Shown: positions 1 through 60,144, counted from the first letter of the whole stretch. The stretch is 60,144 nt of DNA, filler included, from Sphacelaria rigidula (GCA_964200075.2; 7 parts of 7 records of this genome joined end to end with filler, not necessarily neighbours in it), one strand, 5' to 3'. Notes: generated by a model not told the origin, from the letters alone. Program-made: numbers and translations.

Positions 1-71
1 TCGTCTGACACACTTATAAGCCTCTATTTTCGTGCAACCAAATACCCCCCCCCCCTATCGTAGGATGACTC
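1..71. mobile_element. Right end of a GAG...CTC-terminated MITE (same family as 44177-44428)
   Basis: Near-identical to ~44358-44428 (cgtctgacacacttataagcctc...ccaaatacccccccc...tatcgtaggatgactc) and ends in the same terminal inverted repeat. Confidence 0.85.
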
Positions 72-614
72 GTCTACAACCCAAGCTTTCTAAAAGCTTT
101 TGTGCTGCCTTGCGCTGCACAGTTTTCGTGCGCACCTGAGAAAATATATCTATATCTTTGGTCCTTTTCATTTGCACACCGGCAGTCGTTCCTCAACTTG
201 TGCTGGGATCATATAGTTATAGTCTACCCGTGACGCTACATCCGGAACACGTGTAAGTTGTTCTTCCACGTAACAGCGCCGCTACAGACACTCGGGTCTT
301 CGCTTGTCTTCGGTGACATACGCCTGTTCTGCGCACAATCCAGTGCTAGCTATTACCGCCACAACTTGAATGAAGTTGTATTCATCAGACCAGGACACAG
401 TTGTTACAAATCGCAATTCCCTTGAATACATTTCTCAAGTAAATCAGGTCCTGCGGTCCCCTCAGGCGCTATTAGGCTTCATTATCCAGTATTCTCCGGA
501 TCAAGCTTCGGCTTCTGCACGTAGCATTACCTGGTGTCACGCTCCTTTGGTTAGAGCCGCAGACCGGACATGCTGCAACTTCTTTTTTAAGCACAAAGTC
601 CGCGTACGCTCATC

Positions 615-3600
615 ATGGCGCACAAAAATAACGCTGGCTCTTCCCCTCAATCGAGAACCCGACGGCTTCGCCGGACCCGAAGTCAAACTACCGGCGGTTC
701 AAAACCTTTCAAGATGCCCGGCACGCCACCTTCAACACATCGCCGCACGTATGCAAGCGCTGTCCGTTCTTCGGGATCTGAAGACCAACATTCGAGCGAA
801 GCTCATTCTCCAACACTTGAAGATCAGACTTTGACGCCGAGATCTGTTCTCTCACGTTCCGACTTGGACTCAGAGAACATGGTAGTACACCCGGCCGACT
901 CATTGGTTCCTGACGCGCATGTCAGTGAGCCCATAACGGTGGATTCCGTCGCACATCCCTCGCTGGCCCCTGCTCCCCCGAATCCCAATGTGGAATCCGG
1001 AGTTAGGATCATGCCCTCAGTCGAGTCGTTGTCCCTGGACACACGTGTCCAGCTCGGCCCTGCCACGGTTGCTTCAACCATGGCACCCCGTCGCTTGACG
1101 GCTGACAACTCTCGAGACGATTCTGTCCCGACGAAGCGCATCGCTTCTGGAGTAAGAGACTTTGTCACACGGGCTGCTTCCGTTACGGACCTCCTTCGCA
1201 CGACTCGTGATAGTCCCATGCGCCCTACTGCGCAGATTAATGTCGGACCTGCAGTTGCAGCCATGCATGCTGCCATGCAAACTCTGCATCGCACCTCCTC
1301 GGCGTCATCGCCATCGCTAGCGCCAGCTCTCATCGAGGCATTTACGGCTTTTACCACGCCACGCTCCAAGTCCAGTCGGCGTCTGCTCATGTGCAATTCA
1401 ATGATGATTCTGCACCTGCCACGCTCATACCCGTACGTCTAGCGACCCGTTGGGCGACATCGCATCCTCCGTTCGTCACTCATGATAAATTCAACGAACA
1501 TGAGTCCAGCCCTTCCTCAACGTCGCAACAGAGCCATACTCGTGCTTCTGACCGGCGCCGCACACCGAGACTTGGTCATGACCATGTCTCTCGTTCTAGC
1601 AGTTCTAAGGGCCACTCCCAGCAAAGCTCGAATTCATCGCGTGCTTCCATACGCCCGAAGAATATCGTTCATGGACACAAATCTGGAGTTAGTTCACGCC
1701 ATACTTCCAATTCATCTCGCGCTCCAAAGCGCCCGGTGATAGCTAACCATGGCCGTACTCACGAGGATGCCTTGCGGCCCAGATCAAGTTCTTCGCGCGT
1801 TAACTCGCGTTCGAACAACTCCGATCATGCACCTTCGCGCATCTCTACTGCTCAGCCTTTGTCACACAACCGTTATGTACGCAATGATAACACGGTACAT
1901 GCTGACGATATCCAAAACATATTTTCGGACATGTCACCGACCCCGGAATCCTCATTTACAGGATCCGATCGCACCTCATCGCACAAACGACGACAACGCA
2001 CTGACCGCGAACCACCATCCCGTTCCGATGCTGCGCTTATTCGTTCTCTGCAACACCGTTTGACAGATCTTGAACGACAACTAGCAACAGCAACAATGGA
2101 CACCAAGGGCACTACCGCTGCTACTAAGCCTACAACGGAGACCACCAATGCCGCTCCCACTATCGCTGCAGCCGCCACTACCGTGGTCACTGCGCCTTCT
2201 GCAGCAGCCACTGCAGCCACGGCCCCGACTCCTGCTGCCGCCCAGCTTTCAGTAGACACTGATGCGGACAGCGGTCCCACCACTGCCCCTGTCGGGGACG
2301 TCTGCGTATGCTCGCCTCCTTCGGTGGAGGGTCTGCCTTCGCTCGGCGTCGAGCATTGCCCCGCCGGCCTGCTCTTGCGCCTGCTCCAGGACCGCCCTCG
2401 CGCGGAACAAGAACACATCATCCGTGACTTTGACCGCCAAGCCCCAGCGCTAACTGGCGGTCTACTCGCCCAGCAGCGCCGTGCTGACGAGGCTGCCGCC
2501 CGTCTCCTTTTGGAGAAACATGCAGCCAAGCTGACGGATCTTCAGCGACAGGCTTCCCTAGCCCACGCCACCAAGAAGGCAGCACACAGAGCTTTGCAGG
2601 AAGGGGGGACTGCAGCCTTGACGGCACAAAGGAGGGTCCGCGAGCTCCAAGAGCATGTTCGGCGCACTACGCAAGAAGCCGAATCGTCGAGGGCGCGGGT
2701 GACTCACCATCAAGCCTCCCCGCCGCCTTCTGCCGACCACTTGCTTGGAGCTCGACCTCCTCATCAGCCTACGCTCACCAGGTCGAACTACATGATACCA
2801 CGCAAGTTCGAAAAGCGTCCTCTGTAGCGACAGCCGCCGCCCCCACGCAGTCTCGTGCACCTGGCCCGGCGGTCACTGCCAGCCCCACCACACGTTTACA
2901 ACTTGCTCCACACGAACAAGTATGGCTTTCGCGGTCTGCGGCCGATTATACCGGCCCCTTTCACCGCAACAATCACCTGCACTGTTCCCGCCACGCTTGG
3001 AACACAGTCTCGCAACGCATGCTAGCCGTTATTGGCGGCTACGTGGAACAGGGCGGCTTCTTCCCTGATGACGGCGTGTCGGCGATCACCTTGGGCCACC
3101 TAATCCTCCAAGCGACGATCGGCAATAGCCCGACTCTCAACCGGTACGTCGAAACTGTCACCAAGCTTCTAGCGGGGCTACGCGCCGCTTCTAGCTCTGA
3201 TCCCGCCGCGCCTCTCCGCGACGATGACGAAGATGAGGATGGGTTGACCACCAAGACCTCAACTGCCGGGGTCACAAGAAGAATCATCGTCGCGATGACG
3301 ATGATAACAATGGAGGGAATACACGCCGCCGCCAGGGCTGAGGAGGATCTTCTTCGGGCGGTTCCGGATCGAACCGCCCGCCCCGCAAGTCGCAAGGCAA
3401 GCACACCGGAGGTAACTCCTCCGGTTCATCCGCATCGGCCTGGACCCGGTCCGGCGCAGCTCTTTCCGCCTCGGGCTCGGAGACCCCCAGGCAAGTGGTT
3501 CCTAACTCGGCCGATGTTTCGGCCCGCATTTTAGGTTTGTCTGATACGGATGCACCTGACCGTCTTTTGTCTTCTACTGCCGCCCGCGCTTTAGCAACCG

Positions 3601-5044
3601 CCGCGGCTGACAAAGAACGTTCAGAAGCTCACAAAAAAGCAGCTTCCGATCGAGCTGAGTCTACCCGAGTAGCTGCAATACAGCGACAGTGTATTCAGAT
3701 GGATGTGAAAAAACTCTGGCACATCAAAACCATGCCTGCCGCGGATAACGAAGATTCGGGCCAGTTTACTTCTGCCCTTATCACGTTAATCCGCCGCACT
3801 GTTTGTAACATCCTTCACTTGGCGGATGTGAATGGCACACAACGTTTCGAAGACTCAGACTGGGTAGAGGGCTGGCAGACTCCCTTGCACAAAGCAATGC
3901 ATCGATCGATCAGCCGCAGCTCTCCCGACCTCGCTGCTTCTTTGACGCAGGTGCTCGACGGGTTCCTCGCCGAGATGGATCCGGATCGTTCCCAAGGAAA
4001 GACAGGCCCGCAACTACTCTCTGATTTGAAGAGGCGTCTCATAGGTTACTTTGATAAAAGTGATCAAGCCAGCGTCATCCAGAAGCTGAGCTCTTTTGTC
4101 ATCGCATCTGATGTCCCCTTCGCGGATTATCTCCGCGAATTTAAGCTTTTGGTTTCGGGTACGACGGGTGTCGGACGCCAGAATAGACCAAGCGATGCAA
4201 TGTGTTAGACTTACGTTCGTAATAGCGTTGCTGACCAGTATCCGGCTTTGATGCCGTCGTTGTTTCCGGGTGTCTTGGCGCATCGCGAGGTGCCTTACGC
4301 CTCCGTTGATACTGTGTGGTCTGCTTTTGTACACCAGGAGAGTAATCTAACACCTGCCATACGTGGCAAACCTTCAACGTCTGCGCGTTCACAACCTACG
4401 GTTGTGTCCTCCGCTCATGCCCAAGGGGCTTGCGGCAGGAATTCGAGCTCGTCTCGCGCTTCATGGACCCCCGACTCAGTCGCTGGTTCAGTTATGCATG
4501 CTCAGAGTACCAGAGATGCATTTAGCGCGAGGTTTGACGGTTGGTCGTTTTCCGAGGAAACTTGGGATGATGTTTATCTGACTTCAACCACGGCATTCAT
4601 AACCGATGACCCCATTTGTGGAACCCACTTCTTTCGTCTTCCGCTAGACGCAATGACTTCAGCAGTCATGCCAACAGTTGTATTAACTGCAGTGTTCAAG
4701 GCCACAGCATGCGCGACTGTGACAGTCCATCCATCAATGCCTTTGATCTCATGAACCCTGAATTGCAGGACAATGAACCCGCGTGGCGCCGATGGCAAAA
4801 ACGCATGCGCGATTATCGTCCAACAACTCGAAATTACCGCCGCAATTCGAACCAACGTGTCAACAAAAGCTCTAATCGCGGTCGCCGACACAACAACAGT
4901 CACGGCAACCCTCACCAGAACGATCAAAATTCTCGCGACAACAAACGTTCCGCCGATAGACACCAGCGGACGGGACCGACACAAAGTTCTAATCCCAACA
5001 CCAGAAACCCTGGTACCTTCACTTCGGATCGCTTAGATCCATGA
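615..5044 (+). pseudogene. gag: Fragmented long gag-like ORF with C-terminal CCHC zinc knuckle
   Basis: Chain of overlapping + strand ORFs (615-1442, 1391-2827, 3019-3534, 3495-4208, 4248-4754, 4616-5044). The last contains CINCSVQGHSMRDC (CX2CX4HX4C) followed by an R/N-rich basic tail. Confidence 0.7.
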
Positions 5045-5339
5045 CGTGCCGGCGCCGGCGTTCTTCGGTCTTCCACGCCGTCGATAGCACGAGCGACGAC
5101 TTTTTCAACACAGCCCGAGGAGTTCGTGTCAAAAATTGCTGACTCGACTGCCCCGGCCCTATCCAGGAGGGTAACTGACGGCCGTTCATATCGACCCCCG
5201 TCTCGAACCTCCACACAATTGTCAACACAGCCCACAGAGCCCGCGACCAAGATTGTCCGCCCGGCTCTCCCGGCACTATGCAGGAGTGCATCTGACGGCC
5301 GTTCAAACCGACCCCAGTCCTCATCCCTCCACACACCGC

Positions 5340-6253
5340 ACGATTTGAAACTGTCTCCATCCAAAGCTCGCCTTGGTGCGACTGACTTGGATTTCTTGGG
5401 GCATTCCATTTCGCCAGCAGGCCTGCATCCGGATACAAAGAAAGTCAAGGCGATGACTGATTTGCCGATGCCAACTAACGTTTCTCAACTTCGGTCACTG
5501 TTGGGTAGCCTATCCTACTACCGCAAAAATTTGCCGAATTTATCGAAACGGATACGCCCCCTTGCTGAGCTACTCAAGAAAAGAGCCGTGTTTTCTTTCA
5601 CCATAGAAACGGAGACTATCACCCGCGAATTACTCAAGACGCTTACCGAAAAGCCCGTACTTTGCTTTCCTGATTGGGAGGCAGTACAAGATGGCTCCCG
5701 CCTTTTCCAACTCCATACTGGCGCCAGCACAAATGGATTTGGAGGAGTTTTGAATCAACCTCAGCTTGATGGCTCTGTCCGACCCATCCTTTATATCAGC
5801 CGCGCTACCCTGCCCAACGAGGCCAATTGGAGCCCGCTGCAACTGGAAGGCGGAGTAATCACTTGGGCCATTAAGCGTCTTCGACAATATTTGTTTCGCG
5901 TGCCCTTCGAGATCTATACGGATCACGGAGCACTTGCACAACTCGCTAAGGTTGGTGAACACAACCCTTGTGTACAACGATGGTTGGAGTTTCGAACAGC
6001 ATACAAGTATACCATTAAGCACCGTCCAGGCAAAACCAACGGGAACGCGGATCGTCTTTTCCGTCTACGTCTGCCGCCTACGGCCGCAGATTCCAGTCCG
6101 GCTTGCCGTTTAATGGATTCCGATGAACCTGGAATTTACGCGATCAGGCGTTTTTCAACGCCCGTTTACGCCCTCGACCTCCAGTGCCCGGAAACAGGTA
6201 TGCATATGGGAGGACCTTGCCCTCTACCATATGACGCCGTCTTGGGTGGGTGA
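5340..6253 (+). pseudogene. pol: Gypsy pol: RT C-terminal/connection region and RNase H
   Basis: HDLKLSPSKARLGATDLDFLGHSIS...QLRSLLGSLSYYRK, then RNase H motifs LHTGAS (normally TDAS), LEGG...WAIKRLRQYL, IYTDH and GNADRL. Confidence 0.92.
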
Positions 6254-6421
6254 AAACCCACTACCCCAGATTTTGTCGACTTTCGCACTTTCGGTACTCG
6301 CGCGCAACTCTTCGCGGAGACACCGCCAGTCACCCACCTTATCTCCGACAACACGCGCTCCCGGTCCGCCGCCCGCACCACACCGAGTGCCCCGCCGCCA
6401 CCAACAACACCTTCAACCTCT

Positions 6422-8507
6422 ATGAGCCACCCAGCACAAGTTCAACGGACCAACAAGCAAAGTTCCGCAAACACTTCAGCACCGTGCGCCACGCGCCGCG
6501 AAAATTCTTCGCCGCGCACTGATACAACCTCGCCGCCTATACTGGCGCCGCAAACATCTTCTGCCCCCGAGCACGGAACTGACGCCTCGTCTCCTGCTCC
6601 CGAGACAGATATTGACGTCGGCATTTCTGCCCCGCCGCCTGCCCTACCATGTTTGGTCGGCTCGCCAGCGGAAGGCCAACTACGCGAGTTTCTCGCCAGC
6701 TACTCCCACCGTGATTGGGCTCGTGAACAAAACGCAGAACCGCTATGTCGCGCAGCCATTCGATACTTACAGCTTGACTGTCCAGTTCCTTTTCCGTCCC
6801 CACTTTTCGCCCCGGTTGGAACACTGCCACCGCTAGTTATTTCTGATGTATACGGGCTCGTGCGTGAAGGCACCCTTTTTACTACGGATGAAGGCGTGCA
6901 ACTACTCGTACGTCGGCCCACGCCCTCGACAGGCGCAATTGCCGCCTCAACTACGGGACGCACCGCTCGACTACTCAACGACGAACCAACGCGCATATAT
7001 GTGCCATCATTAATGCGCCCCTGGGTCATGAAAGGCTGCCATACAGCCTTGTCATGCCACCTTGGTGTCACCCGCACCCTCTCGCTCTTGGAACGCTTTT
7101 ACTGGTGGGTTGGCATGGAAATTGCCACCCGATTTTGGATTCGGCGATGCTTTAAATGCCAAGCCCGAAAAACTTCACGACAGACAGTACGCTGGCCAGT
7201 GATCTCTGTGGGACTCCCCGACGAGCCCGGCCACCTTGTGTCCTTTGACTACTTTGGCCCTCTCCCGACCACAGGTCGCGGCAACACCTATATCTTACTC
7301 TTCACTGACCGCTTTAGCCGCCATGCGTCCATTTACGCGGTAACCGCCGCAGATTTCACTGCCGCCGGAACGGCCGACGTACTGGTCCATGATAACATTA
7401 AGCACTACGGCTGCCCGAAGCGACTACTTTCAGACAATGGTCAGCAATTTTGTTCAGACCTCTCGGATGAGCTTTACAAGCTCCTGGGCATCCGCAAAAT
7501 TGCCACGAGCGCCTACCAACCAAACGGTAACGGTGGTACCGAAAGAGTTAATCACACCATGGCCCAGATGCTCTCTATGGTTGTCAATGACCGCCAAAAT
7601 GACTTGGACCTACATCTCTCGCACATCATCTTGTCCTACAACAACTCGGTTAATGCCGCCACCGGCCTTTCTCCGAACGAACTCCATCTTGGACGCTACC
7701 CTCGGCTGCCTATCACTGTGTTTGAGCGACACACGTTCGACGGTCACCAAGGATTGGATCAGGATCAGATCTCCTACAACGAGCTCGCACATGCACGACA
7801 ACGCAAAGCGTTCACCCTCGTGCGCGAACAACACGCTATCAATGCCTCGCGCCTGGAGAGATCTAACACTGCTCTCTACAACCTCATGCATAAACGCCCT
7901 AACTGGAAAGTTGGTGATTGGGTTTGGATCTACAACAGTTTGTCGACCGTCCGCCAAGGCACCAGCAAGGCAGCCAACGAAACAATTTTGAAGACAAAGT
8001 TGTCCCTCAATTGAACAGGAACATTCAAGATCCTGACAGTCGGACCATCGTCATTATCACTGGATGGAAAACCCGTTAGTGACAAACTGCTCTATCTCGA
8101 TTTGCCTCACGACTTCCAGGGCAAAGACACCAAGCCCCGCGTCTCCGTGCACAGATGCAAAGCCTGCACGAACCCGCATGATACAAGCGACATGCCCAAG
8201 TACCTGCCGGCCGGACTCACACAGTATGTTCTCAACAGCTACTCGACCAAGTCCCCGCCCTACCACGTTACAGCCGATGACGTGACGGAACAGCCCCTCC
8301 GGTTGGCTGTGTCCTCCATTTCCGGCCACCAGATAACCCGTGGTCGAGGGGGCAAGATCGCTGTCATGTATAAGACACACTGGCACGGTCTTCGGAGAGC
8401 GTCTTGGGAACGCGAATCCGACCTACAATTGCACCGCCGTGCAATCCTCCTTTACTGGACGCAATCCCAACATCAGCATCTTGCCTCCTCGACCACGGGT
8501 TATCTAG
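6422..8507 (+). pseudogene. Gypsy integrase with GPY/F-like region and chromodomain-like C-terminus
   Basis: HHCC zinc motif (CH...CHLG...CFKCQ) and DDE core (SFDYFGP, LSDNGQQF, GGTERVNHT). A single TGA at 8012-8014 sits in LN*TGTFKI. The same frame continues to VSSISGHQITRGRGGKIAVMYKTHWHGLRRASWERESDL. Confidence 0.9.
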
Positions 8508-8607
8508 NNNNNNNNNNNNNNNNNNNNNNNNNNNNNNNNNNNNNNNNNNNNTTAATTAATTAANNNNNNNNNNNNNNNNNNNNNNNNNNNNNNNNNNNNN
8601 NNNNNNN
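8508..8607. other. Artificial contig spacer (44 N + TTAATTAATTAA + 44 N)
   Basis: Exact 100-nt structure with stops in all frames, repeated six times in the window. Confidence 0.99.
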
Positions 8608-10115
8608 AGGTTTGCTAGTACTGCAGCGTCTAGATGCTGTTGAGGGACTCCCCAGCTCCACTGGCCTCAAGGTCTCAGTTGTCAGCCTTTACAACACCTT
8701 ATCATTATTCGGAGTGAACACCTGTAGCCTACCATCAGGACTGGGCTACACAGCAAGGGTCATAATCCACAGGATGCCCTTGTCCCCTGGTCATCATCCA
8801 GGATCCACTATATACTCAACCGTGACGGCGTGACTTCGCCACAGTGCATTGGCAGGCCTGAGATCGGCGACGGCGGCGCGGATTTGAACAGAAACGCGGT
8901 CTGCGCATGCTGCTACCACTTGGGACTGTCAGCTCCATTAAAGATCCGAATATCGATGTTCACACTTCAAGAAAGTAATATCAACCGTGGATAATTTGGA
9001 GGCGAACTGGAGTAAACTGTACTTGTCCCTTCACGCCGCACCACGCAAAAAGAAACGTACGGTTGGCGAGTCCACATCGCGGGGCCTGTCGGAGGGAGTC
9101 AGTGTTTTTATCACGGAGAAAAATGTAGTTTTGCTATACCACATCACCGCGCCAAGAGTAGCTGGTGTAGCGTCTAGACACTCACAACTCGAACACGTAC
9201 TAGCTCCCCGACAACTCAGTTTGTTCTGTGCGTGCACTCATGGTCATGCGGGAGTTGACGACAGACCCAGAAATGCTCGGGGACTCGGCTTTCGAACGGG
9301 CGAGAGTATAGTCGTCGTTTGGGTGATGGGTCCGCCACATGAATTACGCTCTTGTTTAGTTCCCGCCGTGGTTTTGGTTGAAACCGCTTTCAGCACATTT
9401 CGATCGAATCACTGGAGCCGCCATGCTCTCCTTCATGAATATTCTCACTAACATTCCTTTGGTCCTAATATCTTCCTTTGGCGAACTGCCGTAGAATCCC
9501 CCTCACTTGTGCTCTGCCCGTCCGACAATTCGCACTGCAGCGTCATCACGACGCCGAAGGCTGTTCTACATGGTGTTGACATCAAGCTTACCGAGAACGC
9601 AATGTCGGACACCGAAGCTGAGGTTTGGAAAGCACTTGTGGCGGGACTGCGAGACGGCGACAAGAAGACGACGACGAGGGTTCTCTGGAGAATCACGTGC
9701 TTCTACTCACCAGATACCTCGACACCAACTACCGCGTCCTAAAAAACGGGTGCGGCTTCATCACTACCCAGCCCTCGCACGTCAGTAGACTATCCAGCAG
9801 AGGAGGACCGCGATATGAAAGCTTTCGAGGGCAAAATTGGACGAGTCCCTTTCGATTTTTGAACGTATGTATTTCGTAGGGTAGGGGGATGGTTCCCTCG
9901 TCAGCTTGGTTTGGGGGGGAGGGAGCGTGTTCCCAAAGAGCATCATGGAGGCGAGGAAGTGGCAGAGCACCACCGATGATATAGACCAAGGGCGCACGGC
10001 TCGGGGCGGATATGGGCAGCCCATTGTGTAGTAAGTGATGACGTTGCAGTAGTGTGTGACCAGGTTGTGTCGATGGGTTTCGATGGTCAGCGCTTTGTTT
10101 TTATTTTGGCCGCAG

Positions 10116-11775
10116 GTTATTGTTGTTGTTGTTGTTGTTGTTTCTCGCGTTAGCCCTTTTCCAGAAATCTCGCGCCCGTGGCCACAAAACCATGGTACAG
10201 AAACACATATTACAAGGGGAAAAAAGTGGCGCCCCGAAGAGCGGGTTTCTACACACGTCTTCGAAAAAATTAAATGCACAAAAATTTGCGTACGGCTCGT
10301 AAGAACAAGCTAAAAATAAAAAAAAGACCGTCTGCTACATGGTATGATGGTTCGTGGACCATTGGAGACGAAAAAGGCCGAAGTAGGGAAACTACATAGT
10401 TCGGCACACCGAGCAAGTCACGACAGGGCAAGGCAACGCAAGTCGACGCAAGGCAAGACTAGGCACGGCAGGACGACGTGACAAGAGTCAAAGGATGATA
10501 GGAGCAAAAACCCGAACCTACAAAAAGGAAAACGTATCAAACTGAACGAGCCAGAACAGGACAGGACAGAACAAATCAGAACCAATCGAAGTAAAACAGA
10601 TCCAAACCAAGAACAAAACAAAAGACAAGTGATTGTGAAAGGGAAAAAGAAGAAAACAGGAAAGGAGAGCGGTGTATTCTGTCGGTCACGAATCTCGCCA
10701 CGCGCTCTGCCTGATCGATCTTCATTTCTTCTCTAGTAGGTGCAGGGGGGTTCCCCTCCGCTTTCCGACGTCTTTTCTCTTTCTCCTCCCGTCCCCTTCG
10801 CCGGTTCGTTTTGTTCTCAGCCCGTCTGCAGTCTCGCTCTCCCTCGTTTGTCCGTTTGTTCCATCTTCCGCTCTCTCCAACCCGAGCTTCGCCGATGCTT
10901 CCTGTTCTTGTCGGCGCCAATTCCGCCATGAAGCATTTCACCTCTTTTCTCATCTTGCCTTACCCATCTTGTGGTTCCTTGTCGCTCGTTTCACCCCCCC
11001 TCCTTCTTCTGCTCTCTCACATCGCAAAACTTGAAGTCCTGTTCTAGGCATTGCACCCAAACGAGCTCTTGTCCCCCTCTGTCCTCCTCTCCCCTCTCCA
11101 ACGTTCCCAGCATGACGCGCTTCGGGAGTTGTTTGTCTCCCATACGCACGACAAATCTCGCAAAGGATGGTCTCTGCTTGCAGACAGTGGCCTCGAGGGT
11201 CCCGGTGCAGTCGGTCTTGAGGAGGGCCCCGGCGTAGGACAGAGGGAGGTTCGTGCCAGTCCTCTTGTTCCATCCGGTACAGCACGTGAGGAAATAGCGA
11301 TGGATACTGTTGAGCTTGTTGGTTGCTTCTTCAACAGGGTCCACGTCGTGCACTCGTACAGAAGGGTCTCAAGCACTCCGACTCGGAGCAGTCGTACTTT
11401 GCGCCAGGGGGGAGCTCCCGACGGTCGTACATCGATTGGTCATTCCGCCTGTAGCAGCCCCATGCTCGGTACCGGCGATTCCCCGACTCCTTTTCCATCT
11501 CCCCGTCCTCGAAAAATTCCCCCGAGGTATAAATACCTGTCGGTTTGCTCGTATACCGGGCCGCTGGCGTTGACCCTGAATGAGCACTCCTACACTCCTC
11601 TCGACAAAAAGCACACACGACCTTCGTATTCGGCTTCGATACCGTCAGTCCGAACAATCCCCCAACAGCGCACGATGGTCGACATATCTTTTCGAGACTC
11701 TCCAGCGATCGCAAGACGATGCCCGCATGTCGGCCTGTAGCATGCTCCACAGCGGCTCCGCGGCCTCCGCTATCG

Positions 11776-11812
<37 letters not shown>

Positions 11813-13850
11813 TGAGTCTCGCCCCCTCGCCCCCCCCCCGCCTGTTCTCGCNNNNNNNNNNCCCGTTTCCCTCCCCCTCCTCCCCCCCCCCGCCGCCCCG
11901 CCCCCCCCCCTCTTCCCCCCCCCCCCCCCCCCCCCTCCTTGGCTCTCCCTTGATTTGCCATGCCCGTCGCTACCTCGTCGTGTTTCGCGAACTCTTTTCC
12001 GAACACCATATGCATTGCGGCGAGGAAAAGATTGATCAGCAGCGGTGCCAGCTTGCATCCGAGTGATGCCACGACAGCTTCCCCCCCAAGCCAGTCCCAA
12101 AACTGTCACGAGGAAAATGACCATACAGAGCATGGCAGCTGGTTTGAGTGCATGGGGTGCCTCATATGGGCAACACCCCCGGGAACAATCCCAAGCGTGG
12201 GAGTTCCCAGCTTCTCGGTGTGCTCGGCTCTTGTCATCAAACGAGCCACTTTTCTGGGGCGGCTATCACCGTATTAGTCATCCTTGTCGGAGCTCCTTGG
12301 CCGCTTCGAACGAGTCGGATCACGTCCCATCGTTCATCCGCACACGCGCCCTCATGCCGTCGTGGAACTTGCTGATGATCGCCAGCAATTTGGGGGACAC
12401 GCGGAATCGCTTGAGCACGGTCCACAGCAGCTGTCCGTCGCCGGAGTCGTATGCTTTCGTGATATCGATAAAGCACGTGTGGAGCTGGGTGCTCTTCTTC
12501 CGCGTAAGCTCATGGGGTCGCCGGATCACAAACATCATGTCGTAGGTCGAGCGGGCTAGACGGAAGCCGCTTTGCTCCTCCGGGAGGATACCCTCGCGTT
12601 GACAGTAGTTGCTCAAACGTGTAGCGACGAGCTTCGGTATCACTGTGCCAGCGTGTGCCCCGAGAGAGATGCCCCGGTAGTTGCCGCCATCCGTCGTGTC
12701 CCACTTGTTGAACAGTACCTTAATGCTGGCATCCTTTCACTGTTATGGCACTACTCCCGTCCACCATATGATGACGATGATGTTGGTGGTCTCCACCTAG
12801 GAATTGTTCGTTGAGATCCTCCGGGAGCTCGTACAACCCTGCTGATTTCTGTTTGCCATTCCCCGTATCGCTTCCTCGACCTCGAACCTGGACGGTATAT
12901 CGTCGAGCGGCACGCGCTCGGCCCACTGCTTCACCTGCTCGGCGATTCGCGGGTCGAGGGTTGGCAACTTGGTGTTGAGGAGTATACAAAGCCACCTGGC
13001 CCATCGCGCGAGGATGAGCACAGGATCTCACAGCAGCATGCCGTTCTCGTCCTTGATGTTCTGCGAGACGGAAGATCGTTTTTATCCTGCGTCAAGCCCC
13101 TTCATGAGCTAGTAAAAAACCTGCGATAGCTCTATCTCCTTCGCCGCTTATCTTCTCGGCCTGCGGCGCATATTTCTCGAAGAACTCACACACTGCCCCG
13201 TCTCCCAGTTGATTGTTTTCGCCGCTGTCTTCAGTTCCCTTCGCACAGCGGTGTCCGCTGGGGCACCGCGAAGTTGTCGCGGGGCCGCCTCCCTCTTCCT
13301 CCACGCCTCGTGAATATCGCGCATCGCTTCCTCGCTGGCACATCAGCCCTTGAGTCCTCGCTTGCACTTAGTCCGGGGGGCGGTCTCCGCGGTTGCAGAT
13401 ACCGCGGTATCCGTGAGCGTTGTGGTCATCTCGACCACCGTCGATCTTGGTATGGTGGTCTTCGCCTTCAGACGTTCGAGGCTGATGGTGGTGCGTCCGC
13501 CGCTGTTGTCGCTTCAACGACAGCGTACACGAAATTGCGGTCTGAGGCTTTAAAGTCAACGCGGTGTACTGAGACATTGCGCACAAGTCTCAGGCCCGCT
13601 TGTCCAACGGCTATATAGTCAAGGCGTTGTCGTTCCTTCCCGTTGTTGGCTCGTTGAAATGTGTGTGAGGCTCCGTCCATGGGTGTGCTGAAGAACGTGT
13701 GACCGACAGAGAGTTTGTTGTCCCCGGCGAAACCGAGCAGGCGTTGTCTGTTGTCATTTAGCGTATCGCACCCGTACGCACCAAGCACCCTGATATCACT
13801 ACACTCATCTCTTCTCCTACCCGTCCGAGCGTTGGCGTTCGTCAGCATAG
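10116..13850 (-). mobile_element. Decayed, 5'-truncated RTE-like non-LTR retrotransposon (APE endonuclease + RT)
   Basis: Endonuclease motifs NANARTG, RLDYI and SDRN (13468-13848). RT motifs [38 protein letters not shown] and LWSMLQAD, then LLYECTTW and RLPKRVMLG-like C-terminal motifs. Simple-repeat 3' UTR and (CAA)n tail at ~10116-10142. Confidence 0.9.
12061..12279. mobile_element. 219-bp insertion (MITE-like) in the LINE RT, with ATCC target-site duplication
   Basis: Splits the RT motif RQG-C-x-LAP. ATCC at 12057-12060 and 12280-12283. Imperfect TIRs gagtgatgccacgacagc and gctatcaccgtattagtc. Confidence 0.7.
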
Positions 13851-14389
13851 CTAGCTGTCATACTTGACTAGACCTGCAGTGGTGATGTCACCCCCGTGTA
13901 CTTTATGACGCGGCAATACAAGAACAGCAAAGCAAGGCAGTCTTATAGATTTGTCTTTTGGCACGGTTCCCACCTTCTTGGTTTCCTCACATCTTTGGCT
14001 TCCTTGTTTCTAGTCGTCCTAACCCAGCATCTATGTGTTGATCTACTGCACATACCTGTAGTTGTGGACGGTTTGGTAGACGAACCACCTTAGGTTTGGT
14101 AGACGAATAACCGCTGGTATTATGAGTCGAATCAACCAATGTTGCCCATATTAAACTGGTTTCCGAGACACCTGCTGTCATCTCGATTCTCTGTATGGCC
14201 ATTTTATTGGTGGAGGGTACAGTAGAGCATGTGCTTACATGTTGATATACCGCTATATTCCTCAAACTTCTCCCAATATTTCCCCCCGAGAGCGCTATCT
14301 TGTAGTGCGGATATATTCAGTCGTGTGTTCTGGCATCTACAAAGCGTGAAGGGTTCTTCACTCTTCTGTGCCAGACAAAGCAGCAATTG

Positions 14390-15620
14390 GTCAAGAATGA
14401 AGGGTCAGCAGGAACAACACCACACCCAGGAACATCTTGCATGTAGAGCTTGCCTCCATCTCCGTAACACATTTTCGGGGGGGGGGAGCTGTCACGGCGC
14501 CCCTCTGATCCCAGGAGGCCACACTATGCAGGTAACTGTTGTCTACGCCGAGAGCAGCATTATATTGTGTCAACACGCTGCAGGGTAAAGCAAGCTTTGC
14601 AAGGTTCATCATGTTCGGACGGTTGGCCGCCCAAGAGTCTAGAGATGTGGGTCGGCATTTCAACACGGGCGTGCCACCACCCGGAGAGAAGCTGCATGCG
14701 CTAGGAAGGAAACAGTTCGTCTACGGTATGCAGATGGAACATGCCCAAGATTGGGTCACTGCCGCGAAGAACGTGGGAAAATGGCCTCTGGATGTCGAGC
14801 GGGGGGGGGGAGGAGTCCGAGGAGGCGTGGCGACGCAGACACATGCGCCAATCGGACCTCCCAACAAGCAAGAGGCATTGCGTTGAGAACCGCCAGTAGA
14901 GCATTCCGCACCGCTAATACAACAACAGCAGCAACCGCTGCCGAGGAATTCAGGATGGGAGTGGAGGAGAGAGTGACCTGTTTTGGATCTGACAAGGAAT
15001 ACATGGGAGACGCGGGGGTGACACGGAAATTGATATCCCCCCGGTATTATCGGTTGTTGACTTCTTTTCTTGGCTTGTAATCTTAGCTATGTTCCTCGCT
15101 ACGTTCGTATGCGTGTTATACTCGATTCTTATCTTCCATCGCTTCCTCATGTTTCTTACTCCCCCCCCCTTCCCCCCGCCATCCCGCTCTTGCTTAGTCT
15201 TGGTTTTCGTTTCAAAGAGTAGCAGGCAGGGGTTTGTCGAGGTCCTGTAGGGGTATTTTGTGGGCGAGAGTTCACGCTTAAAGAGTGTGGTTCCCGAAGA
15301 GCTGAGTCGCAACCTGTTCCCACGACCGTCATGTTTTATGTTGCATTGCGCGTGTTTTGCGCACGGCTTTTTCACATGAAGCCGTGCCCCCGGGGCAGTG
15401 ATGATATGATTGTCGTTATTTCCTCTAGACCGGATTTTACTTTACTTTACTTTATTCATGTAATTATTTTTTCTCCTTTTCTTTTCCCTCCTTTGTCTCG
15501 TTTCTTTTGTTCCTTCTTTACGCCATTTGGTCTGTGCTTTTTTTTTCATCTTCCCCTTTTCTCGAGTTTTGTGTAGAGAGGGCGGTTCCGTCTTGTTTAT
15601 TGCTTGGGTACGTCTACTCT
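14390..15620 (+). mobile_element. 3' fragment of a second RTE-like LINE with its 3' UTR
   Basis: Degenerate RTE C-terminal peptides (RFIMFGRL..., QDWVTAAKNVGKW...VERG) followed by a T-rich tail. Boundaries are approximate. Confidence 0.5.
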
Positions 15621-17114
15621 GTGGAAAATGACCACGGGTGGATCCGTCGGGGATCAGTAAACCCTTCAGAGACTGCGGTGCAAATGACTGTACTCTTATA
15701 TACGGTTAAAATTAGCAACATCACACTGAAAACGAATAATTTACCGCAGGAAAACTAGTGACCAGGACATTACAGTCCTCCTAGCCGCACCTCTACCCAC
15801 ACGCATCTGTCCGGATTATGAGGCCAGGGCCCTCTTAGGCGTCAAGCGTTTGCTGTATGTGTTTGTTTTTCAGGTTCTCAAAATAGTTGTGCTATACAAC
15901 AATCACTGATCAAAACAGAGTAGACTGTTTGAACTGCCAAAAACTGCGGTTGCTGTAGGGTTCATTTGCGAGAACCACTGGATAAATTAATCAATACGCG
16001 AGCAACTTGGCAAAGGGTTACGCCGGTGAGTTGTTGGACATCGGTTTTATCATGAGAGAAAAGCTGAACGTTGTAAGCTATATCGTCACTACCATACGTT
16101 GGGGGATACAACTATGAAACCGAATGGAATGGATTCATGTGGAGATAACAAATGGTGTTCGAAAGAAGGAACTTTCAAATAACGAAAAACCGATCCTTAA
16201 GCCAACACCGACATGGCTCGCAGACATAGGCATAGTCAGCAGCCACGTGTGCATGAATGCTCTACAACTTCAATGTTTCGTGGCTTGCTTGACATGCTCA
16301 CCTCAACAACATAGGTGACAACAGCTCAAAAGCAGTCTTGATATCGCTACTGTGTATGCCCCGTAACAAAATCGCACGGTGGGCAATCTATCCATATTCA
16401 TCGCTGAAGATATGAGCGTTTCGATTCGACAGCGACCTGTACATGGACAAAATGTAGTATACCAGACACGGCTGCGGGTGACTAGCGGCGAGTCATGCCA
16501 TGGTAGGGTCGGCACATCGGGGCCCAGATGTTTCTCATCGAGGGGTTCTTAAAAGTTAGGAGTTACACAAAAGTATGGATCAGGACTTTCCCGTTTTAAA
16601 ACTCTTTCGAGCTATCCCCATTGAAAACCTAATCGCGGCTTGCTCTGACATGTTCGATACGCCGTGTTTTGGATGAGATAAAAGGGCTCGTAAGATTTCA
16701 AGCATGAGACATACTCTGTGCAACTCTACCGTGTCATCACTACCGTGTCATAACTCTGCCCGTCGGAAGGACGATTTGCAACTTTTGACCACATCTTATG
16801 CGTAGTCTGGTAGTCGTCCTTCGCAAAGAAGTAGCAGAATTTAGTCAACGGCAACTTTGACATGACGCTACACGGAATGACGTCGCAAGCGCTGTGGAAG
16901 GGTTGTCTATTTGGTCACCCCTTAGCCGTAAGAGCACACCAAGGTCTCATGCCAGCATTAAACTGAAAATTGTGTGCACACGCTCACCACACGATAGCTG
17001 GGTGACATTCGCGTTATGTCCTCCAAAACGCCCATGTCAACGTTCGAGCAGAAGGATATCAGCATATATCACGGGATCTTATAAATTGGGGATGGATCGT
17101 TTATTGGGGATGAG

Positions 17115-17214
17115 NNNNNNNNNNNNNNNNNNNNNNNNNNNNNNNNNNNNNNNNNNNNTTAATTAATTAANNNNNNNNNNNNNNNNNNNNNNNNNNNNNN
17201 NNNNNNNNNNNNNN
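17115..17214. other. Artificial contig spacer
   Basis: 44 N + TTAATTAATTAA + 44 N. Confidence 0.99.
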
Positions 17215-18575
17215 GATGCCGATTCACCAAAACAAAAATCAGCACTCCCTGGGGGTCTAGTTCCCAAAGGGTTAAAGAAAACAAAATGTCAAGGGAGGAC
17301 AACAAGGACTTCACAACATCCCTCACGCGCATCGTGTCAAAAATTCGTGGGAAAATACTTGGAATTGAACAGCATAATAGCGTTTGATTTTTTCGTGGCT
17401 GGTCCATCTCCACACAGGAACCGGTCTTCGACCCGAGCACGCGATTTAGCAGCTCAATTTTGGGTCATTTTCTATCATTTTTTTACATGATGTACATGAT
17501 GTACATGATGTATGTGCGAAGACTCCACCTTCTGCCCCCTACATTTTGTTTTATTTCTTCATGAGTTTTCGGCCTCCAAACATTTCAGGAGAGTTTATTT
17601 CGGAACGAAATCGCAAATAACTCCCGGAGAAAAAATGCAGGAGGCAGAAGATGGAGTCTTCGTACATACGTCCTGTACATCGTGTCGAAGTTTCATATAA
17701 AATCACCCAAGCTGTTGGTCCGCGTCTTGGGCGGTCCAGCCTGTAGATTAGGAATGTCTCACAACTCGGGTAACGCTGCGCGGTCAGACTCTCACCCGAT
17801 GTCAAGCGTTGCAACCGCCATTCATGATACACATTTCCCTCCGTCTTTCCTCTGAGGAGGGGATAGATCGTTGGATATAGTTCCCAGTGGTGTCCATGGA
17901 TCACCCCACCTGCTTCTCCCTCGGTAGACGCCTTACATTGTGGTATCGCGGATTGGATCATGACCATCAGCACTAACACACCGCGTCAACTTAAAATGCT
18001 CAGCAGACTCTCCTTGCTACTCCTGTTCTCTCGCTTTCAACGGTGTAGATGAGGTACTATGTATATAACAGTTGTAGAAAAAGACAAACCACTGATGGAC
18101 GCAGCTGGCGGGAGTCGGACCCGCGTTTTTCGCTGCCTTACGACTCCTGATGGTCTCGTTTGTACCACTACACCACCAGAGCGTTGCAGTTGTCACGTCA
18201 TATTGCCGTACCACCCAAGAGCCTGTTCGCTGTTCGTCGTCGTTGTGTGGCTATACTGACAATAGTTGACGTTGTTTCATCGATTGATCTGGTGTTGCGT
18301 TATCGTTTACATGCGCCCGGTGTCCCTGTTGGGGTCCTCTTTGGTCACTCTTACTCGAAGCATCCGTCATGCACGTAACGCTGCGTTGATGACGGACCAA
18401 ACCCGCCGATGTCTCGACTCGACTCTCTCTGCAACGGCAGTATCCGCTTGCCTTTCCCGTTGGTGATTTGGTGTCACTCCGTCACTCCGCAAACCCGGAC
18501 ATATGCACCGCGTCCTCTTCCTACCCGTCTTGTGTTGTTTATGATATGGATTGTGGTATGATGGTATGATGGCAG

Positions 18576-21500
18576 TACCCCTTCACCGGGACGGGCATGG
18601 ATCTGCCGCTGCTTCAATGGTTGGAGACCTACACCTTCCCGGTCGAGGCGCGTTTCAAAAACACCACTTTCGCCAGGAAGGTACGCACATGTGTCCCCAA
18701 AGTACTAGTTGATACGATATTTCGACATTGCAACAACCGTTGTCAACAACTATCCTCGTAGAGAACATGAAGGTATGCTCGGAGTGACGCGATACGCGGC
18801 AAACATGGCGGCATGGCGAGGATGACACTGAAACGGCTGTACCCCTCGGGAAGCGCGTGCGGACGGTTCTACCCATGTTGTTTTAGGGATCGTGCGCAGT
18901 TTGTACGGTTTGAAACTGCCGCATCAGCGGCTTGCTCTTCGCTTATGACCCTCGTGTTCTTCCTTGACTAGCAACCAGTGGTGGATTATGTCGAACCAGG
19001 CTATCGTTGTAGGTGATCAAGCTACGTCACGCTTTGTTGTTCAACCTACAGGCATTAGCAGAGTGAAATGGACATGTTTGTTCGATGAGCGTTACATTCG
19101 TGTTCTCTTCTTTGCCACGCTTGCTGTATGGCCATACAAGACGTTGCCGCGGCAACCGATCAGGTAACGGACAGCACTGCACGGAATCCCATCTGCGCAA
19201 CACCGATTCTCGCGTTTCAGTCTCGTTCTTGACCCAATGCACGACCAGGTGTACGAGAAGGCGGTCCGACGACACCTCATGTACGGTTCAACCACCTGCT
19301 CGTACTTTGCGACCGTACATCTCGAGGCCACCAAGGTTCTGGTGGACGTGATCCGGGGACTGGGCCAGAGGGCCTTCGTGGGCAAGGTATGGAGAAGTAA
19401 GGCGTGGCTCATGCTGACGTCCTCGTTTGCGCAATACGCAAAAGCACCACCGCGTCATACAACTTACAACACCGCTCAGCTTGCACGTAAGTCGGCGAGA
19501 AGGGCATTTTGCTTCGTACTACAATGATTCCAACCCTGCCATGTATCTCTTGTTCTGAAACACGGGGGGTAGACATGTTGCGAATTCGTGTCACCGACTG
19601 CCACCGGTGAATCGAAGCCTTGTTCATAGTTTTCGATATTTTCCCACAGCACTTTCACGATCGCGGGTATCCCCCCCCCTTGTTGCCTACCGAAGGGTGT
19701 CTCATGTTGTGTTTTCGACTGCGGTATTTTTGTCATCCTAGCAACCCTCGGAGCACACAAATAGACCACGGGGCGGAACGTTTTGGCCAACTTGATCGCT
19801 GCCTTGTCTTTTGTTGAAAGGCATCAACCGTTGTTGTCCACTTGAATCCCATTAGAGCTTGTAAGCAGGCGGCATACAGCATCTGCAACGCACTCCACCA
19901 TTTGCACATGTTCTGAGTTATATCCTCGGGGCATTCATTGGCCACGCCTTCTAACACTTGGGGCGCCACAGGTGAGCATGGATCGCAATGCCCCAGATTA
20001 CCTGGTGGAGGCTACTTCAGATGCCAAAAGAGATGTGGAAGAGTTTGTCAAGTTCGCTTCGGACGAGCTGGATGACTCCCTCATCACACCCGTCGTTACA
20101 CCGCGGTTTGTGCCCGCGTGTACGGCGGAGCTGCTGGAGTTCTTGGGAGATGTGTCGCGCAAGTACGACGTGCCAGTGCAGTCGCACTTGTCGGAGTCTC
20201 CGGCAGAGATTGAGTGGGTCAAGCAGCTGCATCCGGAGTGAGTTCTTTCGCCCGCGTGGGTCCATGTGATTGATTTCGAGTGTTGGGGTGACGTTACAAA
20301 CAAGGATCAGCAGTTGGCTGACTCCGCTGGAGAGATGGTGGACGGCCAAACCGTAACCGTATCGCGAGTGAGTGGAGATTGTGATTCACATGTAGCATTG
20401 AAATAGATGTTGTCGCAGCTGTTCGTCCGCATCAATCTACGACATATCGGTGATTGATTAATCGAATGACTGCTTCATCGTCGCACATTACCTGAACCCC
20501 TAGTGTAGGAATCCAGCCGTGGTCAAGCGTTAGATATAGCCAAGTTAATTCTTTGAGAACTAGACCCCCAGGAAGTGCTGATTTTCGTTTTTGTGAATAG
20601 GCATCATTTTCAGCCATCTCCAAGTCAAAATGATGCCGATTCACAAAGATTCTCAAAACAAAAATCAACGCTCTAGTTCCCAAAGGGTTACGGTGAGCAA
20701 ATGCGGAAACACTGGCTAGAAGTGAAGGAAACTCGGGACGACGGGGGGAGGTGAAAGAAGATGGACCGCAGTATACAGCGTCGTGATTGTGACTTCAGTT
20801 TTCCCAACGTTAATACTGTGCGACTTAACTTGATTGCAATGTGCGAATGCCCTCAAGTATTGAAACCCCGACGCCTTCCCAGTAATATTCACTTGGTGTC
20901 TCCATGCCATCAATATCGAACATCGCTCTGCAGGTGCGACTCATACACTAGCGTCTACGAGCGATACGGCCTGCTGCACGAGCGATCATATTTTGCGCAC
21001 TGTATCCACTGCACCGATGAGGAACGAGAAAGGATGCTGAACTTGAAGGTACCGACATACTCTCACTGACGTCATTTTGAGCCACGAATGAAATCGTCCG
21101 GGTATCGTCGTACTGTGTGTCGGGCAGTCTTGATGCCTGAAAGTCTTTGACAGAGGATGACCCACGAGCTGACAACGAACGAAACTGTCACTAGAAAAAA
21201 TGCAACAAGCGCTGCAGTAATCACCACAAGACACAGCTTCCCTGCAATCTATTGAAGCGAGTTGGGTTCTCTGATGTGGCATTTGGGTGAGCCTCGTGGT
21301 TGGCGGACGTTGCTTCTGATGGCCTTAGTTTGTATCACTCGCTGCAGCAGCCGAGGATGAGACAGATCGATCGTTTTGAGTTCTTGTGGTGGAATTCTGT
21401 TGTTGTTTCGGCTACAGGCTGCGGTGGTGCACTGCCCGTCATCAAACTTTATGCTGTCGAGCGGCGTTGCCAACGTGCGAAGATACCTCACGGAAGGCAT

Positions 21501-23354
21501 CAAGGTACGTGATGTATTAATAGGAGGTATGTAGGGACAAATGAGGTCGTGTCTGATGCATTCATTACACTTGATGTAGTTGGGTACGGTAGTCCGGGAC
21601 TCTTCCACTGGTACGGTCAAGACTATATAAACTTCCAGCGACTAGTACTATGCATGAGACAACGAGGACACGGAACCCAACCCTCTCTGGTGGCATCGCC
21701 ACGACAGGGGGTGCAACACGCAAGTCTCGGAGGTCACTTCACATTCGGATTTCTATTGATCACCTCGTTTGCTCTTGCTTCGAAGCCAAACCACGTATGG
21801 CTTGACGTTTGCTACCGCGTTCCGGTTGTGTAGATGGGGTGGTGTACTCTAGTGTGATATGCAACAATCACCAGCAGCCAGTTAGGCCGGGAAAGACTGT
21901 AGGTTTAAATCCCGACAGATTTCAACAGAAGCTCTCTCGAGCGGAATCTCGTCTCTGTGTATCCATTGTCTCCGTAGGTAAAGACATGGGGATGTATACA
22001 AAAAAAAAATCGAGAACAGTCGACGCCGCTTGATGCACGAGTGCTAATTTCCTATCGATGGTTTCAAAATGTCAGGAAGGTGCCGAGAGGGTATGGTTTT
22101 CTTTCATCCCTTCTCAGCACGGACTCTTTCCGAGGAAGGGCAAGGGATTTTGGGAGTATGGCGGACGGCTCAGTCACGACGATGGTTTTGTCACTCTATT
22201 GGTGTCCTCGACGTCTGGAGCAACCTTTTTTTTTTCTCGTTCCCTGCTTGCAGTGTGCCCCTAGCGAATCGCGATGTTGCAATACCTGCGCTTGTCTCAG
22301 GTGGGACTGGGCACTGATGTGGCGGGGGGACATAGCTGCTCCATGCTGGACTGCATCCGACAGACATTGATAGCCACAAACGTGTGTGGGTTGCAGCCAG
22401 ATGAAGATGGCAACATGTGGAACCCGCTCAGGTGCGGGTGCGGCTGTGTGGCTCTTGGAGCCGTCGATGCAGTACAGTACAGTAGCCTGCATGGCTCTCA
22501 AATAAACTTGACTGCCGCATGTAGGATACATGTCGGCCCTCCAAAAGTGTTGTGTTTGAACACAGGCTCGTATGCACGCTCGCACACTACCGCTGTCTGC
22601 ATAGGGTGCAAATCAATGCCGATTGTTTCGTGCGCGAAGACAGCAGCGCTGTGGTTGGTGTGCACACGGGCATCAACGGCCACACCACATCACCATCACA
22701 TTGTACTTTGAAGCAAATACTCCGACACTAGTCCTTGTCTCGAAGTAAGCATCGACTGCAAGAGTGACCTTGAACGCTGCCGCACAACACGTTGAACTCT
22801 AACCACAGCTTCCAGGAGGCGTTTCACCTGGCAACAATGGGAGGCGCAGAGGCCCTGGGGCTTGACGGCGTCGTGGGAAACTTCGAAATCGGGAAGCAGG
22901 TACGTGAAGCGGTGCCATGAAGTTGATGAGTAATGAGTGCTCTGACAATCAGAGGCCCTGAGTATTGGGGGGTCGGTCTCGATTGCTTTCGAGGCGTCAC
23001 ATACTTTTTTTTATCGAAACGTGCCATGTAGACTGGACAGGTCGTATAGTAACCATACCTCGACAAGTCTTTACTCTACTCGTTTCTCAACATGCTGCTG
23101 GACACAACCGGCCCCCACCCCCCACCCCACTCTCCTGCTCTCACTGTGTTGCTCGAAAGTTCGACGCTCTGGTAGTCAACCCATCTCCGGGCACAGGTGG
23201 AGAAGACGTCGATGGTGAAAATCCACCGCAAGCACCCTTCGATGTGTTCCCGGAGCTGGGCGAGGGCATGCAAGCCGCCTTCGAGAAATTTATTTTCCTG
23301 GGTGATGACAGGAATATCGAAAGGGTCTTTGTGGCAGGGAACAGGGTTCTGTAG
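18576..23354 (+). CDS. GDA: Guanine deaminase (amidohydrolase family), 5'-partial, 8 exons
   Basis: Exons with GT-AG junctions and consistent phases: 18576-18680 (YPFTGTGMDLPLLQWLETYTFPVE), 19249-19386 (GSTTCSYFATVH...RAFVGK), 19972-20237 (VSMDRNAPD...TPRFVPAC...QSHLSES), 20934-21048 (FAHCIH), 21418-21504 (HCPSSNF), 22301-22431 (VGLGTDVAGG), 22809-22899 (LATMGGAEALG), 23160-23354 (GDDRNIERVFVAG...stop). The N-terminal HxH exon was not found in this contig. Confidence 0.95.
20545..20691. mobile_element. piggyBac-type MITE in a GDA intron
   Basis: TTAA-flanked with inverted arms (ctttgagaactagaccc / ctagttcccaaagggtta) and an internal tgatgccgattc motif. Its right end is also present at 17215-17275. 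Confidence 0.7.
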
Positions 23355-25721
23355 TCGCTGTAACTTTTGTAATGTCTAGGTGATTCGTTGTCATAGTATG
23401 TAGTACAACACCCGAAGACCCAGGCTGGGAGGCCGAAGGGTTACTGTACTGTTCCAGTCCTACACCGGTAATGGTTCGGCCACGCAGGTACTTCCGTCGT
23501 TCCTCTTGTGAAGTTGCCCATCAAAACTGAGCTGCTGATTAGGTCGTTGTGTTATATGTACCATGGCGGTGCTGATGCGCCTAGTTTAAGGGAGGGAAAT
23601 TGTGTCCGCAGCATGCTACTGTACTGTACCTTGTCTTTTCTTACGATCCAAACGGGTACCGCATTTGAGGCTCAAGGTGCTTGCGTTTGAATTTTGTCAT
23701 GCATGCCCCCAACTACAAGTACACAGCACGCATCCGGGTTGAGAAGGGTCGAAGTTTGGTGGTGTCTTGTGTGTGTTTCGTTGTTCTCTTACGCGCTGTG
23801 TACGATGACATTGGTGGGCTTGGGCTGTTCGGTTCGATGGAGTGCTCGTTTCGTGAGTCCTTGCTTGTGAAGGCTACTTTTTGTCACATGATTTGTTTTT
23901 GAAGAGGTGGTTCTATTCAAGTGTACTGTAACTTGCGACATTTTTGCAGCAAGCCGTGTGTTTCGCTTTGGGGGGAAAGGAGGATTGGTGCTGTATTACA
24001 GCGCTGTTGGTCCTTGAGCGAGATTCATTCAATCGGCTGACAGAAGGCACCTCAGCAGCAGCGTCAAGGTGCTACATACTATTTATTTATTTATTTCATA
24101 TTTTCGAGGTAATTTGTACAAAGAGCGGTGGATAGGTACATCTTGAGTTCGGGCACGGCTCTATGTGCCATGCACACGTGTGCCGTGCTTTTTTTTCGTG
24201 GGCGGAGGGTCATATACCAATTCATGATGCCTCACGCTTCGAAAACGAAAAATTGTATTCAAGTAGAAAAAAAGAAACAGACTCGGCAAAGTTGTGGTGT
24301 GGTGAGAGCTTGGGGGTCGAGTGAGGGTGAAGAACGGACGATTTGTCACAACCAAGGAAGCAGTATATTTTTCTGCAGATACACTTGGGTATATCGGAAC
24401 GATGGGAAATGCGTCGCTACGATTTCAGGGAAAGATGGCGGGCACGGCTGTGGATCTCTGCAAGTAGGATCCACGTGATTGTCGGGAAGTTGGAGTTATT
24501 GGAGGGAGGGAGAGGGAGTTGTGGCATGTACATAGTGGGCAACATTTTTTCGGATACGTTCGATGTCCAGAATTGGGTGGAGGGCTCCGCTGAAGCAATG
24601 CGGTTATGTTTGGCGGTGGAAGGAAGTGCGAGGCAGGGCAGTGTGTACGTTTCTTTACGTTTGTCTGGGTGGATGTACTTGCACGAGACGTATATGCTAT
24701 AGGCTGGATGCCTGTTCTAGATTTTGGTGGAATTTGCGTGGGGCTCGATTGTTTTTTTTTCCCCTGTTTTTTTCGTTCTTCCCTGAACGTTTTTTCAGCG
24801 ACTGGTGAGAGCTTCATAAAATACTTTCTTTTCATTTTGCTGATGTGCACAGCGGGGGCCTTCAGTCACAAGCCGCGACAAACTGTCGATCTGCAACTGG
24901 ACATGGACCTGGGTGGTCGGGATGAAGAGGCGAGGTTTGCCGCTGAAATCGGAAGAGAGAAAATGACGTGTCCTTGACTCCCTTTCCCCTCGCAATTCGT
25001 GCGTTCGCTGCGCATTATCCCTCAAACACGTCCTAAACAACTACTGCTGTTGGTTGACTTGGCTTGTGTAATGCTCGTGACTGGAGAGGATCCCTAACCA
25101 AATCCATTCCCTGCTAAAGGATCGTGAGATCTGTCACCCGGAAAAAAATTATCCACGAAACTTCACGCCATTTTAATAGCTAAAAGATGAAATTTTGCGC
25201 AAATGCACGAGTCGGACCTTTTACTGGAAAAAAATAAGAGAAATCGTCGGGAGGTTTCCTGGGTCCTTTGGTGTCCTTGATTATTAGTGGAAATCCAGCG
25301 ACACTAGAACCCTACATCAAGTATATCACGGTTTCGGGTGTAATACTATGATGTGAACTTTTTGCTGTGCCACCACTAGTGCTCCCCCAGTGCCCACCGA
25401 GGACCCTCAAAAAGTAGCCACTGATACATCGGGAGGTACTCTCACTAGTACGTGTGCGGTTTCTCCAGACAGCTGTGGAGATGATCTATGAGTGCTCCTG
25501 AGATTGTTGTTTTACTCATCCCCCCCCAGTGGCCTTGTGAATCCCACTGTGTCATCTGTCTTTTCTTTTCTCATCTCTTCTTTTTATCTTTCCCGTCGGT
25601 GTGCTTTTCTCAGCAGATCTGAAGTTGTTTTTCTTCACCCCGTTGAACTCGGGAAAGCTACTTTTAACAACAAATTGTGCGAATTGAGGTTTAACTTCGA
25701 GATGAGGCTCAAGCCTAAAAC

Positions 25722-25821
25722 NNNNNNNNNNNNNNNNNNNNNNNNNNNNNNNNNNNNNNNNNNNNTTAATTAATTAANNNNNNNNNNNNNNNNNNNNNNN
25801 NNNNNNNNNNNNNNNNNNNNN
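25722..25821. other. Artificial contig spacer
   Basis: 44 N + TTAATTAATTAA + 44 N. Confidence 0.99.
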
Positions 25822-26499
25822 CGTCACTGGCACACTCTTGACCGGATTACCTCGGTGTTCTGTGACGGACCAGTCGTCGCTGTTAGCGAGGATCTCCGTG
25901 TACGCACAGCGCAGTTTCGATATGTACTGTTTATTTAGCGAAGTATGTGCATACCGCCTCGCGCACCCGAGACCTAGCTCTTTGTATTGTACCAAGCTGT
26001 CTGTGCCTATCTGTGGGCATTGCAGAACGTGCACTACCTTTGTACCCGTGCCCTGCGAGTCCTTGTATGCCAGATAATCTACGACTTGCTCTGGCGTGGC
26101 ATTTTCCCATCCTACTGCGCCGCCTGAACGCTATCATACGAAACGGTCGAAATCATCTGCTACGACACTCTTACGCCTATGCCCCACTTGAGTCGCTCTT
26201 GCTGCGGCAAACGCCGCCAGCCTGTCATAAAGCAAACTGTCGTTGATATGCAATTGGGCCTCCCCTTGCGATCGCGGTGCCGGCCGCGTTAATTTGGCGG
26301 GCACACCACAGCGCTGACAAAGCCTGTAATTGCCATCATTATGCCCTAGGCATGCTCCGCACAGCACTCTAGGCACCCGATCTGCAATTCTGGTAGCGCC
26401 TTGGGGCACCCTTAGCGAGTCTGTTCCTGCCGTTATTCCTCCTCCGCCCTCTCCTATCGGCGCAAATGTCGCCACCCAGGTATCTGTGCCCTCCATCAC
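25822..26499 (-). pseudogene. Zinc-ribbon + ALOG domain (N-terminal DNA-binding part of a DIRS tyrosine recombinase)
   Basis: CGAC...CQRC ribbon, two adjacent in-frame stops (26131-26136), then VVDYLAYKDSQGTGTKVVHVLQCPQIG...CARRYAHTSL...ISKLRCAY...RGNPVKS. This resembles the ALOG consensus as I recall it (VLEFLRYLDQFGKTKVH..C...[20 protein letters not shown]...NPF). Confidence 0.82.
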
Positions 26500-26558
26500 C
26501 TAGCACAGCAGCACAGCAGCACAGAAAACCATGAAGTGACAAAGGCATAACGGGCTGA

Positions 26559-28799
26559 CTATGCCAGTCCAAAATTAAGCTCCACCACTACCATGTCCCA
26601 TTTTTCGAATACAAACGGCCTTACACCCTTTGCATGGTGCTCTGAGAAGAAATCATGCCGCTCTCCTGCCTTTGCTACCAATTTCTCCCTGACACGCGCA
26701 CTCCTTAACCCAGGATACCAAGCCCCTTTTGTCGCTGGTACCACGACCACTGCTCTAGCCCTGCACTCCTCCATTCGTTGTAACACCATCCCCACTATAC
26801 ACATGGGCGGGAAACAGAAATCAAAACCCTTCTCGCTCAAGCCCGGAATCAATGAAACATCTATTGCCGCCGCTCCCGGACATGTGCATCGCGCACAAAA
26901 CGGCAATCCACTGCCCTCTCTTGGTTGCTCTCGTGGCACCCGGTGCACTGAGACGTTTGTGGCCATGAGGTCTGCGTCAAATGCCCCGAAGAACATCCAC
27001 AAATCCGCGACAATCTCATGGCGCAACCTCACAAACTCCACCTTACCTGGTCTGGTAATAGTATCTGCTTCGCTATTTTGCGCGGATGGTACCCATTGCA
27101 ATCTTAACCAAAAATCCTCTCTCCTCTGCAGGTTATATAGATCAAGCAACAGTGCATGTGTACTGGGGTTTCTCGATCTACCTCGTGCAAAAGCATCCAC
27201 CACTGACGTATTGTCAACATCCACTAAAACCTGCGCTCCTCTAAGTCGCCCCGGCGCTCTCCTGCAAAATTCCCGCAAGACCTTAATTAGTGCGAATGCC
27301 TCCTTGGCGTTAACGTGCTGCTGTATCCATACTGGGGAAACTTCTGCGCCAGCTTGGAAAAGCTGACCGTCCACTCGCATCACACTCCCCCATGCTGCTG
27401 ACGAAGCATCCGTGGCGCCTCTCGTGACGGCCAGCGCATAGTGCTTGGTGGAATACCACGGACCCTGCTGCGAATGCTGCGTAACGCCTAACCATAGCTC
27501 TAACTCATCCCAGAGGCCGCTACCTTTCTGCACTGGGATCTCCGTCAACCATTTCCCTTCAACCTTTTTGTCGAGTGCTTGTACACCCTTAAAAATAAAG
27601 TGCGTCCACAGGGACGCCGGCCGCACCGCTACCTTCATACTCATGCACTTTCCCGCGATCTTTTGCAGCGTAGCCGCATCGACTGCCCTGTATTCCATCA
27701 CCCTCCTAATCAAGGTGCCAAGTTTGTCCAGCTTGTCCTGCGGAACACGGTACGCCGCTCGTTCACTGTCACATAAAATACCTAGGTATCGCTGCACTCT
27801 CCGCGGGACAAGATCGCACTTTTTGATGCTCAAGAAAAATCCTGCTAAGAAGGAAACAGACACCGCCAGTGCTATCACTGCTGCCGCTGCTCTCCACTGC
27901 AACTGCTCTACCTGCCCTTTTGTGTTCAACGGGCCTGTCAACCACGCGTCGTCAATATATGTAGTTGCGGGTATGCCACGCGCCCTCAAGAAATACGATC
28001 TGACTCCCGAAACTTTGTGGTAGACGCACGTGCTCTCATTCCAACCAAATGGATTTATCGTCCATACATAGTCCACTCCCTGGAATTCGACACTAAACAA
28101 CGGCCACGAGTCTGGATGCAGCATGATGTGATGAAATCCGCTTCTGTCATCTAAAGAACCCTGAAAGCATCCTTGCCATCCCATGCCCGCAATCGCACCC
28201 ACTGTGTCCATAGAGAAAGGTACATGCTTACAGTGCTCGTTAAGTGGTCTTGCATCGTATACTAGTCGCGGCTTTGTGGGCTTGACGCTCAAAGCTTGTA
28301 TAAGTCTAGGTATTTGGTCTCCTCCTGGGCCCTTAACTGTTGCCCAAGGTACTAGGCATCCCCTGCCTACCAAAGCAGTTACCTCGTCCTCTACGAAAGC
28401 GGCATGTTCTCGTGGGATCCGATTGGGAAAAACACGTCCTGGGAAAGCGTCTGGTGCGAACGGCTGGTATACTGTTTTCCCTTTTGCCCCATCGTTCAAG
28501 AAATCGAATACGCTTACCCCGTGTACAATCCATGGTACAATTTCGCCGCGGTCCGGGTGTCCTGCTAACAAAATTTTGTCCCAGAAGTCAATATGTTGTT
28601 CAAGCATCCCCGGCACGAAATTTTCGTCATCACGAAAAGCTATAGCCCACGGCGCTGTTGTCGCCGATACAAACTGCGTGCGTAAAACATCGTCTGGTGT
28701 GTGCGTCGTGCTTGCGCTTCTCTGGTGCCAACCCGCTGCCCGCGCCCATTGCTGTTCTTGCTTTGTGAGCGTTGGCGCCGGGGCGCTGATAGGCCCCAC
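26559..28799 (-). CDS. DIRS pol: reverse transcriptase + RNase H + DNA adenine-methylase-like domain (746 aa)
   Basis: RT: KPRLVYDARPLN, LDDRSGFHHI, NPFGWNES, TYIDD, QRYLGILCD. RNase H: TDASSAAWG, HVNAKE, VDN, QWVPSAQNSEAD. Methylase-like: DADLMAT...FCFPP...VVVVP...WYP. The true start codon is uncertain. Confidence 0.92.
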   Translation of the reverse strand: MGPISAPAPTLTKQEQQWARAAGWHQRSASTTHTPDDVLRTQFVSATTAPWAIAFRDDENFVPGMLEQHIDFWDKILLAGHPDRGEIVPWIVHGVSVFDFLNDGAKGKTVYQPFAPDAFPGRVFPNRIPREHAAFVEDEVTALVGRGCLVPWATVKGPGGDQIPRLIQALSVKPTKPRLVYDARPLNEHCKHVPFSMDTVGAIAGMGWQGCFQGSLDDRSGFHHIMLHPDSWPLFSVEFQGVDYVWTINPFGWNESTCVYHKVSGVRSYFLRARGIPATTYIDDAWLTGPLNTKGQVEQLQWRAAAAVIALAVSVSFLAGFFLSIKKCDLVPRRVQRYLGILCDSERAAYRVPQDKLDKLGTLIRRVMEYRAVDAATLQKIAGKCMSMKVAVRPASLWTHFIFKGVQALDKKVEGKWLTEIPVQKGSGLWDELELWLGVTQHSQQGPWYSTKHYALAVTRGATDASSAAWGSVMRVDGQLFQAGAEVSPVWIQQHVNAKEAFALIKVLREFCRRAPGRLRGAQVLVDVDNTSVVDAFARGRSRNPSTHALLLDLYNLQRREDFWLRLQWVPSAQNSEADTITRPGKVEFVRLRHEIVADLWMFFGAFDADLMATNVSVHRVPREQPREGSGLPFCARCTCPGAAAIDVSLIPGLSEKGFDFCFPPMCIVGMVLQRMEECRARAVVVVPATKGAWYPGLRSARVREKLVAKAGERHDFFSEHHAKGVRPFVFEKWDMVVVELNFGLA

Positions 28800-29647
28800 T
28801 GCACGTCTTCTGATACGTCACCCTTTCAACCAGGCCTCTGCATCCACCTATTATGTGTACATAATGCCGAGATAGCCCCCCCACGAACCGGCGAAAAAAG
28901 TGCACGGAGGACATGATCAAAAGTGCTGTTCGAGCCGGTTTCGTGCAGCACGAACCGACTCATGTGGGCATTATATCTGTTTTCGGACTGCTGTACGGCT
29001 ATCATGTGGGCGAAATTGCTGCAAACGATCCCAATAGTGTATTCGCAGCCTTGCTCCATTCTACCGCCTCTGGCAGTTCTGGTGGGATGTCCAAAACGTC
29101 TGCCATCCGGAAACCAGCATGATATAGTGATACTAGCCCGCAAGACAGTGAATTCGAGCCACTACACGGCCCCCGGTACATGTGCCTGAAGCCGATGCGA
29201 GCTGCGGTGAATTGGTCACAACCGAGTAAGAACGTTCATGCCGGTTGCATGGGATTGCGTGGGCTACGTATTTAAGATTCTAATTGAGAGGCAACATCAC
29301 ATCCTGAAAGCGCCATGTCCACGTCACGCAATCATGTCTTCGCTAACCCTTGTCAAATGTCCAAAATTGTACAAAACCCCGAGGCGTGCTGGGACGTCTC
29401 GTGAAACGAAGCAGCCTTGCTTCGTATCTTCTGCCATGCTATTCGATTGCAATATATAGTGGAGGCAACTTCCTACTCGGCGGGTGCCGTGGTGTAAAAC
29501 GCCGACCGGTTCCTGCGGGGGAATGAACCCCATGTGCCCCCCCCCCCCCCCCCCATAGAATCGGCCTGGAGATGCCGACACGCGACATCTGCGGCAACAA
29601 CGCCTACTCAGCACTGGCCGGCCCAGCTCCCTCCCCGAGTCGTACGT

Positions 29648-30109
29648 CTACTCTCTAGACCTTCCCTCTTGTTGCGCCACATTTTCACGGACAACACTCA
29701 CCGGCTTGATCCCTTCCTCCTCCTCGTGGGCGAAGCGCTCCAAGAGAACGTCTTTCAGTGGCCACTCACTGTCGCAAAGAGCCATGGCGAACACCAGCGT
29801 GACGAGGAGCGACAACTTGGGTGGATCGTTCTGCGTGCGCTCACCCCCTGGCGGTGCTAGGACGTACTTAGTCAGATATCGTTTCGTATACTCGTTAAGA
29901 TTCTTCCACATAATGTTCGCCTTCTTAGCATCCGTCTTGCTGTCCTTATCCGCCGCCCACAGGATGTCCCGCCAGTAGCGCCCCAATATGGCATCCATCT
30001 GAGCAGGTGTGCTGACGTCTGCTCTGCCACAGGCTTGTTGGATTATGGGTACCAGAACCCCAATGGCTGAGCTCATGCACGGTTTCTGCATTCGAAGACG
30101 GGCGCCCAA
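29648..30109 (-). pseudogene. Putative gag-like ORF remnant of the DIRS element
   Basis: 153-aa protein-like ORF upstream of pol on the same strand. The assignment is positional only. Confidence 0.4.
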
Positions 30110-31126
30110 TACGTAGCCCGCCCGGGTTGTGATGTCGGTATAGCCGAAATGGGTTAGCCATATGCCGCCAGTTGTTTCGCATGGCGAACGATTTCACCCC
30201 GGGGTTTCGCGGCATACGATGTCAGCAAACCGCAAGGATATTTCATCCCGGGGTTTCACATGGGGGGTATCGTTATATGCCTTTCTAGTTTATAGTTACC
30301 GAGGATTGCATTTATCCCGTCATATGACTGATTTCGGAAACCGATCAATTTCGTGCAGTATATGTGTATCGGATGATACGTGGAGATGACGGGTACGGCG
30401 ATCGCCATCGAGATGCACAACACATTCGCATTCAGTGTCAACATGGACATGTTCGTCGCAATTCCCAAACAACCCTTATGGTAAGAAACGAGTGCCATCA
30501 ACCTTCATTCGTCAAACGGTGCACATGGTTTATGTGTTGCTCATGAAATATATATAACGACACCGGTGCTTACATGATGATCCTGTTTTAGAAACACAAC
30601 TTGGTGATGCTGCATGCATCCATACCGATACACGAGTTACAATGACCTGGTGAAGTGTGACATGCCCTAGATTCGATAAACCAACTGGTTCCGTTGGGTC
30701 ATCGACAATTAGGAATCTTCGATGACGTATGATCTTGCAGACCGGTATCATCACCATATATATGGTTGGTTTCAGAAACCAGCTCGATTGTTGCGTAGAT
30801 GTCGATACATACAATTGCAATGTATATCGACGTCGAGAACACTTTAAACGAGATTTTCTCGTTTGCTTCATTCCCGGGTGTAAGACAAACCCCGGGATCA
30901 TGATGTAAAGGTTATCGTACTGTGTATTGGAAGGTTCCGCCGGTATCACAAGCATACGCGAATGTGTCGCCTGTGTCTGTGTGCTGAAAATCCGGAAGCG
31001 TTACGGTTCCGGTAAATTCGGTGTGTGACAATGGGTGCCATCATTTCACCGTGTTGCGGTGTGATATAGAAAATATGCCGTTATGTGCACGCCGCTGGTA
31101 TGAACCGTCATCGCTATGGTCAAAAT

Positions 31127-31400
31127 GAGCTGATTTTCAAAATCGGCCCATGTGTGTCACGAGTTGAATGCCTTCACGAAGCCGGTTGCGTCGAACGGTG
31201 ATTGCGTGGAGCTGGTTTTGAGAACCGGCCGATCTTGGTCACGAGTTGAGTCCCGTCACGATGCCTATGGCGTAATTGGAGCGCTTATGGATAGGTGGGT
31301 CTGAAGAAGGTCCTATGTGTGTCTAAAAATCAACCTTGCCACGAATACGGTATTGTGGTGTAGCGCTCATGACGAGCTGGTTTGGAAACCGACTCCGAGT
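31127..31400. repeat. Degenerate ~82-bp tandem repeat (about 3.3 units)
   Basis: gagctg(g/a)ttt...cacgagttga recurs at ~31127 and ~31210, and gagctggtt recurs again at ~31374. Confidence 0.55.
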
Positions 31401-31403
31401 GTG

Positions 31404-31528
31404 TTAACCCTTCTGGAGCCCATTGACGAATTCTGTTCATGTGAATCAGCATCATCTTCAGTCATTTTCAAGTCAAACTGATGCCGATTCGTAACGATAA
31501 AAATTGTCGTGTGTTCCGAAAAGTTTAA
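31404..31528. mobile_element. piggyBac-type MITE
   Basis: TTAA-CCCTT...AAAAGT-TTAA with an inverted gaatcagcatca/tgatgccgattc pair. Confidence 0.6.
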
Positions 31529-33138
31529 TCATCTCATCGTCCTCTGGGTTGTGAATATGACGTAGTGACTGCGATGCCACTGTCTGGCATGGTAGATATA
31601 ATGTGTCTCAACAGTCATTTTTTATTCGGATTATAGAATAAAAGATTCAAATATGGGATCTCATCACATGCGGAGGGTGTTCCCTGTTTGTCTCCCGAAA
31701 TTTTGCGTGATTTTATTCTTAAACTATGGTTAATTTCGTGACTACGCTGCCTCTGTCCCCTGCGCGAGTACTGGCCCGAACGCCGTCCTGGGAAAGGGTG
31801 TGGGTTGGGGCTTGTAAATGGCAACACGCATCCTGGGGTAGTTGCGCGTCGTGTGCTACTACGATGGGGGTTGCACTTGAGCGACGGAAATGTTTGTCGG
31901 GTGTTGCATGGGTCATTTTGGGAATCGACATCACTTTCCCTTGCAGAAGGTCGAAGACGTGGCACATTCGCGACAAGGCCCCTTCGTGTATCTCCAGCTC
32001 CGATGCCCGGATACTTGGGTGATACAGTGCGCTGCGATGATGTTCCGTCAATCAATGGTCCCCCGTGCAATGTGATATCTCAACGGGTAATTTTTTAATG
32101 GAACTCGCCTTCGATAGTTTTTTGGATGCATGTTGGTCATGACCTATCTGTCGCGCTTTTTCGTTCGGCATCGCGTCGTACACCCGCACGGAAATCCTGG
32201 GGTGGTCGCTCCCTGATGTGGTGTCCATGGCCCTTTTCAACCCCTCCATCTCTGCCTCCGCGAGGGAAACGTCCGCACGGAACACGACAGACAGTACCCA
32301 CAAGAACGATAGTCAGGGCTTGTATGCGAGTACTGGTGGCTACATTCGTGATCGGCTGGGTGCAAATAACATGTGCACTTGAACTGTTAGCAGTCGTCAT
32401 GTCTCCGTGAATGTTATCTTCCTTCACAGAACCGCTAAACAAAAAGAAGAGATTGCGCTGGTCGCGTGCGGCTTTGTAATCATTTGTGCGTACCTTCTGT
32501 GCTCGGCGGTGTCGCCCCATCGAGAACTCCAGCACAGTACCGCCCGAGGTTGAGCTCGTCGGCGTATATCATCATGAAGAGGGCGCTTCTTGTTTGCTCT
32601 TGGATTGAGATGAAGCATGGTTTGTCCTTTATGAAATTTGGTGTGGGGCGCCCGAACCGTTCCTTGTCCTGAATAGACCATACGTTGGTATCGCACACAA
32701 CATACCAATCTTGATACATGAGAAGGCGTGGGCGATACGAATGACCCCCTCTCTTTCTAGGCCCCTGTCAGACTCTTGCTCGCACCCTCACGACCCAGTA
32801 GCACCAGATGCATCGCTGAATGTCATTCTTCCCGCGTCGTAACACTACGAGCTGAGCCAGCCAACACCAGGTAGTTTGCTCGCTCAGGCGACGCATTGCG
32901 TCAAATTATGAGTTGGCCGCTGCTTTTTCGACAACGGCTTCTTATGGTCGACATGCAAAATATTTCGGGAGCAGGGTAGGAAAAAGACAGAACAGCAGGA
33001 AATGGGGTTTTGAATGTCGGTAAAATCAAGATAACTTCGTAACCCCAGTAAAACACATGATATTATGCGGCTGATGTCTCAGTGTTTGCTTCTATGATTT
33101 CAGAAACTGTGCGTGAAATTCCGGCTCGAGACTCGTCG

Positions 33139-33244
33139 CACAGGTCACACGGCGGTGCCGACATCATTCAAGTGGCACAGGAGACTCCAGTCACAGGTCA
33201 CACGGCGGTGCCGACATCATTCAAGTGGCACAGGAGACTCCAGT
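33139..33244. repeat. Perfect 53-bp tandem duplication
   Basis: cacaggtcacacggcggtgccgacatcattcaagtggcacaggagactccagt occurs twice. Confidence 0.95.
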
Positions 33245-33457
33245 GACTCGTGGAGGTCACGGTATTTTTAATTCGCTTTTTTTAGTCCGTCGTTGACATA
33301 TCGTAGACTACGCAGAGCATCTATTTTCTTCTTTTTTTCTTCGTTCACCGGCCTCGCCGTGTGCTACGCTGTTAGTCTGCATTCAGCAGAGTTGTGCTCG
33401 TATCGGGTTGATTCGGGAAAGTGGGAAAGCTGAAGTGTAAACAACGTTTGGGCGCTT

Positions 33458-33776
33458 TTAACCCTTTGACCGCGAGAGTAGGTCATCCGCTGAGTCTGCA
33501 TCGGTGTTTCCTGGGGAAAGGATTCGTGCTCGAGGTCGACCATGCGCGCCGCGGACGAACAGTGAACCCTTAGACCGCAAGATTAGTGTTTCTGGATTAT
33601 GTACATCATTTTTTTCACTTAAAATTGATGCCGATACAACAGAAGACTAACCTCGCGGTCTAAGGGTTAACCATTGTACGGCGGTGCGGGTAGTCCATCT
33701 GCATTGTGCATACTTTTTTCAAGTGATAATTGATGCCGATTCAGCAGGTGATCTATTCTGGCGGTGAAGGGGTTAG
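33458..33776. mobile_element. Three abutting ~105-bp piggyBac-type MITEs sharing TTAA-like junctions
   Basis: Junctions TTAA 33458, TGAA 33563, TTAA 33667 and TTAG 33773, with CCC/GGG-type ends. The third unit is the reverse-complement homolog of 36130-36235. Confidence 0.75.
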
Positions 33777-34327
33777 GCTGACCCAGCTTGTGCAGTGCCT
33801 ACGTTCTCCTAACCCGTACGGTGCTACAGAGTTGCCTACGGTCTGGCAACACTCCACCATCGCGGCGGCTCTCACCCACATAATGCAGCGCACAACTGCT
33901 TCCCATGGTATCATGTTAGACCTCAAGAGTTCCGTCACCCCGAGGTCGTAGCTCTCTAGTGCTTCTGTGCGGCACCTCTCCTGGATTTGGTGTTAAAGGT
34001 CAACAACGTTCCAGCATGCAATAGTGAAGTGATACATGAGACTGTCGGATCGATGATGGATTCAGTCTCGTCAGCCAACGGCTGTTTGAGGTATTTGCAA
34101 AAAAAAGTACTCACGTCTGTGTCGATGAAGAGGTGGTAGAGGTGTAATGCGTGAGAGGACGGCGTGCTTAGAGGACCGCGCCGTAGTTCGAAACTCCCTA
34201 GGATCGACGTTTTTCAAAACCAATCGGGTCAGTCCCTGCAGGTACCACGCCCCTGATCCTGACCCCAACACTAACCCTCACCCTAACGCGAACCATAGGG
34301 GTGTTCAAATTCCGATGCGGTCCTCTA

Positions 34328-34427
34328 NNNNNNNNNNNNNNNNNNNNNNNNNNNNNNNNNNNNNNNNNNNNTTAATTAATTAANNNNNNNNNNNNNNNNN
34401 NNNNNNNNNNNNNNNNNNNNNNNNNNN
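34328..34427. other. Artificial contig spacer
   Basis: 44 N + TTAATTAATTAA + 44 N. Confidence 0.99.
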
Positions 34428-34621
34428 TTTTTTTCGTTAGTTAAGGCCAATAATCAGTTTTCAGGTTTCAGCAAAACGCCCATAACTCACGAAAAAAAAA
34501 AAAAACTCCATGTGCTTCTTCCCGGTTTTTTATTATGCCCGGCGCATCCGCCTGCAAACTTTCATGCAGCCTTTAGGCTGGCCCAGCTCGTGATGTGTGG
34601 AAATAATAATGATAATAATAA

Positions 34622-34790
34622 CTAGTGGTAAGCCATGGCTGACGCACGTGGCAGCACCACCGCAGGTACCAACGCCGCGGTTCTCACACGCGTGTTGGTT
34701 TCAAATTGCGAAAAGCGAAAATAACGGTTACCACAAGAAATAAGTAGAAAGTATAAGCAAATAAGGACTTCCAGCCCCACAGCTAACATG
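34622..34790 (-). mobile_element. Helitron-like 3' terminus, copy 1
   Basis: The - strand ends ...gccacgtgcgtcagccatggc-ttacca-CTAG followed by T. Homologous to 39278 onward. Confidence 0.6.
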
Positions 34791-34800
34791 GTGAGCGTTA

Positions 34801-35154
34801 CACACGCGGCCATTTGCTACCCCCCATAATTCCTCCAGAGCGGTCAACGTTTCGAGCCTCCGAAGGAAGTGAAAACCTCCGGAGGGGTGCGCGGCTCTCC
34901 AGAGGAGTACTCTCTTGTTTCCTCCAGAGGGATTGAACGCCTGCGGAGGCTTGTTCTTGCCTCCGAAGCGCCGTGCATCCCTCCGGAGACATGTTTCTAC
35001 CCACAAATTCTTCCGAAGGGGTGCGCGGCCCTCCGGGGCGGTAGTGTTTGGCTTCCTTCTGAGATATTGAAGGCCCCCGGACGCTCGTTTCGCCTCTGAA
35101 GGGCCGCGCATCCCTCCGGAGGCATTTTGAGGGGTAGCCAAATGTCCGCGTGTG
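34801..35154. mobile_element. MITE with ~23-bp TIRs and TA duplication (Tc1/mariner-like)
   Basis: TA|cacacgcggccatttgctacccc ... ggggtagccaaatgtccgcgtgtg|TA. The interior is built from repeated cctccggagg palindromes. Partial copy at ~40350-40490. Confidence 0.8.
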
Positions 35155-36129
35155 TAGGGGTGCCGAACGCGGGGGGATTGCTAGCCTCCGAGAAGTGTCC
35201 GGGCTGTTCGGCAACATATCACTAACCATCGCCCCTTTTCCTTCGTTTTTTGGGATACACTTGATTTTAGTCTGCATCCTTGTCATGGAGAAATCGTGCA
35301 CTAATGTAACACTTTTTCTATTTAGACACCACACGCCACATCCACTTTCACACCACCGAGACATTCGGAGGTCGATCCATATTTTCAAGTGCTTTTCAAG
35401 CCGACCCTCATAACCTGCAGAAGAAACAGGACATTTTCCGACTTCTTCCGTCAAGCGCGGGACGTGCCCTGGAAAGGGTTAAGGCAGTGGGTGCATTCAG
35501 GTTCGAAGCACACAACGTAGAAAATAGCGAACACGCTCCAGCCTTGTACTTGGTGTGAAAATATTATCGTATCAAGGGTCGTTTATTGTTTCCCTCAAAG
35601 GAAGATATTAGGGTCAATACTCTTCTTGTATACGTTTATCGAGCAGGAGCGATGAGCTTGGTCTTTCCGCTGCATGATCTCTTGATTTTCGCCGCTAGCG
35701 GTGGTTCGTCTATGTATTTGTACGTGTGAGCTGTGGCATTGGTGGTGTGCGTGCCGTGGCGTGCGCTATCTGCCGGCTCTGTTGTTTGCGGATGCATTCA
35801 GAAGTGGATATTGGAAAAGGGGAGAATACCCTTCGGTGGGGAGGGGCCTCATCCGTCACTACCCGTCGCGTGGTCGATATCCTTTCGTCTGCGTGTCTTC
35901 CAACCTCCAGCTCGAAAATACAGAAGTGATCTGTATTGATTGTTTCAAATTTCAAAGTTTCTCGCTTACTTGTTCCCTCTCACGTTCAGTGCACGCCGAC
36001 GAATCATGGAGGGAAAAGAGCTGCCGCACTTTGTGTGTTGTACCAAGCGGCAAAGAGAACCCCAGGTACAGAGCGTGGCATGTACCGCAGTAGCGTCATC
36101 ATTACGACTGCATTATGCTCTTCTGTTTG

Positions 36130-36235
36130 TTAACCCTTTGACAGCGATGGTAGGTCACCCGCTGAATCGGCATCAATTTTACTTCAAAATATGGGTGATC
36201 CAGATGGACTACCCGCATCACGGTCTGAGGGTTAA
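36130..36235. mobile_element. piggyBac-type MITE (98 bp between TTAA sites)
   Basis: TTAA-CCCTTTGAC...GGTCTGAGGG-TTAA with internal gaatcggcatca. Confidence 0.8.
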
Positions 36236-37648
36236 TCGTGTTGCATCCGTCGTTACATGATAGCCGTGGCGTCTCTTCAGCAAAATGGGCGATGTCGTAC
36301 AGACAGGACGATACACACGTGCGTGGCAATGTAGATAGAGGGAAGTCCAACTAAAATACACAGGACAGCACAAAGCTATACAATACAGTGCATGCAGTGT
36401 CTTCGTCTCCCGCCCCGCCCCTCCCGCGCTGTGTGTGTCCCTTTGTCCATGGGTATCACTAAAGGACCAAATTCCATCAAACCTCCGGAGAGCGTGACGC
36501 CTTTCTGTCGCCACCTATAAATTTCATCATTTTGACCACCAGGGTGGGTCACGTGGGTCTTGCACTCATTTGTCAAGTGAATATTATGCCGAAACAACAG
36601 AGAATTCACCCCGCGGGTGACACGTGCTTCATGGACTTTCAAACAAAGGATATGTGCTATAGAGATGGCGTGGCGAACATGACGGTATCGAGGTACAATG
36701 CAGCATAGCTGTACAGTTGTCTGTCGCGGATATAGCGTTAAAATGTGGGTCGGATACGGTAGGTATTTTCAATTTTTAATACGATTTGTATCTGGGATGG
36801 TGTGAAGTGAAAGCTTGGAAATGGAGGGCGCAGGCGGCGTCGGCAAAATTCTGTCAAAATGAACCCGTCATGATGAATCGTTTTTCTGTCACTGTGCGGT
36901 GTTGTTGGAAGGTGGACACATGAGGGGGCGAGGATAAGCCATAACTTAGACGGTGTATATAACTACTGCCGTGCTGTAGTGCAACAGCGACTGTACATGG
37001 ACGTACTGACTGTCGTACTGGAGTACTACAATATCTAAATCTGGACACGCGTGACTGAATGACATGACTGACCCCTGAGTACCCATCCCAGCCCGAGCAA
37101 CATGCAGGCATTGAAAGCAAACACGCCTCAGCAATACATCTATACTTATGTTTCTCGAAAGCTTTTCCGCTGAGGCGTATATGCATACTATAATAATAAC
37201 TTGAATTTCACTGTGTTCGTTCACAAAGCGGTAGTTCTGCTACCTTCATGATGTGTACGACCTGTAGGCGTGCACTATACATGGATGGGAAAAAGCGAGC
37301 ATATAGTTTTTTAGCTTTGAAACGATCAACAGTTTTATATTTTCCAGGTCGCAGTGGGTTGTCATCGAGACAAAAGGAAGTCGGCCACCGAATGAGGAGT
37401 GTGGGCGATGAAAGAGAGTACGACATCATGTTACTGTCCATTTGTACTACTGCACTGTACTGAGGGTTGGTTTTGGTGGCTCCTATTGAGAGGGTAAAAA
37501 TGTGATCCACGTCATCCCTGTTGGGGTGCCCTGTATTTTGTGGATCCGGTGCTCCTGTAAACCACATGTTTATCTCGACAGTTCCTCCGCTCAGGGGTGT
37601 GTGTGGAGAAAAAACGGTAAACGACTTGATGTTTCTGTTTGTATATCG

Positions 37649-38121
37649 CTCAGATGCAACAGTATACATAACACTCTGCATGGCTACTGCAAGGCAGAGG
37701 TATATAACGGCTGCTTCCATGACACAGGCTTGCCCTACTCCCAGGCGAAAGGGGGGTTTGCTCTTTCTGCTTCACCCCTAGAGAGAATCGTGGGCGTGGG
37801 TGTCGTACTGTGTCCTGTACCGTGTTGGGCTCTACGAATGAACATCCTTCTTGCCCAGATCATGAAAAGTCTGCGGTCTCGCGTGTGCAGTGTAGTTCAT
37901 CACTCAGATGCAACAATAAACATAACACTCTGCATGGCTGAGGAACAGGTATATATATGACGGCTGCTTCCATGGCACGGGCTTGCCCTACTCCCAGGCG
38001 AAAGGGGGGTTTGCTCTTTCTGCTTCACCCCTAGAGAGAATCGTGGGCGTGGGTCCTGTACCGTGTTGGGCTCTACGAATGAACATCCTTCTTGCGCATG
38101 TCATGAAAAGTCTGCGGTCTC
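37649..38121. repeat. ~254-bp tandem duplication
   Basis: ctcagatgcaaca...catgaaaagtctgcggtctcg repeats at 37649 and 37903. Confidence 0.9.
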
Positions 38122-39277
38122 GTTCTTTGGTGAGTCTTCACACATGAACAGAAGTCCTCACAAATCAACAGCTTGTGTACAACAGCACAGTAATACGGAA
38201 GTGGTCCTATTTTTCGCATGGCAAGGGTTTTTTTTTCTGCTCTACCCCCCGTTGCCCCTCTGCCCAACAGAGAATCCCAGAAGAGAGGCATGGGGGGTGG
38301 GTATTTTACCGTGTGGCGATGAAAAGATGGTGCACCATTGTACAGTGTATAAAACGGCTGCACTGACTCTCTGTGCGTTTTCTCGGCGAAACATGTCAAC
38401 TCTTTTTTTTTCGCGCTCTCGCAGTAGTACCGTGACGCTGATCTGGGCGATCCCGCAAGAGATGTCAGCAAGCTGGTCAAGTTCGCTGTGTATGCAGCAA
38501 TTACCCTTCCTGTGCTGTAGTGTTGACTTGTACATGAATCAGGAGGGAGGGAGGGGCTGGTGGGTTGCAAAAACATGTGAAAATGTCGTCCGGGGGCGAG
38601 GATGAGCCACAAGCCATTGTGTGTCTATTATACTGTTCATACGCAGTCCCATTATCGTACATATGAAATTCCTGCACTGACTCTCTGGAAAGGATGTCAG
38701 CAAGCTGCTTTGTATGCGGTAATTTATTACCCTTCTTGTGCTACAGTTTTGTTTGTCATACAGATAGTAGAGGTACTGTACACGCTCTCGTCCTTTAGTG
38801 CTCTCGCCATACAATTGATCATCTCATCCTGTAGGGAGCTACCGTACCCTGATCATCCGATCCCGTGCAAGGAGCTTCTACACTGTACATACTGTACTGT
38901 ACCGTATGGTGCTTCTTGTACAATACATTTGATAAAAGCCTCTGCAGTTCACGTGAGGCAATACCTCCTCTCTCAGTAAAATACTGGATTACTGTGCACG
39001 GGTGCATTTCGTCGTATCGGTGCTGTACACATCACGGGGTTTTCAAATTCCATGGGGATCGATAAAACTTGACCTTTCGGGCACGGATTATCTTTCGACC
39101 TGGTTCTGCAGGATGTGAGAGAGGAGTGACAATGTTGTCGTCTTCAGTCTGAGTCTGGTATAAAGTACTGTTTCGAAAAGGACCATTTGTGCCTTGGCTA
39201 CAGTATGGGTTAACCGGACACCCTCGTACTGGTTGGCAGTGTGGGATCTGGCGACATTACGCTATTAATAAATAAGA

Positions 39278-39420
39278 CTAGTGGTAAGCCACGGCTGACG
39301 CGCGTGGCAGCAGTGCCGCAGGTATCAACACGATGGGTCTCATNNNNNNNNNNTGACCCCGACATTCTCCAATATTCATCAGTAGCATCAAATAAGAACT
39401 TCTAACCCCACGGCTACCCG
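39278..39420 (-). mobile_element. Helitron-like 3' terminus, copy 2
   Basis: Perfect GCCACG...CGTGGC hairpin 6 nt before a terminal CTAG followed by T on the - strand. Also shares a cccca(c)ggcta segment with copy 1. Confidence 0.6.
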
Positions 39421-39589
39421 TAGCCACTACGAAAGAAGGCTGACCGTGTTGGCGCCAACACGACAGCGCTACATTCATGGAGAGCCTATCCTGAAGAAGC
39501 AATAAGGAACAAACTGATTAGGATAGCGCCCCGTCTCTCATCCCCCCACCGGAGGTACGGTAGTATGTCGTCAACGCATCCCTTTGACC

Positions 39590-39700
39590 CACGGGTGGCC
39601 ACTTGGGTGCCTGCAACCTCAAATTTGGACGTTACAGACCTTGTGCAACGTCTGTAACGTTCAAAGTTTGAGGTTGCAGGCACCCCAGTGGCCACCCGTG
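39590..39700. mobile_element. 111-bp hairpin MITE with CACGGG...CCCGTG termini
   Basis: ~50-bp inverted arms around a 10-nt loop, flanked by CC on both sides. Confidence 0.8.
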
Positions 39701-41932
39701 CCATTTATGTTGTGGTGGTGACCCATCAGATTTTTGTTGTCCCCATCGCAAGTTTGCGAAGGGCCTGTCTTCGCACTTTTCTTCTCGATCGAGAGAATGA
39801 GGCGGTGGGATCAATCTGAGCGAAATATTCTTGTTTCGATGCAGTTGGGTCCCGATGGATTTTCAAGCTTTCGATCGAAAAAAGACTGAAATTCGTGAAA
39901 CGGTACACGGTCACTCGTGCTGCTTGCAAGTAGTGTGTCTTACGTGCGTGTGTGCGTGTTTCATGCAAGAGAAAATGAAGGAGAAGCGAACAAGGTACAG
40001 TGCAGACAGGCCAGGACTATCAGTTCTCTCTGCTTACAGTGCGACGTGGAAAGAACGTCAGCAACGTGCAGCTTTTTACTGCCTGCACTGTCCATGAGCG
40101 TGCACGCAACTCGGTTGCCCACCGTACCACGCAGTTCCGTCCCTCATGCCTTCCATCAGAGAAGATGCGCAAGTTTTCGCCAACAAAGAATACACGAAGC
40201 ACATCCAACTACTGTAGTGTATCTATCCCTGTGCTCAACTCGTGCTCTAGTCTATGCTGCAGGGTTGCGGTGGTAGCTGAGAATGAGTTGGATGGAGTTT
40301 GCATGGTCCTGTGAACAGGTGTTATTTGGCGTGGTGGTCTGTAAGATAGGAGTTAGTCCCTCTGGAGGAAACAAAAAATGTTCTGCTGGAGGGCCGCGCA
40401 CCCCTCCGGAGGCGGTTAATGCCTCTGAAGGCTCCATCAGTTGACCGTCCTGGAGGAATTTCGGGTGTAGCTAAATGGCCGCGTATGTGATTGCCCCGAC
40501 AACTATCCGTTTTCAGTCTGATCGAAAAGCATTTTTGTCCAGAATAGGGTTACACACTACTGTATCACGGCAGGCCTTCGCTGACCCTCACAAAATAAGC
40601 CATTGATCTACTACACGAAAAAATATGTCCCGTACACCTATGCCCCCGCCCTCCTACCCCCCTGGAGGACCGAAAAAAACATCGGTATACGTTTTTCCGT
40701 TCTTCCACCTGTATCATGCAAGTTAAGCCTCAACCACGAACCTAGTACTCACGGCTCTTACTTGTTGGGGACACCTGCGTGCTGCTGTGAGTTGGTTGAC
40801 TTGGCTTCATCTGACGGTGGTTTTGGTTGGAGACAATCCCCGACCTTGGAGACAATCCCTGACCAAGACCACCCCCTCCGGAAACCTCAGACAAAAGTTG
40901 CAAGAGAACAGCCATAACTCGCATCTAAGAAGCTGCTTGGGTAAATCGGTCATGACAAAAGGAACCTATCTATGATGAGCACCCTCGTCGCCAGTTCCTG
41001 TTTAAATGCAGTTCCAGTTTGATCGACAGTATAAATTGGTCCAGTCAACAGCTCTGACATACCTTCTTTTCCACTCTTCCTCTTTTCTTGACTCATTTCT
41101 CATGGTATTATTTGTATTCACTCTTTTTTATTTAAGTCATCTCTATTTTTGGTGCATCCACATTATTTTATTATTTTATTTTATTTTCATTTACTCTGTT
41201 TATTTCAACATTTACGTTTCTGCACCTCCGTATCAGGGGGGTATGTGGACCGCATACTACCCCGCGCACACATATAAAAGGGAGGTACGCCACCTCCGAC
41301 GCTCCCTAATTTTGTATAGAGCTTAGTATGCGATCGTTTTATGGGAGGTTGTATGGCGTTTGAGGAGGGGGGGGAATATGGTCTAGTATCCTACCCCGTT
41401 CCTGATGGGTAAAACAAATAGAAGGGTTCATGATATGGGTGTGCGGGAAGAATTTTTCGTGCGCCCCTACATTGATCATTATAATATTGCATTTCAATCA
41501 AGTAGAATCAACCTTAGTTGGTTAGGACTCTTGTTATGGAAGGGGATTACTCCCTTTTCGAAAATCTCCTTCCGAGAAGCGATCGCTGATTGGGTGCCGA
41601 GGGCAAATGCAAAGGCTTACCACACAACCCAACACAATCAGGACTATACCTGTGGAACGCTGCGGTCACCACAACAATTGTATTGCGAGAAATATTCGCA
41701 ATGATGCTGTATCGTCTGGACAAGTGCATATCTAAAAAAACATACTCAGTCTGTACACACGAAAGCAACGGGGTTTCCTGCCTGTCAGTCATCTACTATA
41801 AGTTGAAGGGTTGTTGGTGGTGGTTAGTCCCTGTGTGTGAGCTGTCGCTGTGCGTGTCGTTATGATACGTCGTCTCTGTTGTGTGGGGGTAAATTCAAAA
41901 ACGTGTTCGTCCAACCGGCGCGTCTGCTGAAA

Positions 41933-41996
41933 CATGCTGGGGAACTGGTTCTACATGCTGGGAAGTTGGTTCTACATGCTGGGGAATTGGTTCTAC
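41933..41996. repeat. 21-bp minisatellite, three copies
   Basis: catgctggggaactggttcta and two close variants. Confidence 0.9.
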
Positions 41997-42364
41997 TGTA
42001 GAGGCAGATTCGTATGCACCGCGTGTTCAGGCAGGTACACTGAGGGCGTGAAATTCACATACGGCATTGCGAGACAAAGCGCGAAGCTTGCCTGCGGCAA
42101 ACCTCAGAAAACGTAAGAGAGTATGCATGTCGAACGGTACAAATAAAACCCCGGTGTTTGCTGAACGCTATCCTTCATGGCGAAGAGAAGCGCTGAGTTT
42201 GGGACGGTAGGGTGTAAGCTGCTGGTGAGCATCGATGCGAGCAGTCGATGGGCATGGCGTGCTGGAAATTAGTCGGTGGGAAGTGTGGATGCAATCAATG
42301 ACGGTTTGTCGTGATGTACAGTAATTTGGTTACTACAGGAGGAAAATTCCAGTGCTTGCAAAGA

Positions 42365-42910
42365 ATCACTCCTGTACTGCACTGTCTTATATCAACGAAT
42401 GACCATAGCCATAGTACAGCGCAGGGTGTTGCCAGTAATGTGAAAGGAACAGGGCATGTCTTTGGCTTGGTTTTCGTCCGCTCGTCCGCTCGTCCGTGGC
42501 AGGCTGCAGCATGTCTTGTAACTGTTCGCTTTTTTTGGAACCAGTACTTCATTTGCAATGGGTCTTCAGCAGCATGGCATGCCACATCGCTCTGTTGGCT
42601 TTCAGTGCTTGTGAAGAACAACACGTGGTCACTCCTGTACTGCACTGTTTTATATCAACGAATGACCATAGCCATAGTACAGTGCAGGGTATCGCTAGTA
42701 ATGTGAAAGGGACAGGTACATGTTTTTGGCTTTGTTTTCGTCCGCTCTTCCGTGGCAGGCTGCATGTCTTGTTACTGTTCGTTTTTATGGGAATCAGTAC
42801 TTCATTTGCGATGGGTCTTCAGCAGCATGGCAGGCCACACCACTCTGTTGGCTTTCAGGGCTTGCAAAGAACAACACGTGGTCACTCCTGTACTGCACTG
42901 TTTTATATCA
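42365..42910. repeat. ~260-bp tandem repeat (2 units plus the start of a third)
   Basis: tcactcctgtactgcactg at 42365, 42629 and ~42882, with homologous intervening sequence. Confidence 0.9.
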
Positions 42911-42933
42911 TTGAAAGCCTACACCCATGTACA

Positions 42934-43033
42934 NNNNNNNNNNNNNNNNNNNNNNNNNNNNNNNNNNNNNNNNNNNNTTAATTAATTAANNNNNNNNNNN
43001 NNNNNNNNNNNNNNNNNNNNNNNNNNNNNNNNN
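42934..43033. other. Artificial contig spacer
   Basis: 44 N + TTAATTAATTAA + 44 N. Confidence 0.99.
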
Positions 43034-44096
43034 ACAGATATGCCACTTCAGCCCCATATTTTGTTTGAACCCCAAAATATAAAATCGGCTGTTAGTTGTC
43101 GCCAACCCGACTCCGAAATTCTATGTTGAAGTAACGGTTGGTTTGATTGTGCAGCATCATATTCCGATCTTTACAGGGCCGGCAGCCCCAAGGACATACA
43201 TACACGCAGCGTGCTCAGCACGCGTTTTGGCTCAAATAGCCAAGACCGCCTTGTATGGCAACCAGATCAACTATCCGATCCTCTGGACGTTGACTGTCAG
43301 GTTCCTCAGAGCTAGGCGAAAAACATTGCCCACGGACGGAAATCCGAAAAAATCATCCACGGGAGAAGATCGGCTATTATAATAGACGGGCTGAAATTCT
43401 CATATTTGTACAAATACGGATTGGTTGCCATACGAAGCGGTCTAATTCCGCCAGTCTGAGCTCTGCCAACTTATTCGAGAGTTTCGGGAAGCGCTTGTTT
43501 GTCATCTCAGAGTGCAGATATCTCCGGATCAGAGTGTAACGCAAATTTATTTCCCCCTCCGCCGTCAAATATGTGGTATCCCCTCAACTTTTTTTTGATG
43601 TGGTGTTTTTTTTTTAATTCTGCACTCTGATCCTGCGACATTTGCACGCTAAAACGACAAAAAAAGCGGTTTCCGAAACTCTCTAATGTAAGCTTCGCCA
43701 AGGAAAACGCATGTATCCCTCATGCCCGAGGGTTCTCGGTTCGCCTCAGATTTAGGTTTGGGTTACGGGTAGCCTTCGGGTTTTACACGAGCGAAATTAC
43801 ATGTTCAAGCCATGAGTTTGGGAAGCCGGGTCGGGAATAACTCCCCGCAACTGTGTACTTTGCTGTATGTACTGCACTGTGTTCAGGTTCGAACATGGAA
43901 AACGAGTAGATGTAACAAGGGAAAACCGTACGAGCCCCGACCCAGATGCCGCTGTAGGGTATCTAGGGCGATGGGATTAAATATTTCGATGGAGGAAACG
44001 CGTGAAAATACGGAGGGAGGGGGGGGGGAAGGAGAGGAATCGCTTTCGTTGTGCATTACACCAGTAAATCTCCTGTTTCACGTGTCGAACCTACAT

Positions 44097-44788
44097 AACA
44101 CGGGATTTTACAAATTGGGGATGGATATTTTATTGGGGATAAGAAACCCGGAGAATCGAAATCTTGGTATCCATACGAGCCATCCTACGATAGGGAGGGG
44201 GGTATTTTGGGCCATTTGTTGCACGAAATTCCAGGCCAAATCTTCGTTAAAAGCAGCAACGGTTGCTCGGATAAGCTTGTTATAGATACGTGACGCTCAT
44301 TCATGCCGATTAACATCGTTTCGAACCAAATACAAGCGCACCGCGAGTGCGGTAGGCCGTCTGACACACTTATAAGCCTCTTTTTTCGTGCAACCAAATA
44401 CCCCCCCCCCCCTATCGTAGGATGACTCATACCAAATCTTCGACATATGGTTCTATTTCTCCACCTACTGATAGCTATTGACAACTGCTACACGCCATAT
44501 AACTTTGGATTTCGATCACCGAAATGTTGGGGTCCTAGGTGGAAAGCCAACTTCGGAACCATTTTGGCGTCCGTTCGGTCACACCCAAAATTGGTTTTTC
44601 ACCTAGGACCCCAATATTTCGGTTATTGAGATCCAAATTTGTATGACGTGTAGTAGTTGTCAAAAGCTCTCAGCAGGTAAAGAAATGGGACCATATTTCG
44701 AAGATTTGGTGTGGATACGAAGATTTTCATTCTCTGGGTTTCTCATCCCCGATAAAAGATCCATCCCCAATTTGTAAGATCCCGTGTT
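44097..44788. mobile_element. Fold-back MITE with (AA)CACGGG termini and ~200-bp inverted arms, interrupted by a nested MITE
   Basis: aacacgggattttacaaattggggatgg... is the reverse complement of ...ccatccccaatttgtaagatcccgtgtt. The arms continue to match after removing 44177-44432. A left end of the same family is at 17070-17114. Confidence 0.85.
44177..44428. mobile_element. 252-bp nested MITE with GAG...CTC termini and ATAC 4-bp TSD (Sola2-like signature)
   Basis: ATAC|gagccatcctacgataggg ... ccctatcgtaggatgactc|ATAC. Confidence 0.85.
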
Positions 44789-45131
44789 ACATCTCCCTTC
44801 TCACCGTGAGCATCTCACATGTATTCCTTTTGATCCTGCTTGCACAGAGGGCGTTTTCAAGGGGAATGTGGGGAAAGTTAGGTGTGTGGTTGGATATATG
44901 CAACTGTAGTAGGCAGGGCGAGGGTACCCGTGGACTTGAAGTCCGGATGCCCCGGCACAATTCCCCCCCTTCTCTGGGCGGGGGTACTCATGATCTTGCA
45001 TGCCGTAGTCGTTAGACCATTAACCCCGCAACTCTACAAAGTCGGAATGAAGTACGCCGCGTTTTCGCCGGACCAGGCTCGCAACCACCAAGCGTGAAGC
45101 GTCGTAATATGTTCGTCGAGTCGCGTAACAG

Positions 45132-45300
45132 GTGAGGTACATCCTGCCAATACTGGCCCGAAGCGTACTAGCTGTCTTGCATATGGATAACGGCCTTGAA
45201 CGAGTTGCTTCATTGTCTGGTATCATCACTCCCAGAGACAGCCACGGGCTACTTTGCCTCATGGGTGTGCCACATTTTAAAAACTGCGTCGTACGATCAT
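45132..45300 (+). pseudogene. Possible hAT transposase C-terminal dimerisation-domain remnant
   Basis: LPILARSVLAV...LERVASLSGIIT resembles the hAT motif LAR..LA...SS...ER.FS..G.I.T. Confidence 0.4.
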
Positions 45301-47445
45301 CCCCTTCGCGCGGAGTTGAGGTTCTCACCTCTGCACAATTGATCGAACTCGACGATCATCATGGTTACCGTAAAGACCTCCGGTAATAATTAGGTTGCGT
45401 AGCTCACAATGCAGTGAGTTGCGTATTTTACAACGTCCATACCGACCGACGCCAATCCTCAAAGGGGGGGGGGGGGGGGGGGGGGGGGGTTCTCCAACTT
45501 TCAGACACAAGGTGAGAGTCACGCCACGTTAAACGCCACGTTAGGGGTTGCAGAGTTGGGTCCAGATGTTTTCGATTGAGGGACTCCCAAAGTTGAGATT
45601 TACACAACAATATGGGTCAGGAAACTTCCGTTGGATACTCATTAGAGATTTCCTTGGCTCATTGGAACGCTAATAATCGTGGGGTGCTCTCATATACTCC
45701 ACAGCTTGTTTTTCGGATAAGATGAAGGCCCCTTAACAATTAAAGCCAGACAATTGGTTTGTGTACCCCCACACTAGCGTGACTTGTCACCCGCAAAAGT
45801 CGAAAATACTATACTAGAATCAACCAGGTACTGACTTCACATTGTGATCAAAGTTATAGTTTTTGTTTCTAGAGCGCACTGAGCTCGAGTAATTGAATAC
45901 CAAGGATAATCTACAATCAACAACGTTTTCGTGAGATTAAGAGTAGCGCGCTGATTGAGAGTGGCTTCGATAATTCGCTGTAACTTGGCCAATTTTTTAT
46001 TCCGTGTGTGTGTTTTTTTGCCTTCATCACTGCCGTGTGCTTACAGCTACTACATATTATATCGATATCCTACTCAGAGATATCAAGGGCCTCAGTGTCA
46101 AGCTACTACGGAAAGCATATTGGGCCTCGGGGAGGGGCATTTTGGAACTGAAACGATTCATTCACTAATTGACCACTTTTCACTCTCAATCGTATCCTCT
46201 ACTCTCAATGTCACGAAAACACTATTAATAGAGACTCGCCTTATTAATGCCAGCAGTAGAATGATTATGTTCAGCTACTATCGTAACAATCCCATACTGA
46301 ACCGAAGCACTGTAGATGCAAAAGTCACCCTGAAACCCAGTAGTCATTGATACAGTACCGACGGTAATAAATAGTTTTTCACAACACTGTAATCACGCAA
46401 TATTTCACACGCACTACGGATAGAGTATAGCGTCCTTTCAACATCATACTGTCACCAAGCACGTACTGCTGGGTAGGGGTATGAAACATGAATAGCCTGG
46501 ATCCGTTTTTGAGGTTCGACTTCTGGGTGAGGTTGAAGTCGCCATCGAAATTTCATTTGTTTCGTTCAATAGGTTCGGGATTCGCAAGTGGTTTCGGCCA
46601 TGTAACCCTAATCCAGAAGATTCTGTACGGTAGCCCAAGCATGGTGAACAGTTCAACAGAAAAGCGACCGTCACTGTGCGGCATTTTTTTAACAGGACGT
46701 GCCTCTAAGCGCGACGGAACACGTAACAAGGCGATGTCCCCGTCGCGCAACTGCCGCCGACGCAAGCACAGTGCTGTCCGTTTGCGTACATGCATAGTTT
46801 CGAAGTGGAGAGCAGGCAAAATATAGCAGCGAGGTAGTCAGCTGCTGTGCAGACAAGAGCGTGAGCTACCGCACCTCTGTACCGTCTACTAAGCTCCTGG
46901 CAGCCCCGGGGGGAATCACAGATACAGTCAATTGGGCGAAACGAGCAAAAACAAAACTGGACACACGCACACAACGAGAGATTGTGGAAACGCGCACGCT
47001 TGGCGTTGTTTCGCCAGTAGCGCCCATGAGAGGTGCTTCATCCAGTCTGAACCAGCTATCTCGCCTTGTATGGTCACTTTCTTCCTAGCAGAGTCAGGAA
47101 CTGGTGTCGGGGTGGGCTGCGTCGCTGTATCGAGATGGTTCCGACCCTTTTGTTTTTTTGACAACCCGCAGCACATCGGCAGATGAGGTAGCAAAAACTC
47201 CAGCACATACAGCCACCCCCCACCCGCCGTCATTTTCGTACCTTTACACAACAACTAAGTATATATATGCAGAAGATGTGCTTTATCACCTACTTGCAGT
47301 AGTGCCCAGCATTTCGTAGGAAAAGGTATGCGGGAGAGACACGGCTCCATCTATCCCGCCACCGGGTTGGCGAGCCTACCGCATGCGAAACTCCCCTAAA
47401 AATGCAATACCGTACAGTGTATTCTCAGGGTCAATTGTACGGTTT

Positions 47446-47827
47446 TTCGAAATAACCTCTCCTCTAGATCCCAAAGGGGATCTGAACTGCCTAGCGAAAT
47501 TTCTGGCACACTCCTTTCGGATATGATATGTGACAGCTGTGGGGGTACTTGGGGAACATCGCTCGAAATGAAACATGTGGAATAGTACTCAGGGGTGCTG
47601 TAGTTCGTCTTTCCCTGTTTAGAATCCAAATTTCATTGCTTGAACGGTTCATACCCGTTACAATGGACGACTGCATCCCAACAAAACCATTCGTCCCTTC
47701 AGGACTTTCCCTGCGCGCTAACCCTAACCCTCGCAGTTGTCACAAATCCTATCTGAAAGGAGTGTGCCAGCACTTTCGCTAGGCAGTTTAGACCTCCTTT
47801 GGGATCTAGAGGAGAGGTTATTTCGAA
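47446..47827. mobile_element. Fold-back/MITE-like element with ~95-bp inverted arms
   Basis: ttcgaaataacctctcctctagatcccaaagg...gtgacagctg is inverted at 47733-47827. Confidence 0.75.
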
Positions 47828-48005
47828 GATTGAGTCTTTGTAAATGTCGCCCGGCCTAATTACTGTTGTAAGTCGTTATAATTCCTCCATAATAGCGTAC
47901 ACGAACATGCCTTCCTCCACTATCCATAATCTTTTAGAGCTATTGTACGGTACAGGTCAGCACTATTACTACCACTGCTTCGATTACTACTGCTACTACT
48001 GTGGC

Positions 48006-48070
48006 GACGACGACAACAACAACCACAACGACAACAGCAACGGCAACAACAACGACAACAACGACGACGA
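48006..48070. repeat. Imperfect (AAC/GAC)n microsatellite
   Basis: Directly visible trinucleotide run. Confidence 0.85.
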
Positions 48071-49419
48071 TCAAGACTAATTTTTCTCGACAACCATATC
48101 GACAAACGGAACCGCAAAACCACCATCAGTTCCACCGCCCTGCTGCGGCTTGCTGCCTGCACCCTCCCCATCATGGCCGCCATTTGTACCACGTTTGCTG
48201 CGCCTCACGCTTCGCAGCGACCACCGCTCAGGAAACGGTACGTCAGGTTGCAGGTCAAAGGCTGATTCCCACGCCCGCGCCTCGATAGCTTTGCTAGCGG
48301 CAAGCTCGTTCTCCCAGCAAAGCTACTCATGAGCCTCCTTCAGCACCTCTATAACCCGTGCATCATGTTTTCATGCGCGGGAGGAGCAGCCAACGGAATC
48401 AAACAACGAGCTAGCTCTTCTGCTCCAACCATGTTGAATAGACGAGAGAGTAATGCCACGTCAGGGGTGCACAAAATATTTTCGAGGTTTGGGTTGGTGG
48501 GAGCCCTTTATCTCATGCCCAAAAAGACTAACGCGAATATCAGAGCGCGCCACGGTTAGCACTCCAATGATGAGCCAGGGACGTCTCGGACGGATTTTGA
48601 AACGAGGACTTCCTGACCCATATTTTGCGTACCCCGCAATAATACTCGTAGGAGCCTCAAAATGAGAACGATCTGGGCACAAATGTACAACTCCTACGGA
48701 GGCATACCTCGAGAGCAATCTTCACCCGATGCTCCGCAAGGGTCTTTTTCCATCATCAGGTGAAGCTTCCTTTTGTCCTTCAACAATCTCAATTCGACGT
48801 CTTTTATTGACGCCCCTAGGAAGCCATGGGGGAGCTGAGTTGCAGTGGGGTGGCAAAAACCTTCAACCACTTAGTGGGCACTTCGACCTGTGTATGCCAA
48901 ACGGCTGTCACGCGTGCGCGCACGTATTTACGTCGCATTTAGACACGTATTTTTTCACTCAAGAACGACACGCGGCAGCATTCACGGGGAGGTATTGACT
49001 TCATCTTACCGTGCGAAAAAAAACAACGTTCGCCCTTCCGAAGCATGCGCGTCAGCCTATACTTCATTAGCCGTATCGACCATGCGCATACTATCAGGTA
49101 GTTCGGATGCCACGATCCCCCCCCCCCCCCCCTCCTCCGTCTTCTGCGGGATGAAGCAAATATGGGTAGGGGTAAAGGGGATACTGTACTGGGCAAACAG
49201 GCAGGAGAGATAGACAAGGAAAGTCCCACATCAAGTGCACACAACGGTAGGATGGTGAGTAGTTCAAAATGGAAAAGATATGTACTGGGAAACACCAACG
49301 ACTAGCAAGCGGTTCGACACGGAATGCGAGAAAGAAATCAACACGCGGGCAGAGGCAAATGTAGAGACGTCGAAACGGAAAGGTAGCGGTTCAAAATAAT
49401 CGCAGAGAGAGTTGTCAAA

Positions 49420-51420
49420 AGAGAAAGTAAAGTGTTATGCAGTTAAACTCAGGAATAGACAGGTAGCAGCGGCAGACGAAAGAGTGAATAAGTGTATGAA
49501 GTACGGAGGGAAGAGAGCGATTTCTGTTATGGTTATCTCGTATAATTAGATCTGGGAAAGCGAGTACACCTTCAAGAGGTGGAGATAAGGAGTAATAGTA
49601 AATATTTTCAAGAAACGAGGCAAGGCCGACCCAGGGAATTGTACGTAAAAGGGATAACGCTACTGAGCACCGTACGAAAAACGTTCTGAAATACGATAGA
49701 GAGGAAACAGGGCGTGAGATGGAAGAAAAACTCAGCGAGAGGCAAGCAGGGTTTAGATCAAGCCGTGGCTGCGTTGACCATGTGTGCACATTAGGTAAGA
49801 TCATTCAAGGTAGGAAAGACGCGGGGCTAACAACCTATCGTTTCTTTACAGACGTACAAGAGGTCTACGCCACAGTATGGAAAAATGGACCCTGGAAAAA
49901 GATATGGGAAACTGGGCTCAGAGGAAAGATTGGAGAATGGTGGAAAATATGGCAGAATGTGCGACAACTGTTATGATACTAGACGAGGAAATATCGAAGT
50001 ATGTTGATAGTGATGTACGTTATCACCCACTCTACCCAAGACATTTATTAATGAGATGACAATAGCAATAGAAGCAACAAAGCAAGGAATCAAGGTAGGG
50101 GAAGATACGGTATCGGGATTGATGTTCGCGGGTGATTTCGTGGGGATATCGGAATCTCCAGAAGGATCACAGAAACACCTAGAGAAGCCGCTAAAATACA
50201 CCAGGAGATGCAGAGTGACAGCAAACGTAAACACATATGCACTACTTGTATGTAACGAGGATAAGGAGAGCCCGGTACAGTTCAAATGGAATTGTGGAGA
50301 AGAATAATTACCGACTGAAGACCAGTATTTCATACCTTGGCGTAGAGATGTCAAAAAACTGTTTTTGGGATGCACACGTAGATGAAGTAATAGGAAAGGC
50401 TAGCGCATATATAGGCAAAGTGGGCGTGACCCTGAGAGACTCGCACCTCACTACAATAATTAATATACGTATTTTGATGAGTGTGGTTGTATCGAAGCTG
50501 AAATATGCAGGAGAAGTATGTACGGGAACCCGAACTTGGAGGAGCAACTGGAAACAGTGCTAAAACAATATGTGGGTGCTCGAAACCGACCCGTAATACA
50601 TTATTGAGAGCAAATTGGGGATGTGCCCACTTGAAATAAACAGAGACATGAGACATTTGCCATGACAAAATAACGTCAGGGACATGTCAAGGAAAAGATT
50701 TCTAGCCATGGTTGAAAGACCTGTATGGAAGAAAGCAATGAAATGTCAGGCTGGAATAAGATGGAATAGCGTTGTCGAGAAAGTATGGAAGGATACAGGA
50801 GAAAACCAAGACGTGATGATGTCCATGGGTAAATGTGGGGGGTACAAGCCAAAAGTAAAAGCCAGGGTGGAAATGAGGGGAAAACAAGCGCTCAAACAGA
50901 GAGTGGACGAGGAAAAGCAACAGAAGATATATGGGGGAGTTGCGAGAGGGGATAGGGATGGAAGCATATCTGCACGGCCCAATGGACTACGCGAACCGCT
51001 AGAAGTACGCTCTCGGGTGGGGGGCCTCGACCTGTCGGAAAGGAGGTATATCAATCGTCGGGTGGAGGAGGAAGTAGATGCCCATTATTGCCCCTGCGGC
51101 AAAGCAACAGAGAGCAGAAGTCATATGGTGGGAGAATGTGAACCATACGAGGAGGAACGGGGCGTGCTAGAGGGAGGAATGTGGGAAGTAAACGAGGGTG
51201 GCATGGAGTCGTTTTGGTACATTGGGCAATAGTGAGAAAGCGATAGCTCTACTAGATAGATGATGGGCACAGACGGCGAAACAGGATACTGTTATTTACG
51301 TACAAGGTTTTTGCGTCATGTATGGAAGAAACGTACTGAGCCCCCGAATGTGGAGGTGTCTCTATTAGGAGGAGGAACGATGCTCCGTCTCGGAAGGGAT
51401 ACGCGGTCAGTGGTCAGATG
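49420..51420 (+). mobile_element. Decayed non-LTR retrotransposon (LINE) RT with C-terminal CCHC motif
   Basis: KGITLLSTV, ERQAGFRSSRGCVDH, FFTDVQEVYATVW, GLMFAGDFVG (FADD-like), YLGVE and CPCGKATESRSHMVGEC. Many frameshifts. Confidence 0.85.
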
Positions 51421-51445
51421 ACTAAGGGGAGCAAGATATGAGTAC

Positions 51446-51476
<31 letters not shown>

Positions 51477-51539
51477 TATGACTGCGCCCCGCTCGCCCCC
51501 CAGGCCCGCCACACCGCCCCCCCCCCGCCACCTACGGCA

Positions 51540-51639
51540 NNNNNNNNNNNNNNNNNNNNNNNNNNNNNNNNNNNNNNNNNNNNTTAATTAATTAANNNNN
51601 NNNNNNNNNNNNNNNNNNNNNNNNNNNNNNNNNNNNNNN
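51540..51639. other. Artificial contig spacer
   Basis: 44 N + TTAATTAATTAA + 44 N. Confidence 0.99.
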
Positions 51640-52030
51640 GAGTATTTACTCTACTCGACGTTTGAGTAGGTCGAGTACGGCCTCGAATACTCTACTCAAA
51701 TGTTGTCCGATCTAAGTTGGCCATTTCGTCATTCCGTGTGTGTTTTTCGTCACCTCTATCACTAGCGTGTGCTTAAAGCTACACGTCGATATCCTTCTCA
51801 GGGATATCAAGGGCCTTAGTGGCAAGCTACTACAGAAAGCATATCGGGCCTCGCGGAGGGACATTTCGGAACCGAACCAACTCATTCACGTCACTAGTTC
51901 ACCGCTTTTTACTCTCAATCTCACGAAAACATTGTTTCTACTCATATTTTGAGTAGATCGAGTACGACCTCAAATACTCAACTCAAATATCGAGTGAGCA
52001 CTGTCAGTAATACTCGAGTATCGAGTACCC
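51640..52030. repeat. Interspersed repeat with gagta/tactc sub-repeats; homolog at ~45980-46225
   Basis: Shared core ttggcca...ccgtgtgtgt...gatatcaagggcct...caagctactac...gaaagcatat.gggcctcg. Confidence 0.75.
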
Positions 52031-52827
52031 CTTAGGTATGGTGGATACCCCCACCAGTCGGCGATTTCGTGACGTCACTTCACAGACTATGTGGAATACA
52101 TGAGCGAACGATCGTCGTCAATTAGATGGGCGGCGTTAAATCAGGGCCAAGGAGCATGAGCGAATGATGGCAATAAAAAAATAAAAGAAGCGTGCAAGGC
52201 CCATTGACAACACTCCAAAATAATTTCTACCCTAGATGTACGATGGGATTTTGATCTCAATGTTTGCTGAAGTTTGACCTTGAATCAACACTCCTCATGG
52301 ATGGGCAACTCGAGGAATACCTTGGCATGTCCACTATAACCGCGAGTTTTCTTGTGTACGAATTTGATATCTTGAGGTTGGAGTTCTAGGTTTTTGGTAC
52401 ATCCGATCCGGCCTCAAGTATTCTACTCAAAAATATCACCGTTTTATACGAAAAAGTCGTCCATCCCCCCGGGAGTTAAACTTGGCCGATGAAGAAGTGT
52501 GCTTGAACAGTCCTTTGATGGTATGACAAGTAGTACGTTTTTCCGGATTGCCATAATCGGCTTCCTTTCGACGTACACTTGAAACGTTTCCCTCAGGGCA
52601 TGTTCAACAATCTTGCGAATTGCAAATCAGAGCGTGTTCCTGGGCATCTCGAGATGGTTTCAGGGCATCCGTGTCTTCTTCCTGGTGACGGCAGTTTTTC
52701 GATTGGCCAAACGCCCAAGTTCCTCGAGCACCAGTCCAGTTACACATCAAATCGGCACTCCGGAGTTGGATGGCCTAAAAGGAACGCCTCGACTAGCAGA
52801 TTCGCACGAATGAGGTACTCGGCACGC

Positions 52828-52963
52828 TAATAATCGAATTGAATAAAAAGAAGTACAAAATGCAGCTAAACTACCAAGCCAAAACACAACATGAGATGAA
52901 CCTGTAAAAGTAGCATAACTTCCAAAATAATATCTTTTGAATAAAACCCAAGAAGAAAAGGAA
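52828..52963 (-). pseudogene. nad5: NUMT: mitochondrial NADH dehydrogenase subunit 5 fragment
   Basis: AT-rich island translating to FPFLLGFYSKDIILEV, a frameshift, then YATFTGSSHVVFWLGSLAAFCTSFYSIRLL. Both peptides are characteristic of Nad5. Confidence 0.88.
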
Positions 52964-53779
52964 TAATTTCTCCCCATCCGAAAAACATGGCATTACACTC
53001 TGATTTTGTGCCCGACCGAGCTCATCTCGTTAAAGGAGTCACCGACGACCCCCGAAAAATTATATTGGACTTTCATAATATAATACGGGAAAGTCCCTGT
53101 TTGGAGACAAGAAAGGCGCGTGCGAGTGGAAGGGCATGTATATCATGACTTTGAGCACGGCAATGAGTGCCAATTCAGAGGTGCGCATATATCACTTCGT
53201 TCAGCATGCCTTGAATCAGATCCTCCATCTGCAGGCGACTTTTCGAAGTGACGAGAAATGTCGAGGAAGACTTCGGCCTCGGGGAACGAGGGGAAGGTCA
53301 ACTCCAGAGTACATCCGTAGGCCTGAACCTCACACGCATTGCCAGCGACGGAGATAACTTGCGGCGGGAAAGAGACGACATGAATATGCCTGAAGGAAGA
53401 ACAAACTGCAGATCAAAACATCACCATCGTAGTGACTACCGCATGTCTACGCTGTGCCCACGGCCATCGCACCCGGAGACAGCTGGGCGCGTCACTCGGA
53501 CGTTTTCTCGCCAAGACAACCGGATGTCAATGTCAAAAAAGACACGTCAACGCTCCGCACATTTGCCCTCGTGCGTGACACGGCAGTATCTCTCTGCATG
53601 CCAAAACAAAATCAGATAAGACGCCTCAAAGGTAGGTCCAAACCGGACTCATTATTTTTTTGGCACACGACCCCTCGCCATAGACTTGTAGACTTCAACC
53701 AAGACTACGAAATGGCAACAAAGACAACCGGATGCCCTCGAAAGGGAAAGCGAATAAAAATTCAGGGTGAAGCGGGAAT

Positions 53780-56700
53780 CTATTCTTCGTCTTCAGCAGG
53801 CTCGTTGTTGATGATGGAGAAGTATCTCAACTCGTACGTGTTTTTGTTGCTAGCGATCACGTGCAGGTAATCACGCAGCTGCTGCTTCTTCAGGTACTTC
53901 TTGGTCAGGTACTTCAGGTAGCGCTTCGAGAACGGGGCCTTCGCAGTCACGGTAATGCGAGCCTTTGACATGGGGAGAAACCAAGTTGGGGCAACAGAGC
54001 GGGGAGGCATCGTAGTGAGACGAAATGATATTTGAAGTGGCTGAGTAGAAAGCTGGCTGTTCACCTGTGTTGCTCTCGCGATAACATATCTGGTGACACC
54101 AGGGCGCACAGTTCCCTCTGTCGAGTTGGGTTGGAATCAACCGCGAAATTTGGTGCTGCTTCGCATGCGGTCATGTGTTCCCTTTTCTGGTTCAGATGCG
54201 TGCAGTCATCCGGTCGAATCCCATGCCGATAGATCAAGTTGAGGCTCAGTTGTCGTGGAATCGCGAGACGACAAAGCGTCTTTACTCTTCAACACTAGCC
54301 CTGTAAAAGAAAGGCGTCTGCGTATTACCGGGAGTGGAACAAGCAAGCTTACTGACGATGATCAGTGACGCCACCTCAACACATTCACGTGTGGGTGCTG
54401 TACTTTTCACTGTGTTTGCACAAGTTTCAGCTTCCCACAGGGCAGGGTGCTTACATGGGGACGAGGAAAATGATGCACAGCGATGCGACAAACTCAAGTA
54501 TGTGGCGGGTCCAAAAGACACATCGGGCGAGACGAGTAGACCCAGGGCGGCGACGAAAGTATCGCCTAAGAAGCTCACTTCCCTTCAGCCCGTTCTAACT
54601 GACGATGTATCGCGAGTTGTGCGTGCCACGACACATCGTGGTGATCGGCAAATCAGCGCGCGTCTCCAAATCCATGTAGCACTGCGATGCAACAAGGTCT
54701 CACAAACAAAATATAAACTGTACACAAGTGCGAAAGTGTAGAGAGTTGAAGGTACTACGTGCAGCGGAGTTGGCCAAAATACAACGTCCGAGATTGGATT
54801 TTCGGTTACGGTCAGTTTTGTGCCGCGCGGTGCTGCACAAGCTGCAGCATAATTTCCGGGCTCAGTTTGGAGTCGTTTCCGATGAAATTTCGACATGATG
54901 TACGGGACGTGTATGCAAATCTCCGGCGGGCCAACCTGTAACAGTAATTTGGCACAGTCATGACCAGGTTAAGCATGAAACAAAACATGTACTCCCCCGA
55001 CAAAAAGCCCTTCGCCCAACAGCCGTCAACCCCAAAAGGCTGGCAGCCGGCCGCAAAGCCGCATACGGGAGAGCGACTATAATCTCGCACCAGTTGGAAC
55101 TACACTGGCCACCATCTTGTCCACAACAGGACGGCCAGGTTGCTCTTGGTAGGTGCAGAGTTGACAAGTTACAGTATGATCCAGGTGACCCGTTCTTCTA
55201 CGCCCCGTACATAGACACCATAGACAGCACGTTCTCACGGGCACAAATAGGGAAATCGATGGCGGCGCAACAGTATCGACTAGCGCGGGTACATTAAGCT
55301 CTTCAAAAATTATGGGAGTGCCCGGTCACAACTCGTAGAAGTGCAGCATGGGTGAACCCACGTGTGTGTGGCGTCTTCAACAAGAGAGTTTGACTTTCGT
55401 ATACCAACAGCCACCGACGGAACGCCGCGACAACGAGGTTGCCAGCTGTTGGACCGCTTGACCGTCAAGATACGTCGTCTGGTTGTTTCGCTGCTTCCAC
55501 CAAAAATGTGCCAAATAAAAGGGTGACAAAACCAAGCGGAACAGGGGCAACACTGAAGTTGGTCAACGTGCTTCGTGCAAATTTCCAACTTTTCAGATCT
55601 GATGACGGACGTTTCCATGGGTTGGCACGACATAGATCGAAGGGTACCATCCCGCGGATATCTGGGAATACGATCCTTCGACCGCGGTGATCTCCACCCG
55701 GTATTCTCAGTAGAGGAGTTAATGGCTGGAACGGCAAACCGACAAACAAGCGGGGACATGTGCCCATACCGCCATGCAACGCTCACTATTCCGAATCAAG
55801 ATCTGAAACTTGGACAAATAACTCATTTTGATCCATGTAACTGACCCCGATTTTCCGCACGTTAATTCCCTTCAACTGATCATATTTTGGAAGAAAAAGC
55901 GTCCAGTTTCGAGTGTGTCAGAGTTCCTGACAAATCACGTCAGACATTCCAGGCCCGACTCTGGGTTCGTGGTGTTTTTTTGGGTTTGTTCGATTTCATC
56001 CCTTATTGCGCTAGCCTGTGACCACGAAAGGCGTCCGCATAAGATGTCCGGTAAAAATGTACCGCACGGATGTTGGAACAGTTTTTTTTTTGTGAAGACA
56101 ACAAGTCGAAAAATCGAGCTGTGCTCGGTTATACTGTACTCGCATTTTCGCACAAAAAATACAAAATACAAAGTTCAAGGGTATCGGCATTAACTCCCCA
56201 ACGATCAATGGCGGATGGAGGCTCCATTTCTCTCAGTGCTGGGAGTACACGCTCAGAACGCAATGATAATTTCGAAATTTTTCGAGTCAAAATAATTTTC
56301 ACGAGAGCTGTTACAAAGCCCTACTTATGAGTACACACTGCGTGCAACGCGAGGGAGTGACTTTCACCAATGATAGACCAACTGATTATGTTCGTTTGAC
56401 GGCCTCGCTAGTAAAAGACCCCGATCATCACCCTTGCGGTCGATTGATCACGAGGCGATCGCCATGTATGACATCGAGGAACCCCGGTCAAGGCGAGTTC
56501 AAGATACAGCGATAATCCCTTCTCACATGCACACATCGTTCCTCACCTTCTCACGAGTAATGGTGACAGCATCTCCCAGCTGTCCAGCCTTGCCGTTGAC
56601 CTTAATGCGGTCGTGCAAGAACTTCTCGAAAGAAGCAGGGTCGAGGACCCGGTCCTCCACGGGAATGAAGCAGTCGATGACGAACTTCACCACCTGCTTC

Positions 56701-57515
56701 TTGGAGCTCTTCTTGGACTTGGGCTGGGCACGCACGACAAGATGCAAGTGCAGCGCATGCACGACAAGCAAAACAGAATAAGGTGAACGGGGCAGGCGAC
56801 TGCCTCGCCCGACGGAGGGTTCTAACGGTAGACAAGGGTATGGTACTGTAGTGTGGTGTAGTGTAGGGTAAAGTAACGACCCGCTGCCGTTCCACGAGGC
56901 ATTTCCCGTCATCTGATTGGTGTACAGGGTGTCCAGTACGGTACGTGCTCCCCCCGGCCAGGAACTGCCGCAGCAACTGTAGCTGGTCTAACCCCGTCCA
57001 TACTTGCATCTACGACTACGGTCGAGACTACTACGAGGCCGGCTTCCACGTCTCCGTTGCCATAGACTGAAGGTGGCGCTGATAGCAGCAGACGCCCCTC
57101 AACCACATTGCCAGTACAACAGAACCCGCGTGGGCGTGGCCCGCAACACCCACAACGCCTGCAATAAAGCAGAAGGCGGGCAATACGAGTGTGCGAAAAT
57201 CGCAGAGAATTTGGCTCTGCGACCGTCTGCACGGTGAGATCGATCGTCCCGTGCGCACAAAGCCTCTGCGATCCATCGTTCACCCCGCCCCTCCTCATCT
57301 TCGCGTCTCATGACAACCACGAGCTTTTTGAAATATGTGCCGAAGAGGGGCGAAGCTTCCTTTGGAACTACAGACCGACAATTTAGGGCGTTTGTGCGGC
57401 AGAGAAGGTGACCTCTGCTCAACACACCGCAGAGAAGGGAAACTCTGCCGAAGGAAACAATGCATACGATGCGATTTCACCGGGAACAGACACGCACACT
57501 CACCGCAGGCGGCAT
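53780..57515 (-). CDS. RPL22: 60S ribosomal protein L22 (eL22), 3 exons, 123 aa
   Basis: join(57504-57515 MPPA followed by GTGAGT; 56547-56723 PKSKK...FVIDC...[19 protein letters not shown]...REK; 53780-53962 ARITV...[28 protein letters not shown]...YELRYF...stop). All junctions are GT-AG and phase 0. Confidence 0.95.
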
Positions 57516-57910
57516 GGTTAACTCTTGGTTGCTCAAGGCGAGGGGTTAGGGGCCGTGTGTGTGTTGGAGTCGGGCAGAGCCACAGAGGAAATACCGCGAC
57601 CACATTGAAATATGTCATGTTCCACGGGACTGTCTAGATTTGTGGGGTCAAGGTGGGGTTCGCATCAGCCATCTCCTGTCGACTTAGCTCTACCCTCAGC
57701 CCGTAGCGCCCCCGTGAACTTCCGGAAGAACTGCATCCATTGCCATAGCTACCTCTTAGGCCCACAGAGTGGAAATCGTCACTGGTCTCGTGCGAAAACT
57801 CAGTTGGCATCGGGACGAAGCAGCGTTGTACCGTCGGAAACAACCCTGTAGCGGAGATACTGCTGCACCCAACCGTTTAGTGGATCTCCGGACCCACAAA
57901 CCTGCGCATC

Positions 57911-58210
57911 ATGCCACGGTCAGCGCGGGAGCAAAAGGTGTCCTTGACCAAAACGGGGAAGAAAGGGCGAGAATTGAAGCAGGGGATAGTCTCTGAGGTT
58001 CGGAAGTGCGTGGATGAGTACCCAAGCGTGTACGTATTCTCGTTTGCGAACTTGAGGAGCAAGCTGCTGAAAGAGGTGCGCATGGACTTTCGCAAAGACA
58101 GTAGGTTCTTCATGGGCAAAAACAAGGTCATGATGCTGGCGCTAGGGAAGACTGCCGAGGACGAGTACCAGGACAACTTGCGACAAGTCAGCAAGTGCTT
58201 GAGGGGACAG
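57911..58210 (+). CDS. MRT4: Ribosome assembly factor Mrt4 (mRNA turnover protein 4), exon 1, 3'-partial
   Basis: MPRSAREQKVSLTKTGKKGRELK...SRFFMGKNKVMMLALG...NLRQVSKCLRGQ followed by a GT donor. Later exons were not found in the contig. Confidence 0.92.
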
Positions 58211-58393
58211 GTGTGCGGATGTTTCTCTCCACTGTTGCTGTGGGTGTCAGTGATGTGCCGTTTTTTCCCTCCCGGATTTGAACAGATCATAGTACGTTCC
58301 ACTACTTCGAGGTATTTACGTCAGTATTATAATAGCGACTTACTCTATCGTCCTGTACTGCACTACACTGCTACACTCGGCAGCAGTGTGGGT

Positions 58394-58649
58394 TTAACCC
58401 TTTTGGAACCGTTCACCGTTCACGGAAAAGAGACGATCTACATTTGACGTCTTCCTGGGCAAGATATGGCTGTTTCTATGCAAGTGCTGATGATGCAGCC
58501 CACCAAAAAGGTGCACCACTCTCAGTTCAAGTATGTTAATGTGATAGATTCGTGCACCGAACTCGAAGTGTCGTTTTCTCGGTGACGAAAGCTCGCACAT
58601 GGGAGTTTGTGAATCGACACTTTTCCATCAACCGTTTCGAAAGGGTTAA
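58394..58649. mobile_element. piggyBac-type MITE in the MRT4 intron
   Basis: TTAA-CCCTTTTGGAAC...GTTTCGAAAGGG-TTAA. Confidence 0.75.
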
Positions 58650-60144
58650 TGTTGATGCTGCCCCCCCCCCGCGCGCGCGCGCCTCCCTATACTGACTGTA
58701 CGCGTACATCAGATTAGCTGGGGACTCCCCAGGGCGGAGTAGTTGTGGTACCGCATCACCACCAATTGCTCAGATGCCTCCAGCTGTTGGTATGACGTTA
58801 CAGTGCGCGAGCTCCTTGGTTAACAACCTTGGTTAGTTTTTGGCGGCATGAACGGCGCTGTCGTCGGCTCGGTCGGTATGCTTGAGTATTCGAGCTAACG
58901 GTAGGATCACGTGTACACCTCGACACTTTTGGGTCATACACAGGTGCTGGTTGAAGCGACACAAAGTGGAGCACCTCGCTCTACCAAAGCACACATCCCA
59001 CCAGCCCGCCCGACGTATAGCATGGTGTCCAAATTCGGGTTAGTCTGGAAATTGAGGTTGAGATTTCCAATAGTCACCTACTGAGGACATGGTAAAATAT
59101 TTCATAGGGCTGTGAACTGGCAGCCCTGGCCATTTAAGTTTACACTGGCTGCGCCAGCGGCCAGTACCTCGATGTTTTTATGTTTTCCCAGTTATTCGGC
59201 GACGAGCCGCGAAGCTGCGAGCCAGAAGTCCCCCACCCCACCCCCACCCCCGGCTGGTGAGGGGGCCTCGCGGGAGCGCCACTAAAGGCGAAAAAAATGC
59301 GACATTTGGGTTGTTTTACCTTCAAAGTGTGGGTAGTTGCACGGTTAGGAAAAATCCTCACAACTCAAAATCACCGAATTCACGATTTCTTTGGCCTGAT
59401 TGCCCAAAAGCGAGAAAAAAGTTGATCGCTGGTTCAAGGGGTATCCCCGCAACTTTTGCGCCACTCCACGTGTCTGGGCTGCATGTACCTGGGTTGCAAC
59501 GCTGAAATAAAGCCCAGGGATTGATTCGTCACGAGTCGACTCATCACACTAAAACCAAGTAATTTACAGACGAATCATTATTTATCCGACCCTTGAATAG
59601 TTGTGAAAAGTGTGACCCCTCACATTGAGGAGCTACGAGGCTCAGATTAGATTATTTCAAAATTTCATCCAAAGCGGTGAGCGATTCAAGAATCATTCGT
59701 ATATGGCAAGCAGCAGTAGAAACTCTCCGTGAGGAGCGGAGGATGGGAAGGAAGCCCAGGTCGGCAGCACGTGAGGGCTAGAGCGCGAATTATTCACTTC
59801 CGGACCGACAAACACACATGTAGTTGAATAGCAAGCCATGGTGTATCTTGTATCTTGCGGTCGCGGGTTACCCTGTAGTAGTTGTGTTTTAGGATGTTGT
59901 GCAATGAAACGACAAACCTTGGCATATATCCGTTACATCACTTCGAGGTGTAGTGAGCATGTGCTGCATCATGTTCAGAACGCTGATCATGCAAATGATC
60001 ATTTGTCAATTGGGGTTGGTGTTCTGCAGTTCCCCCTCAAGCGTTCTGCCGTATATGAGTCAAAACTCCTTTTTCTTCCTTTGTTTCACGGTAAGGACAA
60101 ATCATCACGACTCAAAATCACCAAATTCACGATTTCTTCTGCCC

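Follow-up and report, generated by a model that had tools for sequence, protein, structure and literature searches.

We read this region as very probably the 3' part of a single degenerate retrotransposon copy of the ALOG type and the DIRS (tyrosine-recombinase) order, from a host that is probably a brown alga. Two traits of the DIRS order can be read from it. A reverse transcriptase gene is present in the window (the whole 60,144-nucleotide stretch of DNA analysed here), and the N-terminus of a recombinase, co-oriented with pol, follows 62 nt after it. The window consists of seven pieces of ~8.5 kb separated by six N44-TTAATTAATTAA-N44 linkers (8508-8607, 17115-17214, 25722-25821, 34328-34427, 42934-43033 and 51540-51639), all of them artificial, and adjoining pieces are not necessarily neighbours in the genome. 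The ALOG/pol region lies in piece 4 (25822-34327), at its low-coordinate end, and the end at 25822, taken for a contig end in the initial annotation, is therefore a linker. When pol, the recombinase open reading frame (ORF) and piece 4 were used as tblastn and blastn queries for further copies within the window, only self-matches and short unrelated repeats were returned. The features of the region are listed below, from low to high coordinates.

25722-25821, no strand: artificial linker at which the piece ends, no biological boundary
25822-26190, minus strand: DNA-binding domain of ALOG type, read-through residues ~104-226 (Pfam PF04852 and family profile)
25978-25989, minus strand: QYKE, with Tyr at the third ligand position of the zinc insert (alignment A1)
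26136-26134 and 26133-26131, minus strand: adjacent in-frame stops TGA and TAG, codons 122-123, between ALOG helices 1 and 2
26137-26496, minus strand: first piece of the recombinase ORF, from the ATG at 26496 to the codon before the stops (ORF reading)
26361-26308, minus strand: N-terminal zinc ribbon C47-G-A-C50 ... C61-Q-R-C64, CxxC-x10-CxxC (motif)
26497-26558, minus strand: 62-nt spacer from pol to the recombinase ORF, which is in a different frame from pol
26561-26559, minus strand: TAG stop codon of pol (read directly)
26562-26978, minus strand: C-terminal domain of pol, motifs DADLMAT and CFPP (columns conserved in alignment A3)
27048-27413, minus strand: putative RNase H-like segment, TDASS ... 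KE ... DVDN ... ADTITRP (motifs in invariant A3 columns)
27777-28157, minus strand: reverse transcriptase core, the RVT_1 stretch, residues 221-347 (Pfam RVT_1, E 4e-4)
27948-27959, minus strand: YIDD box (motif)
28817-26562, minus strand: pol ORF, 752 codons with 0 internal stops (ORF reading)
28820-28818, minus strand: TGA preceding the pol ORF (read directly)

Proteins of 737-779 aa share 42-52% identity with the pol ORF over 95-100% of its length, and one pol relative carries the name Laminaria digitata. In the window's pol ORF no ATG occurs before codon 71, and in alignment A3 this ORF is without the first ~20-35 residues that are present in relatives. The initial annotation had placed the ALOG ORF in a DIRS retroelement, directly after pol, and the properties of the pol ORF agree with this. 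Pfam RVT_1 matches it with an E-value of 4e-4 (20.6 bits, below the cut-off of 29.6), the YIDD box is present, and the pol family profile built from A3 matches the solved reverse transcriptases of foamy virus, CaMV, MMLV and Ty3 in the PDB at E-values of 1.8e-6 to 2e-3. Downstream of the reverse transcriptase core, we infer an RNase H-like segment from motifs alone, with no profile match. The C-terminal domain of the window's pol sits at the place where DIRS-type pol proteins are described, in the available text of the sources, as carrying a methylase-like domain ('inactive adenine methylase'; PMC3537659; PMC3266345). It is a putative counterpart whose identity is taken from that literature, and no profile match to a methylase-like domain was obtained in Pfam or the PDB. 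The Pfam search of the pol ORF gave no integrase match, and thus no sign of a DDE integrase.

At the 5' end of pol, one sister contig from run X4 joins position 28787 to 28820 with a single different letter between them, so that relative to that copy the window has 32 nt (28788-28819) at the very start of the pol ORF. These 32 nt adjoin the TGA that precedes the ORF. The listed sister-contig pieces end near 28787.

The recombinase ORF begins behind pol and is split by two stops. As stop-to-stop ORFs, its halves are 26134-26499 (121 aa) and 25774-26130 (118 aa, including translated N), and it is as two such pieces that the ORF list had presented the peptide according to the initial annotation. 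The same annotation had noted a CxxC...CxxC ribbon directly after pol, which we find in the ORF that opens 62 nt behind the pol stop, with C47-C64 encoded at 26361-26308. In Pfam the ribbon of the window scores weakly (zf_C2H2_13, 0.003; DZR_2, 0.053). Its four cysteines are kept in relatives, and the relatives match the DZR, DUF7575 and DUF7577 ribbons. A linker of ~50 residues lies between the ribbon and FDRFV. Translation through TGA TAG (26131-26136) gives the ALOG pattern that had been proposed from the sequence (VVDYL, GTGTKVVH, HVLQC, CARR, SKLR, GNPV); after the stops the full order is VVDYL, GTGTKVVH, HVLQC, QYKELGLGCARR, SKLR and GNPVKSVPVT, where the piece ends.

These elements can be assigned to parts of the ALOG domain. 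FDRFV corresponds to helix 1, VVDYL to helix 2, HVLQC ... QYKELGLGC to the zinc insert and SKLR to helix 3, followed by GNP. The [FY][LMV] signatures are present as FV at residues 120-121 in helix 1 and YL at residues 142-143 in helix 2, as are the basic residue after the insert (CARR) and the +xR motif of helix 3 (SKLR). The conserved Asp of helix 3 is replaced by Asn in the window and in close sisters. The domain of the window is cut before helix 4; sister copies continue as EYLAFSAAEQQKAGV, which is ALOG helix 4.

Support for the ALOG assignment from Pfam is borderline. On the 103-aa piece after the stops, ALOG_dom reaches an E-value of 9.9e-6 and 26.2 bits against a cut-off of 26.6, and on the read-through with X at both stops it reaches 3e-5 and 24.6 bits against the same cut-off. 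We also built a profile (A2) from 17 full-length or nearly full-length relatives, with the window left out. This profile matches the read-through of the window with an E-value of 6.2e-63 over profile positions 3-186, aligned without frame change across both stops. In the PDB, it matches the ALOG domain of Arabidopsis LSH3 (8p5q) with an E-value of 2.2e-16 over profile positions 67-201, and the Cre and Tre recombinases with E-values of 1.2e-9 to 1.2e-7, with KT, HSxRxG, GW and the nucleophile Y aligned. Used alone as a query, the window read-through matched no solved structure in the PDB, and when longer proteins were sought with it in a word-indexed search, 2331 candidates came up, of which 0 were significant. 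By sequence comparison, the match of the window peptide to ALOG is beyond chance, and the domain type named in the initial annotation stands.

The published ALOG CxC motif is absent from the window, and HxxxC is present as HVLQC. The insert of the brown-algal clade has C-x6-C (QCKELGLGC) in place of CxC, and the window itself has Y-x6-C. The third ligand of the zinc insert, Tyr in the window, is Cys (QCKE or QCKD) in three of four close sisters and His in the other one, so that the window copy retains three of the four ligands. The C-x6-C arrangement adds a clade-specific variant of the ALOG zinc insert.

Among 1.84 billion representative proteins, a phmmer search gave 194 matches with E-values of at most 1e-3, 62 of at most 1e-10 and four of at most 1e-30. 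The nearest proteins are labelled 'unnamed protein product, partial [Sphacelaria rigidula]'. In alignment A1, identity to the window is 94% for P0168, 91% for P0171, 87% for P0003 and 84% for P0002. From the 150 listed matches we scanned 31 with Pfam, namely the four best and longer ones. In these chosen relatives, ALOG_dom was found with E-values of at most 0.01 in 21 of the 31, 16 of which lie above the cut-off with up to 112.8 bits; Phage_integrase (PF00589) was found at the same threshold in nine, none of them above the cut-off, and seven gave no Pfam family.

Two of the closest sisters extend beyond the point at which the window copy is cut. P0003 and P0168 run past the cut at 25822 through EYLAFSAAEQQKAGV into RD.ALFTVA....GRGGDL, FTKTLR and HSFRVG. 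P0168 additionally has GWK...SRY, which gives the set R-K-H-R-W-Y, aligning with Cre, and reaches 26.1 bits with Phage_integrase (E 8.5e-6; cut-off 27.1). A more distant relative, P0170 (505 aa, 44% identical), scores 34.1 bits with Phage_integrase and 30.9 bits with ALOG, both above the Pfam cut-offs; its cluster at 90% comprises 37 proteins, and of the 15 listed, 14 have a length of 505 aa. Clusters sibling to that of P0170 include proteins named Ascophyllum nodosum, and the nearest relatives of the window element are brown-algal (Sphacelaria, Ascophyllum, Laminaria). Since sister copies continue into it, a catalytic domain probably lies beyond the cut in the window copy too. The initial annotation had placed this domain beyond the contig end and had suggested that sister copies be searched for the recombinase residues. 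The residues are found in P0168 and the extension in P0003 and P0168; the part of the claim that does not hold is the contig end, which is an artificial linker.

The relatives also include a cluster around P0072 with 35 members, mostly of 269-274 aa, that carry the ribbon and an ALOG match of 97 bits. Proteins of this cluster stop at the first catalytic-domain motif (ARDAAFFCVDFF), and one of 418 aa, P0162, runs on into the recombinase. The members look like recombinases that were truncated repeatedly, and not like solo ALOG genes.

The gene order seen in the window recurs in distant loci. Searched with the pol alignment, metagenome contigs yielded 12 loci of 29-31% identity, eight of which reach more than 1 kb past the pol match; the other four end at or within ~200 nt of pol. 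In seven of the eight (L003, L004, L005, L006, L010, L011 and L012), a ribbon-ALOG-recombinase ORF (profile positions 3-447) lies behind pol, split in two in L012. L001 has no recombinase ORF, though it reaches more than 1 kb behind the pol match. Given these seven of eight loci, the order pol then recombinase is a trait of the family.

Four of the loci (L003, L006, L010 and L011; 6573-6659 nt) carry the same 121-200 nt at both ends, with a spacing of 6331-6538 nt, and between them the arrangement of the ORFs differs by circular permutation. They could be tandem copies, circular DNA or assembly loops. Their unit is ~6.4 kb long and holds upstream ORFs, pol and the ZnR-ALOG-recombinase.

The two stops in the window lie at a site at which the sister proteins have sense residues, RQ in P0171 and P0168 and HQ in P0002. 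We aligned the contigs of four public runs (X1, X3, X4 and X6) to piece 4 at a likeness of at least 80%. Position 26133 is G on the plus strand in every covering contig (7, 9, 6 and 2 in X1, X3, X4 and X6), and position 26136 is G on the plus strand in 6, 8, 6 and 2 contigs of the same runs. As each of these positions holds the first letter of one of the two codons, the reading of the family is CGA CAG. With sense codons in the sisters and RQ or HQ in their proteins, the stops of the window are derived, by two C-to-T changes, and are not a conserved feature. The change from CGA CAG to TGA TAG leaves the recombinase ORF untranslatable past codon 121. A reading of GTATGATAGCGTTCAG as a tiny intron was dropped, since the frame continues unchanged through the stops and the sister copies carry sense codons at the site. 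Among the listed runs that contain parts of the stretch, none is recorded as RNA; X6-X9 are guessed to be RNA, and contigs of X6 cover parts of the element.

The stops are accompanied by other differences from the family. Among the best-supported 40 of 1530 places, 15 (between 25958 and 28377) lie in the element and have a window letter that all or most of the sister contigs do not share. At ten of these 15 the window has A or T and the family G or C, which indicates an excess of GC-to-AT transitions in the lineage of the window copy. Judged from its sequence, this copy is decaying and dead, without a functional recombinase.

This conclusion presupposes that the stops exist in the genome and act as stops. 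The double stop could instead be an artefact of assembly or consensus, or reflect a mosaic in the source assembly, and the recombinase ORF of the underlying copy would then be open. In favour of an artefact, the window letter at 26133 occurs in no contig of X1, X3, X4 or X6, the letter at 26136 is kept only by a minority of the depth (50.5 of 711.7 in X1 and 9.9 of 146.1 in X3), and the runs contain at most 0.59 of the sampled words of the stretch. However, rare variants are lost from Logan contigs, and repeat copies that have diverged assemble poorly. The window also has other private differences from all sisters, such as that at 25958 and the Tyr for Cys at 25978-25989, as in a decaying copy, and two specific C-to-T changes are ordinary mutations. 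We therefore regard an artefact as improbable. That the stops are read through or recoded, by programmed readthrough or a variant genetic code, and that the ORF is functional as it is, would agree with the preservation of the reading frame across them. But the adjoining 752-codon pol ORF has no TGA, TAG or TAA inside and itself ends at TAG, and the sister copies carry CGA CAG at the site, with RQ or HQ in their proteins. We attach practically no likelihood to such recoding.

A different objection is that the ALOG piece does not belong to a transposon but is a domesticated gene of the host, which codes for a DNA-binding protein of ZnR and ALOG alone. Such an origin has been raised for solo ALOG ORFs in the retroposon remnants of Nematostella (PMC3537659) and has its parallel in plants, and many of the database relatives are short. 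The short relatives that we inspected, those of the P0072 cluster, are truncated recombinases, however, and the 418-aa member has the catalytic domain, as do the closest relatives of the window, which continue into it. The position of the region 62 nt behind the pol ORF on the same strand, the two stops that interrupt the ORF and the loss of one zinc ligand also argue against a host gene. Each run further contains ~6-11 diverged sister contigs, as expected for a repeat family. We consider a domesticated gene very unlikely and retain the reading of a degenerate retrotransposon copy.

Upstream of pol, none of six ORFs matched a Pfam family at a meaningful E-value, and a search of this sequence for CCHC-like patterns found no zinc knuckle. 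Gag proteins diverge fast, and the failure to find gag upstream of pol is for this reason weak evidence. One 181-aa stop-to-stop ORF on the minus strand (29648-30193) reads like protein and has an internal ATG near 29997. It matches no Pfam family and has no usable match in the Atlas; it may belong to the element as a 5' ORF or have no connection with it. A run of ~16 G lies on the minus strand at 29545-29560, between this ORF and pol.

Terminal repeats, which in the DIRS order take the form of ITR plus ICR or of split direct repeats, with no target-site duplication, were sought over 25822-34327, and only short local repeats unrelated to the element were found; the element's 3' end lies outside the piece. 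Several short segments of piece 4 (28662-29229, 31218-31501, 33206-33773 and 34058-34327) exceed the sequence around them in summed contig depth by a factor of 10 to 1000 in all four runs and show numerous joints and changes of strand, and an imperfect inverted repeat is formed by 33533-33590 and 33643-33700. The high-depth segments look like very high-copy small repeats (MITE-like) that are unrelated to the DIRS element.

For an intact element of this type, the following cycle can be proposed. The element would be transcribed, and pol, with its reverse transcriptase, RNase H and methylase-like domain, would copy the RNA into DNA, with a circular intermediate being formed. The downstream ORF would supply the recombinase, composed of an N-terminal zinc ribbon, a four-helix ALOG domain that carries a zinc insert, and a catalytic domain of the Cre/XerD type. 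Like the N-domains of Cre and XerD, ribbon and ALOG domain would bind the DNA of the element ends in the major groove, and the recombinase would recombine the circle into the chromosome. Both this transposition mechanism and the DNA that the ALOG domain would target are deduced from relatives and the literature on DIRS elements.

The class to which we assign the region was described by Iyer and Aravind in 2012 as comprising gag with a zinc knuckle, reverse transcriptase and RNase H, an adenine methylase that is inactive, and a ZnR-ALOG-tyrosine recombinase (PMC3537659). They reported an intact ALOG element of ~9 kb in the brown alga Ectocarpus siliculosus, with fast-evolving 5' ORFs and 159-bp terminal direct repeats, and decayed copies in several marine metazoans (PMC3537659). 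The window agrees with the published description of the Ectocarpus element in every part that is present, and its host too is probably a brown alga, to judge by the names of the nearest proteins. The comparison is with the element as described in print, from which the window copy differs in being cut and stop-bearing. The published insert is HxxxC...CxC, whereas the clade of the window has HxxxC...C-x6-C. The class, its architecture and its link to the plant ALOG/LSH genes have thus been in print since 2012 (PMC3537659). A 2025 census of Ectocarpus transposable elements lists, in the available text, DIRS/Ngaro and DIRS/PAT-like families, and the word ALOG occurs 0 times in its main text. The initial annotation had called the class known but rarely annotated, which is in keeping with these reports; its suggestion that the lineage may be undescribed is weakened, as the relatives are brown-algal and an intact element has already been described in Ectocarpus. 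Our analysis adds a brown-algal lineage of ALOG elements outside Ectocarpus and, resting as it does on an incomplete dead copy of a known element class, leaves the published picture unchanged.

With PAT-like and DIRS1-like elements, as far as these are covered in the available text of PMC3266345, the region shares the combination of reverse transcriptase/RNase H and methylase-like domain, and the use of a tyrosine recombinase instead of a DDE integrase. In DIRS1-like elements the order is given there as GAG-YR-pol, with YR before or often overlapping pol (Piednoel et al. 2011, PMC3266345). In contrast to DIRS1-like elements in the strict sense, the recombinase of the window starts after the pol stop with a gap of 62 nt, and it is likewise found behind pol in the seven distant loci. 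A zinc insert of the ALOG type is not among the features that the same text reports for PAT-like and DIRS1-like recombinases (PMC3266345).

The ALOG region is homologous to the four-helix DNA-binding domain with zinc insert of the plant ALOG/LSH proteins (PF04852; 8p5q). Unlike it, the plant proteins are solo domains without ribbon, recombinase or pol. Against the plant-based Pfam ALOG model the brown-algal clade, a distant branch, scores 18-34 bits, and some unnamed and metazoan relatives (for example P0117, P0134 and P0122 from Branchiostoma) score 80-113 bits, so that other relatives stand nearer to the plant genes than the brown-algal clade does. In the family, the catalytic domain can be aligned with Cre residues 106-329, including K, HxxR, W and Y (E 1.2e-9). 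Cre is a prokaryotic/phage enzyme, however, whose plain helical N-domain has neither a zinc ribbon nor a zinc insert, and the window contains none of the catalytic domain.

We tentatively raise the possibility, to which we lean slightly less than to its opposite, that the brown-algal ALOG elements form a distinct, still active subgroup apart from the versions described in 2012, and that the wider family is far more widespread than the 2012 survey indicated. The proposed subgroup would be marked by the C-x6-C insert, the position of the recombinase after pol and dozens of 505-aa ORFs in Ascophyllum-like assemblies. The wider family comprises 194 representative clusters at 50% identity, many of them from metagenome and run assemblies, among which are whole units of ~6.4 kb in circular permutation. 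If this proposal were true, an intact brown-algal copy would offer a living system for testing which DNA is recognised by the ancestral ALOG domain.
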